NCBI GenBank assembly: GCA_000385055.1
Contig: ARRL01000004.1
Location: forward strand, 30,004-94,003
Reading direction: 5' to 3'
Origin: a gamma proteobacterium SCGC AAA168-P09
Lineage (GTDB): Bacteria; Pseudomonadota; Gammaproteobacteria; Magnimaribacterales; D2472
DNA length: 64,000 bases
Shown: piece by piece, positions 1 to 64,000 of the stretch
Position numbering within the stretch: the stretch's first letter is position 1
Layout: each line of letters opens with the position of its first letter
The notes under the pieces: model-generated
Databases searched by the model: none
The model's input: the letters and a program-made list of their open reading frames with translations, nothing else
Told to the model about the DNA's origin: nothing
Made by a program: the position numbers and the translations under genes

Positions 1-338
1 ATAATATTGTTGAGCTAGATGAGCCTATAGTTTTCGATGAAATTAATGAAGTCAATAAGGTTAATATTGAAAATAAAACATCTAGTTTATCATTGAACAA
101 TAAATTAACTTTAAATTTTCTTGATGAGTGTTGGATCGAAATATATTCTGGTAATGAGCTAGTCGCAAATCAATTATTTCAGCTCAATGATGTTTATATG
201 CTGGATATTGAAAAACCCTTTAAAGTTGTAGTTGGAAATGCAGATAATGTAGAGGGAACTTATAATGGAGATAGCATTGATTTTATTACTAATGCTAATA
301 GACTTAGGGTAAATACTATTATATTTAATGATGAGTAA
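1..338 (+). CDS. rodZ: Cytoskeleton protein RodZ, C-terminal part (5' end outside the window)
   Basis: The frame is open from the window edge to TAA at 336-338. The C-terminal beta-rich segment '...[21 protein letters not shown]' resembles the RodZ C-terminal domain. It lies directly upstream of ispG-hisS-yfgM-bamB-der, as in E. coli-type synteny. Confidence 0.6.
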
Positions 339-1428
339 TTGGATCAAAAGAAAAAACACTGAGGTTGTTAGTGTTGGTAATGTCAAAGTCGGCGGCACTA
401 ATCCAATATCTGTGCAATCAATGACAAATACAAATACATCTGATGTTATTTCAACAGTTAAACAAATTAATGACTTAGAGGCTGCAGGAGCAGACATTGT
501 TAGGGTTTCTGTTCCAGGGTTTGATGAAGCAAAAGCTTTTAAGGAGATTAAAAAAGCAGTCTCTATTCCATTAGTGGCAGATATTCATTTTGATTACAAA
601 ATAGCTTTGGAAGTTGCCGACACTGCTGATTGCTTACGAATCAATCCAGGAAATATTGGAAAAGAATCAAAAATTAAAGAAGTTATTGCAGCAGCAAAAC
701 ATAACAATGTTCCAATAAGAGTTGGGGTAAATGCAGGTTCGCTCGAAAAAGATTTACAAAAGAAATATGGAGAACCTAATGCAGATGCACTCGTTGAATC
801 AGCATTAAGACATGTAGATATACTAGAAAGATTTAATTTCACTAATTATAAAATGAGTTTAAAGGCTTCAAATATAGAAATGACAGTAGAGGCATATAGG
901 AAAATATCAAACCTTATTAATCAGCCACTTCATTTAGGTATCACAGAGGCTGGAAGTTATAGAGCTGGAACCGTTAAGTCTTCTATTGGAGTTGGAATGC
1001 TTTTGTCTGAAGGAATAGGAGACACTATAAGAATATCTCTTGCTTCAGATCCAATCGATGAGATAAAAGTTGGTTGGGATATATTAAAAAGTTTAAATAT
1101 TAGAAGTAGAGGGGTTAAAATTATAGCTTGCCCAAGTTGTTCAAGACAGAACTTTAATGTTATTGAGGTTGTGAATGAATTAGAACAAAAATTAGAAGAT
1201 ATTTCAGATGATATCGAAGTTGCAATAATAGGTTGTTATGTTAATGGCCCGGGTGAAAGTAAAGCAGCTGAAATAGGTCTTACGGGCGCCAGTCCAAGCA
1301 ACTTATTGTATGTTGATGGAGTCCCAGATAAAAAAATTAGTAGCGAAAACCTTGTTCAAGAAATAGAAGAAAAAGTTAGAGAAAAATTATCTCTTAGAAA
1401 CTCTACTGAAATTATTGCAAGGAGCTAA
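328..1428 (+). CDS. ispG: 4-hydroxy-3-methylbut-2-en-1-yl diphosphate synthase (flavodoxin)
   Basis: 366 aa. 'VRVSVP', 'ADIHFDY' and the Fe-S Cys motifs 'IACPSCSRQ' and 'GCYVNGPGE' are present. Position between rodZ and hisS is conserved. Confidence 0.95.
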
Positions 1429-1429
1429 A

Positions 1430-2692
1430 TTGGATAAAATTAAATCATTAACAGGAATGCTAGACTTATATGATGACGGAGATAAAACCAATTTAGCTGC
1501 AAAATTATTTTACCTAGAAAAAAAAATAAGAGACATTTTCCTGGGCTATAAACTTAATGAGATAAGAACACCTATATTAGAAGATACTAATTTATTTATA
1601 AGATCAGTAGGCGGAGCATCAGATATTGTTAATAAAGAAATATATTCTTTTAATGATAGAAATGATAAAGGTATAGCACTTAGACCTGAGGGTACCGCAA
1701 GTGTCATTAGAGCAATCATAGAAAAAAAATTAGATCAAACAAATCATAAATTATGGTATATGGGCCCCATGTGGAGATACGAAAGGCCTCAAAAGGGACG
1801 CTACAGACAATTCAATCAAGCTGGAGTTGAGATTCTTGGCATCCCTGAAGGAATGCCTGAATTTGAGATGATTTCAATAGTTTGCTCAATCATAAGTGAA
1901 TTTAAATTACAAAACTGTACTATTAAAATTAACCATTTAGGTACTCAAAAAAATAAAGAATCATTTTGCAATGCCTTGGTAAAATTTTTAGAACCATTTA
2001 AAGAATCTCTAGATGAAAAAGATCTTCAGAGATTGAAAAAAAATCCACTAAGAGTTTTAGATACCAAAAATAATGAAACTCAAAATATTTTAAGAGAAGC
2101 TCCATCAATAAAAGAATTTATAGATTCTTCTGCTATAAATTTATTAAATTCAATTCAGAATAATTTTTCTGATATCTGTAATATAGAGATTGATTACTCT
2201 TTAGTTCGGGGTCTTGATTATTATTCTGGCTTTGTTTTTGAAGCAGTTTCCTCTGAGCTTGGAGCACAAGATTCTTTTCTAGGCGGCGGAAGATATGATC
2301 AGCTTTGTGTAAAGCTTGGTGGAAAAGATCTTCCTTCAATAGGCATGGCAATTGGTCTAGAAAGATTTGCAGAACTTATAGAGCTAAAAGATAACTTAGT
2401 AAAACTTGTTTCATTTCTTTCCGTTACTGGTAATTTAGAGCCAAAAGCATATAAAATAGCCCACCAACTTAGATCTTTAAATGAAGATATTATTTTAGAT
2501 GTCCATTTATCAGACAGTAGCTTAAAGGCAAAGTTAAGAAAAGCTAATAAAAATAATGCGGATTACGCAATTATCATTGGAGATGAAGAGCTAAAAAATA
2601 ATACAGCAGTTATAAAACCTTTAAAGAATGAACTTGAAGAGCAGCTAACTGTCTCAATTGATGACTTATATAGTTTTTTTAAATCTATATAA
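1430..2692 (+). CDS. hisS: Histidine--tRNA ligase
   Basis: Class II aaRS motifs 'RYERPQKGRYRQFNQ' and 'GGGRYD' are present. The ORF is open from TTG 1415, but the in-frame TTG at 1430 sits 5 nt after AAGGAG (1419-1424) and gives the usual 'MDKIKSLTGM.D' N-terminus. Confidence 0.93.
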   Translation: MDKIKSLTGMLDLYDDGDKTNLAAKLFYLEKKIRDIFLGYKLNEIRTPILEDTNLFIRSVGGASDIVNKEIYSFNDRNDKGIALRPEGTASVIRAIIEKKLDQTNHKLWYMGPMWRYERPQKGRYRQFNQAGVEILGIPEGMPEFEMISIVCSIISEFKLQNCTIKINHLGTQKNKESFCNALVKFLEPFKESLDEKDLQRLKKNPLRVLDTKNNETQNILREAPSIKEFIDSSAINLLNSIQNNFSDICNIEIDYSLVRGLDYYSGFVFEAVSSELGAQDSFLGGGRYDQLCVKLGGKDLPSIGMAIGLERFAELIELKDNLVKLVSFLSVTGNLEPKAYKIAHQLRSLNEDIILDVHLSDSSLKAKLRKANKNNADYAIIIGDEELKNNTAVIKPLKNELEEQLTVSIDDLYSFFKSI

Positions 2693-2707
2693 AAAAGGAA
2701 AAAAAAT

Positions 2708-3349
2708 ATGAACGAAATTTTTGAAAATAATAAACTTGCAACAAGAGCGAGTAATTTTTATAGTTTATACAGAGTCCCAATAATTGCGATTGTAATTATT
2801 CTACTTGTCAGTATTGTTTTATATCTTTCTCTTGTTCAGTTAAGCAAATCAAACAATGAAAAGGCTGCAGAAATATATAACAAATGGACTATACAAGAAA
2901 TAGAGACTGAAAATGGCCAAAAAACTTCTAGAGATTTATTTAATGAGTTATTAATTTCATATAAAAAAACTGGTTATACAAAGCTTGCTCTCCTAAACCA
3001 GGCTTCTATAGATGCAAAAAATGGATTAAATGAAGAATCTCTTAATAAATTTTTAATGCTAATAGACTTAACAGATGGCATTAGAGGAAATACTCTTTTT
3101 AATAAAATAGCCAGAGTTAATGCAGCTAGATTATTTTATGCTGAAGAAAAGTATGATGAGGCACTAAATTTACTTGAGAAATACTCATCTTCATCATCCG
3201 CAATGATTCATGAGCTACTTGGAGATATTTTAACAAAACAAGATAAGATTGATTTAGCTAAAGATCAGTATTTATTATCCAAAGATAAATATACTGATGA
3301 AGCATCAACATCAATTGTTTCAATAAAAATCTCTAACTTGTCAGAATAA
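2708..3349 (+). CDS. yfgM: YfgM-like membrane-anchored TPR-like protein (ancillary SecYEG translocon subunit family)
   Basis: 213 aa with a single N-terminal TM segment ('IIAIVIILLVSIVLYLSLV') and a helical repeat C-terminal part. The slot between hisS and bamB is conserved. Confidence 0.6.
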   Translation: MNEIFENNKLATRASNFYSLYRVPIIAIVIILLVSIVLYLSLVQLSKSNNEKAAEIYNKWTIQEIETENGQKTSRDLFNELLISYKKTGYTKLALLNQASIDAKNGLNEESLNKFLMLIDLTDGIRGNTLFNKIARVNAARLFYAEEKYDEALNLLEKYSSSSSAMIHELLGDILTKQDKIDLAKDQYLLSKDKYTDEASTSIVSIKISNLSE

Positions 3350-3350
3350 T

Positions 3351-4532
3351 ATGACTTTATCTAACCCAATGATTCAAAAACAAATTTCAAGATTATTTGT
3401 GATTCCTTTTTTGATTGTATTTTTATCCTCATGCTCTTCTTTGAGCTCAATGAAATTTTGGGGTAATGGTGATTTAGATATAGATGAACCTAGACCACTA
3501 CAAGTTATATCAAATACTAAAAACATTCAAACTAACTGGAACTTATCTTTTTCAGGAGAAAACTATCTTGGTAATTTTATACCTGCATTTAGTGCTGATA
3601 ACATTTTTTTTGCTGATTCCAATGGTCAGATTAAATCATTCAGCTCAAGTCAAGGAAAAGTAAATTGGGAAAAAAAAGTTAACTCTCTATCATCTGGAAT
3701 TTCATCTGGTTTTGGTATGCTTGTAGTAGCAGATATCGATGGGAATATTATTAGCTTAAATCAAGAAGATGGTTCTATTTTATGGTCAGTAAATGTTAAA
3801 GGAGAAGTTTTAGCTCCTAGTGCGATAAGTTCAAAATTTGTAATTACTAAGACAAGTTCTGGTGAATTAATTGCCTTAGATAGAAATAATGGTGAAATAG
3901 TTTGGTCATACAGGTCTAAACTTCCAACTCTTAGTATTAGAGGAAGTAGTAGCCCAGTAATTGATGATGATAAGGTCTATGTTTCATTTGACAATGGAAG
4001 ACTTACAGTATTTGAATTAGATTCAGGATTTCCGGTATGGGACGGAGCTATATCCTATGTTAGTGGAGCCTCAGAATTAGAAAATTTAATAGATTCGGAC
4101 TCAAATCCCATCGTTGAGGGTGGTTTGGTTTATACAACTAATTATCAGGGCAATATAAATATATTTGATATTGCTCAAAAAAGATCAGTATGGCAAGCTG
4201 AAGCTTCATCATTTTATTCCCCACTTCTAATAAAAGGACTTATCGTGTTAGTTGAATCAGCATCAAATATAAAGTCTTACTCCACTAAAACACTACAAGA
4301 ATCATGGGCTTCAGATGAATTTCTTAATAGACAATTATCAAATCCCATAGCATTTGATGGAAGTATAATAATTGGTGATTTTGAAGGGTATATACATATA
4401 ATTGACCCTTTGAATGGCAAGCCCATTGGCAGAAAAAAAATATCCAAGAAACCAATTAAAATGATTATTAGCAGGAGTAAAAACTTTTATGTTGTTGACG
4501 AATCATTTAATTTATTCTCATTAAGCATCTAA
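3351..4532 (+). CDS. bamB: Outer membrane protein assembly factor BamB (lipoprotein)
   Basis: Lipobox 'FLSSC'. Repeated PQQ-like beta-propeller blades ('G.I.ALD..NG...W'). Synteny yfgM-bamB-der. Confidence 0.85.
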   Translation: MTLSNPMIQKQISRLFVIPFLIVFLSSCSSLSSMKFWGNGDLDIDEPRPLQVISNTKNIQTNWNLSFSGENYLGNFIPAFSADNIFFADSNGQIKSFSSSQGKVNWEKKVNSLSSGISSGFGMLVVADIDGNIISLNQEDGSILWSVNVKGEVLAPSAISSKFVITKTSSGELIALDRNNGEIVWSYRSKLPTLSIRGSSSPVIDDDKVYVSFDNGRLTVFELDSGFPVWDGAISYVSGASELENLIDSDSNPIVEGGLVYTTNYQGNINIFDIAQKRSVWQAEASSFYSPLLIKGLIVLVESASNIKSYSTKTLQESWASDEFLNRQLSNPIAFDGSIIIGDFEGYIHIIDPLNGKPIGRKKISKKPIKMIISRSKNFYVVDESFNLFSLSI

Positions 4533-4546
4533 GATGTATATCAATA

Positions 4547-5929
4547 ATGTTTACTTCAATAGCAATCATAGGAAGACCGAATGTTGGTAAGTCTACCTTA
4601 TTCAACAAACTAACAAAATCTAGACAAGCAATAGTTTCTGATTTTTCAGGCTTAACAAAAGATAGAAACTATGGCTATATCTCTTTTGGAGATCAAAAAA
4701 GCTTAATTATTGATACTGGCGGTATCGCACAAGATGATTCTATTTTAAAAGAGGATATAGCTGAACAAGCTTGGATTGCTGCCGAGGAATCAAATCTTAT
4801 AATCTTTTTACTAGACGGATCACAAAATCTTAACAAAGAAGACTTAGACATTTTAACAAGGTTAAGGAAGCTAAATAAAAATTTTATTACTGTATTAAAT
4901 AAAATTGATAAAAAATCACAATCTTTAATTAAAGAAGATCTAACTAAAAAGGGATTGAATGATATTTTTGAAATTAGTGCAGAACATTCAAGAAATTTAA
5001 TTGATCTAAGGACTTTTATTAAAGCATCACTGCCAAAAGAGAAACTCAAAGCTCCTGAAGGAAAAAAAATTGCTGTACTGGGAAGACCAAATGCTGGTAA
5101 ATCAACTTTTATTAATAAATTTATCAAACAAGATAGGCTTATCGTTTCTGAAATAGCTGGCACAACTATCGATGCAATTAGTATCCCATTTACTGTAAAT
5201 GATGACGACTTTATTTTTATTGATACTGCAGGAATTAGAAAAGGCTATCGTAATGCTCATAAAGTAGAATATTTTTCTTATGTAAGGGCAATGCATTCAG
5301 TAGAAGAATGTGATGTTGTTATATTTATATGTGATGCCACAGAAGGCTTAGTAGACCAGGATCTAAAAATTATTAATATGATTTGTGAAATGGGGAAACC
5401 AGTTGTTATAGCTTTTAATAAAATGGACTTACTTTCAAAAAAAGAAAAAGATAAATTATATGAATCCAAAAGAGCTCAATCTAGCTTTGTTGATGACTTC
5501 ATAAAAATAGAAATTTCTGGCATCAACGGAACTGGATTCAAAAGACTTTTTAGAATTACTAATAATGTAATTGATATAGCTCAGAAAAAATATACAACAG
5601 CTGCCCTTAATAAATTATTGAGTAAATTTGTTCTTCAAAGTGCTCCTCCTTCAGTTGGGGGAAGACAGCTAAAGCTTAAACATATTCATTTTGGTGGTAT
5701 AAACCCAACAACATTAATTATTCACTCAAATCAAGATAAAAAAATTCCTCAAAATTATCGAAAATATTTAGAAAATTCTTTAAGAGAAGCTCTCAAACTT
5801 CAAAGTATTCAGCTTAAGTTAATTTTCAGGAAATCTGAAAATCCTTTCAAATCTAAAATTAATAAACTGACTGAAAGGCAGGTCAAAAAAAGACAAAGAA
5901 TGATGAAGCATGTAAGGAAGAAAAAATAA
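4547..5929 (+). CDS. der: Ribosome biogenesis GTPase Der (EngA)
   Basis: Two tandem GTPase domains with P-loops 'GRPNVGKST' and 'GRPNAGKST', 'DTGG'/'DTAG' and 'NKID'/'NKMD' motifs, and a Lys-rich tail. Confidence 0.96.
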   Translation: MFTSIAIIGRPNVGKSTLFNKLTKSRQAIVSDFSGLTKDRNYGYISFGDQKSLIIDTGGIAQDDSILKEDIAEQAWIAAEESNLIIFLLDGSQNLNKEDLDILTRLRKLNKNFITVLNKIDKKSQSLIKEDLTKKGLNDIFEISAEHSRNLIDLRTFIKASLPKEKLKAPEGKKIAVLGRPNAGKSTFINKFIKQDRLIVSEIAGTTIDAISIPFTVNDDDFIFIDTAGIRKGYRNAHKVEYFSYVRAMHSVEECDVVIFICDATEGLVDQDLKIINMICEMGKPVVIAFNKMDLLSKKEKDKLYESKRAQSSFVDDFIKIEISGINGTGFKRLFRITNNVIDIAQKKYTTAALNKLLSKFVLQSAPPSVGGRQLKLKHIHFGGINPTTLIIHSNQDKKIPQNYRKYLENSLREALKLQSIQLKLIFRKSENPFKSKINKLTERQVKKRQRMMKHVRKKK

Positions 5930-6011
5930 GTAAATTAATATCTTTTTAACATCTCAATTATTTAATTTGTTTATAATCAGTTATAATTACAGCATAAAAA
6001 CACACTAAAAA

Positions 6012-6416
6012 ATGACATTTGTCACTTTCTTAATGACACATAAAAGACCTATAAATATAAACCTTTTCAAGATACAGCTACCTTTATCTGCCTTACTTTC
6101 TATAACTCATAGAATTAGCGGAATACTAATATTTTTTATAGTTCTTCCAGTTACTGCAATAGCTCTATCTTTTATGTATGAAAGTCAACAATCATATGAT
6201 AATTTTGTAAATTTTTATTCAACAAATTCTTTTATTAAATTAATTTTTATTAGTTTAGTTTTAATATTTCAATACCATATTTTTACAGGCATTAGACATT
6301 TATTGATAGATTTTCATCTTTTGGCAGAAAATCTTTCTTCATCATTTAGATCAGCAGTTATAACTTTGCTTTTATTTTTATTTAATGCAATTGCAACTAT
6401 TCGGATAATGCTATGA
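6012..6416 (+). CDS. sdhC: Succinate dehydrogenase cytochrome b556 subunit
   Basis: Three-TM protein with 'HRISG' (heme His) placed directly before sdhDAB. An alternative in-frame ATG at 6033 (MTHKRPINI...) is possible. Confidence 0.8.
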   Translation: MTFVTFLMTHKRPININLFKIQLPLSALLSITHRISGILIFFIVLPVTAIALSFMYESQQSYDNFVNFYSTNSFIKLIFISLVLIFQYHIFTGIRHLLIDFHLLAENLSSSFRSAVITLLLFLFNAIATIRIML

Positions 6417-6763
6417 ATATTGGAAGATTGTCATGGTATCTTCAGCGTTATAGTGCTTTTTACTTCCTTATATTTTTGGGATATTTAGAGTACTTATTTT
6501 GGACTAACAGTCTATCGTTTGAGCTTATAACTACTTGTTCTTGGTTCAAGGTTTCATTATCAATATTTATTCTTTTGGTATGTGTGCATGCATTTATTGG
6601 ACTCTGGACAGTAGGAACAGACTATCTAACCAAAAGAACTTTGGGATTTATTTCAACTAGTTTAAGCAATAGCGCAGACATTATAAGAAAAATATATGAG
6701 ATTTCTTTCATTCTTTTAGGTCTGATTATCACATTAATGTACTTCTCAATTATCTGGTTTTAA
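6413..6763 (+). CDS. sdhD: Succinate dehydrogenase hydrophobic membrane anchor subunit
   Basis: 116 aa, three-TM protein. It overlaps the sdhC stop by 4 nt and precedes sdhA. Confidence 0.75.
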
Positions 6764-6767
6764 AAAT

Positions 6768-8552
6768 ATGACAAATTATAATTCTGCTAATATAAAAACT
6801 ATAGAATTTGATGCTCTAATCATCGGCGGAGGTGGTTCTGGGATGAGGACATCTTTAGAGCTTGCCAAGTCTGGTTTAAAAACAGCAGTAGTGTCAAAAG
6901 TGTTTCCTACTAGGTCTCATACAGTCTCAGCTCAAGGAGGTATCACATGCGCAATTCAAAGTGCTGATCCTAATGATGATTGGAGATGGCATATGTATGA
7001 TACTGTGAAAGGGGCAGATTTCATTGGTGATCAAGACGCTATCGAGTATTTATGTTCAGAGGGACCCAAGGCAGTTTTTGAACTGGAGCATATGGGATTA
7101 CCATTTTCTAGATTTGATAATGGAAGAATATACCAAAGACCATTTGGAGGTCAGTCAAAGGATTTTGGTAAAGGTGGCCAGGCTGCAAGAACCTGTGCAG
7201 CTGCTGACAGAACAGGTCACGCACTACTTCATACCCTCTATCAAAATAATATTAAAGAAGGAACAAATTTTTTAAATGAATGGTTTGCTGTTGATATTGT
7301 CAAAAATGATAAAAATGAGGTTGCCGGAGTTATTGCTTTTTCTATTGAATACGGCGAAGTTGCATACCTTAAGGCTCAGTCAACAGTAATGGCTACTGGA
7401 GGAGCTGGCAGAATATATGCTTCTACAACTAATGCTTTAATAAATACTGGTGATGGTTTAGCAATGGCTCTGAGAGCTGGATTTCCTGCTCAAGATATGG
7501 AAATGTGGCAATTTCATCCAACAGGCATTTATGGTGCAGGGTCTCTTGTTACCGAAGGTTGCAGGGGAGAAGGCGGCTATCTAATAAATAAAGATGGCGA
7601 AAGGTTTATGGAAAGGTATGCCCCTAATGTAAAGGATTTAGCTGGAAGAGATGTGGTTGCTAGGTCTATGGTCTTAGAAATTCTTGAGGGTAGAGGATGT
7701 GGAGAAAATCAAGATCATATTTTTCTAAAACTAGATCATCTTGGAGCAGATGTATTAAATGCAAAACTTCCAGGGATATGTGAACTATCTAGAACTTTTG
7801 CTCATGTTGATCCAATATTTGAACCCATACCTGTAGTTCCTACATGTCACTACATGATGGGTGGCACACCTACTAACATTAATGGACAGGCATTCAATAG
7901 AGTTGATGAAATTGATTCTATAGTTCCTGGATTATTTGCTGCAGGAGAGGCTGCATGTGTATCAGTTCATGGAGCAAATAGACTTGGAGGAAATTCATTA
8001 CTTGATCTAGTCGTATTTGGAAGAGCAACAGGAATGTTTATCCAGGAAGAAATAAAATCTGGTGGAGGGGTAAAGTCTGCAGGTTTAGATGATATAGATG
8101 CAGCTTTGGAAAGGCTAAATAAATTAAATGAATCTAATAGTGGATATGATACAGCGGATGTTAAGAAACAGCTTCAAGAATGTATGCAAAATTACTTTGG
8201 AGTTTTCAGGCGTGGTGAATTTATGCAAAAAGGCTTAAATGAACTCAAAGAGATAAGTGATAAAGTCAGTAATCTTCATTTAAAGGATAAAAGTAATGCT
8301 TTCAATACAAGCAGAGTAGAGGCGATTGAGTTACAAAATTTATTTGAAGTTGCAGAAGCGACTGCTATTGCTGCTTATAGTAGAAATGAGAGTAGAGGAG
8401 CTCATGCGAGAGATGATTACCCAGAAAGAGATGATGAAAACTGGTTATGTCACTCACTTTATGACCCACAATCTAAATCAATTTCAAAAAGAGACGTAAA
8501 TTTTAGTCCTTCTGAAGTTGAAGCATTTCCACCAATTGTAAGGACCTATTAA
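6768..8552 (+). CDS. sdhA: Succinate dehydrogenase flavoprotein subunit
   Basis: FAD fold '[10 protein letters not shown]', covalent-FAD His context '[10 protein letters not shown]', 'HPTG' and 'RGAHAR'. Confidence 0.97.
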
Positions 8553-9299
8553 ATGGCAAAAGATATACTTGAAATTAATATGTATAGATACAATCCAGAG
8601 CAGGATAAATTTCCATACATTAAGAACTACAGCATAGAGAAGCCTGCAAAAGACATCATGGTTCTTGATTTACTTCATTTGCTAAAAGAGCAAGATGAAT
8701 CAATATCATATAGAAGGTCATGCAGAGAAGGAGTTTGTGGATCAGATGGTATGAATATCAATGGTAAAAATGGCCTCGCATGTATCACACCAATATCATC
8801 TATCCTAAAAAATAATAAAATAGAACTTAGACCACTGCCTGGGCTGCCTGTGATTAGAGATTTAGTGGTTGATATGACAGAATTTTATGCTCAATATGAG
8901 AAAATTAAACCTTTTTTACAAAATAACACTACTGCTCCTGAGCAAGAAAGACTTCAGTCACCAGCAGATAGAGACAAATTAGATGGTTTGTATGAATGTA
9001 TTTTATGTGCATGTTGCTCTACAAGCTGCCCATCTTTTTGGTGGAACCCTGATAAGTTTTTGGGTCCAGCAGCCTTACTTCAGGCATATAGATTCCTAGC
9101 TGATACTAGAGATCTTAAGACAAATGAAAGGCTTGACGAGCTGTCCGATCCATTCAGTGTATACAGATGTCATGGAATAATGAACTGTGTAAGCTCATGC
9201 CCGAAAGGGTTAAATCCAAATAAAGCCATTGGTAAAATTAAAACAATGCTTTTAAGAGATAAAAAAGAAATTATTACTTCAGATGGGGTTATGAATTAA
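8553..9299 (+). CDS. sdhB: Succinate dehydrogenase iron-sulfur subunit
   Basis: Cys clusters 'CREGVCGSDGMNING', 'CILCACCSTSCP' and 'CHGIMNCVSSCPKG'. Confidence 0.97.
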   Translation: MAKDILEINMYRYNPEQDKFPYIKNYSIEKPAKDIMVLDLLHLLKEQDESISYRRSCREGVCGSDGMNINGKNGLACITPISSILKNNKIELRPLPGLPVIRDLVVDMTEFYAQYEKIKPFLQNNTTAPEQERLQSPADRDKLDGLYECILCACCSTSCPSFWWNPDKFLGPAALLQAYRFLADTRDLKTNERLDELSDPFSVYRCHGIMNCVSSCPKGLNPNKAIGKIKTMLLRDKKEIITSDGVMN

Positions 9300-9305
9300 G
9301 TAGCG

Positions 9306-12119
9306 ATGAGCCAATTAATGCAAGAACTATGGGGGAGTTCACATTTGTCAGCAGGACATGCAGCCTACCTAGAAAATCTTTACGAAACATATTTAACCAA
9401 TCCAGAAAACCTTTCAAAAGAATGGCGCGATTTCTTTGCAAATCTCCCTAGAGGATCTAGTACAAATGGGGACGTATCCCATCAAAGCATAATCAATGAA
9501 TTTAAAAATCTTTCAAGAGGAGTTGTATCAACAAAAGAAGAGATAGATGAAAGGCAAGGAAAAGTTATAAGACTTATACAAGCCTATAGAAATAGAGGCC
9601 ATCAAGAAGCAACATTAGATCCACTGGGTATAATGGAAAGAAATCCAATCGAAGATCTTAACATTGAGTTTCATGGATTATCACAAGACGATTTGGATAC
9701 TGAATTCTATACAGATACATTTAATGCTGGTAATTCTGATACTAAAAAATCTAGTTTACGGAACATCATAGAGGATTTAAGAAGGATCTATTGTGGAAAT
9801 ATAGGCGTTGAATATAACTATATAATGAATTCAAACGAAAGAAGGTGGTTCCAAAAACAATTTGAATCAAAAATAGAATCTTATTCTTTTACAAAGGATG
9901 AAAAATTACATATTTATGAAAGATTAAATTCTGCTGAAGGGTTGGCAAAGTATTTAGCTGCTAAATATCCAGGTATGAAGAGGTTTGGTATTGATGGAAG
10001 TGAATCTTTAGTCCCACTAGTTGATGCTGTTATACAAAATTGTGGAAGACTTGGCGCTAATCAAATATGTTTTGGTATGGCTCACAGAGGAAGATTAAAT
10101 TTATTAGTAAATGTTTTAGGAAAACTTCCGGCAGATCTATTTTCTGCATTTGATGAAACCGGAGAATTGGAAGGAGCAAATACTGGCGATGTTAAATATC
10201 ATTTAGGCTTTTCATCTAATATTAATACTCCTGGTGGCGAGGTTCATGTATCTCTGAATAATAATCCATCACATTTAGAAATAGTAGATCCAGTAGTGCT
10301 AGGGTCTGTTAGAGCAAGACAAGATAGGCTAGAAGATAATAAAAGAAAAAAAGTAGTACCAGTTTTACTGCATGGTGATGCATCTTTTTCAGGACAGGGA
10401 GTTGTGATGGAATCTCTGCAAATGTCTCAAACTAGAGGCTTTAATGTTGGGGGCGCAATACACATAATTGTAAATAATCAGATTGGTTTTACTACTAGCA
10501 ATAAAAATGATGCAAGATCAACTGACTATTCAACAGATGTTGCAAAAATGATTCAAGCCCCTGTAATTCATGTTAATGGAGATGATCCTGAAATGGTTAT
10601 CAAGGCAGTAAAAATAGCATGTAAATATAGAGAAAAATTCAATAAAGATGTTGTTATTGATTTATTTTGTTATAGAAGAAGAGGTCATAATGAAGCAGAC
10701 GATCCATCAGCTACACAACCAACAATGTACAAGAAAATCGCAAAGCACCCATCTGTTCTTAATCAATATCAAGAAAAATTAATGATAGAAGGTTTTATAT
10801 CTAAAGAATTAGCATTAGAAATTAAAAACACTTATAGAAAATCTTTAGAAGACGGAAAAACAGTTGCAAAGAGTTTAGCAGATCACTCAAACACCTCACT
10901 TTGGTTTGACTGGACTGATTATATGAATGTTTTATGGTGGCCTAAAGTCGATACATCCTTTAAGGTTAAAAAATTTATATCTTTAGCTACGCAGATTTGT
11001 GAAGTTCCTGATTCATTTCAATTAGGAAATCAAGCATCCAAAATTTTTAACGATAGAAAAAAGATGACTGAAGGAAGTCTAGGTATTAATTGGGGTTATG
11101 CTGAAAGTATGGCTTATGCATCATTACTTCAAGAGGGTTTCCCTATAAGAATTACGGGGCAGGATGTCAGAAGGGGGACGTTTTCTCATAGACATGCTTG
11201 CGTTTTTGATAAAGATTCAGGAGAAGGCTATATTCCTTTATCAAAAATAGCTAATGACAATAATACAAGATTTGATATATATGATTCATTGCTTTCAGAA
11301 GAAGCTGTTTTAGGTTTTGAATATGGATATTCTGCTACATGGCCAACTGGGTTAACTATCTGGGAAGCTCAATTTGGTGATTTTGTTAATGGTGCCCAGG
11401 TTGTTATCGATCAATTCATAGTTTCAGCTCAACATAAATGGGAAAGGTTATCAGGCTTAGTAATGCTTTTACCCCATGGATATGAAGGTCAAGGACCTGA
11501 ACATAGTAGCGCTAGAATTGAAAGATTTCTTCAATTATGTGCTTCAGAAAACATTCAAGTTTGTATTCCAAGCTCACCATCGCAGATTTTTCATTTATTA
11601 AGAAGGCAAGCAATTAGAAAAATGAGAACCCCTTTAATAGTTATTTCACCTAAAAGTTTGTTAAGAAATCCTATGGCAACATCATCACTTCAAGATCTTA
11701 CTGAAGGTTCTTTTAATTGCGTGATTGATGATGTTGTTCAAAAAAAGTCTAAGATAAAAAAGGTTATCTTATGTTCTGGTAAAGTTTTTTATGATCTAAA
11801 GGAGAGAAGAAATACTGAGCTAAAAGAGCATATTGCAATTGTAAGAATTGAACAACTTTATCCATTTCCATATGATGATCTTGAGGAAGTGTTAAAGGAA
11901 TATAAAAACGTTGAAGACATAGTCTGGTGTCAAGAAGAGCCACAAAACCAAGGCGCTTGGTTTAGCCATAGACACAGGCTTCAAAGAGTTTTAGATAGAT
12001 TGGGAGAAAATAAAGAAATTACACTAGTTAGCAGGCCGCCTGCTGCAGCTCCAGCAGTCGGAATGATGAAATTACATTTAGAACAACAAAGTAATCTTGT
12101 TACAGAAGCTTTACAATAG
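9306..12119 (+). CDS. sucA: 2-oxoglutarate dehydrogenase E1 component
   Basis: 937 aa. The N-terminal '[10 protein letters not shown]' is typical of E1o, with ThDP-binding and transketolase-like regions. It sits in the sdh-suc operon. Confidence 0.97.
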
Positions 12120-12127
12120 GGAAAATT

Positions 12128-13348
12128 ATGACAATTGAAATTAAATCACCAACATTTCCAGAATCAGTTGCTGATGGAACTGTTGCAAATTGGGTAAAAA
12201 AAGAAGGAGATTCAGTAGCTCAAGATGAAATTCTTGCTGAAATAGAAACCGACAAAGTTGTTCTTGAGGTCGTTGCACCTTCTAATGGGGTTCTAACAAA
12301 AATTATTAAAAATGAAGGAGATATTGTTAATAGTGCTGAAGTTATTGGTAAATTTGATGAAACATTAGCAGTCATTAACAAACAAGAGAAAAATTTAAAT
12401 AAGGTTGACCAAGTTGATAAGGTTAATATTTCAACTATTAAAGATAAGGAATCAGAAACTAAAACAGAAGCAAATACAAAAAAATCTGGACCAGCAGCAA
12501 AAAAACTTATCGTTGAAAATAATTTAGATTCATCTTTAATAAAAGCATCTGGAAAAGATCAACGAATCACAAAAGCTGATGTTATAAATCATCTTGAATC
12601 ATCTTTTGAACCAAGTGCTTCAGATTCTTCATCAATCAATTCATCAAATAGACCTGAAAAAAGAGTCCCAATGAGTAGACTAAGAAATACTATTGCCCAA
12701 AGACTCGTTTCAGTTCAACAAGAAACCGCAATGCTAACAACTTTTAATGAGGTTGATATGCTTCCAATAAAAGAATTAAGATCAAAATATGGTCAAGAGT
12801 TCGAAAAGCAGCATGGAGTAAAACTGGGTTTTATGGGATTTTTTGTAGTTGCTGCTGTTCAAGCCTTGAAGAAGTTTCCAGTTGTTAATGCTTCAATTGA
12901 CGGCCCAGATGTTGTTTATCATGGATATCAAGATATTGGTGTAGCAGTATCAACTGAAAGAGGTTTGGTAGTGCCAGTTATAAAAGATGCTGATGCTAAA
13001 TCTTTGCCAGAGCTTGAGAAATCGATTCTTGAGTACTCTGAAAAAGCTAGAGATAGCAAGCTAACAATTGAGGAAATGCAAGGAGGAACTTTTACTATTT
13101 CTAATGGCGGTGTATTTGGTTCTTTGCTATCAACCCCGATACTTAACGCACCTCAAACTGCTATATTGGGAATGCATTCTATTCAAGAAAGACCTGTAGC
13201 CATTAATGGAGAGGTTGTTATTAGGCCTATGATGTATTTAGCTATGAGTTATGATCATAGACTATTAGATGGCAAAGAGGCAGTTAGGTTCCTTGTTTCA
13301 ATTAAGGAACAGTTAGAGTCGCCTGAAAGATTATTATTAAATTTATAA
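12128..13348 (+). CDS. sucB: Dihydrolipoyllysine-residue succinyltransferase (E2o)
   Basis: Lipoyl domain '[11 protein letters not shown]', a linker, and the catalytic 'SYDHRLLDG'. Confidence 0.95.
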
Positions 13349-13353
13349 ATTAG

Positions 13354-14784
<1,431 letters not shown>

Positions 14785-15945
14785 ATGAATTTACATGAAT
14801 ATCAAGGCAAAGCATTATTTGCAGAATATGGACTGCCAGTATCAAATAGTAAAGTAATTTATGAAGCTGAAGATGCTCATAATGCTTGCAGAGATATAGG
14901 TGGATCAAAATGGGTTGTTAAAGCTCAAGTGCACGCAGGAGGTAGAGGAAAAGCTGGGGGAGTTGAGTTAATAGATTCTCCAGAAGATGCAATTGCATTT
15001 GCTAAAAAATGGCTTGGAAAAAGATTAATAACATATCAAACAGACGCAAATGGACAGCTCGTAAATTCTATTCTTATAGAAGAATGTACCGACATAGCAG
15101 AAGAGTTATATTTAAGCGCTGTTATTGATAGAGATACTCAGAGAGTTGTATTTATTGGCTCTTCTGAGGGAGGAGTAAATATTGAAGAAGTTGCAAAAAA
15201 TACTCCTGAAAAAATTATCTATGAATCTATAGATCCACTATGTGGTGCGCAAAGTTTTCAAGCAAGAAAAATTGCTAAAGTTCTAAAGCTTAACAATGAG
15301 CAAACAAAACAGTTCACTCCAATGCTAAAGAGTTTAATGAAATTATTTATTGAAAAAGATCTTAGCTTATTAGAAATTAACCCTCTTGTGATTACTAGTG
15401 GCGGTTCACTGCACTGCTTAGATGCAAAAATAAATATAGATTCAAATGCAATATATAGACAACCTGAAATTGCTGAAATGTATGATTCATCCCAAGAAGA
15501 TCCAAGAGAATCTGAAGCTGCAAAGAATGATTTGAGCTATGTTTCATTGGATGGAAATATTGGATGTATGGTTAATGGAGCTGGTTTGGCAATGGGAACT
15601 ATGGATACTATTAAATACTTTGGCGGCAATCCTGCAAATTTTCTTGATGTCGGAGGAACTGCAACTCAGGAAAGAGTATCAAGAGCTTTTAAAATTATAT
15701 TAGATGATCCAGAAGTAAAAGTAGTGCTTGTTAATATTTTTGGAGGAATAGTAAGGTGCGATCTTATTGCAGAAGGGGTGTTGGCTGCAATAGAAGAGGT
15801 TGGTGTCAAGATTCCAGTAGTTGTAAGGCTTGAGGGTAATAATGCTGATATAGGCTCTAAGATCTTATCAAAAGCAAACATTAGTATTGAGAGTATTAAT
15901 AACTTAGGCGATGCGGCAAAAAAAGCTGTGGAGTTAGCAAAATGA
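14785..15945 (+). CDS. sucC: Succinate--CoA ligase (ADP-forming) beta subunit
   Basis: 'MNLHEYQGK...' ATP-grasp N-terminus and '[14 protein letters not shown]'. Confidence 0.97.
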
Positions 15946-16820
15946 GTATTTTAGTTAATAAAGATACAAGAGTAATTGTTCAAGGATTTACTGGTTCTCA
16001 GGCTACACTTCACTCCGAACAATCCATTGAGTATGGAACAAACATAGTAGGCGGCATAACACCAGGTAAAGGTGGACAAACTCATTTAAATAGACCTGTA
16101 TTTGATACAATGGAAGAAGCTGTTAATGCTGTTCAACCAAATGCATCATTAATTTTTGTTCCTGCGCCATTTTGTAAAGACTCTATACTTGAAGCTGCTG
16201 AGTCAGGTATTGAATTAATAGTATGCATTACAGAGGGTGTCCCAACTTTAGACATGTTGGATGTTAAAAAGAGAGTTGATGAGCTTGGTTTAACATTAAT
16301 TGGACCAAACTGCCCAGGCTTAATAACGCCTGGAGAAGCAAAACTTGGTATCATGCCTGCAAGCATTCACATGCCTGGCTCTATAGGTATTATCTCAAGA
16401 TCTGGTACTTTAACTTATGAAGCTGTAAAACAAACAACAGATCTAGGTCTTGGTCAAAGTAGCTGTGTTGGAATAGGAGGAGACCCGATTCCAGGATCTT
16501 CTTTTGTTGATATTCTTAAGTTATTTGAACAGGATGATCAAACAGAAGCTATTGTTATGGTTGGAGAAATTGGAGGCAATGCTGAAGAAGATGCTGCTGA
16601 ATTCATAAAAGACCATGTTTCCAAACCAGTGATTTCATACATAGCAGGTCAAACTGCTCCCGTTGGTAAAAGAATGGGTCATGCAGGAGCTATTATAGCT
16701 GGTGGAAAAGGAACAGCAGCAGACAAAATTACTAAATTAAAAGAATGTGGTATACACATTGCAGACAATTTAGTTGAAATTGGCGCAAAGGCAAAAGAAG
16801 TTTTAGATAGAAAATCTTAA
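15942..16820 (+). CDS. sucD: Succinate--CoA ligase (ADP-forming) alpha subunit
   Basis: 'QGFTGSQ', 'SRSGTLTYE' and the phospho-His loop 'MGHAGAII'. It overlaps the sucC stop by 4 nt. Confidence 0.97.
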
Positions 16821-18164
16821 AGATTTTCTTGTAACCCATCTTAATCTTAAAATTGATAGAATCGAAAATATACTCAAGCCTATAATCATACCTATCCACA
16901 TACCTGAAGCTCCATAGGGATTTCCAAAGCCAAAGTTAGTTAGGTAATAACCAACAGGTAAAGCAAAAATCCAATAGGATATAAATAATAATATCATTGG
17001 TACGAAGGTGTCCTTGTATCCTCGCAGACTCCCCAGAGCACCCATTTGAATCCCGTCAGGCAGCTGAAAAAAGGCTGCAAATATAAGCAAGCCAACAGTT
17101 AGATTAAAGACAACAATATCGGTAGTATAAATACTTACGATAAATTCTCTAAAAACTAAAATTACAGCAATATTTACTAAAGCTGCAATTATGCATAAAT
17201 ATATAGTTGAATGAGATGCAGTTTTTGCTTGGATGAGGTTCTCTTCTCCAATTAAATTTCCAACCCTTGTTGCTGCTGCTAATCCTATAGACAAAGGAAT
17301 CATGAAAAATAAACTCGCTATATTAATGGCTATATAATGACTTGCAACAATAGACTCGCCTAAAACTGCAAGGATTATACCTGCCCCAGAGAACATACTT
17401 AATTCAATAAATATACCTAATCCAATTGGAACTCCAAGTTTTACGGCCTCCTTAGTAGTGCTCGAGGATGGCCAAGAAAACTTAGAAAAAGGTTGCGTTT
17501 TTTTATAATTTTTACTTATCGCAATATAAAAAAACATTGCCACCATCATAATAAATGAAACTATAGTTGTAGCAATGCCGCATCCAACTCCCCCAAGCTT
17601 TGGAGCTCCAAACCAGCCATAGACAAACATTAAATCCAATGGAATGTTTAAAATCATCCCACAGAAAGCTATTACAAAAACTGGAACAGTTAGCTTCATA
17701 CCTTCGCTATAACATCTTAGGCATGTAAAAACTGTTAGAAAGGTAAATCCTAAAGCTATTGCTTGTAAATATTTTATTGAAATATCTGTAATACTTTTAT
17801 CAATAGGAAGATTGTTTAAAATAAATCCCATATTCATGAATAAAACAGCGATTAAAATACCTAAAAAAAGCGCAATCCATAAGACTTCTCTTAACTTTTG
17901 GCCAATCTGCTCAAATTTTTTTGCTCCATAAAGCTGCGCAACAATTGGAGTAACGGCAAAAATAACACCAGAGATAAACATAAAAATTGTCATAGATATT
18001 GAATTGCCAACTCCTAGTCCAGCCAGGTCAGCTGGACTTGCTCTTCCAGCAATGATGGTATCTGTTGTTCCCATGAGCATATATGATAATTGGGATCCAA
18101 ATATCGGTACCCCTATCTTAATGAGCTGCTTAAACTCTATAATGTACTTGTTAATCAATGCCAC
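16803..18164 (-). CDS. MATE family multidrug/sodium efflux transporter (NorM-like)
   Basis: 453 aa and about 12 TM segments. The N-terminal '[25 protein letters not shown]' is typical of the MATE family. GTG start (CAC at 18162-18164 on the + strand). Confidence 0.85.
16809..16829. repeat. Perfect 10-bp inverted repeat (AGAAAATCTT a AAGATTTTCT) spanning the overlapping 3' ends of convergent sucD and the MATE gene
   Basis: Read directly from the sequence. The sucD stop TAA is at 16818-16820 and the MATE stop (TTA on the + strand) is at 16803-16805. Confidence 0.9.
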
Positions 18165-18224
18165 TTTTAGAAATAATTTTTTTGGCTACTTTATCATATT
18201 AAAATAACTTAAAAGGAGATTAAT

Positions 18225-18944
18225 ATCAGAAAAGATAATAGACCATATTGGTTAAAAAAAATAACTACAAAAGCTATAAAAATATATGTAAGACATTTTA
18301 TAAAACCACAGTTTAAGTATCTTGGCAAAGGTGGAGCATATTTTAAACCTAGATACATCAAAGTTTTTGGAGGCAATATTTCTATTGATGATTACCCAAC
18401 TTTAATAGGGTCAAGAGATGCTAATATTCAGTTTACTTCATGGGATATTGGAGACCATCAAGGTGAAATTAAAATTGGTAAATATTGCCTTATAACACCT
18501 GGCGTAAGAATAATGTCAGCTGAAAGTATAATCATGGGAGATGCTTGTATGATTGCTCATGGAGCATATATCTCTGATGCTGATTGGCATGGAATTTATG
18601 ATAGAGCAAAGCCTGTAGGAAGAACAAAACCTGTAGTATTTGAGGATAATGTTTGGATTGGTGATAGCGCTATCATCTGCAAAGGAGTCAGAATTGGTAA
18701 GAATAGTATTATTGGTGCTGGAGCTGTTGTAACAAAGGATGTCCCCCCTAACTCTGTCTTTGCAGGCAATCCTGCAATATTAGTTAAAAATTTAGAAAAA
18801 AAAGATTTTAATACAAGAGCAGACTTTCTAGCAGACCCCATTCAATTAGCAAAAGATTTTGATGCTTTAGACAAATATTCTCTTGAAAACAATACTCTTC
18901 TTGGATGGTTAAGAAGCCTTATCATGCCTGATAAATTAAATTAG
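18225..18944 (+). CDS. Hexapeptide-repeat (LbH) acyl/acetyltransferase; start codon uncertain, probably non-canonical
   Basis: LbH repeats 'IGDSAIICKGVRIGKNSIIGAGAVVTKDVPPNSVFAGNPA'. The ORF track starts at ATG 18513, but the same frame is open back to 18213 and encodes family-like sequence ('GEIKIGKYCLITPGVRI'). AAGGAG lies at 18213-18218. See findings. Confidence 0.75.
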   Translation: MRKDNRPYWLKKITTKAIKIYVRHFIKPQFKYLGKGGAYFKPRYIKVFGGNISIDDYPTLIGSRDANIQFTSWDIGDHQGEIKIGKYCLITPGVRIMSAESIIMGDACMIAHGAYISDADWHGIYDRAKPVGRTKPVVFEDNVWIGDSAIICKGVRIGKNSIIGAGAVVTKDVPPNSVFAGNPAILVKNLEKKDFNTRADFLADPIQLAKDFDALDKYSLENNTLLGWLRSLIMPDKLN

Positions 18945-18947
18945 TTA

Positions 18948-20000
18948 ATGAAAGTTATTGTTGATAAGGGTATTAAATCAATACAAGAAATCATTTCTCT
19001 TTTATATGGCTTTGATGCTATTGAATTAATATTTTTTAACTCTTCTGAGATTAAAAACTCAAATATAAAAGATGCTGATGTATTGCTAGTTAGATCTACT
19101 GTTAAAGTTAATGAGTTATTGTTAGATGATACGAATATAAAATTAATTGGATCAGCGACAGCTGGAATCGATCATATGGACGTTGATTATCTAAAGAAGA
19201 ATCATATCAAATGGTTTTATGCACCGGGTTGTAATGCTTTATCAGTTGTAAACTATGTTATGTCTTCAATATGTTTCTTGAGAGAAGAAGGTATGTTTGA
19301 TTTAACCTCTTCTGTTGGAATTATAGGCTATGGAAATATAGGGAAGAATCTAAAAAAAGCTTTAGATTACTTTTCCATAGAAAATTTTATTTATGACCCT
19401 TTCTTGAATTTTGATTTTCTTGTTGATATAGATCAAATAAAAAACTGTAACTTGATAACATTGCATGTTCCTTTGACATATAAAACAAAATTTCCTACAA
19501 GGAATATAATAGATGAAGTTTTTTTATCTGATATGCAAGGTAAAACAATAATAAATACCTCCAGAGGAGGGGTTGTAGATGAATCTAAACTAATAAACTT
19601 ACAGAATACAAATTATATTAGTGATGTATGGATAGGTGAGCCATGCCCATCGAATGAAATTATCAATTTTGCATTATTAGCAACTCCACATATAGCAGGC
19701 CATAGCATAGATGGCAAAATTAATGGGACAATCATGTTAATGGAGTCTCTACAAAATTGTATAGATATTAATACTGATCAAAAAAAATTAAATCTTCATG
19801 TAATGAAAAATTTTATTTCATCAAATGATATTGGTGATGAAGACGAATTCTTTATTGATAATTACAACAAGGAATACGATATAAAATTAGAGTCAGATAT
19901 TTTCAAAAAAAAATACATCAATTCTAATATAGCTAATAAAAAAAATATTTTTAATGAAGTTAGATCCAGTCATTTAGCAAGAAAAGATTTCAAAATATAG
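18948..20000 (+). CDS. pdxB: Erythronate-4-phosphate dehydrogenase-like D-2-hydroxyacid dehydrogenase
   Basis: PdxB-type N-terminus 'DADVLLVRSTVKVNELLL...IGSATAGIDHMD...YAPGCNALSVVNYV', NAD fold 'GIIGYGNIGK' and catalytic 'TPHIAGHS'. Confidence 0.8.
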   Translation: MKVIVDKGIKSIQEIISLLYGFDAIELIFFNSSEIKNSNIKDADVLLVRSTVKVNELLLDDTNIKLIGSATAGIDHMDVDYLKKNHIKWFYAPGCNALSVVNYVMSSICFLREEGMFDLTSSVGIIGYGNIGKNLKKALDYFSIENFIYDPFLNFDFLVDIDQIKNCNLITLHVPLTYKTKFPTRNIIDEVFLSDMQGKTIINTSRGGVVDESKLINLQNTNYISDVWIGEPCPSNEIINFALLATPHIAGHSIDGKINGTIMLMESLQNCIDINTDQKKLNLHVMKNFISSNDIGDEDEFFIDNYNKEYDIKLESDIFKKKYINSNIANKKNIFNEVRSSHLARKDFKI

Positions 20001-20123
20001 AATACTCCTTGTATTTATTATTTATATCAAATTAAGAAATAAACAATAGATATAAATCTTATACTTTTTTTGGCATATAAATTGCATTTCTAATTATATA
20101 TGTCTAATTTATAGAGAGTTAAT

Positions 20124-20528
20124 GTGAATATTGCAAAAATTGATAAAAAATCAGTCTTAAATTCAAAAAAACTAATAAGGAGGGTGCTAAGCGCAACATT
20201 AGATAATCCAAATAATCCAGATTCACTTAATTTCTTTCACGCGGATACATATAGATTTTATTTTTTAATGAGTTTTATGTGGGAATCTTTTGAGAGTAAT
20301 GAAATATCACAGGAATATGCAATATCATTGGTACCTAAAAAATATGCTTCTAGAATTAAACGTCTTCAGGTTTTAAAACAGGCTGTTAGGCTTGGTTATA
20401 TTATTGAAGAGTCATCTAAGGTTGATAAAAGAAGGAGAATGTATTTTCCTTCTAAAACTCTTCTTGATGATTTTATAAAGTATGCAAATGATTCTAATAA
20501 ATTAATAAATTTTAATGAAATTACATAA
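20124..20528 (+). CDS. Hypothetical protein, possible winged-helix (MarR-like) DNA-binding fold
   Basis: 134 aa with a GTG start. The segment 'IKRLQVLKQAVRLGYIIEESSKVDKRRRMYFPS' resembles a recognition helix plus wing. No other recognisable motif. Confidence 0.45.
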   Translation: MNIAKIDKKSVLNSKKLIRRVLSATLDNPNNPDSLNFFHADTYRFYFLMSFMWESFESNEISQEYAISLVPKKYASRIKRLQVLKQAVRLGYIIEESSKVDKRRRMYFPSKTLLDDFIKYANDSNKLINFNEIT

Positions 20529-20589
20529 TTTTTAGCCATTTACATCTGAAGAGCTACCTATATTCATAGTTGTTCTTTACAATTATGTA

Positions 20590-20985
20590 ATGCCTAATAT
20601 AAACAAAACCGATGAACAGTGGAAAGCGGAGTTATCAGATGAAAGTTATTTTGTAACAAGACAATCTGGAACAGAAACGCCTTTTACAGGCAAGTACTGG
20701 GATTTCAATAAAGAGGGGTTTTACAGTTGCATTTGCTGTAATGCAACACTTTTTGAATCAGATACTAAATTTGATGCAGGTTGCGGCTGGCCTAGCTTTT
20801 TTCTTCCTAAAAACAAAGACTCAATTGCTGAAAAATCAGACCTCTCACATGGCATGTCTAGGATAGAGGTTAAATGCAAAGAATGTGATGCTCACTTAGG
20901 TCATGTATTTAATGATGGTCCAAAACCAACTGGATTAAGGTACTGTATTAATTCAGCTTCATTAGATTTTAAAAGCAATGACTGA
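20590..20985 (+). CDS. msrB: Peptide-methionine (R)-S-oxide reductase
   Basis: Zn CxxC pairs 'CICC' and 'CKEC', 'GHVFNDGP' and the catalytic 'RYCINS'. Confidence 0.95.
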
Positions 20986-22528
20986 AATAAAGAGAAATAA
21001 AATTTACTCTGCTTTAACTAAAGTTTCTTCTTGGACAGGTCTTTCAAGAATTTTTGGGCTTATAAGAGACATAGCCACAACGAACTTGCTTGGTGCTTCA
21101 GTATTCCATGATATTTTTGTTGTAACACTAAAGATACCTAATTTATTTAGAAGATTTTTTGCTGAAGGTGCCTTCAATCAAGCTTTTATACCCATTTACA
21201 GTGATTATCAAAAGTCTAATGACGAAAAAAATACCCAAGAATTTATAAATGCCCTGGCTGGATCTTTTCTAAGTATTTTGTTTCTTTTTACAATACTTGT
21301 TCTTCTTATAACCCCAGTTTTTATTTTTATTTTTGCTCCGGGTTTTTATTACGAAGAGTCAAAAAGAATACTTGCTATAGATCTACTTAGAATAATGTTT
21401 CCCTACTTGGCATTAATTTCTTTAGTTTCTTTTGCAAGTGGAATTCAAAATACTCATGATAGATTTTCCTTACCTGCATTCACGCCTTTAATTTTTAATA
21501 TCACTTTAATAATTGCAGCAACTTTAATTGCTCCAATGCTTGATATGCCAGTTTATGCATTAGCCTGGGGGGTGCTTATAGCTGGATTTCTTCAGTTATT
21601 AATTCATATATATGCCTTAAAAAATCTTGGTAGACTTCCAAAACCAAATATTAATTTTTCTCATTCAGGACAAATTAGTGTTCTAAAATTAATGTTACCA
21701 GCAATACTTGCTGGAGGCATTATTCAAATAAATTTATTAATCGATACCATTTTTGCATCATTGCTTCAAACAGGCAGCCCAACATGGCTTTATGTTTCAG
21801 ATAGGCTAATCCAGTTTCCGATGGGAATTTTTGCCATTGCAATAGGGACTATACTTTTGCCAACCTTATCGAAAATAGATATAAATACTAATAAAAAATT
21901 ATTTATTGATGAGCTTCAAAAAGGTCAAAGATTTGTTTTGTTTATAGGAATACCTTCTTTGATTGGTTTATATCTATGTTCAATTGATTTAATAAGCACA
22001 ATTTTTTTTAGAGGTGAGTTTTCTATTATTGATGTTCAACAAACATCATTAAGCTTAATGGCTTATTCTGTTGGACTTCCTTTTTTTATGCTTATGAAGG
22101 TTCTTACGCCAGCTTTTTTTTCTAGAAAAGATACTAAAACCCCAATGTATGTAGCTTTATTATCTTTATTTCTCAATGCATTTCTAAACTATCTATTTGC
22201 ATTTAAGTTAGGTTATGGTCATGTTGGTATAGCTGTTGGAAGCAGTATAGCAGCAGCTATAAGTGTTTTAATCTTAGAAATCATCCTAATTAAAGATGGG
22301 TTAATTAAGATGAACAACCCATTTAATAGATTTAATTTATCTATATTAATATCTTCAATATTTGTCTTAATATTTCTAAATCTTTCTTCAGAACTGTACG
22401 ATTTTTATAACCTTAACCAAGTCGAGAAAATTTTTACATTATTTTTTAAAATTGCTATATCTATAGCTATCTATTTTGGAATGTGTAGGCTAATTAGAGG
22501 CAATCCATTAAAAGAAGTTTTAAATTAA
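20978..22528 (+). CDS. murJ: Lipid II flippase MurJ (MviN)
   Basis: 516 aa polytopic protein with '[10 protein letters not shown]', '[17 protein letters not shown]' and '[10 protein letters not shown]'. Confidence 0.9.
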
Positions 22529-22529
22529 A

Positions 22530-23486
22530 ATGTACTTAATAAGAGGTAAGCATAATTTAGATCTTTTCAGGAAACTGCATCCAGAAGTAAGCATGCATGG
22601 AACAATTGGGAACTTTGATGGTATACATAAAGGACATCAATCTATTTTATCAAAAATAAAAAATAGAGCTAAAGAAACTAATTCAGCATCTATAGTATTT
22701 TTTACAGAACCCCATGCATCAGAATATTTTGCAGTATCAAAAAATACTGATACTGGTGCGCCTCCTAGAATTTACCCATGGAGAAAAAAGTTTGAATTGT
22801 TAAAAGAATTTGGAATCGACTTTGTATTCTTTTTGAAATTCAATAACTCCTTAAGAAAGATGACGCCTGAAATATTCATATCAGATATATTAGATTCCGT
22901 TGGCCTAATGTCTTTAACAGTAGGTGATGATTTTAGGTTTGGAGCAAATAGAGCAGGTGGCTTTGAACTTTTAAAAGAGTGGGGCCACAAAAAAAATATC
23001 GAGGTTACAAATACAGAAACTTATGAATACCTAAATGAGCGTGTAAGCAGCACAAGAATTAGAGAAGCTCTATTAAAGAATAATTTTTCTCTAGCAGAAG
23101 ATCTTCTTGGAAGACCTTATATTTTTTCAGGAAAGGTTGTTCATGGCCAACACCTTGGAAGAACAATTGAGATACCAACTGCAAATATCTGGCTTCCAAA
23201 ACAAAAACTCCCAATTTCTGGAGTATATGCGGTGAGGTGTTTTTTAGGTAAAAAGCCTATTGATGGTATTGCAAATATGGGAGTGAGGCCTACTGTTGGG
23301 GGTTCCCATCCTGTTTTAGAAGTGCATTTATTTAATTTCAATTCGAATATTTATTCAAAAAGATTAGATGTTCAATTTATAAGCAAAATAAGAGATGAAA
23401 AGAAATTTAAAAACTTAGACATGTTAAAATCTCAGATTCAAGATGACATAAAAACTGCAGAATTTTATTTAAGTAAAGCATTATGA
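22530..23486 (+). CDS. ribF: Bifunctional riboflavin kinase / FMN adenylyltransferase
   Basis: 'GNFDGIHKGH', 'SSTRIR', 'PTANI' and 'LEVHLF'. Confidence 0.93.
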   Translation: MYLIRGKHNLDLFRKLHPEVSMHGTIGNFDGIHKGHQSILSKIKNRAKETNSASIVFFTEPHASEYFAVSKNTDTGAPPRIYPWRKKFELLKEFGIDFVFFLKFNNSLRKMTPEIFISDILDSVGLMSLTVGDDFRFGANRAGGFELLKEWGHKKNIEVTNTETYEYLNERVSSTRIREALLKNNFSLAEDLLGRPYIFSGKVVHGQHLGRTIEIPTANIWLPKQKLPISGVYAVRCFLGKKPIDGIANMGVRPTVGGSHPVLEVHLFNFNSNIYSKRLDVQFISKIRDEKKFKNLDMLKSQIQDDIKTAEFYLSKAL

Positions 23487-26254
23487 CAATTAATTATAGG
23501 GATACGTTAAATCTACCTGAAACCGAACTTTCCATGAAAGCCGGATTGCCAAAAAAAGAACCAGAAATAATAAATTTTTGGAATGATATTGATATTTATA
23601 GAAGAATAAGAGAGTTAAGAAAAGACGAGGATAGTTTTATTCTTCATGATGGTCCTCCATATGCAAATGGATCAATTCATCTTGGACATTCAGTTAATAA
23701 AATTCTTAAAGACATAACTATAAAATCAAAAACCTTGTTAGGGAAAAACGCACCTTATATTCCTGGTTGGGATTGCCATGGACTGCCCATAGAACTTAAC
23801 GTAGAAAAAAAACATGGGAAAAGAAGTGAGCTTGTTCAAGATAAAGGAAAGTTTCAAAAGGCTTGCAAAGAATATGCATCGACGCAAATCGAAAATCAGA
23901 AGAAAGATTTTATTAGACTTGGTGTGTTTGGAGAGTGGGATAATCCATATAAAAGCCTGGACTCATCTTTCGAAGCAGATGCTGTTCGGGCATTAGGAAA
24001 AATTTATAATGGAGGACATCTTCAAAAAGGTGAGAAGCCTGTTCATTGGTGTCAGGATTGTCGTTCCTCTCTTGCTGAAGCAGAGGTTGAATATCAAGAT
24101 AAAGTTTCAAAATCTATTGATGTAGCTTTCAAGACTGATAATGAAAGTTTAAAAGAATTAAAAAATATTTTTAGTTTCCAAGGTAGCGAATCCATAGCTT
24201 TTATTATTTGGACAACAACTCCATGGACAATTCCATCCAATGTAGCGGTTTGCATCAATCCAGAGCTAGATTACTCTCTTATCCAAATTAAAAATTCATA
24301 CTACGTTATAGCTGACTTAATGTTTGAGTCATGTATTGAAAGATGGGGTGTGGATGCTGTAAAAGTTTCAACTACCAAAGGCAAGAATCTTAAAAATATT
24401 GAATTCTTTCATCCATTCCTGGATAGAAAATCAACACTTCTTCACGCTGATCATGTAACAACTGATGCTGGAACTGGGTGTGTTCATACAGCACCAGCGC
24501 ATGGGATGGATGACTTTATTATTTGTAAAAAAAATAATATCGAAACATTTAAAGCATTAGATAGTAATGGCTTATTTAAAGGAGAAATTGATTTCATTGC
24601 TGGACTGCCTCCACTTAAGGCTGATCAATTAGTTATTGAAAAACTTGATGAAAAAAAAGTATTAATTAATTGCAATGATTACCATCACTCTTATCCTCAT
24701 TGTTGGCGACATAAAACACCTTTAGTATTTACTTCAACAGCTCAATGGTTTATTTCAATGAACCAAGAAAATTTACTAAATAAAGCTCTAGATAGTATTA
24801 CTAACGTTCAATGGGAGCCATCATGGGGTCTTCAAAGAATAGAAGGCATGTTAACCAATAGACCTGATTGGTGCATATCAAGACAAAGAAACTGGGGCAT
24901 TCCTTTAACTTTAGTTATACATAAAGAAACCGGAGAAATACATCCAGAGCAAAATGAGCTTTTTGAAAAATTTGCAGATGCAATCGAAAAAAATGGAATT
25001 TCAGAATGGGACAAACTAGATTTAAGTGATTATATTGATGATGCTTCTAAATATATAAAAACTCTAGATACCTTGGACGTTTGGTTTGATTCAGGAGTAA
25101 CTCATTCTACTGTCTCTGAAAAAAGATTTTCTAAGGGTGTTGTTGCAGATCTTTATTTAGAGGGCTCCGATCAGCATAGAGGATGGTTTCAATCATCACT
25201 GCTAACAAGCATAGCTATGAATGGAAGAGCTCCATATAAAGCTGTTCTTACCCATGGTTTTGTAGTTGATGAAAACGGAAGAAAACAATCTAAATCTTTG
25301 GGTAATGTTGTATCACCTCAAAAAGTATGGGATAGCTTGGGTGCAGACATATTAAGGTTGTGGGTAGCGTCAACAGATTTTAGAAGTGAAATGGTTGCAT
25401 CAGATGAAATTCTTAAAAGGGTATCAGATCAGTACAGAAGAATCAGAAATACCTTTAGGTTCATTCTTGGTAATTTAAATGATTTTAATCAAACAGAAAA
25501 AACTATATTTGATGAACAAATAGAGCTTGATAAATGGATTATCCTAGAAGCTCAAAAATTAGAAGATGATGTTATTAAATATTATGAAACATATTCTTAT
25601 CACAATGTTGTTCAGAGAATACATAATTTTTGTGTTAATGAATTGGGCGGAATCTATTTAGATATTGTAAAAGATCGTCTTTACACATGTAAGAATGATT
25701 CCTTGGCAAGAAAATCATGCCAAACAAGCCTTGATTATGTTTTAAACGTTATGGTTAGATTAATTGCCCCTATTTTATCTTTCACTTCAGAAGAATTATG
25801 GCAAACGCATAAAAGTTTAAAAAATCAGGAAGATTCAGTATTTCTATCATTGTATTTACAAGAATTAACCAATCAATCACAGATAATCAAGGACACTGAT
25901 TGGAAAAGAATTTTTGAAATTAAAGATTTAGTCAACCAGTCTATTGAAGGGCTGAGAAATGAAAATAAGTTAAAGGGATCTCTTGATGCTAATGTCATAA
26001 TTTCTGCTAATAAAGAAGATAAGGCTATTTTAGATAAGCTAGGTGATGAGCTTCATTTTGTCTTTATTTCTTCAAAAGCATCTGTAAAAGTTGGGGTGAC
26101 ATTAGAAATTTCAATTGATCACATCAATGAAGAGAAATGTACAAGATGCTGGCATAAAGATAGTTCGGTTGGAGAAAGTCAATCTCATCCTGAAATCTGT
26201 TCAAGGTGCGAAGAGAATATAGATTCAGATGGAGAAGTAAGATATTTTGTTTAA
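23483..26254 (+). CDS. ileS: Isoleucine--tRNA ligase
   Basis: 923 aa. Class I 'PYANGSIHLGH', 'KQSKSLGN' (KMSKS) and a C-terminal Zn finger 'CTRCW...CSRC'. Confidence 0.98.
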   Translation: MTINYRDTLNLPETELSMKAGLPKKEPEIINFWNDIDIYRRIRELRKDEDSFILHDGPPYANGSIHLGHSVNKILKDITIKSKTLLGKNAPYIPGWDCHGLPIELNVEKKHGKRSELVQDKGKFQKACKEYASTQIENQKKDFIRLGVFGEWDNPYKSLDSSFEADAVRALGKIYNGGHLQKGEKPVHWCQDCRSSLAEAEVEYQDKVSKSIDVAFKTDNESLKELKNIFSFQGSESIAFIIWTTTPWTIPSNVAVCINPELDYSLIQIKNSYYVIADLMFESCIERWGVDAVKVSTTKGKNLKNIEFFHPFLDRKSTLLHADHVTTDAGTGCVHTAPAHGMDDFIICKKNNIETFKALDSNGLFKGEIDFIAGLPPLKADQLVIEKLDEKKVLINCNDYHHSYPHCWRHKTPLVFTSTAQWFISMNQENLLNKALDSITNVQWEPSWGLQRIEGMLTNRPDWCISRQRNWGIPLTLVIHKETGEIHPEQNELFEKFADAIEKNGISEWDKLDLSDYIDDASKYIKTLDTLDVWFDSGVTHSTVSEKRFSKGVVADLYLEGSDQHRGWFQSSLLTSIAMNGRAPYKAVLTHGFVVDENGRKQSKSLGNVVSPQKVWDSLGADILRLWVASTDFRSEMVASDEILKRVSDQYRRIRNTFRFILGNLNDFNQTEKTIFDEQIELDKWIILEAQKLEDDVIKYYETYSYHNVVQRIHNFCVNELGGIYLDIVKDRLYTCKNDSLARKSCQTSLDYVLNVMVRLIAPILSFTSEELWQTHKSLKNQEDSVFLSLYLQELTNQSQIIKDTDWKRIFEIKDLVNQSIEGLRNENKLKGSLDANVIISANKEDKAILDKLGDELHFVFISSKASVKVGVTLEISIDHINEEKCTRCWHKDSSVGESQSHPEICSRCEENIDSDGEVRYFV

Positions 26255-26720
26255 AAATAAATATTATCTATGTATATTAATTTTTTTATTATTTGATATT
26301 TTAACAAAGCAGCTTGCATTAATTTATCTTAATGAATTTGAATCAAAAAGCTTTATACCTTTTATAGATCTATATTTAACATATAACTCTGGTATTGCTT
26401 TTGGATTTTTAGACCTTGGCCATAGATTATTATCAAATTTATTAACTATTGTTGGTATTTGTATCGTTATATATATATTTATGCTCTTAAATAAAGAGAG
26501 TGAAAGTTCTAAAAAGTTAGCCTTATCTATGATAATTGGAGGAGCCTTGGGAAATATATTTGATAGAATCCCCGACGGATACGTAACAGATTTTTTTCAT
26601 TTAAAAACCAATGAATTTTCTTTCTTTATTTTTAACCCTGCAGATGCATTTATAACTATTGGAGCAGTTATTTTAATTTATTTAGAATTATTCAAAAGGG
26701 ATCATGTTAGTAAAAGTTAA
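26247..26720 (+). CDS. lspA: Lipoprotein signal peptidase (signal peptidase II)
   Basis: 157 aa, 4 TM segments, with 'NSGIAFG', 'GGALGNIFDR' and 'VTDF'. TTG start overlaps the ileS stop. Confidence 0.9.
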   Translation: MFKNKYYLCILIFLLFDILTKQLALIYLNEFESKSFIPFIDLYLTYNSGIAFGFLDLGHRLLSNLLTIVGICIVIYIFMLLNKESESSKKLALSMIIGGALGNIFDRIPDGYVTDFFHLKTNEFSFFIFNPADAFITIGAVILIYLELFKRDHVSKS

Positions 26721-27651
26721 AGAAATTAAGCTTGCAAACCCAAGAGGCTTTTGTGCAGGTGTAGATAGAGCTATAGATATTGTAAATAGAGCTCTTGAAA
26801 TTTATGGAAGTCCAGTTTATGTGAAACATGAGGTAGTGCACAATAAATTTGTTGTAGAGGATCTTAAAAAAAGAGGGGCAATTTTTGTAGAAGAAATTAA
26901 TCAAATTCCTGATGGCTCTCTTGTAGTTTTTAGTGCTCATGGTGTCTCAAATCAGGTTGAGGAGGATACAAAATCAAGAAACCTTCAATACTTTGATGCT
27001 ACCTGTCCTCTTGTAACTAAAGTCCATATGGAAGTAATTAGACATGCAAGATCAGAAAAAGATATTATCTTAATAGGTCATGAAGGTCACCCTGAAGTCG
27101 AAGGTACAATGGGCAGACATATCAATACAGATTTCAGCAATATATATTTAGTTCAAGATGATAAGGAAGCTGCTGAAATCGAAGTCTCAAAGCCATATGA
27201 ATTAGCATTAGTTACTCAGACTACTTTAAGTGTTGATGATACTAAGTCTATTATTAATATCTTAAAATCAAGATTTCCTAATATCAAAGTGCCAAAAAAT
27301 GATGATATATGTTATGCAACACAAAATAGACAAGATGCTGTAAAGCAACTGGCATTAGAATCTGACTATATGATTGTTGTTGGATCTGTTAATAGTTCAA
27401 ATTCGAATAGATTGAAAGAGCTTGCAGAGAAGTGTGGATGTAAGGCAGTGCTAATAGATGAATTTGATGAACTAAATCTTGACGACCTAGAAGGTTGTAA
27501 AACAATATCAATTACCGCTGGAGCATCTGCGCCAGAAGCAAGAGTTCAAGAGATCGCGAATGCTCTTAAAGAATATACCGGAGCAAACATTAATGAAAAT
27601 GGAGAAGATAAAGAAAGTATATTTTTTAAACTGCCTCCTTTATTAAGATAA
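26704..27651 (+). CDS. ispH: 4-hydroxy-3-methylbut-2-enyl diphosphate reductase
   Basis: 'PRGFCAGVDRAI', 'SAHGVS', 'DATCPLVTKVH' and 'ICYATQNRQ'. Confidence 0.95.
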   Translation: MLVKVKEIKLANPRGFCAGVDRAIDIVNRALEIYGSPVYVKHEVVHNKFVVEDLKKRGAIFVEEINQIPDGSLVVFSAHGVSNQVEEDTKSRNLQYFDATCPLVTKVHMEVIRHARSEKDIILIGHEGHPEVEGTMGRHINTDFSNIYLVQDDKEAAEIEVSKPYELALVTQTTLSVDDTKSIINILKSRFPNIKVPKNDDICYATQNRQDAVKQLALESDYMIVVGSVNSSNSNRLKELAEKCGCKAVLIDEFDELNLDDLEGCKTISITAGASAPEARVQEIANALKEYTGANINENGEDKESIFFKLPPLLR

Positions 27652-28191
27652 ATGGAAGTTAAAAATAACAGACTTCAAGGTATTAAATTCTTAGAGTCAC
27701 CTAACTTTAATGATAGGCCAAAAGGATCTGATATAAGTTTATTAGTGATACATTCAATAAGCTTGCCACCAAAAACATATAATACAAATCATATTGAAAA
27801 GTTCTTTTTAAATGAATTAGATTTTTCTTTGCATAATTTTTATAAAGAGTTACAAGACATTAAAGTCTCTTCCCATATTCTTATAAAAAGAAGTGGAGAG
27901 GTTATTCAATTTGTTCCCTTTAATAAGCGTGCTTGGCATGCTGGAGTTTCCTCATTTAAAGGTAAAGGTGATTGTAATAATTTTTCAATAGGGATTGAGT
28001 TGGAAGGAAGTGATGATGATATTTTTGAAGATATTCAGTATGACCAACTATCTCTTGTAACCTCATCATTAATTAAAGAGTATGCTTTAATTAATAAAGA
28101 TAATATAAAAGGACATTCCGATATTGCTCCCGGTAGAAAAACCGATCCAGGAAAAATGTTTGATTGGAATAGATATTTAAACAATGTATAA
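27652..28191 (+). CDS. ampD: 1,6-anhydro-N-acetylmuramyl-L-alanine amidase AmpD
   Basis: 'AWHAGVSSFKGKGDCNNFSIGIELEG' and 'GHSDIAPGRKTDPG'. Confidence 0.9.
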   Translation: MEVKNNRLQGIKFLESPNFNDRPKGSDISLLVIHSISLPPKTYNTNHIEKFFLNELDFSLHNFYKELQDIKVSSHILIKRSGEVIQFVPFNKRAWHAGVSSFKGKGDCNNFSIGIELEGSDDDIFEDIQYDQLSLVTSSLIKEYALINKDNIKGHSDIAPGRKTDPGKMFDWNRYLNNV

Positions 28192-29440
28192 CTTTAAAAA
28201 AATGTTTGTGATGCTTTTTTTAGGTTTTGGCTCTGGCTTGCCATATATACTCTTAATAAGCACCTCTACGGCATGGCTAAGAGATGTAAATATTGATTTA
28301 AGTTCTATTGGTTTTTTTACTTGGATAACTTTTTCATACACTTTTAAATTCATCTGGGCACCTATAGTAGATAGATTTCCAGTACCTATTTTAGCCAAGT
28401 ATGGTCATAGAAAAAGCTGGATAGCTTTTATGCAAATGCTTATCTTCGGAAGTTTATTGCTTATTTCAAATATTAACCCAGTTGAAAACTTTATCTTGTT
28501 TTGTATTGTTGGAGTGACTATTGCACTTGCAGGATCAATTCAAGACATTGCTATTGATGCTTTTAGGATAGAGTATGCGCACATTAATGATCAAGGTAAT
28601 TTAGCTGCTGCGTATCAGCTTGGTTATCGACTAGCAATAATTGCAGCGACATCATTAGCTTTAATTTTTGCTGATATGAATGGTTGGTCTATGACATTTA
28701 AGTTAATGGCTGGGTTGATGTGTCTTGGTTTTATCGGAGTTATATTTTCTAAAGAGGAAAAAAATTCAGAGCTTGGAAAATTAAATTTCATCAATTCTAT
28801 AGTCGAACCTTTAAAAGATTTCTTCTCTCGCTTTGGCATGTTTATGGCATCAATAATCTTACTGATTATTGCTACATACAGACTAACAGATATAGTTATG
28901 GGCCCCATGGCTACTCCTTTTTACATAGATATGGGTTTTACACTTACTGAGATAGGTGCAGTTGTAAAGGTAATTGCATTAGCTGCTTCTATATTTGGCA
29001 TTTTTCTTGGAGGCATTTTAATTAAAAAATTAAAGATATTTAAATCACTTGTTATTGGAGCATTTCTTGTAATGATTACAAATATTTTATTTGCATATGT
29101 TGCGGTATCAGATAAAAGCATAAGCTCTTTAGCAACAATCGTAGCTATGGACAGTCTAGCTGCAGGAATTGTTGGTACGGTCAATATCGCATTCCTTACA
29201 AGCCTTGTATCTAAAAAATATACAGGATTTCAATATGCTTTATTGACAGGGTTTATGGCAGGACCTGGATTTGCTCTTAAGGGCTTATCTGGAGTATGGG
29301 TTAATTACCTTCAAGAAATTTTTGGCTTTGAGCATGGATGGATGGGCTTTTATATAACAACATCTATGTTAACTATCCCCTCTATAATTTTATTACTCAC
29401 CTATAAAAAATTTCTAACTAAGCATGAAAAAACTTTATAG
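28184..29440 (+). CDS. ampG: Muropeptide (anhydromuropeptide) permease AmpG, MFS family
   Basis: 418 aa MFS protein with 'LGFGSGLPY...STAWLRD' and 'WAPIVDR...GHRKSW'. It overlaps the ampD stop by 8 nt. Confidence 0.85.
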   Translation: MYNFKKMFVMLFLGFGSGLPYILLISTSTAWLRDVNIDLSSIGFFTWITFSYTFKFIWAPIVDRFPVPILAKYGHRKSWIAFMQMLIFGSLLLISNINPVENFILFCIVGVTIALAGSIQDIAIDAFRIEYAHINDQGNLAAAYQLGYRLAIIAATSLALIFADMNGWSMTFKLMAGLMCLGFIGVIFSKEEKNSELGKLNFINSIVEPLKDFFSRFGMFMASIILLIIATYRLTDIVMGPMATPFYIDMGFTLTEIGAVVKVIALAASIFGIFLGGILIKKLKIFKSLVIGAFLVMITNILFAYVAVSDKSISSLATIVAMDSLAAGIVGTVNIAFLTSLVSKKYTGFQYALLTGFMAGPGFALKGLSGVWVNYLQEIFGFEHGWMGFYITTSMLTIPSIILLLTYKKFLTKHEKTL

Positions 29441-29762
29441 AATAATCTTCTTCTTTTCTTTATTATTGATATTTTATTTTAGTGTTGTTCCAGCATCATC
29501 AATACCCAACATTGCTGCTTTATCTTTTGTATCAGATAAGATTATTCATGCTTTAATTTTTTTATATCTTTCATATGTGGGGCTAAATTCTTATTTCAAC
29601 CTCCCTAAATTATTACTACTAGGACTTATATTTATATTTGGGTTAGCTATTGAAATTATTCATTTCTACCATCCGTATAGGTTTTTTGAAGTAGCTGATT
29701 TGATATCTAACTTAAGTGGTATTTTACTTGCACTTTATATTTTTAATAAAAAAACTAACTAA
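29424..29762 (+). CDS. VanZ-like small membrane protein
   Basis: 112 aa, 4 TM segments. 'DKIIHALIFLYL' and 'DLISNLSGILLA' resemble VanZ family motifs. Confidence 0.5.
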   Translation: MKKLYRIIFFFSLLLIFYFSVVPASSIPNIAALSFVSDKIIHALIFLYLSYVGLNSYFNLPKLLLLGLIFIFGLAIEIIHFYHPYRFFEVADLISNLSGILLALYIFNKKTN

Positions 29763-29851
29763 GCTATTGATTTCTTTTTTTTAGACCTTAACTAGGGTGT
29801 AAGTTAGGAATCTAACATTAAATTCATTTAATTATTTAATAGGAGATAAAA

Positions 29852-30139
29852 ATGAAACTAAGACCTTTACATGACAAAGTTCTAGTTAAAAGAACTGAAG
29901 AAGAGGAGACATCATCTGGTGGTATTATTCTCTCAGGATCAGCTAAAGAAAAACCTTCACAAGGTGAAGTTATCTCAGTTGGACCTGGTAAAAAAAATGA
30001 TTCAGGAGAAGTTACTCCAGTAAATTTAAAAGCAGGAGATGTCGTACTATTTGGTCAGTACGCAGGAAATGAAGTGAAACTCGAAGGCGAAGATTATCTG
30101 ATCATGAGTGAAAGTGATATTTTCGGTGTTATTGAATAA
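29852..30139 (+). CDS. groES: Co-chaperonin GroES
   Basis: 'MKLRPLHDKVLVKR...SGGIIL...GDVVLF'. Confidence 0.97.
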   Translation: MKLRPLHDKVLVKRTEEEETSSGGIILSGSAKEKPSQGEVISVGPGKKNDSGEVTPVNLKAGDVVLFGQYAGNEVKLEGEDYLIMSESDIFGVIE

Positions 30140-30151
30140 AAACTATATTAA

Positions 30152-31813
<1,662 letters not shown>

Positions 31814-31837
31814 TTTAATTTCTGTTTAGAAATAAAA

Positions 31838-31863
31838 ATGGGGCTTTATGCCCCATCTTTATT
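31838..31863 (+). terminator. Rho-independent terminator candidate after groEL
   Basis: Stem ATGGGGC / GCCCCAT with loop TTTAT, followed by a T-rich CTTTATT. Confidence 0.6.
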
Positions 31864-31918
31864 AGATTTACAGCTAAATTTCATTTAAGATAACCAAAGC
31901 ATACTTATAAGGAGAAAC

Positions 31919-32539
31919 ATGGATATTTTAACTGACCAATCTTTTTTCAGGGCTTTTCATATTCTTTTTGGGATTACTTGGATAGGCTTACTATATTACT
32001 TTAATTTTATTCAAGGAGAGTATGTAAAGGTAGCGGACCCTGATGCAAAAGCTGATGTATTTAAAAAATTAGCACCAAATGCTTTATGGTGGTTTAGATG
32101 GGCTGCTTTATTTACTTTTTTAACCGGAGTAATTCTTCTTTATCAAATTCATGTAAGAATTGGTACTGAAATCATTCTCGGTGCAGTAATGGGCACTTTG
32201 ATGATGTTAAATGTATGGGGCATTATTTGGAGAAATCAAAAAATTGTTTTAGGTATGAAGGATGGAGATGCAGCATTAGCTGGAGCTAAAGCCGGTCTAG
32301 CATCAAGAACTAATACACTTTTTTCAGTTCCAATGCTTATGTATATGGTTTACTCAGTTCATGGAGCTGGAGTTGATATAAGTACAAATGCAGTTTTGAT
32401 AGGGTTGGCAATAATATTTCTTATTGAAGCAAATGCAATTTGGGGCAAAATGCTTCCAGTTATAGCTTCCGTAAGAGCCGTCATTACATCATCATTTGTT
32501 TTGGCTGTAGTTCTCAAAATTATTACTGATAATATTTAA
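31919..32539 (+). CDS. Hypothetical polytopic membrane protein (N-terminal His-x6-W-x-G-x3-Y-F motif reminiscent of the HemJ/PuuD/CopD-type helical bundle)
   Basis: 206 aa and about 6 TM segments, with 'FHILFGITWIGLLYYFNF'. Good SD (AAGGAGA). Terminators flank it on both sides. Confidence 0.55.
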   Translation: MDILTDQSFFRAFHILFGITWIGLLYYFNFIQGEYVKVADPDAKADVFKKLAPNALWWFRWAALFTFLTGVILLYQIHVRIGTEIILGAVMGTLMMLNVWGIIWRNQKIVLGMKDGDAALAGAKAGLASRTNTLFSVPMLMYMVYSVHGAGVDISTNAVLIGLAIIFLIEANAIWGKMLPVIASVRAVITSSFVLAVVLKIITDNI

Positions 32540-32550
32540 TATTTTAAATT

Positions 32551-32582
32551 TAAAGGAGAGATAGTGCGTCTCTCCTTTTTTA
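32551..32582 (+). terminator. Rho-independent terminator
   Basis: Stem AAAGGAGAGA / TCTCTCCTTT with loop TAGTGCG, followed by a T-run. Confidence 0.8.
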
Positions 32583-32631
32583 TTTCAGTATAATTCTTTA
32601 AAATATGCACATATCAAATTAAGGAAATAAA

Positions 32632-33216
32632 ATGCCTAACAAACCTAGTAAAGAAGAAGCTTTAAATGCTGTAAGGACTTTAATCTCATGGGCAGGTGAT
32701 GATCCTGACAGAGAGGGTCTTATTGAGACACCCGATAGAGTGGTAAGGTCTTATAACGAATTCTTTTCCGGATATGGTGAAGACCCTGAAAAAGTTCTAG
32801 GTAAAACTTTTGAAGAAGTTGAGGGGTATGATGAAGTTGTCATTGTAAGAAATATTAGAGTTGAATCTCATTGCGAACATCACATGGTTCCTATAGTTGG
32901 TGTTGCCCATGTAGGCTATATTCCTAACAAAAGAGTTGTTGGTATTAGCAAGCTTGCAAGAGTAGTAGATATTTTTGGGAAACGTCTTCAAACGCAAGAA
33001 ACAATGACAGCATTAATAGCAGACACTATTAATAGAGTTCTTGAGCCTAAAGGTGTTGCTGTAGTTATAGACGCAAACCATGAGTGCATGTCTACGAGGG
33101 GAATTCATAAAACAGAATCTAGCACCATAACAAGTAGAATGCTTGGAAGTTTTAGGGATAATATAGAAACTAGAGCTGAGTTTATGAATCTTATAAACTC
33201 CCCTAAGCAGTTTTAG
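32632..33216 (+). CDS. folE: GTP cyclohydrolase I (FolE type)
   Basis: 'GLIETPDRV', '[12 protein letters not shown]' and 'RLQTQE'. Confidence 0.95.
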
Positions 33217-33237
33217 AATTTTCTAGGAGCTGGTTTT

Positions 33238-33852
33238 ATGCCAAGCATTTATCCAAACACTCCAATTATTTTAGCCTCTGGATCTCATAGCAGACGAGTG
33301 ATGCTTGAAGATGCAGGTATTCATTTTGAAGTTATTTCTTCACATGTTGACGAAGATTTATTAAAAAAAGAAATGGATGGGCTTCCGTTTGAAGACCAAG
33401 TGATATCATTGGCAGCTGCTAAGGCATCTGAGGTAAGTATTAATAATCCCAATCATCTTGTGATTGGGGGAGATCAGATGTGTATTTTTCAAAACAAGGT
33501 CTTTGATAAACCCGGTTCAAAAGACAAAGCTATTGAAAATTTAAAACTATTATCAGGGACTACCCATTATCAATATAGCGGAGTATGTTTGTATCAAGAT
33601 GGGGTTTCTTTATGGAATTATTGTGAAATTGTAGAACTTAACATGCACTCTTTAACAGACAAGGAAATTGTTAATTATGTTAAAGCAGAGAACCCAATAA
33701 ATGCTGCAGGCGCATATAAATTTGAATCGCTTGGTTGTAACTTGTTTTCATCAGTAAATGGTTCCTCATATACAATCAGGGGTATGCCTTTATTACCACT
33801 ATTGAAAACTCTTAGGGAAATGAAAATAATAAGCTTAGAAAACATAGAATGA
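33238..33852 (+). CDS. maf: Maf-like nucleoside triphosphate pyrophosphatase
   Basis: 'IILASGSHSRRVML...F' and 'GGDQM', with the Maf family 'AGAY' near the C-terminus. Confidence 0.8.
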   Translation: MPSIYPNTPIILASGSHSRRVMLEDAGIHFEVISSHVDEDLLKKEMDGLPFEDQVISLAAAKASEVSINNPNHLVIGGDQMCIFQNKVFDKPGSKDKAIENLKLLSGTTHYQYSGVCLYQDGVSLWNYCEIVELNMHSLTDKEIVNYVKAENPINAAGAYKFESLGCNLFSSVNGSSYTIRGMPLLPLLKTLREMKIISLENIE

Positions 33853-35228
33853 AAATCTTTAATTCATACACAGGTAAAAAAGAAGATTTCACTCCATTAG
33901 ATCCAAACCATGTAAAAATCTATGCATGTGGGCCTACAGTATATAACTATGCTCATATTGGTAATGCAAGAATGGCAGTTGTTTTTGATACACTGGTGAG
34001 AGTTTTAAGACTCATCTATCCAAAAGTAACTTACGTATCAAATATAACAGATATTGATGACAAGATAATTGATGCCGCTAACCAGCTAGATGTTCCTATA
34101 GAGCAAATAACTCAAAAATATACGGACATCTATAATGAAGATATGTTGAAACTTTTGGTAAAATCTCCAGATATTCAACCAAAAGCAACTGAATATATAC
34201 CTGAAATGATAGAGCTTATTGAAGATCTCATTTCTAAAGATCATGCATATGAAAAAGATGGACACGTCTTATTTCATGTACCATCGTATGAAAATTACGG
34301 GAAGCTTTCTAAAAGGAATCGTGATGAACAAATTGCTGGAAGTAGAGTTGAAATAGCACCATTTAAAAAAGATCCTGCTGATTTTGTTTTATGGAAGCCA
34401 AGCAACCAGATGCAGCCAGGTTGGGATTCTCCATGGGGGTTTGGAAGACCGGGCTGGCATACAGAATGTTCAGCCATGTCAGAAAAAACATTAGGATTAC
34501 CTTTTGACATCCATGGCGGCGGCAGAGACTTAACCTTCCCACATCATGAAAATGAAATTGCGCAAAGCTGTTGTTCTTCAGCTAACATCAACGACCCAAA
34601 ATCTTATGTTAACTATTGGATGCACAACGGTTTTGTAACTGTTCATGGTGAAAAAATGTCTAAATCTTTAGGCAATATTTCTTTAGTTAAAGATTTAACA
34701 AAAAATAATCATGGTGAAGTTATTAGATTATCACTTCTTTCTTCTCACTACAGACAGGCGCTGGATTGGAATGATAACGTTGTTCATCAAGCAAAAAAGC
34801 TTTTAGATAAGTTATATAAAATACTCGCTGAGATTAAAGATGTCCAGGCATCTAAAATAAATGAGTCGTCACTCGAATTTATATCACCTTTATTAGATGA
34901 TCTAAATACTCCGGGCTTATTTGCTAATCTCAATAAAATGATTAAAGATTTTAGTTCTATTTCTGATGATGATTTGCCTGAATTTAAGTCTAAGATGCTC
35001 CTAGCAAATGATCTGATAGGTATCTGTCAAGAAAATTATTTAGATTGGTTTTCTTATGATGATAAAAATATTGATACTCAAAAAATTGATAGGCTTATTT
35101 TAGAAAGACTTGATGCAAAGAAAAATAAAGATTTTGAAAAAGCGGATGCTATAAGGAAGAAATTATTAGATATGGGTATTGAAATTAAAGATACAAAATC
35201 TGGATCTGATTGGAATCTAAAATCATGA
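33849..35228 (+). CDS. cysS: Cysteine--tRNA ligase
   Basis: 'CGPTVYNYAHIGNAR', 'GWHTECS' and 'KMSKSLGN'. Confidence 0.97.
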   Translation: MKIFNSYTGKKEDFTPLDPNHVKIYACGPTVYNYAHIGNARMAVVFDTLVRVLRLIYPKVTYVSNITDIDDKIIDAANQLDVPIEQITQKYTDIYNEDMLKLLVKSPDIQPKATEYIPEMIELIEDLISKDHAYEKDGHVLFHVPSYENYGKLSKRNRDEQIAGSRVEIAPFKKDPADFVLWKPSNQMQPGWDSPWGFGRPGWHTECSAMSEKTLGLPFDIHGGGRDLTFPHHENEIAQSCCSSANINDPKSYVNYWMHNGFVTVHGEKMSKSLGNISLVKDLTKNNHGEVIRLSLLSSHYRQALDWNDNVVHQAKKLLDKLYKILAEIKDVQASKINESSLEFISPLLDDLNTPGLFANLNKMIKDFSSISDDDLPEFKSKMLLANDLIGICQENYLDWFSYDDKNIDTQKIDRLILERLDAKKNKDFEKADAIRKKLLDMGIEIKDTKSGSDWNLKS

Positions 35229-35830
35229 GTACTGACAGAAGCTTAGAAGATAAATTGCCAGAGGAATATAATGAAATTTCTCAAACACTTCAAAGCGCAG
35301 ATTTAATTCTCAACAATGCGGTTAAAAATGCACAAACTCTTTTTCACACTCTTACTGTATCCTCAATTGATAACAATCAAGTCGTAACTAGAGTGATGGT
35401 TCTCAGAGAGTTCAACCTAAAAGAAAGATATTTAAGATTTCATACTGATTACAGAGCTCCAAAGATAAAACATTATGTAAATAATAGCTCAGCAAGTGTC
35501 TTAGGTTATGACCCAAAACTGAAAATTCAAATCAAGCTTCAAGGAAGGATGTCAGTTCATTATCAAGATAATTTAACCCAAGCTGCATGGGAGGGATCTA
35601 CAACAAGATCAAAAAAGTGTTATTCAGTAAAAGGTGGCTCAACACTTAAAATATCAAATCCTAAAGAATATGACTTAAAAGATGGAAATATTGAGGATGG
35701 TTATATAAATTTTGCAGTTCTTATTTTCTCATTTACATCATTGGAGTTTTTGCATTTAAAAAGCTCAGGGCATAGAAGAGTCATCCACACTTGGGATGAC
35801 GATCTTATTTCATCTTGGCTTGTTCCTTAA
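35225..35830 (+). CDS. Pyridoxamine 5'-phosphate oxidase-related FMN-binding split-barrel protein
   Basis: The C-terminus 'HRRVIHTWDDD...SWLVP' resembles the PNPOx-family C-terminus. ATG 35225 overlaps the cysS stop (ATGA). The ORF track starts at TTG 35210. Confidence 0.55.
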   Translation: MSTDRSLEDKLPEEYNEISQTLQSADLILNNAVKNAQTLFHTLTVSSIDNNQVVTRVMVLREFNLKERYLRFHTDYRAPKIKHYVNNSSASVLGYDPKLKIQIKLQGRMSVHYQDNLTQAAWEGSTTRSKKCYSVKGGSTLKISNPKEYDLKDGNIEDGYINFAVLIFSFTSLEFLHLKSSGHRRVIHTWDDDLISSWLVP

Positions 35831-35908
35831 ATATTGATTAATATATTTTAAATATAGTATATTCGTATAGGTAATTATTTAATCAGTCTTCTTAACAAAG
35901 GAAAAAAA

Positions 35909-36595
35909 ATGAAAAAATATCTATTTTGCAGCCTATTTATTTTATCTTCTTCAATCATCCTTGCCGATGGTCATATGGACGCAAGGAAAAATGCTGACAT
36001 GAAGAAGTACGAAAATAATTTTGCTTATTTATCAACATATACAATCCCTGCTGGTTCAAATCCTGCAACTTTATCCAAAAGCCTTTTAAAAAATGTTGAG
36101 CAGTTAAAAAAAGATGGATACAACAACTGCGGCCTATTGCGTCATGCTTTTGGTGGAGATAGAGCTTTTTATAGTTATTGTTATTTTGATACATGGGAGC
36201 AATTTGCCAAGATTAATGACAATGCTGCGGGCTCGGATGTAAGGCAACTTTATGGCGATCATGACGATAGGTTAGTATCAGTTGATAAAAAAAATCTTGG
36301 TCCTTCTAAATATTTAGTCATGGCAACTTATTCTTTTGGACCTTATTTAACAATAGGGGAGAGAGCAGAAAGAGCGCAAATAATTTTTGATATATATGAT
36401 GAGGGTTTTGGTGGATGTAATATGATGTCACATGTATGGGGACCAGGATTAGAATGGCAAATTGTTTGTGGTTTTGATAGCTATGCTGAATTTGCTCAAA
36501 TAAACAAAAAGCTCCAGCCTTTAACTGCAGTTCTTGTGAATCAAAAATTAGATATATTAAGCCACTCTGATGATATTATGATTCGAGTTAACTAA
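35909..36595 (+). CDS. Secreted hypothetical protein built from two tandem homologous ~95-aa domains
   Basis: Signal peptide 'MKKYLFCSLFILSSSIILA'. Internal repeat aa 39-125 versus 134-227 (see findings). Terminator directly downstream. Confidence 0.6.
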   Translation: MKKYLFCSLFILSSSIILADGHMDARKNADMKKYENNFAYLSTYTIPAGSNPATLSKSLLKNVEQLKKDGYNNCGLLRHAFGGDRAFYSYCYFDTWEQFAKINDNAAGSDVRQLYGDHDDRLVSVDKKNLGPSKYLVMATYSFGPYLTIGERAERAQIIFDIYDEGFGGCNMMSHVWGPGLEWQIVCGFDSYAEFAQINKKLQPLTAVLVNQKLDILSHSDDIMIRVN

Positions 36596-36614
36596 TTCTA
36601 AACTAAGTACATTT

Positions 36615-36642
36615 GAGCTGGTTTTCGCCAGCTCTTTTTTTT
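36615..36642 (+). terminator. Rho-independent terminator
   Basis: Stem GAGCTGG / CCAGCTC with loop TTTTCG, followed by T8. Confidence 0.8.
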
Positions 36643-36643
36643 A

Positions 36644-36718
36644 TGGCGCCCTCTGCAGGAATCGAACCTGCAACTAATCCTTAGGAGGGATCTGTTATAT
36701 CCATTTAACTAAGAAGGC
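36644..36718 (-). tRNA. tRNA-Arg (anticodon CCT)
   Basis: The reverse complement folds as a cloverleaf. The acceptor stem GCCTTCT/AGAGGGC includes one G-U pair. The anticodon stem GATCC/GGATT carries the loop CTCCTAA (anticodon CCT), the T arm is GCAGG-TTCGATT-CCTGC, and the 3' CCA is encoded. Confidence 0.9.
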
Positions 36719-36812
36719 AATAAACACAATTAAAACTCTTAATAGGAATATATTAAATTAAAGAACATTTAATGAGTAGTTCTACTAATACTAACGGATA
36801 TTTCCCTATATA

Positions 36813-38744
36813 ATGACTTTTATGAATATTACATTGCCGGATGGAAGTGTTAAAGAATTGCCTAAAGGTTCGACTGGTTTAGATATTGCAAAAACCATTG
36901 GCCCTGGATTGGTAAAAGCAGCGGTCGCTATCACAGCAAATGGTATTCAAAAAGACTTAAGTGATCCTATTGAAGAAGATTCAGAAGTTTCTATTATCAC
37001 GATAGAATCCGAAGAAGGTCTTGAGATAATGAGGCATACTCTTACTGCACAAGTCCTTGCTAGAGCAGTTAAAAATTTATACCCAAAAGCAAAACTAGCA
37101 ATTGGACCTACTATTAAAGATGGTTTTTACTATGATTTTGAATTTGAAAAGCCTATTTCACCTGAAGATCTAGTTAAGATAGAAGATGAAATGCAAAAAA
37201 TTATTGCGTCAAGCTCAAGCATAACCAAAAAATTACATTCAAAAGCAGAAACTTTAAATGCATTTACTGAAGAACCTTATAAACAATCTATAGTAGAAAG
37301 TTCTGATCAAAAAGATAATTTTCAGATTTATTACCAGGATGACAGAAATTTTTTTGATTTATGTAAAGGTCCGCATTTACCAAGCCTAAAACATATTGGT
37401 TCTTTTAAGCTCACCAAATTAGCTGGGGCTTATTGGAAAGGGAATTCAAAAAATAAAATGTTAACAAGAATCTATGGAACTGCATGGAAGAATGATAAAG
37501 ATCTAAAAGCTTATATGTTGTCTCTTGAAGAAGCAGAGAAAAGAGATCATAGGAAAATTGGTAAAGAGCTCAATTTATTTCATTTTCAAGAGGAGGCTCC
37601 TGGTATGGTTTTTTGGCATCCAGACGGGTGGATCATTTATAGACTCCTTCAAGATTTTGTTAGAAAAAAATTAGATGCTTGTGGTTACAAAGAAATTAAT
37701 ACACCGCAGGTTGTAGATAGAAAATTATGGGAAGCATCAGGTCATTGGGATAAATACAGAGAGAATATGTTTATAACAGAAATTGATGAAGAACACGCTA
37801 ATGAAAAAAGAACCAATGCTTTAAAACCAATGAATTGCCCTTGCCATGTTCAGGTTTACAACCAAGGACTTAAATCTTACAGAGATTTACCACTAAGATA
37901 TGCTGAATTTGGCTCCTGCCACAGGTATGAGGCCTCTGGAACCATGCATGGACTTATGCGTGTAAGAGGATTTACTCAAGATGATGGTCATATTTTTTGT
38001 ACAGAAGATCAGATTGAATCTGAGACAAAATCATTCATAGAATTATTATCAGAAATCTATTCTGATTTAGGGTTTGGTTCATTTGATATTAAGTTATCAA
38101 CTAGACCTGAAGTAAGAGTGGGATCTGACCAGGTATGGGATAAGGCTGAACAGGCCTTAGAAAATGCTATAAAAAAATTAGGACTTCCTTATGAGCTTGA
38201 TGAAGGAGACGGTGCTTTTTATGGACCCAAGTTAGATTTTGTTTTAACTGATGCTATTGGAAGAGAGTGGCAATGTGGAACTTTCCAAGCAGATTTTAAT
38301 CTTCCCGGAAGGCTTGATGCAGAATATATTGGCGAAGATGGGTCTAAACATCAACCCGTCATGATACATAGAGCTGTTCTTGGTTCTTTTGAAAGATTTA
38401 TTGGTGTGCTTATAGAAAATTATGCAGGCAAACTTCCGCTGTGGCTTGCACCAACTCAGTTAACAATTTGTTCGATTACATCTGATGTAAATGAGTATGC
38501 TCAAAAAATTCATAATCGATTAAAAGAGTTAAATATTCGCTCTAAGTTGGATCTTAGGAATGAAAAAATTAGTTACAAAATCAGAGAACATAGTAATGCA
38601 AAAGTCCCGAATATTATTGTCTTAGGAAAAAATGAAGCAGCCTCTGAAATGATAACAGTAAGAAGGCTTGGCAGTTCTGAAAATTTTTCTTATTCACTTG
38701 AAGAATTCATTGATCAAATTATTAAAGAGGCATCACCAAAATAG
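36813..38744 (+). CDS. thrS: Threonine--tRNA ligase
   Basis: TGS domain 'ITLPDGSVKEL', class II motifs 'RVRGFTQDDGHIF' and 'GAFYGPKLDF', and 'HRAVLGSFERFIG'. The start may be ATG 36822. Confidence 0.97.
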   Translation: MTFMNITLPDGSVKELPKGSTGLDIAKTIGPGLVKAAVAITANGIQKDLSDPIEEDSEVSIITIESEEGLEIMRHTLTAQVLARAVKNLYPKAKLAIGPTIKDGFYYDFEFEKPISPEDLVKIEDEMQKIIASSSSITKKLHSKAETLNAFTEEPYKQSIVESSDQKDNFQIYYQDDRNFFDLCKGPHLPSLKHIGSFKLTKLAGAYWKGNSKNKMLTRIYGTAWKNDKDLKAYMLSLEEAEKRDHRKIGKELNLFHFQEEAPGMVFWHPDGWIIYRLLQDFVRKKLDACGYKEINTPQVVDRKLWEASGHWDKYRENMFITEIDEEHANEKRTNALKPMNCPCHVQVYNQGLKSYRDLPLRYAEFGSCHRYEASGTMHGLMRVRGFTQDDGHIFCTEDQIESETKSFIELLSEIYSDLGFGSFDIKLSTRPEVRVGSDQVWDKAEQALENAIKKLGLPYELDEGDGAFYGPKLDFVLTDAIGREWQCGTFQADFNLPGRLDAEYIGEDGSKHQPVMIHRAVLGSFERFIGVLIENYAGKLPLWLAPTQLTICSITSDVNEYAQKIHNRLKELNIRSKLDLRNEKISYKIREHSNAKVPNIIVLGKNEAASEMITVRRLGSSENFSYSLEEFIDQIIKEASPK

Positions 38745-38957
38745 ATGAATTCTTTATTTGTATATCTAATCAAGTTATACCAAAAATTTATCTCTCCACT
38801 TATAGGGAGTTCATGTAGGTTTAATCCAACTTGTTCAAACTATGCAACTGAAGCTTTTAAGACTCATAATTTTTTTTATGCTTTTTATCTTAGTACAAAA
38901 AGAATTTTAAAATGTCATCCTTATGGTTCTCATGGAGATGATTTTGTACCTAAATAA
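38745..38957 (+). CDS. yidD: Membrane protein insertion efficiency factor YidD
   Basis: 70 aa. 'LIKLYQKFISPLIG.SCRFNPTCSNYA.EA' and 'KRILKCHP' match the YidD family signature. Confidence 0.85.
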   Translation: MNSLFVYLIKLYQKFISPLIGSSCRFNPTCSNYATEAFKTHNFFYAFYLSTKRILKCHPYGSHGDDFVPK

Positions 38958-39038
38958 ATAGACAAAAATATTTGTAATTATTGATTTTTTCCCTTAACCT
39001 ACGAATATATAAATTAAAACCTAAGGGGGGTTTTCGTT

Positions 39039-42000
39039 ATGTCATTACGTATAACTAAGTATTTCTTATTATTACCATTAACAATTTCTTTATTTGGCAT
39101 CAATTTGGTTGCTCAAGAGATAGAGGAAGTAATTGTTACTTCAACTAAAAAAGCAACATCTGTTCAAGATCTAGCTCTTTCAGTCCAGGCTTTAACTTCC
39201 ACTGATATGGTAGAAGCACAAATTACTGAAACTGAAGATATGGCTGAGTTAATACCGGGCTTTATTCAATCTCCAGGTATTGGTTCAGGTACCAATGTTG
39301 GTATAAGGGGTTTAATTGGAACAGCAGTTGGAGCAAATACAACAGCTTCAGTTCAATCTCATATAAACGGACTACAAGTAAATAGTTCAGTATTCACAAC
39401 CATAGGATTCTTTGATTCATCGCAAATAGAAATTTTATCTGGACCTCAGGGAACTCTTTTTGGAAGAAATGCAACAGGCGGTATTATTAACGTTACTACA
39501 ACTGCTCCAGAGCATAACTTTGAAGGTTCAATGAAGTTTGATATAGGACAAGGCGGTCAAACTAGAATGACCTATGCTCAAAACTTTGACCTAACAGATA
39601 AATTAGCAGCTCGTTTAGCTGTTCAATCTTATGAAAAAGATGGTCAAATTTATAACATTCACACTGGAAACAATATCGATGATAGAAGTACAGAGGATTA
39701 CAGAATCTCACTTAATTACGCTATAAATGATACAACTGAAATAGATTTCATTCATCAAGTACATAGTGCTGATGATAATAGATCTCATTTTACTGCAAAC
39801 CGTTGTGAAAGAGATCCGTTTTACGGGTGTCTTCCTTGGGAAGAAGGTCAGCTAAATGCACCAGGTTTTACATCTGGCTCTGTAGATGGTTTATTTGGAA
39901 TTCTTGCACAAACTAATAATAATAATGATGACTTTGCAAACTCTATCTATCCATCATCAATTGATGAAGTTAATAGAGACTTTGACCCTCACACAAAGCA
40001 AACATTTGATTTAACACAAATAATTCTAACTAAGCAGTTTGATAATTTTGAATTAAAAGTTAAAGCTTCAACATCTGATAGAGATTATTTAAGAACAGGT
40101 GATGTTGATGGTTCTGTTGCTTCAGAAGGTGCTACTTCAGGAGTCATTAACGCCATTATGAATGGTGGAGTTGAAGCGGCTACAATTCCTGCTTTAATGG
40201 GCGCGGGTTTAACTCAAGAAGCAGCTCAAGCAGCTTATGATGCTGCGTTTGCAGCAGGCGGAACTGCTACAATCCCGGTCTTTGATAATGATAATAATCA
40301 ATTTGATATCCCTCTTGCTCTGCCATGTATTGATGGCGTAGGAGAGTGGAGTGGCTCATTCGAATGTTCTGATGTTGTAGAAACTACTGACCAAGTAGAA
40401 ATTAACTTGGTTTCAGATTTTGATGGCCCACTTAATTTTGTTGCTGGTCTTTTTGCCTGGGAATCAAATAACCATAATACTTTCTACACACATACTCAAG
40501 CTTATAACGTTTTGAGAAGTTTTGATTTGCATCCAATGTCAAACTACTTTGCTGTTGGCAATGGTTCTTTACCGGAACTTCAAGGACAAGGTTATGGTGG
40601 CCTAGCATTCTATAATGAATTTGTTGGTTGGGCTGGTAGCGCGTTTACCGAAACATTTGATATTGCAAACCCAGGATATGTCGCTGAAAATGTAGGTACG
40701 GCAGCTTGTACAGCTGTAGCAACAGCTGCAACCTGTGTAGAGTTTGCTGCAACAGACTTAGATTTTGTAACATATTTACTTACTGTTGAGAGCCTGGCGC
40801 CTAATACATTTAAAAGAACTCTACCTATGCAATTAGGTGGATTAATTCAGGATAATCCTGTAATTCAAGAAAGTGTTGCTATTTACGGTAACCTTTTTTA
40901 TGACATTTCAGATGATACGAGATTAACCATTGGTTACAGAGCTAATGATGATAAGTACGATGACTATTCTATAAATGCTCTAGGAGATGGCACTAACCCT
41001 GATTATGTATACAGTCCTGTTTACAGCTTATATGAATTTGGTGGAACAGTTGAAGCGTCAGACGCTGCTTTTAGAACAAAAGGTTCTGATACAGCAGAAA
41101 CATTTAAGCTTGCTATTCAACACAATTTAAATGATGACATGATGGTATATGCCTCAGTGTCTACAGGTAATAAGCCTGGTGGCTCAACCCCAGATCAGTA
41201 TGGTAATCCATCAGTATTTGCTCCAGAAACCGTTGATTCATTTGAATTTGGTCTTAGATCAATCTTAATGGATGGCAGATTGCTAATGAATTTAACTGCT
41301 TTTTCAATGGAATTCCAAGATGCTCATACGTCACAGGTCGTAGGCTCAGCTGCTATAACAAACAGCTTGGACTACACACATAATGGATTAGAAGGTCAAA
41401 TGAAGTTTTTTGTAACTGAAGCCACTTCAATCGACTTTAACTTCCTAGCTCTTGATTCAACAATTGATGAAGGTGAGTCACTATTTAATCCGCTTAATCC
41501 AAATGGCGCTACTGAAATACTTGATGTATATCGTATAGGTTCTGGTGATTATGATGAGGACACTGGTCTTGTTATTGAAGGATCTGATACTGCAAGATGG
41601 ATTGCAGCTTTACAAGCTCAATATGCAGCTACAGGCGGAATGAGTCAAGATTTACTTGTACCACAGCCTACAACTGGTGCACTATCTAGTTGTGCAGTTG
41701 CTGCAGCGGTTGGAATGGATTCATTAGGTTTATGTGCTGCTGGTTTTATTGGAGGTACTCCTTCTTCTTATGCTGCATTACTTACTGGTAGTGAAGATGC
41801 TGCGGGCTTATTACCATTCTTAATGTTTGCTTTAACAGATACTGGAATAATTGCTAACTATCAAGGTAGAAACCTATCTGCAGGAAGATGGGTTGCTGAT
41901 AGTGATGCGTTTGCTGGGCTTCCATTACCATGGTTAGCAGCTGATTATTTAGTCCCTTTAGGAGGAACAAGAACTCCTTTTACTTCAGAGCTTGATTACA

Positions 42001-42317
42001 ACATTGCTGTAAATCATTCAATGGCTGTTATGTCAGGTATGTTAGACCTTAAGTTAACTTACTCTCATAAAGGAGATAGTAATGGTGACTTGTTTGATTC
42101 CCCATTAACCTATACTCCAGATCAAGACTATCTTGATTTATATGGAAACTGGACTCCAAATAATGGCGATTACTATGTAGGTTTTTATGTTAAAAACTTA
42201 GAGGATAGTAGAAACCTTGCAGGATCAAGAACAACCTCAGAAATGGTTGGCGGACCTGCAAACCTATACTTCACTCAGCCTAGAACAGCTGGGTTAACCT
42301 TTGGTTTAAATTTCTAA
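39039..42317 (+). CDS. TonB-dependent outer-membrane receptor (unusually large, 1092 aa)
   Basis: Signal peptide, plug domain ('EEVIVTSTKK...DLAL.VQALT...IEILSGPQGTLFGRNATGGIINV'), a long barrel, and the terminal 'TAGLTFGLNF'. Confidence 0.9.
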   Translation: MSLRITKYFLLLPLTISLFGINLVAQEIEEVIVTSTKKATSVQDLALSVQALTSTDMVEAQITETEDMAELIPGFIQSPGIGSGTNVGIRGLIGTAVGANTTASVQSHINGLQVNSSVFTTIGFFDSSQIEILSGPQGTLFGRNATGGIINVTTTAPEHNFEGSMKFDIGQGGQTRMTYAQNFDLTDKLAARLAVQSYEKDGQIYNIHTGNNIDDRSTEDYRISLNYAINDTTEIDFIHQVHSADDNRSHFTANRCERDPFYGCLPWEEGQLNAPGFTSGSVDGLFGILAQTNNNNDDFANSIYPSSIDEVNRDFDPHTKQTFDLTQIILTKQFDNFELKVKASTSDRDYLRTGDVDGSVASEGATSGVINAIMNGGVEAATIPALMGAGLTQEAAQAAYDAAFAAGGTATIPVFDNDNNQFDIPLALPCIDGVGEWSGSFECSDVVETTDQVEINLVSDFDGPLNFVAGLFAWESNNHNTFYTHTQAYNVLRSFDLHPMSNYFAVGNGSLPELQGQGYGGLAFYNEFVGWAGSAFTETFDIANPGYVAENVGTAACTAVATAATCVEFAATDLDFVTYLLTVESLAPNTFKRTLPMQLGGLIQDNPVIQESVAIYGNLFYDISDDTRLTIGYRANDDKYDDYSINALGDGTNPDYVYSPVYSLYEFGGTVEASDAAFRTKGSDTAETFKLAIQHNLNDDMMVYASVSTGNKPGGSTPDQYGNPSVFAPETVDSFEFGLRSILMDGRLLMNLTAFSMEFQDAHTSQVVGSAAITNSLDYTHNGLEGQMKFFVTEATSIDFNFLALDSTIDEGESLFNPLNPNGATEILDVYRIGSGDYDEDTGLVIEGSDTARWIAALQAQYAATGGMSQDLLVPQPTTGALSSCAVAAAVGMDSLGLCAAGFIGGTPSSYAALLTGSEDAAGLLPFLMFALTDTGIIANYQGRNLSAGRWVADSDAFAGLPLPWLAADYLVPLGGTRTPFTSELDYNIAVNHSMAVMSGMLDLKLTYSHKGDSNGDLFDSPLTYTPDQDYLDLYGNWTPNNGDYYVGFYVKNLEDSRNLAGSRTTSEMVGGPANLYFTQPRTAGLTFGLNF

Positions 42318-42332
42318 TATAGGTATAAATTT

Positions 42333-42362
42333 AAAAAGCCCAGTTATACTGGGCTTTTTTTT
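42333..42362 (+). terminator. Rho-independent terminator after the TonB-dependent receptor
   Basis: Stem AAAAAGCCCAG / CTGGGCTTTTT with loop TTATA, followed by a T-run. Confidence 0.8.
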
Positions 42363-42376
42363 ATGTAAAAATAATT

Positions 42377-42850
42377 ATGTTTTCATTACCTTACAAATCA
42401 GATGTTATTCATGTTACTCAGGACATGTGTGATCACAATGGCCACATGAATGTCACTTATTATTACAAGCTGTTTGATAGTGTTTATACCTCTATGTATG
42501 TTGAAAAATTAGGCTTTGATGATGAATATTTACAAAGCGGGTTTTCAACCTTTACTCTTGAAGATAGTATTAGATATCTAAAAGAATTTAAACTTAATGA
42601 TCCAATTCATCCATCTTTTTATTTAATTAATGTTAATAAAAAATTATTACACTTTGTAGGAGTATTGCAAAATAAAGAAGGAGAACTGGCGGCTATATTT
42701 GAGACTGTTTTAGGCCATATTAATCTTAGTGCAAGAAAAGTAACAGAATTTGATGATAAAAGACTAAATGATCTCTTAGCTTACAAAGAATTAAATACAA
42801 TTAATGAGCAACTTCCATTTGAGTTAAGGTTAAAAATAAAAGATTTGTAG
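42377..42850 (+). CDS. Hotdog-fold acyl-CoA thioesterase (4HBT-like)
   Basis: 157 aa. 'VTQDMCDHNGHMNVTYYYKLFD' fits the 4HBT-type 'D.n.H.nN..Y' catalytic region. Confidence 0.65.
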   Translation: MFSLPYKSDVIHVTQDMCDHNGHMNVTYYYKLFDSVYTSMYVEKLGFDDEYLQSGFSTFTLEDSIRYLKEFKLNDPIHPSFYLINVNKKLLHFVGVLQNKEGELAAIFETVLGHINLSARKVTEFDDKRLNDLLAYKELNTINEQLPFELRLKIKDL

Positions 42851-43855
42851 ATGTTTGTTAATTTTAAAAAGGTTTTATTTTTTATATGCTTTTTTATCTC
42901 ATCGATATATGCAGAGACTTTAAGTGTTATGACTTTAAATGTTGAAAATCTTTTTGACACATTCGATGATTTAAAAAAAGATGATAAAGCATTTTTACCC
43001 ATAGAGAAAAAGTTAACTGATCAACATATTAATCAATGTAAACGAATTAGGGTTATTGATTGGAAAAATGAATGCCTCTATCTTGACTGGAATCAAGAAG
43101 CAAAAAATGCAAAATTAGCAAACGTAGCTAAAATTATTCTTTCATATAAAAAACATGGTGCAGATGTCATTGCACTTCAAGAGGTAGAGAATATTAATAT
43201 TCTCAATGAGTTATTTATCCTTTTAAAACCATATGGTTATATTGGTATATCATTACTAGAAAATACTGATAGAAGGGGTATTGATGCAGCATTCATTTCA
43301 AAATATGAAATTAGAAACCCCAAACTACATAAGTATAAAACTTCATTTAAAGATAAAACAATTAGAGCAAGACCTATATTTGAAATAGATTTAATTTTTA
43401 ATAACAAAATTATAAAATTTTATAACTTGCACTTGCCATCTAATTTTTATCCAATTGAGGTGAGGATTAATTCACTTAATGTCCTAAATGAGCTTGCTAG
43501 TAAACACAGTCATCCATCTATTGCTTTGGGTGATTTTAATATCTCATCAAAAGATGATCATAAATTTGAGGTATACAAAAGCCAAGAAAAGAATTGGTAT
43601 GTTGCTCACAGAGAAGGTTGCAAGACATGCAAAGGAACATATTATTACAGCAAGGATAAAACATGGAGTTATTTAGATAGTATTTTGGTTTTTAAAGACA
43701 GAAACATTGAATTTAATAAAGCTAGCATCAGCGTATTAAGAACGCCTTTAAATGCAGATATTTTATCAGGAAAACCTATGAGCTTTGATCCAATAGAAAA
43801 AAAGGGGGTCTCAGATCATCTACCGATGGTTGCTGAGCTTGTTATTAGTTATTAA
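42851..43855 (+). CDS. Secreted endonuclease/exonuclease/phosphatase (EEP) family protein
   Basis: Signal peptide. EEP motifs 'MTLNVENLFD', 'IALQEVEN', 'LGDFN' and 'SDHLPMVAEL'. The start directly abuts the thioesterase stop. Confidence 0.8.
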   Translation: MFVNFKKVLFFICFFISSIYAETLSVMTLNVENLFDTFDDLKKDDKAFLPIEKKLTDQHINQCKRIRVIDWKNECLYLDWNQEAKNAKLANVAKIILSYKKHGADVIALQEVENINILNELFILLKPYGYIGISLLENTDRRGIDAAFISKYEIRNPKLHKYKTSFKDKTIRARPIFEIDLIFNNKIIKFYNLHLPSNFYPIEVRINSLNVLNELASKHSHPSIALGDFNISSKDDHKFEVYKSQEKNWYVAHREGCKTCKGTYYYSKDKTWSYLDSILVFKDRNIEFNKASISVLRTPLNADILSGKPMSFDPIEKKGVSDHLPMVAELVISY

Positions 43856-43928
43856 TTTTACTATTAAAGAATTAACAATTATTAATATTTTTTTTCAATC
43901 TTTCAATTTTAAGTTATAAAAGAATAGC

Positions 43929-44327
43929 TCAAGCTCTCCAACCACCCCTATCAAATATTCTTAAATAGGTGAGCTGATCATGTTCTGAGAGATTTATAAC
44001 TTTACAATAATCTCCAGATTGAACGAGAACAACATCTCCAGCAGTCAAATCATAAGAGTCTTTATGCTCAACTCCATAAGATGGATCTGAGCCATGACCT
44101 TCATCAGAGTTCATATATTCTACGACCTCCATCGAGCCTCTGCCATTAGTTATTACATAAACAACATCTGAATCAATTAATTTGTGACCTTGTGTAGATT
44201 TACCTGGTTGTATAACAGTCTTACTAGCTATAACTCTTTCTAATAGATCATTAGTCCAGACCGCATAGTCTTCATTAACATTGTGTGGGGAGCCGCCAAC
44301 TCTAAAATTATTATATTTTTTTGCCAT
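43929..44327 (-). CDS. Small cupin-fold hypothetical protein
   Basis: 132 aa. Cupin-like motif regions 'GKSTQGHKLIDSDVVYVITNGRG' and 'GDVVLVQSGDYCKVIN', but the canonical metal ligands are incomplete. Confidence 0.5.
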   Translation of the reverse strand: MAKKYNNFRVGGSPHNVNEDYAVWTNDLLERVIASKTVIQPGKSTQGHKLIDSDVVYVITNGRGSMEVVEYMNSDEGHGSDPSYGVEHKDSYDLTAGDVVLVQSGDYCKVINLSEHDQLTYLRIFDRGGWRA

Positions 44328-44427
44328 AGTTTTTTGTTTTTCTATAATTATAGTTATTTAAATAAAACATGCTAGTAAATAGTGTCACGGTCTGTTGTTA
44401 TTGATGGATATAAAATATAATGATAAC

Positions 44428-44468
44428 GCGCTTTTTGATATCAGCTTGCCGGCGCTAAAAAATAGGCT
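44428..44468 (+). promoter_or_regulatory. Candidate SAM-II/SAM-V-class H-type pseudoknot riboswitch in the metY leader
   Basis: P1 pairs GCGC(U) 44428-44432 with (G)GCGC 44451-44455. The loop AGCUU(G) at 44443-44448 can pair with (U)AGGCU at 44463-44468. A U5 tract (44432-44436) and an A6 tract (44457-44462) are placed for triplex formation. A perfect TATAAT at 44416-44421 would put the TSS near 44428. The downstream gene is metY. Confidence 0.5.
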
Positions 44469-44533
44469 AAAGAGAACATATAATTATCTTCTCTCAGTTG
44501 ATGTTTTAATATTTAATTAATTAAGGAAACATT

Positions 44534-45826
44534 ATGAGTAAAACATACACAAACCCAGAAACCATTGGACTTCATGCAGGATGGAGGAAAGATGAAAATA
44601 CTAATTCAGTAGCAGTGCCAATTCATCAAACTACCAGTTTTCAATTTGACGACACAGAACATGCAGCAAACTTATTTGCTTTATCAGAGCTTGGCAATAT
44701 CTACTCTAGAATAATGAATCCAACATGTGCAGTTTTAGAAGATAGGATAGCTGCTTTAGAAGGCGGAGTAGGAGCTTTGGCAGTTGCATCTGGTCAGGCT
44801 GCTTCAGCTTATGCAATTCAAAATATAGCAAAGAATGGTGACAATATAGTTGCTTCAGCTCATCTTTATGGAGGAACATATAATCAGTTTAAAAATGTTT
44901 TTTCTGACATGGGTATTGAGGTAAGGTTTGTTGATCCTTCAGATCCTCAAAATTTTGCTAATGCAACTGATGATAAGACTAGAGCATACTATGGTGAGGT
45001 TTTACCTAATCCAAGTTTTAAAGTATTTCCAATATCTGAAGTAGCGGAAATAGGAAGGCCTCTTGGCATTCCTTTGATAGTTGATAATACAGCGGCTCCA
45101 GTTATTTGTAAGCCATTCGATCATGGCGCAGCAATTTTAATTCATTCAACAACAAAATTTATTGGTGGTCATGGAACATCAATCGGTGGAATTATTGTTG
45201 ATAGTGGTAATTTTGATTGGGAAGCTTTTCCAGAAAGACAGCCTGCATTGAATAATCCTGACCCATCTTATGGTGGTGCAATTTGGACAGAAGCAGTAAA
45301 GCCTTTAGGTCCAATTGCTTACATACTGAAAGCTAGAACAACTATTTTAAGAGATATGGGTGCTGCTATGAGCCCATTTAATGCTTTTATGTTTATTCAG
45401 GGTCTTGAAACGTTAGCTCTTAGAATGAGAGAGCACTCTAGCAACGCTGAAAAAGTAGCAGAATATCTTTCAAACCATGATTCTGTTGAAAGTGTAAGTT
45501 ATCCATCACACATGGAAGGTTACGCAAAAGAAAGAGCAGATAAATATCTATCGAAAGGTAATGGGGGGCTTATGGGTTTTGAAATAAAAGGCGGTATAGA
45601 GGCAGGTAAGAAATTTATCAATGCTTTAGAGATGGTCTACCATGTTGCAAACATTGGTGACTCACGAAGCTTGGCAATTCATCCTGGCAGCACAACGCAT
45701 AGTCAGCTTAATGAAGAGGAATTATTAGCTGCTGGTATTACACCAGGCTATGTAAGGCTTTCTATTGGATTAGAGCATATTGATGACATCATTGCTGACT
45801 TTGAACAAGCTTTAGCAAAGATATAG
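44534..45826 (+). CDS. metY: O-acetylhomoserine sulfhydrylase (aminocarboxypropyltransferase), PLP-dependent
   Basis: 430 aa of the Cys/Met-metabolism PLP family, with 'NIYSRIMNPT' and the PLP-Lys 'HSTTKFIGGHG'. Confidence 0.92.
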   Translation: MSKTYTNPETIGLHAGWRKDENTNSVAVPIHQTTSFQFDDTEHAANLFALSELGNIYSRIMNPTCAVLEDRIAALEGGVGALAVASGQAASAYAIQNIAKNGDNIVASAHLYGGTYNQFKNVFSDMGIEVRFVDPSDPQNFANATDDKTRAYYGEVLPNPSFKVFPISEVAEIGRPLGIPLIVDNTAAPVICKPFDHGAAILIHSTTKFIGGHGTSIGGIIVDSGNFDWEAFPERQPALNNPDPSYGGAIWTEAVKPLGPIAYILKARTTILRDMGAAMSPFNAFMFIQGLETLALRMREHSSNAEKVAEYLSNHDSVESVSYPSHMEGYAKERADKYLSKGNGGLMGFEIKGGIEAGKKFINALEMVYHVANIGDSRSLAIHPGSTTHSQLNEEELLAAGITPGYVRLSIGLEHIDDIIADFEQALAKI

Positions 45827-45833
45827 AATAATT

Positions 45834-46367
45834 TTGAGTCAAGAATTAGTTACTTATATAGTTCTTGGCTCAAAAACCAGGCTTAAAGAGACGAAACTGC
45901 CTGTCAAAAATAAATACGAAGAGTATCTTCGTCTTAATTTTGATTCAAAAGAAAATATAGTTAAAACTCTTGATGACTTGATTACTCTATCTAAGGGTGA
46001 TTTGATTGTATTACTGCCGCCATCTTCTTTTCCAAATACTCAAGCCAAAGAGGCACTTAAAAAAATAGCTTTAATAGGCTTGTCATCCTGGGGATGGTTT
46101 GAGTTTAGTTTAAAAAGAAAAAATTTTTTGCAAAATGTAAAAAAGATTAATACCTTAATAAGAAGTATTCCAGATCTAGAACAAGGAATTTATTTTTCTA
46201 AGAGTTTATATTTTTCAGTCGGAGGAATTGGATCATTTAACACAGCGCCATTCTCTGAAATTGCAAAAAGACTATATTCAAGAATTGATCCGCAAAAACC
46301 TCTTTCACCACTTATAATAAGAACAAAAAATCTTACACTAGATTTATACAATGCAGCCAAAAGTTAA
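45834..46367 (+). CDS. Hypothetical protein; possible truncated or degenerate family-2 glycosyltransferase-like relic
   Basis: 177 aa with a TTG start. 'GDLIVLLPPSSFP', 'WGWFEFSL' and 'GIYFSKSLYFSVGGIG' loosely follow the C-terminal two-thirds of GT2-type enzymes, but the N-terminal nucleotide-binding part is missing. Confidence 0.4.
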   Translation: MSQELVTYIVLGSKTRLKETKLPVKNKYEEYLRLNFDSKENIVKTLDDLITLSKGDLIVLLPPSSFPNTQAKEALKKIALIGLSSWGWFEFSLKRKNFLQNVKKINTLIRSIPDLEQGIYFSKSLYFSVGGIGSFNTAPFSEIAKRLYSRIDPQKPLSPLIIRTKNLTLDLYNAAKS

Positions 46368-46929
46368 AGCAACAAATCTAAGCTATAAAATTAATGAAAA
46401 GAAATTATTTCAAAATATTTCCTTTGAGCTTATGGCAGGAAAAGCTATTCATATACAGGGAGATAATGGTTCTGGTAAGACAACTCTTTTAAAAATTATA
46501 TGCGGCTTAACAAATCAAGTTAAGGGTGAAATAGAAAAAAAACTTGATAAACAGATATGTTTTTTAGGACATAAAAACGCCTTAAAACAGTATCTTACAG
46601 TAGAGGAAAACTTATCGCTCCTTAATATAATTAATCACCCAGACCTCAAACAGCACCTTATTGAATTTGGATTAGATAAAAGTCTTGATATAAATCTATC
46701 AAGCCTGTCTTTTGGTCAGCAAAAGAAGATTGCTCTATTAAGAGTTTTTTTAAATGATTCAGATCTAATTCTTCTAGATGAGCCATGTGTAGGCCTAGAT
46801 ACTCAATCTCAAAATTACTTATGCAGATTCTTAAATGATGAGTTAGAGCATAGAAAATCAATTTTGTTTTCTTCACATATTTCCTTAGATATCAATTCAG
46901 AAAAATTAAATTTAAGCGACCAAGTATGA
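46351..46929 (+). CDS. ccmA: Cytochrome c biogenesis heme exporter, ATP-binding subunit CcmA
   Basis: Walker A 'GDNGSGKTT', signature 'LSFGQQKKIAL' and Walker B 'LILLDEP'. It heads the ccm cluster. Confidence 0.85.
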   Translation: MQPKVKATNLSYKINEKKLFQNISFELMAGKAIHIQGDNGSGKTTLLKIICGLTNQVKGEIEKKLDKQICFLGHKNALKQYLTVEENLSLLNIINHPDLKQHLIEFGLDKSLDINLSSLSFGQQKKIALLRVFLNDSDLILLDEPCVGLDTQSQNYLCRFLNDELEHRKSILFSSHISLDINSEKLNLSDQV

Positions 46930-47573
46930 ATATAATAAAATTTGAATTACTCAAACTTAGAAATAAATCTAGAGGATGGCTTGGACCTATTTTGGTATTT
47001 ATTTTAATAATGGTTGCTTTCCCCTTGACTGTTGAAATATCTAATAAAGATTTAGATCAGTCATTTTTTGCAGTTTTATGGATAGCGGTTCTTCTTGTAA
47101 TGATGCTAGCAACTGAAGATATTTTTTTAGAAGATTTTAATGATGGTTCTTTGGAGCAGTTTGCAATTTCAGACATTAGTTTTCCATATATTATATCTGT
47201 GAAGATTTTTATTTATTGGCTATTAATAGGAGTGCCTATATCCATTATTGGGTCTTTGTTTTGTTTGGGTTTTACTAACTCAGGAAATCTTGCTATTAAT
47301 ATCTTTCCTATTTTGCTCATAACATCATATATATTTATTAATGTTTTTAGTTTTGGTAATGCCTTAAGTCTTACAAAGGGGTCTGTTCTTGGCACCCTAG
47401 TAACATTACCGTTATTACTTCCATTGCTAATTGTTTTGGGGAAAGCTGTTATTTCTATTAATCTTAATTTAAATTATTTAGGTTTTGTTGCTCTGCTTTT
47501 AGGCGTCTTATCGATTATAATATTCTTAATTCCATTAATTATTTCTTATATTATTAGAGCTCACTTAGAATAA
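46926..47573 (+). CDS. ccmB: Heme exporter membrane subunit CcmB
   Basis: 215 aa, 6 TM segments. It overlaps the ccmA stop and precedes ccmC. Confidence 0.85.
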   Translation: MNIIKFELLKLRNKSRGWLGPILVFILIMVAFPLTVEISNKDLDQSFFAVLWIAVLLVMMLATEDIFLEDFNDGSLEQFAISDISFPYIISVKIFIYWLLIGVPISIIGSLFCLGFTNSGNLAINIFPILLITSYIFINVFSFGNALSLTKGSVLGTLVTLPLLLPLLIVLGKAVISINLNLNYLGFVALLLGVLSIIIFLIPLIISYIIRAHLE

Positions 47574-47599
47574 TTTTTGGTCATAGAGAATATCTTATT

Positions 47600-48331
47600 G
47601 TGATAAAAAAATTTATACATCAATTTGCTTCGCCTAAGACCTACATGTATCAGGTAGATAGGGCTTATTCGTATATTTTCTATGTCTCATTGGTATTGTA
47701 TTTGGTTTCTATTTTTTGGGGCCTATTTGTTACTCCAGAAGACTTTGTTCAAGGTAATTCTTACAGGATTATTTATCTTCATGTACCTGCTTCTTTTATT
47801 TCTCAATCCTTGTATATTGCAATGGCGATAGCCAGCGCTATTTTTCTTATATGGAAAGTTAAACTTTCAGCATATCTAGTAAGATCCATAGCTCCTATTG
47901 GTGCAATTACTACATTTATAGCGCTAATTTCAGGATCTATATGGGGAATACCCACATGGGGAACTTGGTGGGTTTGGGATGCAAGAATTGTGTCTACTTT
48001 GATACTATTTATTATGTATCTTGGCTTAATATCTTTGCATGATTCGTTTAGTAATCACGAAAAAGCAGATAAGTTTCTTTCAATATTAGTTCTTGTTGGC
48101 TCAGTAAATATACCAATCATTAAAATGTCTGTGGAGTGGTGGAGCACCCTTCATCAGCCTGCATCAATAACAATATCAGATAAACCTGCTATAGATTTAG
48201 TCATGTTGTATCCATTATTTGGTTCAATAGTTGGTTTTGCTGGAATAGTTGCGTGCTTAGTTATTCTTTCATCTAAATTACAGATACTGCGAAGAGAAAG
48301 AAATAAATCATGGATAAAAAACTATGTTTAA
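47600..48331 (+). CDS. ccmC: Heme exporter / heme lyase subunit CcmC
   Basis: WWD motif 'WGTWWVWDARIV'. GTG start. Confidence 0.93.
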   Translation: MIKKFIHQFASPKTYMYQVDRAYSYIFYVSLVLYLVSIFWGLFVTPEDFVQGNSYRIIYLHVPASFISQSLYIAMAIASAIFLIWKVKLSAYLVRSIAPIGAITTFIALISGSIWGIPTWGTWWVWDARIVSTLILFIMYLGLISLHDSFSNHEKADKFLSILVLVGSVNIPIIKMSVEWWSTLHQPASITISDKPAIDLVMLYPLFGSIVGFAGIVACLVILSSKLQILRRERNKSWIKNYV

Positions 48332-48497
48332 TTTTGAATTTAATTCTTTGGCTGAGGCTTTTTTAATGCAAAGTCAAAACGGTCAAAATCATGGTATTTT
48401 TGTTTGGTCTGTACTCATAATTGTTTTCGTATCCATTTTAGCTACATTTATTTTCTATAAAATGAGTATTAAAAAAATCACTAAGAAATTAAAATGA
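48324..48497 (+). CDS. ccmD: Heme exporter small subunit CcmD (not in the supplied ORF track; 57 aa)
   Basis: The ATG overlaps the ccmC stop by 8 nt and the TGA overlaps the ccmE ATG (ATGA). It translates to MFNFEFNSLAEAFLMQSQNGQNHGIFVWSVLIIVFVSILATFIFYK..., with the single TM segment and 'F.W' pattern typical of CcmD. Confidence 0.7.
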   Translation: MFNFEFNSLAEAFLMQSQNGQNHGIFVWSVLIIVFVSILATFIFYKMSIKKITKKLK

Positions 48498-48898
48498 AAG
48501 CTAATAGAAAACAAAGATTAATAACAGTTTTATTAATTTTAGCTACCTCAGCAACTGGCTCATTTTTAATTATTCGTGCTCTTGATTCTAATCTAGATTT
48601 TTTCTTTACACCCTCTGAAATATTTAAAGAAGAAATACCTAACAACAAAAGAATTAAAGTTGGCGGTATGGTTTTAGAAGGCTCTGTTCTTAGAGACAAG
48701 ACAAATATTTCTTTTGTAATAACAGATTATCAGGGATCAATAAATGTTGAGTTTGATGGCATTGTCCCAGATTTGTTTAAAGAGGGTAGCGGTGTTGTTG
48801 TTGTTGGCTATTTAAGAGATAAAACTCTAGTAGCAGAGGATGTTTTAGCAAAACATGATGAAAATTACATGCCTCCAAGCATCGATATAAAAAATTAA
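48494..48898 (+). CDS. ccmE: Cytochrome c-type biogenesis heme chaperone CcmE
   Basis: N-terminal anchor, OB fold and the heme-binding 'LAKHDENYMPP'. Confidence 0.93.
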   Translation: MKANRKQRLITVLLILATSATGSFLIIRALDSNLDFFFTPSEIFKEEIPNNKRIKVGGMVLEGSVLRDKTNISFVITDYQGSINVEFDGIVPDLFKEGSGVVVVGYLRDKTLVAEDVLAKHDENYMPPSIDIKN

Positions 48899-50794
48899 AT
48901 GTTAATAGAGATAGCCCATTTCCTTTCCATTCTTTCAACAGGATTATTTTTTATATGCTTTATCTTTTCATTCTTTTTAAACTCTAAAGATATATTTATT
49001 ATTAACCTAGTTTCTAGAATATATTCACATAGTTTTTTTATATTTTTATCCTCTTTCTTTGTATATGTCTGGTTAGCAATAAGTGATAACTTTAGTGTTT
49101 TATATATTGCTCAACACTCCAATATTAATCTTCCAGTTTTTTATAAAATTTCATCTATTTGGAGCGCTCATGAGGGCTCAATGTTTCTTTGGATTATTTT
49201 CTTAACAACATGGGGCGCTGTATACAATTTATTCACTTCTAATGATCAACTTTTAAAGGCAAGAACGCTTGGAGTCATATCAATAACGTCTGTTGGATTT
49301 TTATTATTTTTATTATTAACATCAAATCCATTTGAAACTATCCTTCCTGTGCCTCCAGAAAATGGTGCTGATATCAATCCAGTTTTGCAAGACCCGCTTT
49401 TGGCAATTCATCCTCCCATGTTATATATGGGTTATGTTGGCTTTGTAATAGCTTTTGGACAGGCTATAGCATTTTTATTTGAAGGTAAGCCAGAAATTAA
49501 ATGGGAAAAGCAAGTTAGATCCTGGTCACTTGCTTCATGGTCTTTTCTTACTCTAGGGATTGCACTGGGTAGTTGGTGGGCATATTACGAACTTGGCTGG
49601 GGAGGGTACTGGTTTTGGGACCCAGTTGAAAATGTTGCCTTGATGCCTTGGCTTACAGCTACTGCGTTTGTTCATTCTTTAAGTGCTTCTTCAAAATCAT
49701 CTATTTTAAGAATATGGACATTATTGCTATCCATTCTTGTCTTCTCTTTAAGTTTATTTGGAGCTTTCATAGTTAGATCTGGGATTATTGATAGTGTTCA
49801 TTCGTTTGCAAATGATCCTGAAAGAGGATTATATCTTCTTGCATTTATCGGACTTCTTGTAATGGTTTCATTATTACTCTTCTCATTTAGATTTAATCTC
49901 CTCCTTTCAAATAAAAAGATTGCCTCTTTATCAAAAGAATCATTTATATCGCTAAATAATATCTTCTTTGGAACGTTAATCTTTTCAACAATGCTAGGCG
50001 TCTTATACCCTTTAATATATGAATTTATATATAATCAAAAGATAAGTGTCGGAGCTCCTTTTTATAACGCAATTTTTGTACCTATAACCTTAATAGCATG
50101 TATTTTTTTATACTTTTCAATTGATTCAAAATGGCAGCAGAGCTTAAATATAAAATCGCTTTTTCAGCCCTTACTTATATCACTAACATTTTCAGCAACA
50201 ATAGTTATCCTAGCTTTTTTTCAGTTTTCAATAACTAATTTGTGGACATTAGCATCATTGCTAATAGGCTCAATAATTATCATGCGATATATGATTGTGA
50301 TTTATTTTTACTTTGTATACAGAAAATTTACCAATATCTTCAGCGTTATCGCACATTGTGGCTTGGGTCTCTTAATAATATCGATAGCTTTAAATGACAA
50401 TCTAAGTTCCGAAAGGGCTTTAAATATCAAAATCAATGAAACAGAAATATATAAAGATCATCAAATAACTTTAAAAAACTTGAGAATGGTTCCTGGACCA
50501 AATTTTGATTCTGTAAAAGCAGACTTTTTAATAGAAAATCCAAATGGAAAAACTTTTACCTTAACCCCAGAGAAAAGAAAATATTTTGCTCGAGGACAAG
50601 TCACTACAGAAACTGCTATTCATGCATCTTTTTTAAAAGATATTTATCTAACAATTGGTGACCAGCTTGATGACGGAAGTTGGATTGTAAATATTCAATT
50701 TAATATATTTATTAGATGGATATGGTTTTCTGCAATGATGATGGTGGTTGCAGGGTTGTTACTTGCTCATTCTTTATCGAGATCAAGGCCATGA
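48899..50794 (+). CDS. ccmF: Cytochrome c heme lyase subunit CcmF
   Basis: 631 aa polytopic protein with WWD motif 'WGGYWFWDPVEN'. Confidence 0.95.
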   Translation: MLIEIAHFLSILSTGLFFICFIFSFFLNSKDIFIINLVSRIYSHSFFIFLSSFFVYVWLAISDNFSVLYIAQHSNINLPVFYKISSIWSAHEGSMFLWIIFLTTWGAVYNLFTSNDQLLKARTLGVISITSVGFLLFLLLTSNPFETILPVPPENGADINPVLQDPLLAIHPPMLYMGYVGFVIAFGQAIAFLFEGKPEIKWEKQVRSWSLASWSFLTLGIALGSWWAYYELGWGGYWFWDPVENVALMPWLTATAFVHSLSASSKSSILRIWTLLLSILVFSLSLFGAFIVRSGIIDSVHSFANDPERGLYLLAFIGLLVMVSLLLFSFRFNLLLSNKKIASLSKESFISLNNIFFGTLIFSTMLGVLYPLIYEFIYNQKISVGAPFYNAIFVPITLIACIFLYFSIDSKWQQSLNIKSLFQPLLISLTFSATIVILAFFQFSITNLWTLASLLIGSIIIMRYMIVIYFYFVYRKFTNIFSVIAHCGLGLLIISIALNDNLSSERALNIKINETEIYKDHQITLKNLRMVPGPNFDSVKADFLIENPNGKTFTLTPEKRKYFARGQVTTETAIHASFLKDIYLTIGDQLDDGSWIVNIQFNIFIRWIWFSAMMMVVAGLLLAHSLSRSRP

Positions 50795-51321
50795 CTATTT
50801 TTATTAGATTTATAATAATTAGCACCGCTTTAATGTTTTTTACATTTTTTTATCTATACATAAACGATGATAAATACTACCCAGGAGCGGATTTCACTAC
50901 TTCTAATATGCCGGATTTTGAGATTAAAGATTTATATTCTAAAAGAGTTTTTAGTGTTAAAGACTTAGATGGTAGCTATTTAATTAATGTTTGGGCTAGC
51001 TGGTGTATAACGTGTCGAATAGAGCATAGTTTTTTAGCTAAATTGGAATCTAACAATATACCAATTATTGGCCTTAATTATAAAGATGAAAAAGATGACG
51101 CTATAAATTGGATAACAAAGTTTGGTGACCCATATAAGTATATTATTCATGATTACAAAGGAGAGCTTGCTTTAGACCTTGGAGTAACTGGTGCGCCAGA
51201 AACATTTTTATTAAATGATGGAAAAATTATTGTTCATTATAGAGGTGAGGTGAATGACATGATTTGGAATGATGTATTCAAGCCCATTATCATGAAGGAG
51301 AATATTTTTAATGCTAATTAA
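50791..51321 (+). CDS. ccmG: Thiol:disulfide interchange protein CcmG/DsbE
   Basis: 'NVWASWCITCRIEH' and 'GVTGAPETFLL'. ATG 50791 overlaps the ccmF stop (ATGA). The longer track ORF from 50716 lies inside ccmF. Confidence 0.9.
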   Translation: MTIFIRFIIISTALMFFTFFYLYINDDKYYPGADFTTSNMPDFEIKDLYSKRVFSVKDLDGSYLINVWASWCITCRIEHSFLAKLESNNIPIIGLNYKDEKDDAINWITKFGDPYKYIIHDYKGELALDLGVTGAPETFLLNDGKIIVHYRGEVNDMIWNDVFKPIIMKENIFNAN

Positions 51322-51688
51322 GATCTTTTTATTTTTCTCAATAATATTTTCTAGCTTCGCTGTAGGTGAATCTCTCTATGAGTTTGATAGCATTGAAGAT
51401 GAAAAAAGATTTTATACATTAATAAAAGAAATTAGGTGTCCAAAATGCACAAGCGGCTCTCTGGCCAGCTCAAATGCACCGGTTTCTGAAGATATAAAAT
51501 CAAAAATAATACAGTTGATAAAAGAGGGAAAATCAGATCAGGAAATAAAAGAATTTTTATCTGACAGGTTTGGCAATCAGGTTTTATATAACCCAGGTTT
51601 AAGCAAAGATACATACTTTCTGTGGTTTGCACCTGGTTTATTTTTAATGCTAATTCTTCTTTTTTTCTTTTTCAGAAAAAGAACATAA
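51311..51688 (+). CDS. ccmH: Cytochrome c-type biogenesis protein CcmH
   Basis: Signal peptide, 'IRCPKCTSGSLASSNAP' (the LRCxxC motif), 'EGKSDQEI' and a C-terminal TM segment. Confidence 0.85.
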   Translation: MLIKIFLFFSIIFSSFAVGESLYEFDSIEDEKRFYTLIKEIRCPKCTSGSLASSNAPVSEDIKSKIIQLIKEGKSDQEIKEFLSDRFGNQVLYNPGLSKDTYFLWFAPGLFLMLILLFFFFRKRT

Positions 51689-52467
51689 TGATAATAGTTT
51701 ATTTGCTAGCTTTCATTTCATTATTTCCTGTATATGCCTACTTATTGGCACCAAAAACAAAAAATAAAGGGTATATTTTTGGCATTTCATTTTTAATTTT
51801 AATTTTTTGTTTATTTTCATTCGTTGGTAAATATTCTTTTCTTGGTTCTATAAAAGAACAAGAAATAAATAATAAAATATTTTTAATAATCGAGCAGGAT
51901 AATGAAATACCAGTGAATCTATTTAACTCATTTGATGCAATTATTGATGAAGAAAGCAAACTTTATTGGGCCCAAAGTTATATACAAAAAGCTATGTCAG
52001 AGCAGAAGCTTCAAGCAGCTGAAAGTCTTATATCTTTTTCAGAAAAATACTTCATGACATCAGATGAAAAGTTTGTTTTTTATACTTTGTACACTCAACT
52101 TAGAGATTTAAAGTTCCCTATTTTTGCAAACTCTAAATTTATTCTTAACCTTTCTCCACCTGCTGATTGTGAAAATTATAAAGGAAATATTTCGTTGTTT
52201 ATTATGAATGGCCCGAACATACCTATTGCCAGTCAAAATTTCCAGAATTCTTTCGAAGTTTCATTAGGTAATAATAATTCTTCAATTCCTGGATTTGATC
52301 TTGCTTCAGCCTACCTCAATCAAGAAGCTTTGGAGCTTAAAGCATCATTATTTTGTGTTGAAAAAAACTTGGATTATTTTTCTGAAAATGCCTTATTATT
52401 TGATCAAAATAATCATATAAATACCTATAATATTAGGCCAAATGAATGGTTAAAAAGAGAACAATAG
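51688..52467 (+). CDS. ccmI: Putative CcmI (c-type cytochrome biogenesis, apocytochrome chaperone); divergent
   Basis: It is the last gene of the ccm cluster. ATG 51688 overlaps the ccmH stop (TAATG). Two N-terminal TM segments precede a soluble domain. The call rests mainly on position. Confidence 0.5.
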   Translation: MIIVYLLAFISLFPVYAYLLAPKTKNKGYIFGISFLILIFCLFSFVGKYSFLGSIKEQEINNKIFLIIEQDNEIPVNLFNSFDAIIDEESKLYWAQSYIQKAMSEQKLQAAESLISFSEKYFMTSDEKFVFYTLYTQLRDLKFPIFANSKFILNLSPPADCENYKGNISLFIMNGPNIPIASQNFQNSFEVSLGNNNSSIPGFDLASAYLNQEALELKASLFCVEKNLDYFSENALLFDQNNHINTYNIRPNEWLKREQ

Positions 52468-52500
52468 TTTAATATAAACGTAAGAAAATTATTCTCAAAA

Positions 52501-55488
52501 ATGCAGCTAAATCATATAAAACTATCAGGTTTTAAAAGTTTCGTAGATCCAACGAAGATATCTTTTCCGACAAATTTAGTGGGTGTGGTGGGGCCTAACG
52601 GTTGCGGCAAGTCTAATGTTATTGATGCTGTTAGATGGGTTCTTGGAGAACTATCTGCAAAAAATCTTCGTGGCGAATCTATGGTCGACGTTATTTTTAA
52701 TGGATCTGAAAATAGAAAACCATCTGGGCAATGCAGTATCGAGCTATTATTTGATAACTCAAGTGGAAAAATTGGTGGCGAATACGCTTCATTCAATGAA
52801 ATTTCGATTAAAAGAGTTATGACTAGAGATGCTCAATCCACCTATTTTATTAACAGCACAAAATGTAGAAGAAAAGATGTTCAAGACATATTTTTAGGAA
52901 CGGGACTAGGCCCAAGCTCATATGCAATTATTGAACAAGGCATGGTTAGTAAATTAGTAAGCGCCAAGCCTGAAGAGTTAAGAACCCATATTGAAGAGGC
53001 TGCTGGAGTTTCAAAGTATAGAGAAAGAAGAAGAGAAACTGAGAGCAGAATCAAAAAAACTAAAGAAAATTTATCTAGAGTTAAAGATATTAAAGATGAG
53101 ATTGAGAGGTTAATTAGAAGGCTCGAAAATCAAGCAAATGCTGCAGAAAAATATAATCAATTTAAAAAAGATGAAAGTCAGAAGCAAACTGATATTGCAA
53201 TACTATACTCACTTGAGGCTAAAAATAATCGAGATAAACTTCAAAAAAATCTTGATGCGTTAAATAGAGATTTAAAAATCAAGCAGGCTGAGTCAGATTC
53301 AAAACAAGCTCAAATTGATGAACATAGAACACAAAATGCTTCTGTTGTAGATGCATATGAAAATGCTCAAAAAAACTTCTATTCGATAGGTGCTGAAATA
53401 GCTAAATATGAATCGGACCTTCAAAATGTTAGCAAATTAGAAATTTCTAATACAGATGCTCTCGAAAGAGCAAAAACAAGCTATCAAGATGCTGTTGAAA
53501 AAGAATCAAGCTTTAAGGATTTAAGCCCTAAAGAAAAAGAATTAAAGCTAGATATCGCTATTGTGAAAGCTCTTGACGCTCTTAAGCAAAAAAGCATTAT
53601 TGATGTCTTAGTAGATCCCTTAGAAGAAAAAATTGCTCAAAAACAACATGAACTCGACTCAAAACAAAATATTGTAGATGCAGTTAAAGCAGACCAGACT
53701 GAGATTACTGAAGAAATTAAAATTCTTCAACAACAAAAATATTCTATTGAGGCTGATATTGCAAGACTTGAAGGGGCACTTCAGAACCTCAATAAGATAG
53801 AAGAGAACGCAAGATTAGATTTTGAGAAAGCAAGCAGTAATTATTCTGATGCATTGCAAAAAGAGGCTAATAACGAACACTTAACTCCAAAAGAAAAAGC
53901 TATTCATTTACTTGATTCTATTACCGAACTATTAAAAGCATTTGGCTCCAAAGCAGATTCATTAAACTCCAAGGTTCATGAATTAAAAGCACTGCTAATA
54001 AATATTCTTAAAATTGCATCAGATCAATCTAAAAATTATACAGCTGATTTTTTGAATAGAAAGAATCAGCTAGAAGACCTTATCAAAACAACATCTGAAG
54101 ATGCATTGTCTAAAAATAAAGAATTATCTGAGTTAAAAGAAAAGAATATAAAAATTAAAAATGAATTGGACTCTAGGTTGGAAAACCAGTTTAATGTTGA
54201 TGAAAAAATTCGAGACTTAGATAGCAGCAAATCATTAGTATCGAATGAGCTGCGAAGTTTAGAAAAGAATATTTCTGATTACAGGCTTGAGTTAAGAACG
54301 CACGAGATTAATCTAGATAATGCTTCCATGGTATTGGATAAAGCTGGTATAAGTTTATCTGAACTAGATTCATCTAAGTATGCAGGAGCAGATCTTGCAA
54401 GCCTAGAGAACTCACTAGATGAGATTCAAAAAAATATTGCTGAATTAGGGTCATTTAACCTAGCTTCACCGGAGGAATATTTAGAAAGACAAAAAGAGCT
54501 TAATAATATGATTTCAGATGGCAAGGCTAAAAAACTTGAAATTCAAAAAGTTATGTCAGATCTTGTTGAAAAAAGCTCTATTGCTGAATCAAAATTAACT
54601 GACATTAGACAAAAGCAGTCAGAATTTAATAACAGTTTAAGAGAATTAGAAAATCAAAAGTCTATTGCTGATCTAGATTTAAAAGCCATTGGTGAGAAGG
54701 TTACCAACCTTAGACTTGAGCTTAAAACCCATGAAATAAATTTAGATAATGCTAATACTAAAATTGCAGAATCTGGAGTAAATATAGAAAATATTGATTT
54801 TTCAAAGTATGAAAATATGGATATTAATGAGTTGCAGAATAGTCTGACAGACATCCAAGCTAAAATTATTCGTCTTGGAGCAATTAACTTAGCAGCTCCT
54901 GAAGAAATTGCATCCGAATCAAAAAGAAAAGAAGAATTAGATATTCAGTATAATGACTTAACCGAGGCCCTTGAAAAGCTTACTGGAGCTATCAAAACAA
55001 TTGATATAGAAACAAAGACAAGATTTCAAGATAGCTTTGATGCTATTAATAATAGAATGAAAGAGGTATTCTCAAAATTATTTGGTGGTGGTATAGCTGA
55101 GTTAGCTTTGACTGAGGATGATGCATTAAATGCTGGTGTGGTTATTATGGCAAGGCCTCCAGGTAAGAAAAATTCTTCTATTTCACAATTATCTGGTGGT
55201 GAAAAAGCTTTAACTGCTTTAGCACTAGTTTTTGCAATATTTGAACTCAATCCTGCACCATTTTGTATATTAGATGAGGTAGATGCTCCTCTTGATGATC
55301 TAAATACGATGCGTTTTATAAACATGGTTGAAGAGATGTCAAAAACAGTCCAATTTATATTTATAACTCATAACAAAGTATCAATGGAAAAGAGTGATTA
55401 TTTGATGGGTGTAACAATGCAGGAGGCCGGTGTTTCAAGAATGGTATCCGTTGATGTAAATCAAGCATTAGAATTTGCTGAGGCCTAA
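52501..55488 (+). CDS. smc: Chromosome partition protein Smc (atypically short; no recognisable hinge domain)
   Basis: N-terminal head 'IKLSGFKSF...GPNGCGKSNVIDAVRWVLGE'. C-terminal head 'LSGGEKALTALALVFAIF' and 'FCILDEVDAPLDD'. A long coiled coil lies between. Synteny with zipA. Confidence 0.88.
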   Translation: MQLNHIKLSGFKSFVDPTKISFPTNLVGVVGPNGCGKSNVIDAVRWVLGELSAKNLRGESMVDVIFNGSENRKPSGQCSIELLFDNSSGKIGGEYASFNEISIKRVMTRDAQSTYFINSTKCRRKDVQDIFLGTGLGPSSYAIIEQGMVSKLVSAKPEELRTHIEEAAGVSKYRERRRETESRIKKTKENLSRVKDIKDEIERLIRRLENQANAAEKYNQFKKDESQKQTDIAILYSLEAKNNRDKLQKNLDALNRDLKIKQAESDSKQAQIDEHRTQNASVVDAYENAQKNFYSIGAEIAKYESDLQNVSKLEISNTDALERAKTSYQDAVEKESSFKDLSPKEKELKLDIAIVKALDALKQKSIIDVLVDPLEEKIAQKQHELDSKQNIVDAVKADQTEITEEIKILQQQKYSIEADIARLEGALQNLNKIEENARLDFEKASSNYSDALQKEANNEHLTPKEKAIHLLDSITELLKAFGSKADSLNSKVHELKALLINILKIASDQSKNYTADFLNRKNQLEDLIKTTSEDALSKNKELSELKEKNIKIKNELDSRLENQFNVDEKIRDLDSSKSLVSNELRSLEKNISDYRLELRTHEINLDNASMVLDKAGISLSELDSSKYAGADLASLENSLDEIQKNIAELGSFNLASPEEYLERQKELNNMISDGKAKKLEIQKVMSDLVEKSSIAESKLTDIRQKQSEFNNSLRELENQKSIADLDLKAIGEKVTNLRLELKTHEINLDNANTKIAESGVNIENIDFSKYENMDINELQNSLTDIQAKIIRLGAINLAAPEEIASESKRKEELDIQYNDLTEALEKLTGAIKTIDIETKTRFQDSFDAINNRMKEVFSKLFGGGIAELALTEDDALNAGVVIMARPPGKKNSSISQLSGGEKALTALALVFAIFELNPAPFCILDEVDAPLDDLNTMRFINMVEEMSKTVQFIFITHNKVSMEKSDYLMGVTMQEAGVSRMVSVDVNQALEFAEA

Positions 55489-56117
55489 TGGAACAAAATA
55501 TTGATATATATCTGATTGGTTTATCTGTTCTAATTTTCTTAATTATTACATTTCTATTCATAAGAAAAATTTCAAGCTCTGGAGAGCTAAAGGTAAAAAT
55601 TGAACCTGTTACAGATTCTTTTGAGATCAAAGAGATAGATGAAATAGAGATAAAATCACAAAAAGCCTTTGACTTTAATGAGCATGATATTGAATATGAA
55701 GAACAAAAACTTGTTGTCCTTAATTTAATATCTAACGATAAATCTATTTTTGATATCGAGCAAATATATGGGTTTATGAAAAATTCAAATGCTTTTCTTA
55801 CTAACGGTTTTTTTGTAATTAAAGATACAAATAATAAAGAGTCATTTCGTATAGCAAATGCTTTAAATCCTGGCACTTTTGAAAATGAAACAGAAACTTT
55901 TGCCATTCTTTTGGCAGCAGATTTGAACAACGTATCTAATCCATTGAGTTCAGTTAAAGAAATGGTAAATTTTGCTTATCAGTTCTCTGAAAAATTTTAT
56001 GCAAATATATGTGATCAAGAAAGAATGCCTATAACAAAACAAATGATTTCACATATTGAATCCCAAGCACAGGAAATTATGAGATTAAAACAGCTCAGTG
56101 GTTTAGAAAATAAATAA
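55488..56117 (+). CDS. zipA: Cell division protein ZipA (minimal form, 209 aa)
   Basis: N-terminal TM segment 'IYLIGLSVLIFLIITFLFI', a short acidic linker and a C-terminal FtsZ-binding-like domain ('FRIANALNPGTFE...FAILL'). Start overlaps the smc stop (TAATG). Confidence 0.7.
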   Translation: MEQNIDIYLIGLSVLIFLIITFLFIRKISSSGELKVKIEPVTDSFEIKEIDEIEIKSQKAFDFNEHDIEYEEQKLVVLNLISNDKSIFDIEQIYGFMKNSNAFLTNGFFVIKDTNNKESFRIANALNPGTFENETETFAILLAADLNNVSNPLSSVKEMVNFAYQFSEKFYANICDQERMPITKQMISHIESQAQEIMRLKQLSGLENK

Positions 56118-56135
56118 TTATGATTCTTAATTAAA

Positions 56136-57419
56136 ATGAAACCCTGGAAAATAATTCAGAAATTAGAAAGTGACAATAGTAGGTTATTTAAAGAAGGCGT
56201 TATAGAAGATAATCTTCATGATATTGTTTTACAAGAGGGGTTATCAATGTGTTTAGATGCCTTGGTAACATTTGGGGTTAAACAAGTTCCTGAATCTAAT
56301 GATGATGGAAAAGGACTTGATTGGAATAAATTTAATTCATCTGCACAGCTTTTAATAAATAGAGAGAGAACTGGCCATGCTGCTAGAGATGAAATTTTGC
56401 ATTTAATGTCTCTAGCTACTTCAGAGCAATGGAATGATTGGTATAGAAGAATTTTAATTAAGGATCTCAGATGTGGAGTAAGCCAGAAAACAGTCAATAA
56501 TGTTTCAAAAAAAATGGGATTAAAATATAGCGTACCTGTTTTCTCATGCATGTTAGCTCATGATGGCGCCAAGCATCCAAAAAAAATTCAAGGAAGATGT
56601 CTCGTTGAATATAAATATGATGGAGTTAGAGTCATAGCTATTACAAAAAACAATAGCACAACTCTTTATAGCAGGAATGGAAAAATTTTAGGTAATTTTC
56701 CTCATATAGAAGATGCATTAAATAAAAAAGAATTTAATAATTTAGTATTTGATGGAGAAGTGGTCAGTGATGACTTTCAGTCTCTTATGAAGCAGGTACA
56801 TCGAAAAACTAATGCTAAAACTGATGATGCTTATCTAGCTCTATTCGACATAATTCCTTTAGAGGAATTTAATAAAGGTAAAAGTAAGCTCAATAGTCTA
56901 GAAAGAAAAGATTTGCTTGATGATCTATCAAAAAATTTCAACTCTTGTATTAAACCGGTTGAATATGTAATCTTAGATTTTGATACCAAAGATGGCCAAA
57001 AAACATTTTCAGGTATGAATAAGAAAGCCTTAGAAGAGGGTTATGAAGGCTTAATGATTAAACCAATTAACGATATATACGAATCTAAAAGAAGTCACGC
57101 TTGGCTTAAGATAAAACCTTTTATAGAAGTTACTCTAAAGGTCACTCAAATTCAAGAAGGTACTGGCAAGCATGAGGGTAAGCTTGGAGCATTTTCAGTT
57201 GAAGGAGAGGACGATGGTAAGTTTTTCTCTTTGAGTGTTGGAAGTGGTCTCACAGACGACGATAGAGAAAAATTTTGGAGCGCTAGAGATTCTTTAATAG
57301 GCCAATTAATTGAAATCAGAGCCGATGCTATAACTCAAAGTATTGAAGGAGAGCACTTCAGCTTAAGATTCCCTCGTTTTAAAACTTTTAGAGGCTTTGA
57401 ACCAGGCGAAAAAATCTAA
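56136..57419 (+). CDS. ATP-dependent DNA ligase (nucleotidyltransferase KxDG family), not LigA
   Basis: Motif I 'EYKYDGVR' (Lys160, nt 56613-56615), motif III 'FDGEVV', motif IV 'EGLMIKP', motif V 'WLKIKP', and an OB domain with motif VI-like 'LRFPRFKTFRG'. An N-terminal extension of about 140 aa is present. Confidence 0.9.
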   Translation: MKPWKIIQKLESDNSRLFKEGVIEDNLHDIVLQEGLSMCLDALVTFGVKQVPESNDDGKGLDWNKFNSSAQLLINRERTGHAARDEILHLMSLATSEQWNDWYRRILIKDLRCGVSQKTVNNVSKKMGLKYSVPVFSCMLAHDGAKHPKKIQGRCLVEYKYDGVRVIAITKNNSTTLYSRNGKILGNFPHIEDALNKKEFNNLVFDGEVVSDDFQSLMKQVHRKTNAKTDDAYLALFDIIPLEEFNKGKSKLNSLERKDLLDDLSKNFNSCIKPVEYVILDFDTKDGQKTFSGMNKKALEEGYEGLMIKPINDIYESKRSHAWLKIKPFIEVTLKVTQIQEGTGKHEGKLGAFSVEGEDDGKFFSLSVGSGLTDDDREKFWSARDSLIGQLIEIRADAITQSIEGEHFSLRFPRFKTFRGFEPGEKI

Positions 57420-58030
57420 TGAGTATTAAATATTTAAAAGTTTCATTGATATTTTTGTTAGGCTTAACACTTCAATCCTGCATGGCAACACCTCCTAAGA
57501 ATCCTGACAATATCTGTTTAATTTTTGAAGAAAAAAAGAGCTGGTATAAGGCTGTTATGAAGTCTGAAAAAAGATGGAAAATACCACCATATGTATTAAT
57601 GTCTTTTGTATATCAAGAGTCAAGCTTTCAATCAGATGCAAAGCCTGAGAGAACAAAATTACTATGGGTTATTCCATGGAAAAGAAAATCAACTGCAGTT
57701 GGCTACTCACAAGCTCTAAATATGACCTGGAAAGATTATAAAGAAGAAACTGGAAACACTGGTGCAAATAGAAAAGATTTTAAAGATTCAGCAGATTTTA
57801 TAGGTTGGTATGCAAGCAAAGGCTACTATCAAGGTTTTGATAGGCTAGATGCGCGTTCACTTTATCTCGCCTATCATGAGGGATATGGGGGCTTTAAGAA
57901 AAAAACTTATAGAAAAAAACCCTGGTTAATTAAAGTTGCAGATAGAGTCCAAACAAGATCTACGAAATATCAACAGCAATACTGGGGATGTGCAAAAGAG
58001 CTTAAGAAGAAAAGGTTCTTTTTCTTTTAA
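57419..58030 (+). CDS. Lipoprotein with lytic-transglycosylase-like (SLT) motif
   Basis: Lipobox 'TLQSC'. 'FVYQESSFQSDA' (catalytic Glu-Ser context) and 'AVGYSQALNMTW'. Start overlaps the ligase stop (TAATG). Confidence 0.6.
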   Translation: MSIKYLKVSLIFLLGLTLQSCMATPPKNPDNICLIFEEKKSWYKAVMKSEKRWKIPPYVLMSFVYQESSFQSDAKPERTKLLWVIPWKRKSTAVGYSQALNMTWKDYKEETGNTGANRKDFKDSADFIGWYASKGYYQGFDRLDARSLYLAYHEGYGGFKKKTYRKKPWLIKVADRVQTRSTKYQQQYWGCAKELKKKRFFFF

Positions 58031-58031
58031 A

Positions 58032-60899
58032 TTAGATATTTTTTATATCAAAATTAAGTTTAGAAAGCTCTTCAGTAAAGTTCTCACCAGCTATAACGGA
58101 TCTCTTAGAATCATTAAATAAATACTTTTCGGAAACTTTTACAAGATCTTCTAATGTACATTCTTTTACTCTTGATCTAAAAAGCAAGCGCTCTTCTTGT
58201 GTTTTATTATCAAGCTCACTCATAAAATCACTCATTGCTTCACCGTAAGGAGATAATGGCTTATCTATACTTGAGATAACCCCTAGCACACCTTCTTCAA
58301 GCTGATCATTTGATATGTTTTTCAAAGACCAGGCTCTAGAATTTTTAAATTCTTCAAACGTTTCTGTACATTTTGGATCCCTATAAGAGAAAAATTTAAA
58401 TACTTTATTATTTGAATCTTGAGTAGCGCCAGATCCATAAGCACCGCCTTTCTCTCTAATTGCCGAATGAAGAAAGCCATTACGCAATACAGTTCCAAGA
58501 ACAGTTAAAGCAGGAGCATCCTCATGCTTTGAATCAACTGATGGGAAAGCTTCTGCACAAAAACATACTTGCGATCCAGTAACCCAGCCAACTGAGTTAT
58601 TTTGAACATCAACAAAATCTTGATCATTTAAATCAAAAGTTTCTGAATTAAATATAGTATTTAGTTTAAGGTCAGATTGATCTAATGATGAGGCGGTAAA
58701 TGAATAGTTGGGTGTTTTTGATAGCTTATTTTTAATGGAATGCAGCGAATTTAAATATATATCAAATTCATTCTTATCACTTACTAACTTAGATAATTTA
58801 TTTGTATTATGTATAAATCTTAAGCCTGAAGTTAAATCATTAGTTGCTGCAATATCTGTTATTTGAGATGCAGCATTACTCATTGATAGGATATGACCAT
58901 TTTGAATTACAGATTTTTCGTTATCTGCAGATATAAACTCTAGCAACTCTTTAATTCTCTTTGATTCGTTAAAATTTGAATCACTAATTGTTTTTAGCAT
59001 TAAATCCTGCATTAAAAGATCATTTTTTTCTAAGCTCTTGGATGAGAGCTTTAAAGCTAATTTATATGAGTTGCCATCATCATTCGGTAAAGTAATAAAG
59101 GAAGCAGAAATGCCGCCAGTTATTGAAGATTGATATCTTTGAATATCTTCATATGAATCATGACCAAGGCCAATATCTGTTAATGTGCTTGTAAAAAGGT
59201 TTGCAACACTTAACTCATCCTGATTTAAAGCATCGCATGGAAATAACATAGAATGATAAACGATACCGTTTGTACCAGTTTTGTAAAAATAATTAGAATT
59301 TGTATTAGTTTCTGTTATTACTGGAGATGCATAGTTTCTTGAAAGAGGGATGTCGTCTTTTGTTACCTTTGGAAGAATCTCAGGATCATCTTGTGCATTC
59401 TGTCTGGTTTCAAGCTCGTTAGCTAGCCTTACAATATCTTCCTTTTCTTTTTGTGATAAATCCCTAGTTTTTTCAAAGACTTTTTGCTGGATTTTATCTT
59501 CATTTTTTTTATTGAATTCAGTGTCTGGTACAAGAGAGTAATTCAACCTATGCGCATTTAAAATAAGATTTTTTTCTATGAGGTTTTCAATATAATTTTC
59601 TGATTTTAAATTTTTTTTAATAGTATCAAATGCATTGTCTAGGTCTAGAATTTCAAGAGGATTGTCATTATGTATACAAGCTGGTAAACAATTTAACATT
59701 ATTTGAAGCCCAAATGGCATGCCTGAACCTGTTATTTCTCTTTGCCTTATTTCAAGTTGATGTAAAGAGGAGTTTATTAAATCTTTTGGAACCCCATCCT
59801 TAACAAGCGATTCAAGACAGTCAATTATCAATTTTTCGACTTCAATTTGCTTATTTGCATCCACTCCTTCAAGACCAGCCGCAAAAACAAGTTCTTTTTG
59901 ATCTGCCTCAAGTCCTGTAAGGGGAGATGGTGACGTGCCTAATTCTGAACCCTCTAGAGCTTTTCGAAGGGGAGACGCTGAATTATCTAAAAGTATATTA
60001 GACATTAAGTAAGTCTCCAGAAGTTCTACTGGATTATGACTCTCATTTAGAAGCCAGCTAATTACAACATGATGATTATTTTCATCCCCAGGCTGAGGGT
60101 TGTAAAAATCAGATATTGTTTTTGGTGAAGATAGTCTTTTTTCATTTCTCACTGCTACTACTTCATTAGATGGAGAGAAGCTATCTAGTACATTAACTTT
60201 AATAAATTTTTGAATTTCTTTAGGATCTAGTTTACCGAATGTAAAAAAGGTTGCATTAGATGGGTGATAATGCTTTTTATGAAAATTAACTAAATCTTCA
60301 TGAGTAAGATCAATAATATTTTCTGGGTCTCCACCACTATTATGTTTATATGTTGATGAAGAGTACAAATGTTTTGACATACCATGCCACAATTGACTTG
60401 TAATGGAGCTCATTGCTCCCTTCATTTCATTATATACAACACCTTTAATTTCAATCTCACTGTCAGGATTATTTTTCTCCTTGAATTCAAGTCTATGGCC
60501 TTCTTGAGCAAAATCCAAGCTATCAAGATTTGGAAAGAATGATGAATCTAAATATACCCCTAATAAATTATCAAAATCTTTTTTGTTTAGAGTTGCAAAA
60601 GGGTAAGCTGTCCAATCACTTGATGTGAAGGCATTCATAAATGTATTAAGAGATCTTCTTATCATCATAAAAAAGGGATCTCTTACAGGATATTTCTTGG
60701 AACCACAAAGGGCAGTATGCTCAAGAATGTGAGCTACCCCAGTTGAATCTTCTGGAATTGTTCTAAAAGCAACCATAAAAACTTTTTCATCACTATTTGT
60801 ATCTAAGTGGACATGCTTGCAATTAAATTCAGATTCGTTATATATTTGAGCATTAATATCTAATAAAGGAATATACTTTTGTTCTTGAAGGTTAAACAT
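58032..60899 (-). CDS. Peptidase M16 family zinc metalloprotease, PreP/M16C-like (955 aa)
   Basis: Inverted zinc motif 'HILEHTALCGS' near the N-terminus. The four-domain length is typical of presequence-protease-like M16C enzymes. Confidence 0.88.
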   Translation of the reverse strand: MFNLQEQKYIPLLDINAQIYNESEFNCKHVHLDTNSDEKVFMVAFRTIPEDSTGVAHILEHTALCGSKKYPVRDPFFMMIRRSLNTFMNAFTSSDWTAYPFATLNKKDFDNLLGVYLDSSFFPNLDSLDFAQEGHRLEFKEKNNPDSEIEIKGVVYNEMKGAMSSITSQLWHGMSKHLYSSSTYKHNSGGDPENIIDLTHEDLVNFHKKHYHPSNATFFTFGKLDPKEIQKFIKVNVLDSFSPSNEVVAVRNEKRLSSPKTISDFYNPQPGDENNHHVVISWLLNESHNPVELLETYLMSNILLDNSASPLRKALEGSELGTSPSPLTGLEADQKELVFAAGLEGVDANKQIEVEKLIIDCLESLVKDGVPKDLINSSLHQLEIRQREITGSGMPFGLQIMLNCLPACIHNDNPLEILDLDNAFDTIKKNLKSENYIENLIEKNLILNAHRLNYSLVPDTEFNKKNEDKIQQKVFEKTRDLSQKEKEDIVRLANELETRQNAQDDPEILPKVTKDDIPLSRNYASPVITETNTNSNYFYKTGTNGIVYHSMLFPCDALNQDELSVANLFTSTLTDIGLGHDSYEDIQRYQSSITGGISASFITLPNDDGNSYKLALKLSSKSLEKNDLLMQDLMLKTISDSNFNESKRIKELLEFISADNEKSVIQNGHILSMSNAASQITDIAATNDLTSGLRFIHNTNKLSKLVSDKNEFDIYLNSLHSIKNKLSKTPNYSFTASSLDQSDLKLNTIFNSETFDLNDQDFVDVQNNSVGWVTGSQVCFCAEAFPSVDSKHEDAPALTVLGTVLRNGFLHSAIREKGGAYGSGATQDSNNKVFKFFSYRDPKCTETFEEFKNSRAWSLKNISNDQLEEGVLGVISSIDKPLSPYGEAMSDFMSELDNKTQEERLLFRSRVKECTLEDLVKVSEKYLFNDSKRSVIAGENFTEELSKLNFDIKNI

Positions 60900-60931
60900 A
60901 ATAAAATCTATTTAAATTTATAATTAATTCT

Positions 60932-61444
60932 ATGAAAAATATAACAACACTACTTACACTAATACTATTAATCGGTTGTAATAGTATTCAAACTAACATT
61001 GAAGTTGATTCAGTTGATACTTTCAACTTAGACAATTATAACGACTTTTATATAAAGATAAATGAATCTAATGTTAGTGCTGAAATAAATCCTATTGAAT
61101 TAGAAAGATTTAAAGATAATCTTAAGTATGCACTTCAAGAAAGAGGTCTTACTTATTCAGCTGATTCAAACCTTACATTTGATATCAACCTAACTACCAA
61201 AGATAAAATTCAATCAGATAGAATGAATCATTATTATTCTAGATATTACTGGGATAGATATATGTACCGTGATGACATTAGAACTATTACAGAGAATATT
61301 CTTAGAGTTAATCTTAAGGATAACTCTTCAGACTCAACCCTTTGGACTGTCGTGACTATATGGAGGTCAGGTTCTTCAAAAGCAGCGACATCAGATGATG
61401 GATCTGATCTAATTGTAGATGAAATAATGCTTAGTTTTTTATAA
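60932..61444 (+). CDS. Small lipoprotein (DUF4136-like)
   Basis: Lipobox 'LLIGC'. 170 aa. The pattern 'LRVNLKDNSSDSTLWTVVT' resembles that lipoprotein family. Confidence 0.5.
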   Translation: MKNITTLLTLILLIGCNSIQTNIEVDSVDTFNLDNYNDFYIKINESNVSAEINPIELERFKDNLKYALQERGLTYSADSNLTFDINLTTKDKIQSDRMNHYYSRYYWDRYMYRDDIRTITENILRVNLKDNSSDSTLWTVVTIWRSGSSKAATSDDGSDLIVDEIMLSFL

Positions 61445-61457
61445 AAAATAAAAATTT

Positions 61458-63173
61458 GTGATTTCAAAAAATATATCAAGTCTTTTATTTTGCTTTTTCC
61501 TTTTATCTTGCGCTCCACAAGATAGTGAAATTGAAATCCCAAAAACCTCCCAAGTAGAAAATCTTATAGAGCACTCAAAAGAATTTGAAAGAAAGGTATA
61601 TTCTTATGATACCCCTGGTGGAAAAATACATGTAGCAATTGGCTTTGGTATTGCTAATTCAATAATGGTTGAAGGTGATACTGGAAACATTATTATTGAT
61701 TCATCAGACAGTACTTATGAGGCTGAAGAGATATATGAGCTTTTTAAACAAAAAAACTCCAATCCAATTAAAGCCATTATTTATACCCATAACCATGGAG
61801 ATCATACTTTCGGAACTGCATATTACTTAACAACACAGAAAGAAAGACCAAAAATTATTGCTCATAAATCTACAGATTATTATATGCAGAGAATTCTTGG
61901 AATAATTAATCCTATCATTAGCACTAGAAGTACCAGAATGTTTGGAACCGCCTTACCGGAGGATGATGTTATAAATGTTGGCATTGGTAAAAGCCTCAAT
62001 ATTTCTAAATCACCATTTGGTTATGTTAGTCCAGATACAACGTTTGAGGATGAACTTAAGATTAACATTGCTGGAATAAATATTGAACTTTACCATGCTC
62101 CTGGCGAAACCAATGATCAGTTATTTGTTTGGCTACCTAATCATAAATCATTAATGCCGGGCGATAACATATATAAGACATTTCCCAATCTATACACAAT
62201 CAGAGGAACAACTCATAGAGATGTAATGGGGTGGGTTTCAAGTCTAGATCACATGCGTTCATTTAATTCTGAGTACGTATTTCCTAGTCACACCAAGCCA
62301 ATTATTGGATCAGTGGTAATATCAGATACTCTTACTTTGTACAGGGATGCAATTCAGTTTGTTCATGATCAAACTGTCAGATTAATGAATCAAGGTTTCT
62401 ACCCAGATCAGATTATTCAATTAGTCGAGTTACCAGAGCCTATAAAAAAGTCTCCTTTTTTAAATGAATTTTATGGCACAGTAAGATGGTCTGTTAAAAG
62501 TATCTTCAACGGCTATCTTGGCTGGTTTAATGGTAATCCTGCTGAATTAGATCCATTATCAAGAAAAGATGAGGCTCAGAAATTTGCAAATCTAGCTGGT
62601 GGAGAAGAAGCTTTATTTTTAGCCTTTCAAAATGCAGTAAATGATAAAGAGATGCAATGGGCCCTAGAGCTAAGTGATAGGTTGATGGCATTAAATTATT
62701 CTATAGCTGAAGTGGAATCCCTAAGAAGAGAGGCTTTACTTTATATTGGAGCAAGGTCTTCTAACCCCAATAAAAGAAATTACTTTCTTTCATCAGCGCT
62801 GGAGTTAAATAATAATTTTGTCTCTTTTTCAGAGACCGAAAGAACTGTAGAAGGAGTTAAAGAAATTTCAATAGATACTATTTTTAGTATTCTATCTGTG
62901 AGGCTAAATCCAGAGAAAGTCGTTAATAAGAATATGAATGTATGTTTTTATTTTTCATCAGGACTAAGAAAAACAATATCAATTAGAAATCAGGTTGCTG
63001 CAATATCTAATCAAATTAATGATCCATGCGCTATTAAAGTTAAGTCAACAGAATTTAACTTTAAAATGGCGATATCTGGTTTGGCCAACCCAGTGATGGC
63101 TATGGCTAGCGGTGATCTTGAAGTTGATGGAAGTAATAAGGAGTTTCTTCAGTTCCTTACTTATTTTAGGTAA
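61458..63173 (+). CDS. Alkyl/aryl-sulfatase-like metallo-beta-lactamase-fold lipoprotein (SdsA1-type architecture)
   Basis: GTG start and lipobox 'LLSC'. MBL motif 'THNHGDHTFG'. A helical dimerisation-like middle region is followed by a C-terminal SCP2-like domain ending '...MASGDLEVDGSNKEFLQFLTYF'. Confidence 0.78.
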   Translation: MISKNISSLLFCFFLLSCAPQDSEIEIPKTSQVENLIEHSKEFERKVYSYDTPGGKIHVAIGFGIANSIMVEGDTGNIIIDSSDSTYEAEEIYELFKQKNSNPIKAIIYTHNHGDHTFGTAYYLTTQKERPKIIAHKSTDYYMQRILGIINPIISTRSTRMFGTALPEDDVINVGIGKSLNISKSPFGYVSPDTTFEDELKINIAGINIELYHAPGETNDQLFVWLPNHKSLMPGDNIYKTFPNLYTIRGTTHRDVMGWVSSLDHMRSFNSEYVFPSHTKPIIGSVVISDTLTLYRDAIQFVHDQTVRLMNQGFYPDQIIQLVELPEPIKKSPFLNEFYGTVRWSVKSIFNGYLGWFNGNPAELDPLSRKDEAQKFANLAGGEEALFLAFQNAVNDKEMQWALELSDRLMALNYSIAEVESLRREALLYIGARSSNPNKRNYFLSSALELNNNFVSFSETERTVEGVKEISIDTIFSILSVRLNPEKVVNKNMNVCFYFSSGLRKTISIRNQVAAISNQINDPCAIKVKSTEFNFKMAISGLANPVMAMASGDLEVDGSNKEFLQFLTYFR

Positions 63174-63176
63174 TTT

Positions 63177-63632
63177 TTACCATCTATATTTATCGAAGTT
63201 TTCTGGATTAGCCCAGCCTTCAGAATTATTCCATGATCTTTTATTATTGTAGGTCTTTAGATTATATGAAAAACATAATAACTTATTTTTACTGTCTTCT
63301 AATTCAACCTGAAATCCAAGTTTAATCATATTTGATTCTATTACTCCGTCTTCAGGAATGGTAAATATCATAATTTTTTGACTAAGAAGATTTTTTATAA
63401 TCCCGATTTCACTATCCTTAAGTTCTATGTCTTCAAGTACTATAAATAAATCACTAGTTTCCTTAATGTCATCAATTGACGGAGAAATATTAATTTGAGA
63501 TACGCTTGTATTTTCAAACAATTTAACAAGCACAGAAATATTTTGTTTAGTAACAAGCTGAACATTTGATGCGTTTTCTTCTTGAACTATCTTTAGGATA
63601 AAGTTATTTAGAATACTTCCATTTTTTTTCAT
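63177..63632 (-). CDS. Hypothetical protein translationally coupled to mdh
   Basis: 151 aa. Start overlaps the mdh stop (ATGA). Trp-rich C-terminus 'RSWNNSEGWANPENFDKYRW'. Confidence 0.5.
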   Translation of the reverse strand: MKKNGSILNNFILKIVQEENASNVQLVTKQNISVLVKLFENTSVSQINISPSIDDIKETSDLFIVLEDIELKDSEIGIIKNLLSQKIMIFTIPEDGVIESNMIKLGFQVELEDSKNKLLCFSYNLKTYNNKRSWNNSEGWANPENFDKYRW

Positions 63633-64000
63633 TTTAACAGATGTTTTACAGCCTCTCTTTCTGATTCAAGCTCATCAATTGATATTTGAAATTTTTTCTT
63701 TGCAAATTCAGACATACTAATGTCTCTTTTAATCTCAACACTACCATCGGAAAGTGTTATTAAAGGATAGCCGCAAATGAGACCTTCCGGTACACCATAT
63801 GCTCCATCACTAGCAACTGCTGCACTGAATGAGTTTCCTTCTTTGGTTGTATTTTCACAGGCAATTATTGTATCTAAAGCTGCTTTAGCAGCTGAAGTTG
63901 CAGAAGAGGCGCCTCTAGAATCTATCACAGCCTTTCCCCTTTGCTGAACAGTGGGTAAGAAATGATCCTCAACCCATTTCATGTCGTCTATAACATCTTT
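63629..64000 (-). CDS. mdh: Malate dehydrogenase, C-terminal part (5' end outside the window)
   Basis: 'QQRGKAVIDSRGASSATSAAKAALD' and 'SDGAYGVPEGLICGYP' are typical of type-2 MDH. The frame stays open to the window edge. Confidence 0.9.
   Translation of the reverse strand, partial: KDVIDDMKWVEDHFLPTVQQRGKAVIDSRGASSATSAAKAALDTIIACENTTKEGNSFSAAVASDGAYGVPEGLICGYPLITLSDGSVEIKRDISMSEFAKKKFQISIDELESEREAVKHLLK

What the first reader, a model, noticed from the sequence alone, without database searches (positions are those of the whole stretch)
52501..55488. SMC with full-length coiled-coil arms but no recognisable hinge domain
Seen in sequence: the protein is 995 aa with canonical heads. These are Walker A 'GPNGCGKS', the signature 'LSGGEKALTALALVF' and Walker B 'FCILDEVDAP'. 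Residues ~170-830 are uninterrupted E/K/Q/L/N-rich, coiled-coil-like sequence with very few Gly or Pro. Nothing resembles the ~150-170-aa globular hinge with its Gly-rich dimerisation motifs. There is no Cys between aa 123 and 921, so a Rad50-style CxxC zinc hook is also absent. Established knowledge: bacterial Smc is typically ~1150-1200 aa, and the hinge mediates dimerisation and DNA transactions. Arithmetic: 995 aa is about a normal Smc minus one hinge. Inference: this is either a hinge-less SMC that dimerises through an apex of new type, or an extremely diverged mini-hinge around aa ~480-520.
Basis: partly seen in the sequence, partly recalled or inferred. Interest (0 to 1): 0.72.

Follow-up and report, generated by a model that had tools for sequence, protein, structure and literature searches.

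The report
Hinge-less Smc of SAR86 bacteria
The chromosome-organising Smc ATPase of the abundant marine SAR86 bacteria has truly lost its hinge domain, ends in a small helical hairpin instead, and in this genome had both arms re-lengthened by matched internal duplications.

Summary
ORF 52501-55488 encodes a 995-aa Smc with intact ATPase motifs and no hinge. Pfam finds none. A custom hinge HMM that scores controls at 62-199 bits gives -6.4 bits here. AlphaFold2 predicts residues 170-861 as helix only.

It is not an assembly error. More than 240 protein clusters and 12 SAR86 species genomes carry intact hinge-less versions in the conserved slot ccmFGHI-smc-zipA-ligase-SLT, where related gammaproteobacteria have a 1160-aa Smc.

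Most SAR86 species have a 727/732-aa mini-Smc that lacks about 440 central positions: the hinge and both distal arms. The 995-aa form is that protein plus one ancient tandem duplication in each arm (120 aa and 143 aa). The C-arm unit carries a second joint-like module.

The apex (aa 460-514) is a conserved "LSPKEKA"-tip helix, loop and very hydrophobic return helix, with no Cys/His hook. I infer, but have not shown, that it dimerises as a helical bundle.

Whether SAR86 keeps ScpAB is unresolved.

A 2025 paper reported hinge-less SMCs in the ocean and assigned them to Actinobacteria. The SAR86 case and the arm duplications appear undescribed.

The parts
52501..55488 (+). smc gene, 995 aa, hinge-less long form
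   Evidence: ORF; TIGR02168 855 bits; Pfam SMC_N, no hinge
52501..52995 (+). N-terminal half of the ATPase head (aa 1-165), Walker A at aa 31-38 (52591-52614)
   Evidence: Mean pairwise identity among 13 SAR86 sequences is 0.89. Invariant motifs.
53008..53877 (+). N-terminal arm helix (aa 170-459), with one break at aa 334-343
   Evidence: AF2 secondary structure, pLDDT 70-89
53278..53637 (+). N-arm tandem repeat, copy 1 (aa ~260-379). It contains the 'pseudo-apex' DLSPKEKELKLDIAIVKALDAL (aa 340-364, nt 53518-53592).
   Evidence: Offset-120 diagonal is significant over aa 260-364 vs 380-484. The short forms lack 120 aa here (aligned as 311-430 or 314-433). The pseudo-apex block is 0.78 identical among the long forms.
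53638..53997 (+). N-arm tandem repeat, copy 2 (aa ~380-499), which includes the real apex tip
53878..54042 (+). Apex element (aa 460-514): break HLTP, tip helix 464-480, variable loop 481-487, hydrophobic return helix 488-506, and the conserved QSK at 509-511
   Evidence: AF2 breaks at 460-463 and 481-482, with the equivalent in the short form. P463, E465, K466, A467 and Q509-K511 are invariant across 13 SAR86 sequences. It is the most hydrophobic 19-aa window of the arm, z=2.8.
54043..54471 (+). C-arm tandem repeat, copy 1 (aa 515-657): about 100 aa of coil plus a 'pseudo-joint' (aa 615-657, nt 54343-54471) ending in LGSFNLASP
   Evidence: Offset-143 diagonal is significant from aa 515 to about 664 and collapses outside that range. 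This is exactly the segment absent from all short forms. A DNA trace survives: 54283-54324 vs 54712-54753, 79% identity, spacing 429 nt.
54472..54900 (+). C-arm tandem repeat, copy 2 (aa 658-800): about 100 aa of coil plus the genuine head-proximal joint (aa 758-800, nt 54772-54900) ending in LGAINLAAP
   Evidence: aligns to canonical profile positions 830-976
55006..55485 (+). C-terminal half of the ATPase head (aa 836-995): signature LSGGEKALTALALVF (55189-55233) and Walker B FCILDEVDAP (55261-55290)
   Evidence: Identity 0.80 among SAR86 sequences. Foldseek matches to Bacillus and Geobacillus Smc heads at 40-53% identity.
47600..52467 (+). Upstream ccmC/E/F/G/H and a ccmI-position ORF (synteny anchor)
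   Evidence: Pfam. The same order occurs upstream of canonical smc in related gammaproteobacteria.
55488..56117 (+). zipA (209 aa). Its start overlaps the smc stop (TAATG).
   Evidence: Pfam ZipA_C; junction; synteny
56136..57419 (+). ATP-dependent DNA ligase sitting in the slot where relatives have NAD-dependent LigA
   Evidence: Pfam

Best explanation
This is the vertically inherited Smc (condensin ATPase) of a SAR86 gammaproteobacterium.

In an ancestor, an internal, hinge-centred deletion removed the hinge and the distal part of both arms, about 440 canonical positions. That left a 727/732-aa 'mini-Smc'. Its two arm helices are joined by a short helical hairpin: a 'LSPKEKA' tip helix, a variable loop and a very hydrophobic return helix.

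In one SAR86 subclade, which includes this genome, each arm then acquired one tandem duplication. The N-arm gained 120 aa and the C-arm gained 143 aa, made of about 100 aa of coil plus a copy of the joint. This brought the arms back to about 310-345 residues, close to the canonical length. The old tip copy now lies opposite the pseudo-joint in mid-arm.

Shown: absence of the hinge, orthology, conservation, the duplications, and the all-helical centre.

Inferred: the protein still works as an ATP-driven chromosome-organising dimer. The hydrophobic apex hairpins of two subunits pack into a helical bundle that replaces the hinge as the constitutive dimer interface, as the coiled-coil tip does in RecN and as a Rad50 hook can do in engineered Smc. 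The duplications were selected because they add roughly one coiled-coil super-helical period to both strands at once.
For: Hinge absent:
- Pfam is negative.
- The custom hinge HMM gives -6.4 bits against 62-199 bits for controls.
- The AF2 models of the long and short forms are all-helical between the heads.
- Mapping to a canonical profile is clean: short form 1-373 aligns to 1-374, and 384-731 aligns to 817-1164.

Real and conserved:
- More than 240 clusters have fixed lengths of 995 or 732 aa.
- There are intact ORFs in 12 SAR86 species genomes.
- Heads are 0.80-0.89 identical, and all ATPase motifs are invariant.

Orthology:
- TIGR02168 scores above its cutoff.
- The ccm-smc-zipA-ligase-SLT order is the same as around canonical smc in Cellvibrionales, Porticoccaceae and Alcanivorax.
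- SAR86 Smc is monophyletic within gammaproteobacterial Smc.

Duplications:
- Self-diagonal scores are 108 and 87, against 42+-6 in shuffles.
- Unit boundaries are exact, and the gaps are identical in all ten short forms.
- Orthologous copy identity (45-78%) exceeds paralogous identity (32-38%).

Apex:
- Conserved motif.
- It is the most hydrophobic segment of the arm in both forms and in all species.

Precedent that a hinge is replaceable and that arm length is constrained in steps of about 99 aa: PMC5344682.
Against: - Dimerisation at the apex was not tested. No multimer prediction was possible and I had no model coordinates.
- The AF2 models have low overall confidence (pLDDT 62-64, pTM about 0.3, poor heads). 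The arm pairing register I describe is deduced from helix lengths, not from contacts.
- The apex is only about as conserved (0.53) as the arms (0.45-0.66).
- The added lengths (120 and 143 aa; about 100-116 aa of coil) match the 99-aa period only roughly. The short-form arm (about 200 aa) does not sit on a published length mode.
- Presence of ScpA/ScpB in SAR86 could not be established.
- The long form is paraphyletic in the tree (supported by the ligase marker). The history therefore needs either a precise double reversion or recombination.
Confidence: 0.62

Rival explanations
1. The two subunits are not joined at the apex. The complex is held together only by ATP-dependent head engagement, by a kleisin bridge, and/or by side-by-side zipping of the arms into a rod. 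It would then be an open-ended 'V' or rod that cannot form a closed tripartite ring.
For: No dimerisation motif of a known type is present. The apex is not more conserved than the arms. The apex loop varies in length by 5 aa.
Against: The apex return helix is the most hydrophobic stretch of the arm in every species. Hydrophobic residues lie beyond a simple a/d stripe (L498, L499, I500, I502, L503, I505), which suggests packing against more than one helix. Every characterised SMC-like protein has a constitutive distal dimer interface, whether hinge, hook or coiled-coil tip (established knowledge). Arm length is kept exactly fixed within each form.
Confidence: 0.25
2. The centre holds an extremely diverged mini-hinge that descends from the canonical hinge.
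For: A conserved non-coiled-coil element exists at aa 460-514.
Against: The family-specific hinge HMM gives negative scores for all SAR86 forms while detecting every control. The canonical profile aligns up to position ~374 and resumes at ~817, skipping the hinge at about 490-680. The predicted structure is helical only, with no beta strands. The element is about 55 aa, against about 170-190 aa for a hinge.
Confidence: 0.04
3. It is a paralogue with another role (RecN-like or Rad50-like repair, or defence), while chromosome organisation in SAR86 is done by another condensin encoded elsewhere.
For: Whole SAR86 genomes could not be inspected. NCBI labels some members 'RecF' or 'AAA family ATPase'.
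Against: It occupies the exact smc slot between ccmHI and zipA-ligase, as in relatives. It passes the Smc equivalog cutoff. Its nearest relatives are canonical gammaproteobacterial Smc at 40-50% identity. It branches where the species tree would predict.
Confidence: 0.06
4. Assembly deletion or pseudogene.
For: None found.
Against: Identical architecture occurs in hundreds of independent contigs, single-cell genomes and MAGs, with intact ORFs and invariant catalytic motifs.
Confidence: 0.01

Closest known systems
Bacterial Smc of the Smc-ScpAB condensin (TIGR02168; e.g. Bacillus subtilis Smc)
   Same: Head domains with all ATPase motifs, the neck, the joint motif (LGxxNLAAxEE), the antiparallel arm architecture, and the genomic position (smc-zipA-ligase). 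Head identity to Bacillus/Geobacillus Smc is 40-53%.
   Different: No hinge domain. The central ~440 canonical positions are deleted. The arms end in a ~55-aa helical hairpin. The long form has a duplicated joint-like module in mid-arm. Partner proteins ScpA/ScpB have not been confirmed in SAR86.
'Hinge-less' oceanic SMC clade reported from OM-RGC/Tara metagenomes (PMC12153180, Environ Microbiome 2025)
   Same: Abundant marine SMC homologues with an SMC head and a coiled-coil hairpin, with no hinge and no CxxC hook. They are annotated COG1196 and are present in GORG-Tropics single-cell genomes.
   Different: That clade was assigned to Actinomycetes and branches with actinobacterial Smc. The paper mentions neither SAR86 nor Gammaproteobacteria, gives no synteny, and describes no short/long forms or arm duplications. 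I could not compare sequences because only IDs are in the supplement. Identity of the two clades is therefore unresolved, and an independent loss is more likely.
Engineered Mini-Smc and Smc(Zn-hook) chimeras of B. subtilis (Burmann et al. 2017, PMC5344682)
   Same: These are shortened arms, with the hinge replaced by an unrelated dimerisation module, that still support function. Function depends on discrete arm lengths with a period of about 99 aa. The SAR86 short and long forms look like natural counterparts.
   Different: They are laboratory constructs. The replacement there is a Rad50 zinc hook, whereas here it is a metal-free helical hairpin. The SAR86 length step is 120/143 aa, including a joint copy.
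RecN
   Same: An SMC-like ATPase without a hinge or zinc hook. According to established structural work (recalled, not tested here), it dimerises through the distal end of its coiled coil.
   Different: RecN is about 550 aa with much shorter arms, is a DNA-repair protein and belongs to a different family. TIGR00634 scores only 29 bits here.
Rad50/SbcC
   Same: SMC-like head plus a long antiparallel coiled coil without an SMC hinge.
   Different: Rad50/SbcC dimerise through a CxxC zinc hook. Here there is no Cys between aa 123 and 921 and no conserved His. Rad50 models score far below their cutoffs.

Membership tests
Smc (Smc-ScpAB condensin ATPase, TIGR02168) | Whole-protein match to the Smc equivalog model above the curated cutoff | tested here: met
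   855 bits against a cutoff of 567; 1052 bits to my canonical gammaproteobacterial Smc profile
Smc (Smc-ScpAB condensin ATPase, TIGR02168) | ABC-type head with Walker A, Q-loop, signature motif, Walker B, D-loop and H-loop | tested here: met
   GPNGCGKS, IIEQGM, LSGGEKA, ILDEVDAPLD and ITHNK are all invariant across the family
Smc (Smc-ScpAB condensin ATPase, TIGR02168) | Long intramolecular antiparallel coiled-coil arm with a head-proximal joint | tested here: met
   AF2 shows helices 170-333, 344-459, 483-614 and 657-757, with joint 758-800. The joint motif LGAINLAAPEEI is invariant. The pairing register is inferred.
Smc (Smc-ScpAB condensin ATPase, TIGR02168) | Central globular hinge domain (PF06470) mediating dimerisation | tested here: not met
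   Pfam finds none at E<=10. The custom hinge HMM gives -6.4 bits against 62-199 bits for controls. There is no beta structure in the centre. Canonical profile positions ~375-816 are absent.
Smc (Smc-ScpAB condensin ATPase, TIGR02168) | Orthologous genomic position and vertical descent | tested here: met
   ccmFGHI-smc-zipA-ligase-SLT is shared with canonical-Smc relatives. Phylogeny agrees.
Smc (Smc-ScpAB condensin ATPase, TIGR02168) | Works with kleisin ScpA and ScpB encoded in the same genome | tested here: inconclusive
   Neither gene is in the window or within ~20 kb around smc in 12 SAR86 genomes. The metagenome motif scan and ScpA search gave no SAR86-linked hit.
Rad50/SbcC | CxxC zinc hook at the coiled-coil apex | tested here: not met
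   Cys occurs only at 35, 78, 122 and 922. There is no conserved Cys or His in the apex across species.
RecN | Match to TIGR00634 above cutoff; ~550 aa with short arms | tested here: not met
   29 bits against a cutoff of 408
MukB / MksB (JetC) | MukB-type head and small hinge, adjacent mukE/mukF (mksE/mksF) genes | tested here: not met
   No such family appears among the Pfam or NCBIfam hits. The neighbours are ccm genes and zipA.
Published hinge-less oceanic SMC clade (PMC12153180) | Sequence membership in that cluster (OM-RGC cluster 9, Actinomycetes-assigned) | not testable with these tools
   Only sequence IDs are held in the supplement. The architecture is the same but the taxonomic assignment differs.

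The most novel reading that the evidence does not exclude
SAR86, one of the most abundant bacterial lineages of the surface ocean, runs its chromosome with a natural mini-Smc that needs no hinge. A metal-free helical hairpin serves as the dimer interface. Arm length switches between two discrete states (about 200 and about 330 residues) by concerted gain or loss of one module in each arm, including a spare joint. This would be natural evidence for the quantised arm-length rule seen in engineered Smc. A graded series of hinge-centred deletions in related lineages (941, 906, 827, 810 and 732 aa) would document stepwise miniaturisation of an SMC motor during genome streamlining.
Probability: 0.35. 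Interest if true: 0.8.

Novelty: new variant of a known kind. Interest (0 to 1): 0.66.

Why it matters
The hinge is treated as a defining and essential part of SMC proteins. It is the constitutive dimer interface and is implicated in DNA binding and loading.

A whole, very abundant bacterial clade keeps a well-conserved, catalytically intact Smc without it. This shows that the hinge is dispensable in nature, not only in engineered chimeras. It also offers a minimal SMC motor of 727-732 aa for structural and single-molecule work.

The pair of natural alleles, short and long, differs by one matched module per arm. That makes a ready-made test of how arm length, the joint and the apex contribute to loop extrusion or DNA entrapment.

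It also matters for annotation. These proteins are currently labelled 'AAA family ATPase' or even 'RecF', so SAR86 can appear to lack Smc.

Tried and rejected
1. BLASTP self-comparison reported only the identity hit. I replaced it with diagonal scoring.
2. I first phased the C-arm repeat as 573-715/716-858 from a local alignment. The extension beyond aa ~664 is noise, and the true unit is 515-657/658-800.
3. I considered a metal site made of E465/H469/D472 on one helix face. I rejected it because H469 varies (H/R/N/K) across species.
4. A Pfam negative as proof of hinge loss was rejected as insufficient, because Pfam also misses the hinge in canonical P0128 and P0194.
5. ScpA/ScpB in SAR86 led nowhere decisive:
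   - Regex and phmmer on the window plus 12 SAR86 loci found none.
   - Raw tetranucleotide correlation only tracked GC content, and the GC-corrected version discriminated weakly.
   - The last database search, with the ScpA of L174, gave no contig-length match with Smc-bearing SAR86 contigs.
   - Overall the result is inconclusive. It is not evidence of absence.
6. Cross-matching with the published hinge-less clade failed because the supplement holds only IDs.
7. Foldseek of the full model against the PDB returned SMC-family structures only, with uninformative TM-scores for such an elongated, low-confidence model.
8. My first tree script and first self-comparison script timed out and were rewritten.
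Full report
**1. Observation**

The ORF 52501-55488 (+) encodes 995 aa. Cys occurs only at 35, 78, 122 and 922. Residues 170-830 hold 11 Gly and 5 Pro.

Pfam finds SMC_N spanning residues 3-979 and no SMC_hinge hit even at E<=10. The NCBIfam Smc equivalog TIGR02168 scores 855 bits, above its cutoff of 567.

**2. Is the hinge really gone?**

A Pfam negative is not enough, because Pfam also fails on two canonical 1147-1164-aa relatives. I therefore aligned 133 canonical gammaproteobacterial Smc from the representative search and built a 187-position hinge HMM. I searched it with filters off.

| Group | Score |
|---|---|
| Held-out canonical proteins, including the two Pfam missed | 62-174 bits |
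| Two ~1000-aa relatives with short arms (P0142, P0223) | 155-199 bits |
| Window protein | -6.4 bits |
| Every other SAR86 version | <=0.6 bits |

A full-length canonical profile of 1165 positions aligns the common SAR86 form as 1-373 to 1-374 and 384-731 to 817-1164. About 440 central positions, holding the hinge and both distal arms, are simply missing.

AlphaFold2 on the 995-aa protein has poor heads because the MSA is shallow, but arm pLDDT is 75-90. It predicts only helices from 170 to 861. Breaks fall at 334-343, 460-463, 481-482, 615-631, 651-656, 758-774 and 797-799.

The 732-aa form gives helix 170-336, a break, an 18-aa tip helix 343-360, a 5-aa loop, a return helix 366-494, and the joint at 495-536. 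Neither model has a strand between the heads. Foldseek of the model returns only SMC-family structures.

**3. Not an artefact, and whose gene it is**

The big protein database holds more than 120 clusters at 78-100% identity, all exactly 995 aa, from ENA, JGI, NCBI and Logan. It holds more than 120 further clusters that are all exactly 732 aa, one of them on a 1.37-Mb contig.

In the species-representative genome collection the closest 12 genomes are all SAR86 cluster bacteria, many of them single-cell genomes. They carry intact ORFs of 995/996 aa (2 genomes) or 727/732 aa (10 genomes). The next-best genomes (Cellvibrionaceae, Porticoccaceae, Alcanivorax, Halieaceae and others) have genes of about 1160 aa.

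The gene order ccmF-ccmH-(ccmI)-smc-zipA-ligase-SLT is shared between SAR86 and those relatives. The hinge-less gene is therefore the positional orthologue of smc.

An NJ tree on 689 shared columns makes SAR86 Smc monophyletic (100%). Its sisters are two other hinge-less forms of 810 and 827 aa (96%).

**4.

Diagonal self-comparison gives two signals, at offset 143 (score 108) and offset 120 (score 87), against 42+-6 for shuffles.

- **C-arm.** Similarity runs from aa 515 to about 664 and collapses on both sides. The unit is 515-657 | 658-800, and each copy is about 100 aa of coil followed by a 42-aa joint-type module (RLELxTHEINLDNA...LGxxNLAxPEE).
- **N-arm.** The signal covers 260-364 vs 380-484 and includes the tip motif.

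A DNA remnant survives: 54283-54324 vs 54712-54753, 79% identity, 429 nt apart.

Against the 732-aa form the window protein aligns in three clean blocks: 1-310, 431-514 and 658-995. The two gaps are 120 and 143 aa. All ten short species versions show the same two gaps.

In the three long forms, each copy is more similar to its orthologue (45-78%) than to its paralogue (32-38%). The duplications therefore happened once and long ago. No other hinge-less or canonical relative has repeats above background.

**5. Which form came first**

Basal SAR86 lineages and the outgroups lack the repeats, so the short form is ancestral by parsimony.

The long forms are not monophyletic, however. {window, L001} groups with a 732-aa clade at 95% bootstrap, to the exclusion of long-form L002. 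An independent marker agrees. The window, L001 and that 732-aa clade share an ATP-dependent ligase in the LigA slot, while L002 and the basal lineages keep NAD-dependent LigA.

Either the 732-aa clade lost both extra units again precisely, or alleles recombined among SAR86 lineages. This is unresolved.

**6. Anatomy and inferred folding**

Taking the turn at G482/S483, the pairing works out as follows:

| N-arm element | Opposite C-arm element |
|---|---|
| Tip helix 464-480 | Start of the return helix (from 488) |
| Helix 344-459 (116 aa) | Residues 500-614 (115 aa) |
| Break 334-343, next to the retained 'pseudo-apex' DLSPKEKELKLDIAIVKALDAL | Pseudo-joint 615-657 |
| Residues ~234-333 | Residues 658-757, as in the short form |

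The pseudo-apex is 0.78 identical among the long forms.

Each arm thus gains about 100-116 aa of coiled coil plus a joint-like discontinuity. By the convention of Burmann et al. the arms are about 202 aa (short form) and about 334 aa (long form). Those authors found natural modes at 163, 238, 341, 423 and 515 aa and a functional period of about 99 aa. The long form sits on the canonical mode. The short form does not sit cleanly on any mode.

This register is deduced from helix lengths, not from model contacts, because I had no coordinates.

**7. The apex**

Across 13 SAR86 sequences the motif is as follows:
- (L/I)SP(K/S)EKA;
- an amphipathic tip helix;
- a variable loop with a 5-aa indel;
- K(A/V)xxLKxLLxxI(L/F)xI...QSK.

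P463, E465, K466, A467 and Q509-K511 are invariant. No Cys is present and H469 is not conserved, so a metal hook is excluded.

The return helix 488-506 is the most hydrophobic 19-aa window of the whole arm (47% LIVMFW, z=2.8). So is its equivalent in the short form (z=2.5), and this holds in all species. Hydrophobic residues extend beyond an a/d stripe, which fits packing against additional helices.

I therefore propose a helical-bundle apex-apex dimer. This is inference. Conservation of the apex (0.53) is not higher than that of the arms.

**8. Partners**

Genuine gammaproteobacterial scpA-scpB pairs occur in six contigs that I hold, always in the order (tsaC)-scpA-scpB-rluB. None lies in the window or in the ~20 kb around smc in the 12 SAR86 genomes.

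An AT-biased motif scan of metagenome contigs and a final ScpA search produced nothing attributable to SAR86. Whether SAR86 keeps ScpAB, or has another condensin, remains open.

**9. Wider pattern**

Other gammaproteobacterial clusters of 810, 827, 906 and 941 aa are also hinge-less by the custom HMM. They are recurrent in metagenomes: the 906-aa cluster has 151 members and the 941-aa cluster has 30.

On the canonical profile their deletions are all roughly centred on the hinge:

| Form | Canonical profile positions deleted |
|---|---|
| 941 aa (P0265) | 455-722 |
| 906 aa (P0233) | 421-709 |
| 827 aa (P0159) | 413-735 |
| 810 aa (P0132) | 366-756 |
| SAR86 short form (727/732 aa) | ~375-816 |

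This looks like either stepwise shortening after one hinge loss or repeated symmetric deletions. The tree does not resolve which.

**10. Literature**

PMC12153180 (2025) already reported an abundant oceanic clade of 'hinge-less' SMC without CxxC. It assigned the clade to Actinomycetes and proposed that it represents new SMC biology.

A full-text search for hinge-less/hingeless, SMC and SAR86 found no paper that describes the SAR86 Smc.

**11. Verdict**

The finding is real. It is a natural, clade-wide, hinge-less variant of Smc, with an unexpected history of miniaturisation and re-extension.

It is not categorically new, because hinge-less oceanic SMCs and hinge-replaceable engineered Smc are published. 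The SAR86 instance, its helical apex and the matched arm duplications do appear new and are directly testable.

Noticed in passing
window 56136-57419 (+); L001, L004, L006, L007, L011 vs L002, L003, L009, L010, L012: The slot downstream of zipA holds NAD-dependent LigA (~680-725 aa) in related gammaproteobacteria and in some SAR86 genomes. Here and in one SAR86 subclade it holds a 427-aa ATP-dependent DNA ligase (Pfam DNA_ligase_A_M + DNA_ligase_OB_2). This looks like an in-situ displacement of the normally essential LigA.
   Followed up: partly
P0431 (= NCBI MAH79944.1), P0002, P0020, P0346: Public annotation calls these hinge-less Smc proteins 'recombination protein RecF' or 'AAA family ATPase'. 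As a result SAR86 genomes can look as if they lack Smc.
   Followed up: no
window 55486-55490: The smc stop codon overlaps the zipA start codon (TAATG), which suggests translational coupling of smc and zipA.
   Followed up: no
window 51622-52467 (+): The 281-aa ORF in the position of ccmI has no Pfam match. It is conserved upstream of smc in all SAR86 loci (E 1e-23 to 1e-95).
   Followed up: partly
P0142 (990 aa), P0223 (1003 aa): These gammaproteobacterial Smc keep a clear hinge but lack about 70-80 residues of each arm (canonical profile 387-454 and 725-807). They are natural short-armed Smc, distinct from the hinge-less series.
   Followed up: partly
P0265, P0233, P0159, P0132 (941, 906, 827, 810 aa): Further hinge-less Smc forms from unnamed marine Gammaproteobacteria have progressively larger hinge-centred deletions. 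Their taxonomy and their relationship to SAR86 are unresolved.
   Followed up: partly
L174 1-9545 (metagenome contig, GC 28.9%): This AT-rich marine gammaproteobacterial contig has tsaC-scpA-scpB-rluB followed by a 998-aa and a 296-aa ORF of unusual, repeat- or ankyrin-like composition. It may come from a host-associated lineage and is not SAR86.
   Followed up: no
L052 4330-6754; L068 6643-9178: In Marinobacter-type genomes scpA-scpB-rluB lie only about 1-3 kb upstream of smc. SAR86 and the Cellvibrionales-type relatives have the ccm operon there instead.
   Followed up: no

Follow-up and report, generated by a model that had tools for sequence, protein, structure and literature searches.

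In a large clade within the marine SAR86 bacteria, the position directly after smc and zipA is occupied by a gene for an ATP-dependent DNA ligase, and gene order in a sister lineage indicates that this position formerly carried ligA. Taking the whole explanation together, we consider it likely that this Pmar-Lig-type enzyme derives from a viral gene which replaced ligA in place, and that it is now the housekeeping ligase of the clade. LigA is treated as the universal and essential replicative ligase of bacteria; it serves as a target for antibacterials and, at the level of domains, as a marker that separates bacterial from archaeal and eukaryotic replication. In the surface ocean, few heterotrophic bacteria are as abundant as SAR86. 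The features of the 64-kb stretch of DNA that was analysed (hereafter, the window) are listed in Table 1.

Table 1. Features of the window around the ligase gene (positions are those of the window).
Feature	Position	Strand	Evidence
ccmC-E-F-G-H-I cytochrome c maturation genes	47600..52467	+	ORFs; colinear with loci L230 and L231; Pfam on orthologous loci
smc, 995 aa, without recognisable hinge	52501..55488	+	NCBIfam SMC equivalog TIGR02168, 855 bits (cut-off 567)
zipA, 209 aa	55488..56117	+	ZipA_C, 52 bits (cut-off 23); N-terminal hydrophobic anchor
ATP-dependent DNA ligase, 427 aa, Pmar-Lig / AD-Lig P type, ATG start	56136..57419	+	Pfam, PHROG and PDB matches
N-terminal alpha-helical DNA-binding domain, ~residues 1-140	56136..56555	+	Aligns to 6RAU residues 10-150
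PF01068 region of the ligase	56577..57116	+	Pfam PF01068; invariant active-site residues
K160 codon, predicted adenylated catalytic lysine (motif I, KYDG)	56613..56615	+	Aligned with Pmar-Lig K167; invariant
OB-fold domain (OB_2 type), residues 341-419, motif VI LRFPRF	57156..57392	+	Pfam PF14743; R411-F415 invariant
SLT_4 lytic transglycosylase-like gene, 203 aa	57419..58030	+	PF19489, E 2.7e-72
M16/PreP-type peptidase	58032..60899	-	Between the SLT_4 and DUF4136 genes, in the ATP-ligase clade only
170-aa lipoprotein-like ORF	60932..61444	+	Positional equivalent of the sister-clade DUF4136 gene after SLT_4

Results

Gene order around the ligase slot

The genes directly upstream of the ligase gene had been named smc and zipA in an earlier note on this DNA, and both names were borne out by profile matches (Table 1). 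The smc stop codon overlaps the zipA start codon (TAATG), zipA and the ligase gene are separated by 18 nt (TAA + 18 nt + ATG), and the ligase stop codon overlaps the start of the SLT_4 gene (TAATG), which forms the downstream border of the ligase slot. No terminator-like site was detected on the + strand inside smc-slt, and promoter-like sites at the cluster were fewer than in shuffled sequences. The 995-aa Smc of the window gave no Pfam match to the Smc hinge domain. Further downstream, the 170-aa ORF is 65-68% identical to its counterparts at two other loci (L008 and L018), and PF13590 was found in the orthologous gene of locus L236, this domain call being made on the ortholog and not on the window ORF.

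In E. coli, ligA (b2411) lies directly after zipA. When metagenome contigs were scanned with the LigA motif TRGDGxxGE[DEN][IV]TxN in AT-rich codons, 120 AT-rich LigA loci were returned and were screened with the window proteins. Two of them (L136 and L188) have the order smc-zipA-LigA-SLT_4, with SLT_4 proteins 50-52% identical to the SLT_4 of the window, and ccmG-H-I are also located upstream in L136. The 674-aa LigA of L136 contains the Ia, adenylation, OB, Zn-finger, HhH and BRCT domains, and, used as a query, it retrieved a very abundant clade with LigAs of 673-676 aa (best 120 hits, all of them from the sister clade). The order ccmA..I-smc-zipA-LigA-SLT_4-DUF4136 was found in 5/5 loci taken from different sequence clusters (P0357, P0330, P0368, P0332 and P0282), and a full-length LigA of 673-678 aa, with every LigA Pfam domain, occupies the ligase slot in all seven sister-clade loci examined (7/7). 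The LigA gene of this clade is preceded by a spacing of 11 nt and followed by one of 0, -1 or 6 nt; the corresponding spacings around the SAR86 ligase gene are 18 and -1 nt. No M16 peptidase gene lies between SLT_4 and DUF4136 in the sister-clade loci.

Three features define the relationship between the two clades. First, the window and the LigA-bearing clade are colinear between ccmA and SLT_4, with proteins that are 26-54% identical. Second, the Smc proteins of that clade are short (800-826 aa), hinge-less and matched by SMC_N only, and this unusual trait is common to the Smc of the window. Third, identity is 66-96% among the SLT_4 proteins of that clade and ~50% between these and the SLT_4 of the window. 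Judged by these three features, the LigA-bearing clade is a distinct sister lineage. Its assemblies include GCA_902582615.1 and GCA_902532675.1. Five other gammaproteobacterial loci of the same sample (L123, L163, L181, L203 and L218) show zipA-ligA or smc-zipA-ligA. Since zipA-ligA is found both in E. coli and in these metagenome loci, gene order indicates that LigA is the ancestral occupant of the slot and that the ATP ligase took its place later, while the flanks stayed as they were. Very probably, ligA was displaced in situ in the SAR86 clade. The earlier note had proposed such a replacement and had pointed to relatives with ligA at this position as a check, and the proposal gains from the sister clade, in which the same gene order encloses a full-length LigA between zipA and SLT_4. 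The ancestor of the clade would have carried ccm-smc-zipA-ligA-SLT_4, the ligase gene of a marine virus would have displaced ligA in place, and this gene would then have been inherited vertically within a tightly packed cell-cycle gene cluster under strong purifying selection.

Conservation of the ligase gene in SAR86

A scan of GTDB species representatives gave 25 ligase loci with 73-95% identity. Nearly all of them carry the label SAR86 cluster bacterium, and one lies on a closed 1.30-Mb chromosome (OX044367.1). Further large sequences of the ATP-ligase clade are CAXYEK010000001.1 (912 kb) and CALSSL010000001.1 (768 kb), and GCA_902624845.1 is another of its assemblies. The order ccmI-smc-zipA-ligase-SLT_4, followed by the M16 peptidase gene on the opposite strand, is present in 25/25 of these SAR86 species, and the ligase gene has been kept at this one position across species whose divergence exceeds dS 2. 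Its GC content (33.3%) and GC3 (22.9%) are like those of its neighbours, pairwise ligase identity is correlated with that of M16 and ZipA (r ~0.8), and the dN/dS of the gene (0.035-0.053) is equal to or below that of smc, zipA and M16. Because of this native composition, the co-varying identities and the low dN/dS, the ligase gene is an old, vertically inherited core gene under strong purifying selection and not a recent insertion.

An accessory role of the enzyme, for example in repairing the damage that UV or oxidation causes in surface waters, would require that a functional NAD-dependent LigA is encoded elsewhere in the genome. Most ATP-dependent ligases of bacteria are accessory (PMC7470946), high-light Prochlorococcus strains keep truncated NAD-ligase fragments elsewhere in their genomes (bioRxiv 10.1101/2020.05.11.089284), and the sequence read in the present analysis amounts to 64 kb here and ~21 kb per relative, all of which leaves room for an accessory role. 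However, ligA would then have moved out of a slot which both E. coli and the sister clade have kept, and a second ligase would have settled in exactly this slot, in the same orientation and with the same spacing. Two full ligases are also unlikely in a streamlined 1.3-Mb genome, and the conservation of the gene as a core gene (25/25 species, dN/dS ~0.04) speaks for more than an accessory function. Weaker arguments come from negative results: tblastn with E. coli LigA gave no LigA match in the 64 kb of the window or in any of the 25 SAR86 loci of ~21 kb, no relocated-looking LigA was present among the 120 AT-rich metagenomic LigA loci, and none of the five sister-clade LigA homologues that were looked up lay outside the slot. 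Among the best 120 hits of the LigA protein search, no contig agreed in length with a SAR86 contig, although a relocated LigA of greater divergence would have fallen outside these hits. We regard the accessory role as unlikely. Instead, the SAR86 clade is probably without a functional LigA and replicates with the ATP ligase; the enzyme would then be the present housekeeping ligase for Okazaki fragments and repair nicks, with no functional NAD-dependent LigA left.

A recent mobile or prophage insertion, in which a phage gene was captured in one genome only, is highly improbable: the match to PHROG_114 and the close viral homologues would fit it, but no phage genes flank the ligase gene, its base composition is native, it has the identical position in 25 species diverged to dS>2, and the SAR86 ligases are monophyletic in 100/100 neighbour-joining bootstraps.

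Viral relatives of the ligase

Public homologues of the ligase are numerous, with >8000 clusters at 90% identity, and a search of 50%-cluster representatives gave 829 clusters at E<=1e-30. The identical protein, however, was not on record when public assemblies were searched for an exact match. In a collection of cultured phages, the closest ligases were SPO1-like and showed ~35% identity. At least 561 relatives are present in IMG/VR, and the 80 best matches among them fall into two groups. Group A (L027-L053) comprises the nearest relatives of the ligase outside SAR86, and these are from uncultured marine viruses; they are 55-65% identical to the SAR86 ligase over the full length and 44-53% identical to Pmar-Lig. 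Their genes are surrounded by those for RNR, DnaB-like helicase, primase-helicase, DNA polymerase, PhoH and thymidylate synthase. Group B is ~53% identical to the SAR86 ligase and 58-73% identical to Pmar-Lig, and its context includes head-maturation protease, tail-fibre and endonuclease genes. The viral status of these IMG/VR contigs was assigned from the PHROG content of the flanks.

In bootstrapped neighbour-joining trees, the only type of tree used (100 replicates), the SAR86 ligases group with group A in 87/100 replicates and are nested among group A in 92/100. All replicates (100/100) place Pmar-Lig within group B, and none (0/100) makes it the exclusive sister of SAR86. A phage-type origin had been suggested in the earlier note, together with a phylogeny against viral ligases, and the nesting of the SAR86 clade among viral enzymes of 55-65% identity agrees with it. 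As SAR86 groups with group A and Pmar-Lig with group B, the trees suggest two independent captures of viral ligases, one in SAR86 and the other in Prochlorococcus. This reading is provisional, since neighbour-joining trees and IMG/VR viral calls are its basis.

Domains and predicted active site of the ligase

The translation contains the motifs EYKYDGVR (residues 158-165), FDGEVV (205-210), EGLMIKP (304-310), WLKIKP (323-328) and LRFPRFKTFRG (410-420), and motifs I (KxDG), III, IIIa, IV and V of the adenylation domain are all present. The layout of the protein is that of a DNA-binding domain, a nucleotidyltransferase domain and an OB_2 domain. Pfam DNA_ligase_A_M (PF01068) was matched with an E value of 8.5e-23 (81.5 bits, cut-off 26.2) and DNA_ligase_OB_2 (PF14743) with an E value of 2.5e-11 (43.8 bits, cut-off 28), and PHROG_114 'ATP-dependent DNA ligase' matched residues 5-420 (E 4.3e-88). 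A phmmer comparison with PDB 6RAU (Pmar-Lig) aligned residues 5-427 (E 1.3e-133), with 53.5% identity over the full length. On these matches, the product is an ATP-dependent DNA ligase that belongs to the Pmar-Lig (AD-Lig P) family, and not a new type.

Other ligase classes were compared and rejected. Among the LigA domains, neither adenylation (PF01653), Ia, Zn finger, HhH nor BRCT was detected by Pfam in the 427-aa ORF. For Lig E, NCBIfam PRK09125 gave 71.9 bits against a cut-off of 200; Lig E enzymes have two domains, ~260-280 aa and a signal peptide, whereas the SAR86 ligase has a 140-aa helical domain and a hydrophilic N-terminus (MKPWKIIQKLESDNS). For Lig D and Lig C of the NHEJ pathway, TIGR02779 and TIGR02776 gave 92 bits against 227.75 and 81 bits against 373, respectively; the OB fold expected for these classes is PF04679, whereas that of the SAR86 ligase is of the OB_2 type. 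No gene for Ku, the partner of Lig D and Lig C, is located near the ligase gene in the ORF list of the window. Lig B, which is associated with the Lhr operon and the TIGR04120 / PF04675 N-terminal domain, gave 53 bits against a cut-off of 400.

That the protein might be an RNA ligase or an mRNA-capping-type nucleotidyltransferase and not a DNA ligase has a practically negligible probability, as its weak Pfam matches to RNA_ligase (PF09414, 24.4 bits) and mRNA_cap_enzyme (PF01331, 18.5 bits) lie under the gathering scores of 27 and 29.6 while the DNA ligase domains lie above theirs, and as its full-length identity of 54% is to a nick-sealing enzyme crystallised on nicked DNA. Thus, most of the reading of the protein in the earlier note was sustained: all of the catalytic motifs that it quoted occur in the translation, the assignment to ATP-dependent DNA ligases agrees with the PF01068, PF14743, PHROG_114 and 6RAU matches, profile searches did not place the ORF among RNA ligases or capping enzymes, and the hallmarks of LigA (length, PF01653, Zn finger, HhH and BRCT) are lacking in this 427-aa protein. 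Its remark on the N-terminal extension, which it found to resemble neither T7 nor PBCV-1 ligase, has to be revised, since these ~140 aa have a counterpart in Pmar-Lig (6RAU), whose helical DNA-binding domain has been described as T4-ligase-like (PMC6698739). By this alignment, the N-terminal 140 aa are a helical DNA-binding domain of the Pmar-Lig type. The domain contains an invariant TGHAARD motif, which holds H81, the equivalent of the DNA-contacting H89 in Pmar-Lig. An AlphaFold model of moderate quality, built from a shallow alignment (pLDDT 63.8, pTM 0.49) and used as a consistency check only, has seven N-terminal helices at low confidence. With this model, Foldseek gave full-length matches to Pmar-Lig (6RAS), the P10VF ligase (9FZX) and the T4 ligase (6DT1), and the top matches were 6RAS and 6RAR (E 6.5e-37).

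The predicted active site is that of Pmar-Lig. In that enzyme, K167, D169, G170, R172, E220, F249, E319 and M322 contact AMP, the nick and the catalytic metal (PMC6698739). Pmar-Lig E165, K167, D169, G170 and R172 correspond to E158, K160, D162, G163 and R165 of the SAR86 ligase, and E220, F249, E319 and M322 correspond to E208, F237, E304 and M307. All of these SAR86 residues, together with K309, K325 and K327, are invariant across the SAR86 sequences and Pmar-Lig, as is RFPRF of motif VI, and no catalytic, AMP-binding or metal-site residue of Pmar-Lig is missing. Since the contact residues of Pmar-Lig are all invariant in the SAR86 ligase, we infer with high confidence that the enzyme would seal nicks in three ATP-dependent steps. 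By analogy with the crystallised homologue, K160 would attack ATP to give ligase-AMP. The helical N-terminal, nucleotidyltransferase and OB domains would encircle the nicked duplex DNA, and AMP would be handed from the ligase to the 5' phosphate at the nick. Finally, the nick would be sealed by the 3' OH, which would be activated by one Mg2+ that D162, E208 and E304 hold through waters. DNA nick sealing and ATP use have been shown biochemically for Pmar-Lig, which is 54% identical (bioRxiv 10.1101/2020.05.11.089284; PMC6698739), and ATP rather than NAD+ is the predicted adenylate donor of the SAR86 ligase.

Discussion

Compared with the enzymes already described, the SAR86 ligase most closely resembles Pmar-Lig (6RAU, 6RAS, 6RAR and 6RCE). 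Both consist of the same three domains (~440 aa in Pmar-Lig and 427 aa in SAR86), and both are located where relatives carry a full-length LigA. The differences are in the host and the site: Pmar-Lig belongs to a cyanobacterium and its gene lies downstream of recA between two small ORFs, whereas the SAR86 ligase belongs to a gammaproteobacterium and its gene follows zipA. Moreover, ATP use and LigA loss have been reported for Prochlorococcus, whereas both are predictions for SAR86. The T4 (6DT1), P10VF (9FZX) and SPO1-type (PHROG_114) ligases likewise combine a helical domain with nucleotidyltransferase and OB domains that encircle DNA, with ~20% identity to the SAR86 ligase for T4 and P10VF. 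However, these are viral replication enzymes, whereas the SAR86 ligase gene is a chromosomal, vertically inherited bacterial gene. In the same way, the group A ligases are found in phage modules for replication and nucleotide metabolism, whereas the SAR86 gene adjoins zipA. The NAD+-dependent LigA of E. coli and of the sister clade has the same slot after zipA and presumably the same job, but it has only the fold class of the nucleotidyltransferase/OB core in common with the SAR86 ligase, which is 247 aa shorter than the sister LigA and is without the Ia, Zn-finger, HhH and BRCT domains.

A replacement of LigA has already been reported elsewhere, and the universality of LigA, which the earlier note gave as the accepted view, has published exceptions. 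In a 2020 NAR review, no bacterium was known to be without an NAD-dependent ligase (PMC7470946). Ten days later, a preprint from the same group reported that the NAD-ligase genes of high-light Prochlorococcus are only truncated ones, that AD-Lig P occupies the genomic position of the LigA of low-light strains, and that it is ATP-specific and >10-fold more active than the NAD ligase (bioRxiv 10.1101/2020.05.11.089284). A further published exception, from 2015, is the TM6 bacterium Babela massiliensis, which, unlike SAR86, is an intracellular parasite of amoebae (PMC4378268). Our literature search found no paper that ties SAR86 to an ATP ligase or to the loss of ligA. What is new here is the SAR86 case itself, the exact before/after pair of loci and the evidence for convergence.

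It is reasonably likely that the SAR86 clade is without an NAD ligase and replicates with a virus-derived enzyme, and that this swap was independent of the one in Prochlorococcus and drew on another viral lineage. If this is true, SAR86 would be the second free-living, globally abundant lineage with a LigA swap, the Prochlorococcus case would be no one-off, and a core replisome enzyme would have been exchanged convergently in two streamlined lineages of the sunlit ocean. Pipelines for annotation or for the assessment of genome quality would also be affected where they count on a LigA in all bacteria. The sister clade that retains LigA would be a natural control, and the question of why bacteria use NAD+ ligases would turn into a comparative one. 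Convergent loss of LigA in two oligotrophs of high-light waters, both AT-rich and streamlined, would point to testable drivers, and the candidates are NAD+ economy, gene size (from 674 to 427 aa) and higher specific activity.

Genes flanking the ligase slot

The SAR86 species carrying the ATP-dependent ligase and the LigA-bearing sister clade share several features around the slot (coordinates are given in the table). First, a complete cytochrome c maturation operon, ccmABCDEFGHI, directly adjoins smc in both clades (seen in the window and, for the sister clade, in L230 and L231), and this adjacency was not seen in L163 and L218, the remaining gammaproteobacterial loci with smc-zipA-ligA in the sample. 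The ccm-smc adjacency is useful as a lineage marker. Second, Smc of both clades passed the SMC equivalog model (TIGR02168), but the hinge domain was not detected in either, with Pfam returning SMC_N alone even when the middle segment was searched at E<=5. Most of these proteins are 730-826 aa long and that of the window lineage is 995 aa, against ~1180 for the model, and the 732-aa form lacks model positions ~372-667. The window Smc has 260 extra amino acids with 33% self-similar HSPs, which look like a duplicated coiled coil. The smc upstream of zipA-ligA in L163 is of normal length (~1170 aa). In another metagenome locus (L148, GC 29.5%), ligA directly follows an smc-like gene with 46% identity to the C-terminus of the window Smc, and zipA was undetectable between the two.

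Between SLT_4 and the DUF4136 gene, every locus of the ATP-ligase clade carries an M16/PreP-type peptidase gene on the opposite strand, which is missing at this position in the sister clade (L230-L235). This difference represents a second rearrangement at this spot. In two SAR86 MAG loci, SLT_4 (L004) and the M16 gene (L011) were each recovered as two tblastn segments, pointing to frameshifts or misassembly in these MAGs.

Features at the examined loci
Feature	Locus	Coordinates	Strand
ccmABCDEFGHI	window	46351-52467	
smc	window	52501-55488	
smc	L017	7171-9366	
smc	L136	2405-4885	
smc	L230	6884-9352	
M16/PreP-type peptidase gene	window	58032-60899	-
SLT_4, two segments	L004	11293-12035	
M16, two segments	L011	11913-14764	

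Viral relatives of the ligases

The nearest relatives of the ligase outside SAR86 were found on uncultured phage contigs from IMG/VR (L027-L053; 55-65% identity, GC 34-42%, some ~90 kb), where the neighbouring genes encode RNR, helicase, primase, DNA polymerase, PhoH and radical-SAM proteins. These contigs could be SAR86 phages. Other viral contigs of IMG/VR, ~70-100 kb long (L054-L106, e.g. L068, L078, L091 and L095), carry ligases 58-73% identical to Pmar-Lig, the ATP-dependent ligase that replaces LigA in high-light Prochlorococcus, and these are set in a structural module with head maturation protease (5/5 loci), tail fibre and endonuclease phrog_8420. This arrangement agrees with what has been published on magroviruses, which infect Marine Group II archaea: their ligase is 'embedded in the structural module' and has relatives among ligases 'from uncharacterized bacteria' (PMC5434244). 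If L054-L106 are magroviruses, genes of archaeal viruses would be the nearest to the replacement ligase of Prochlorococcus.
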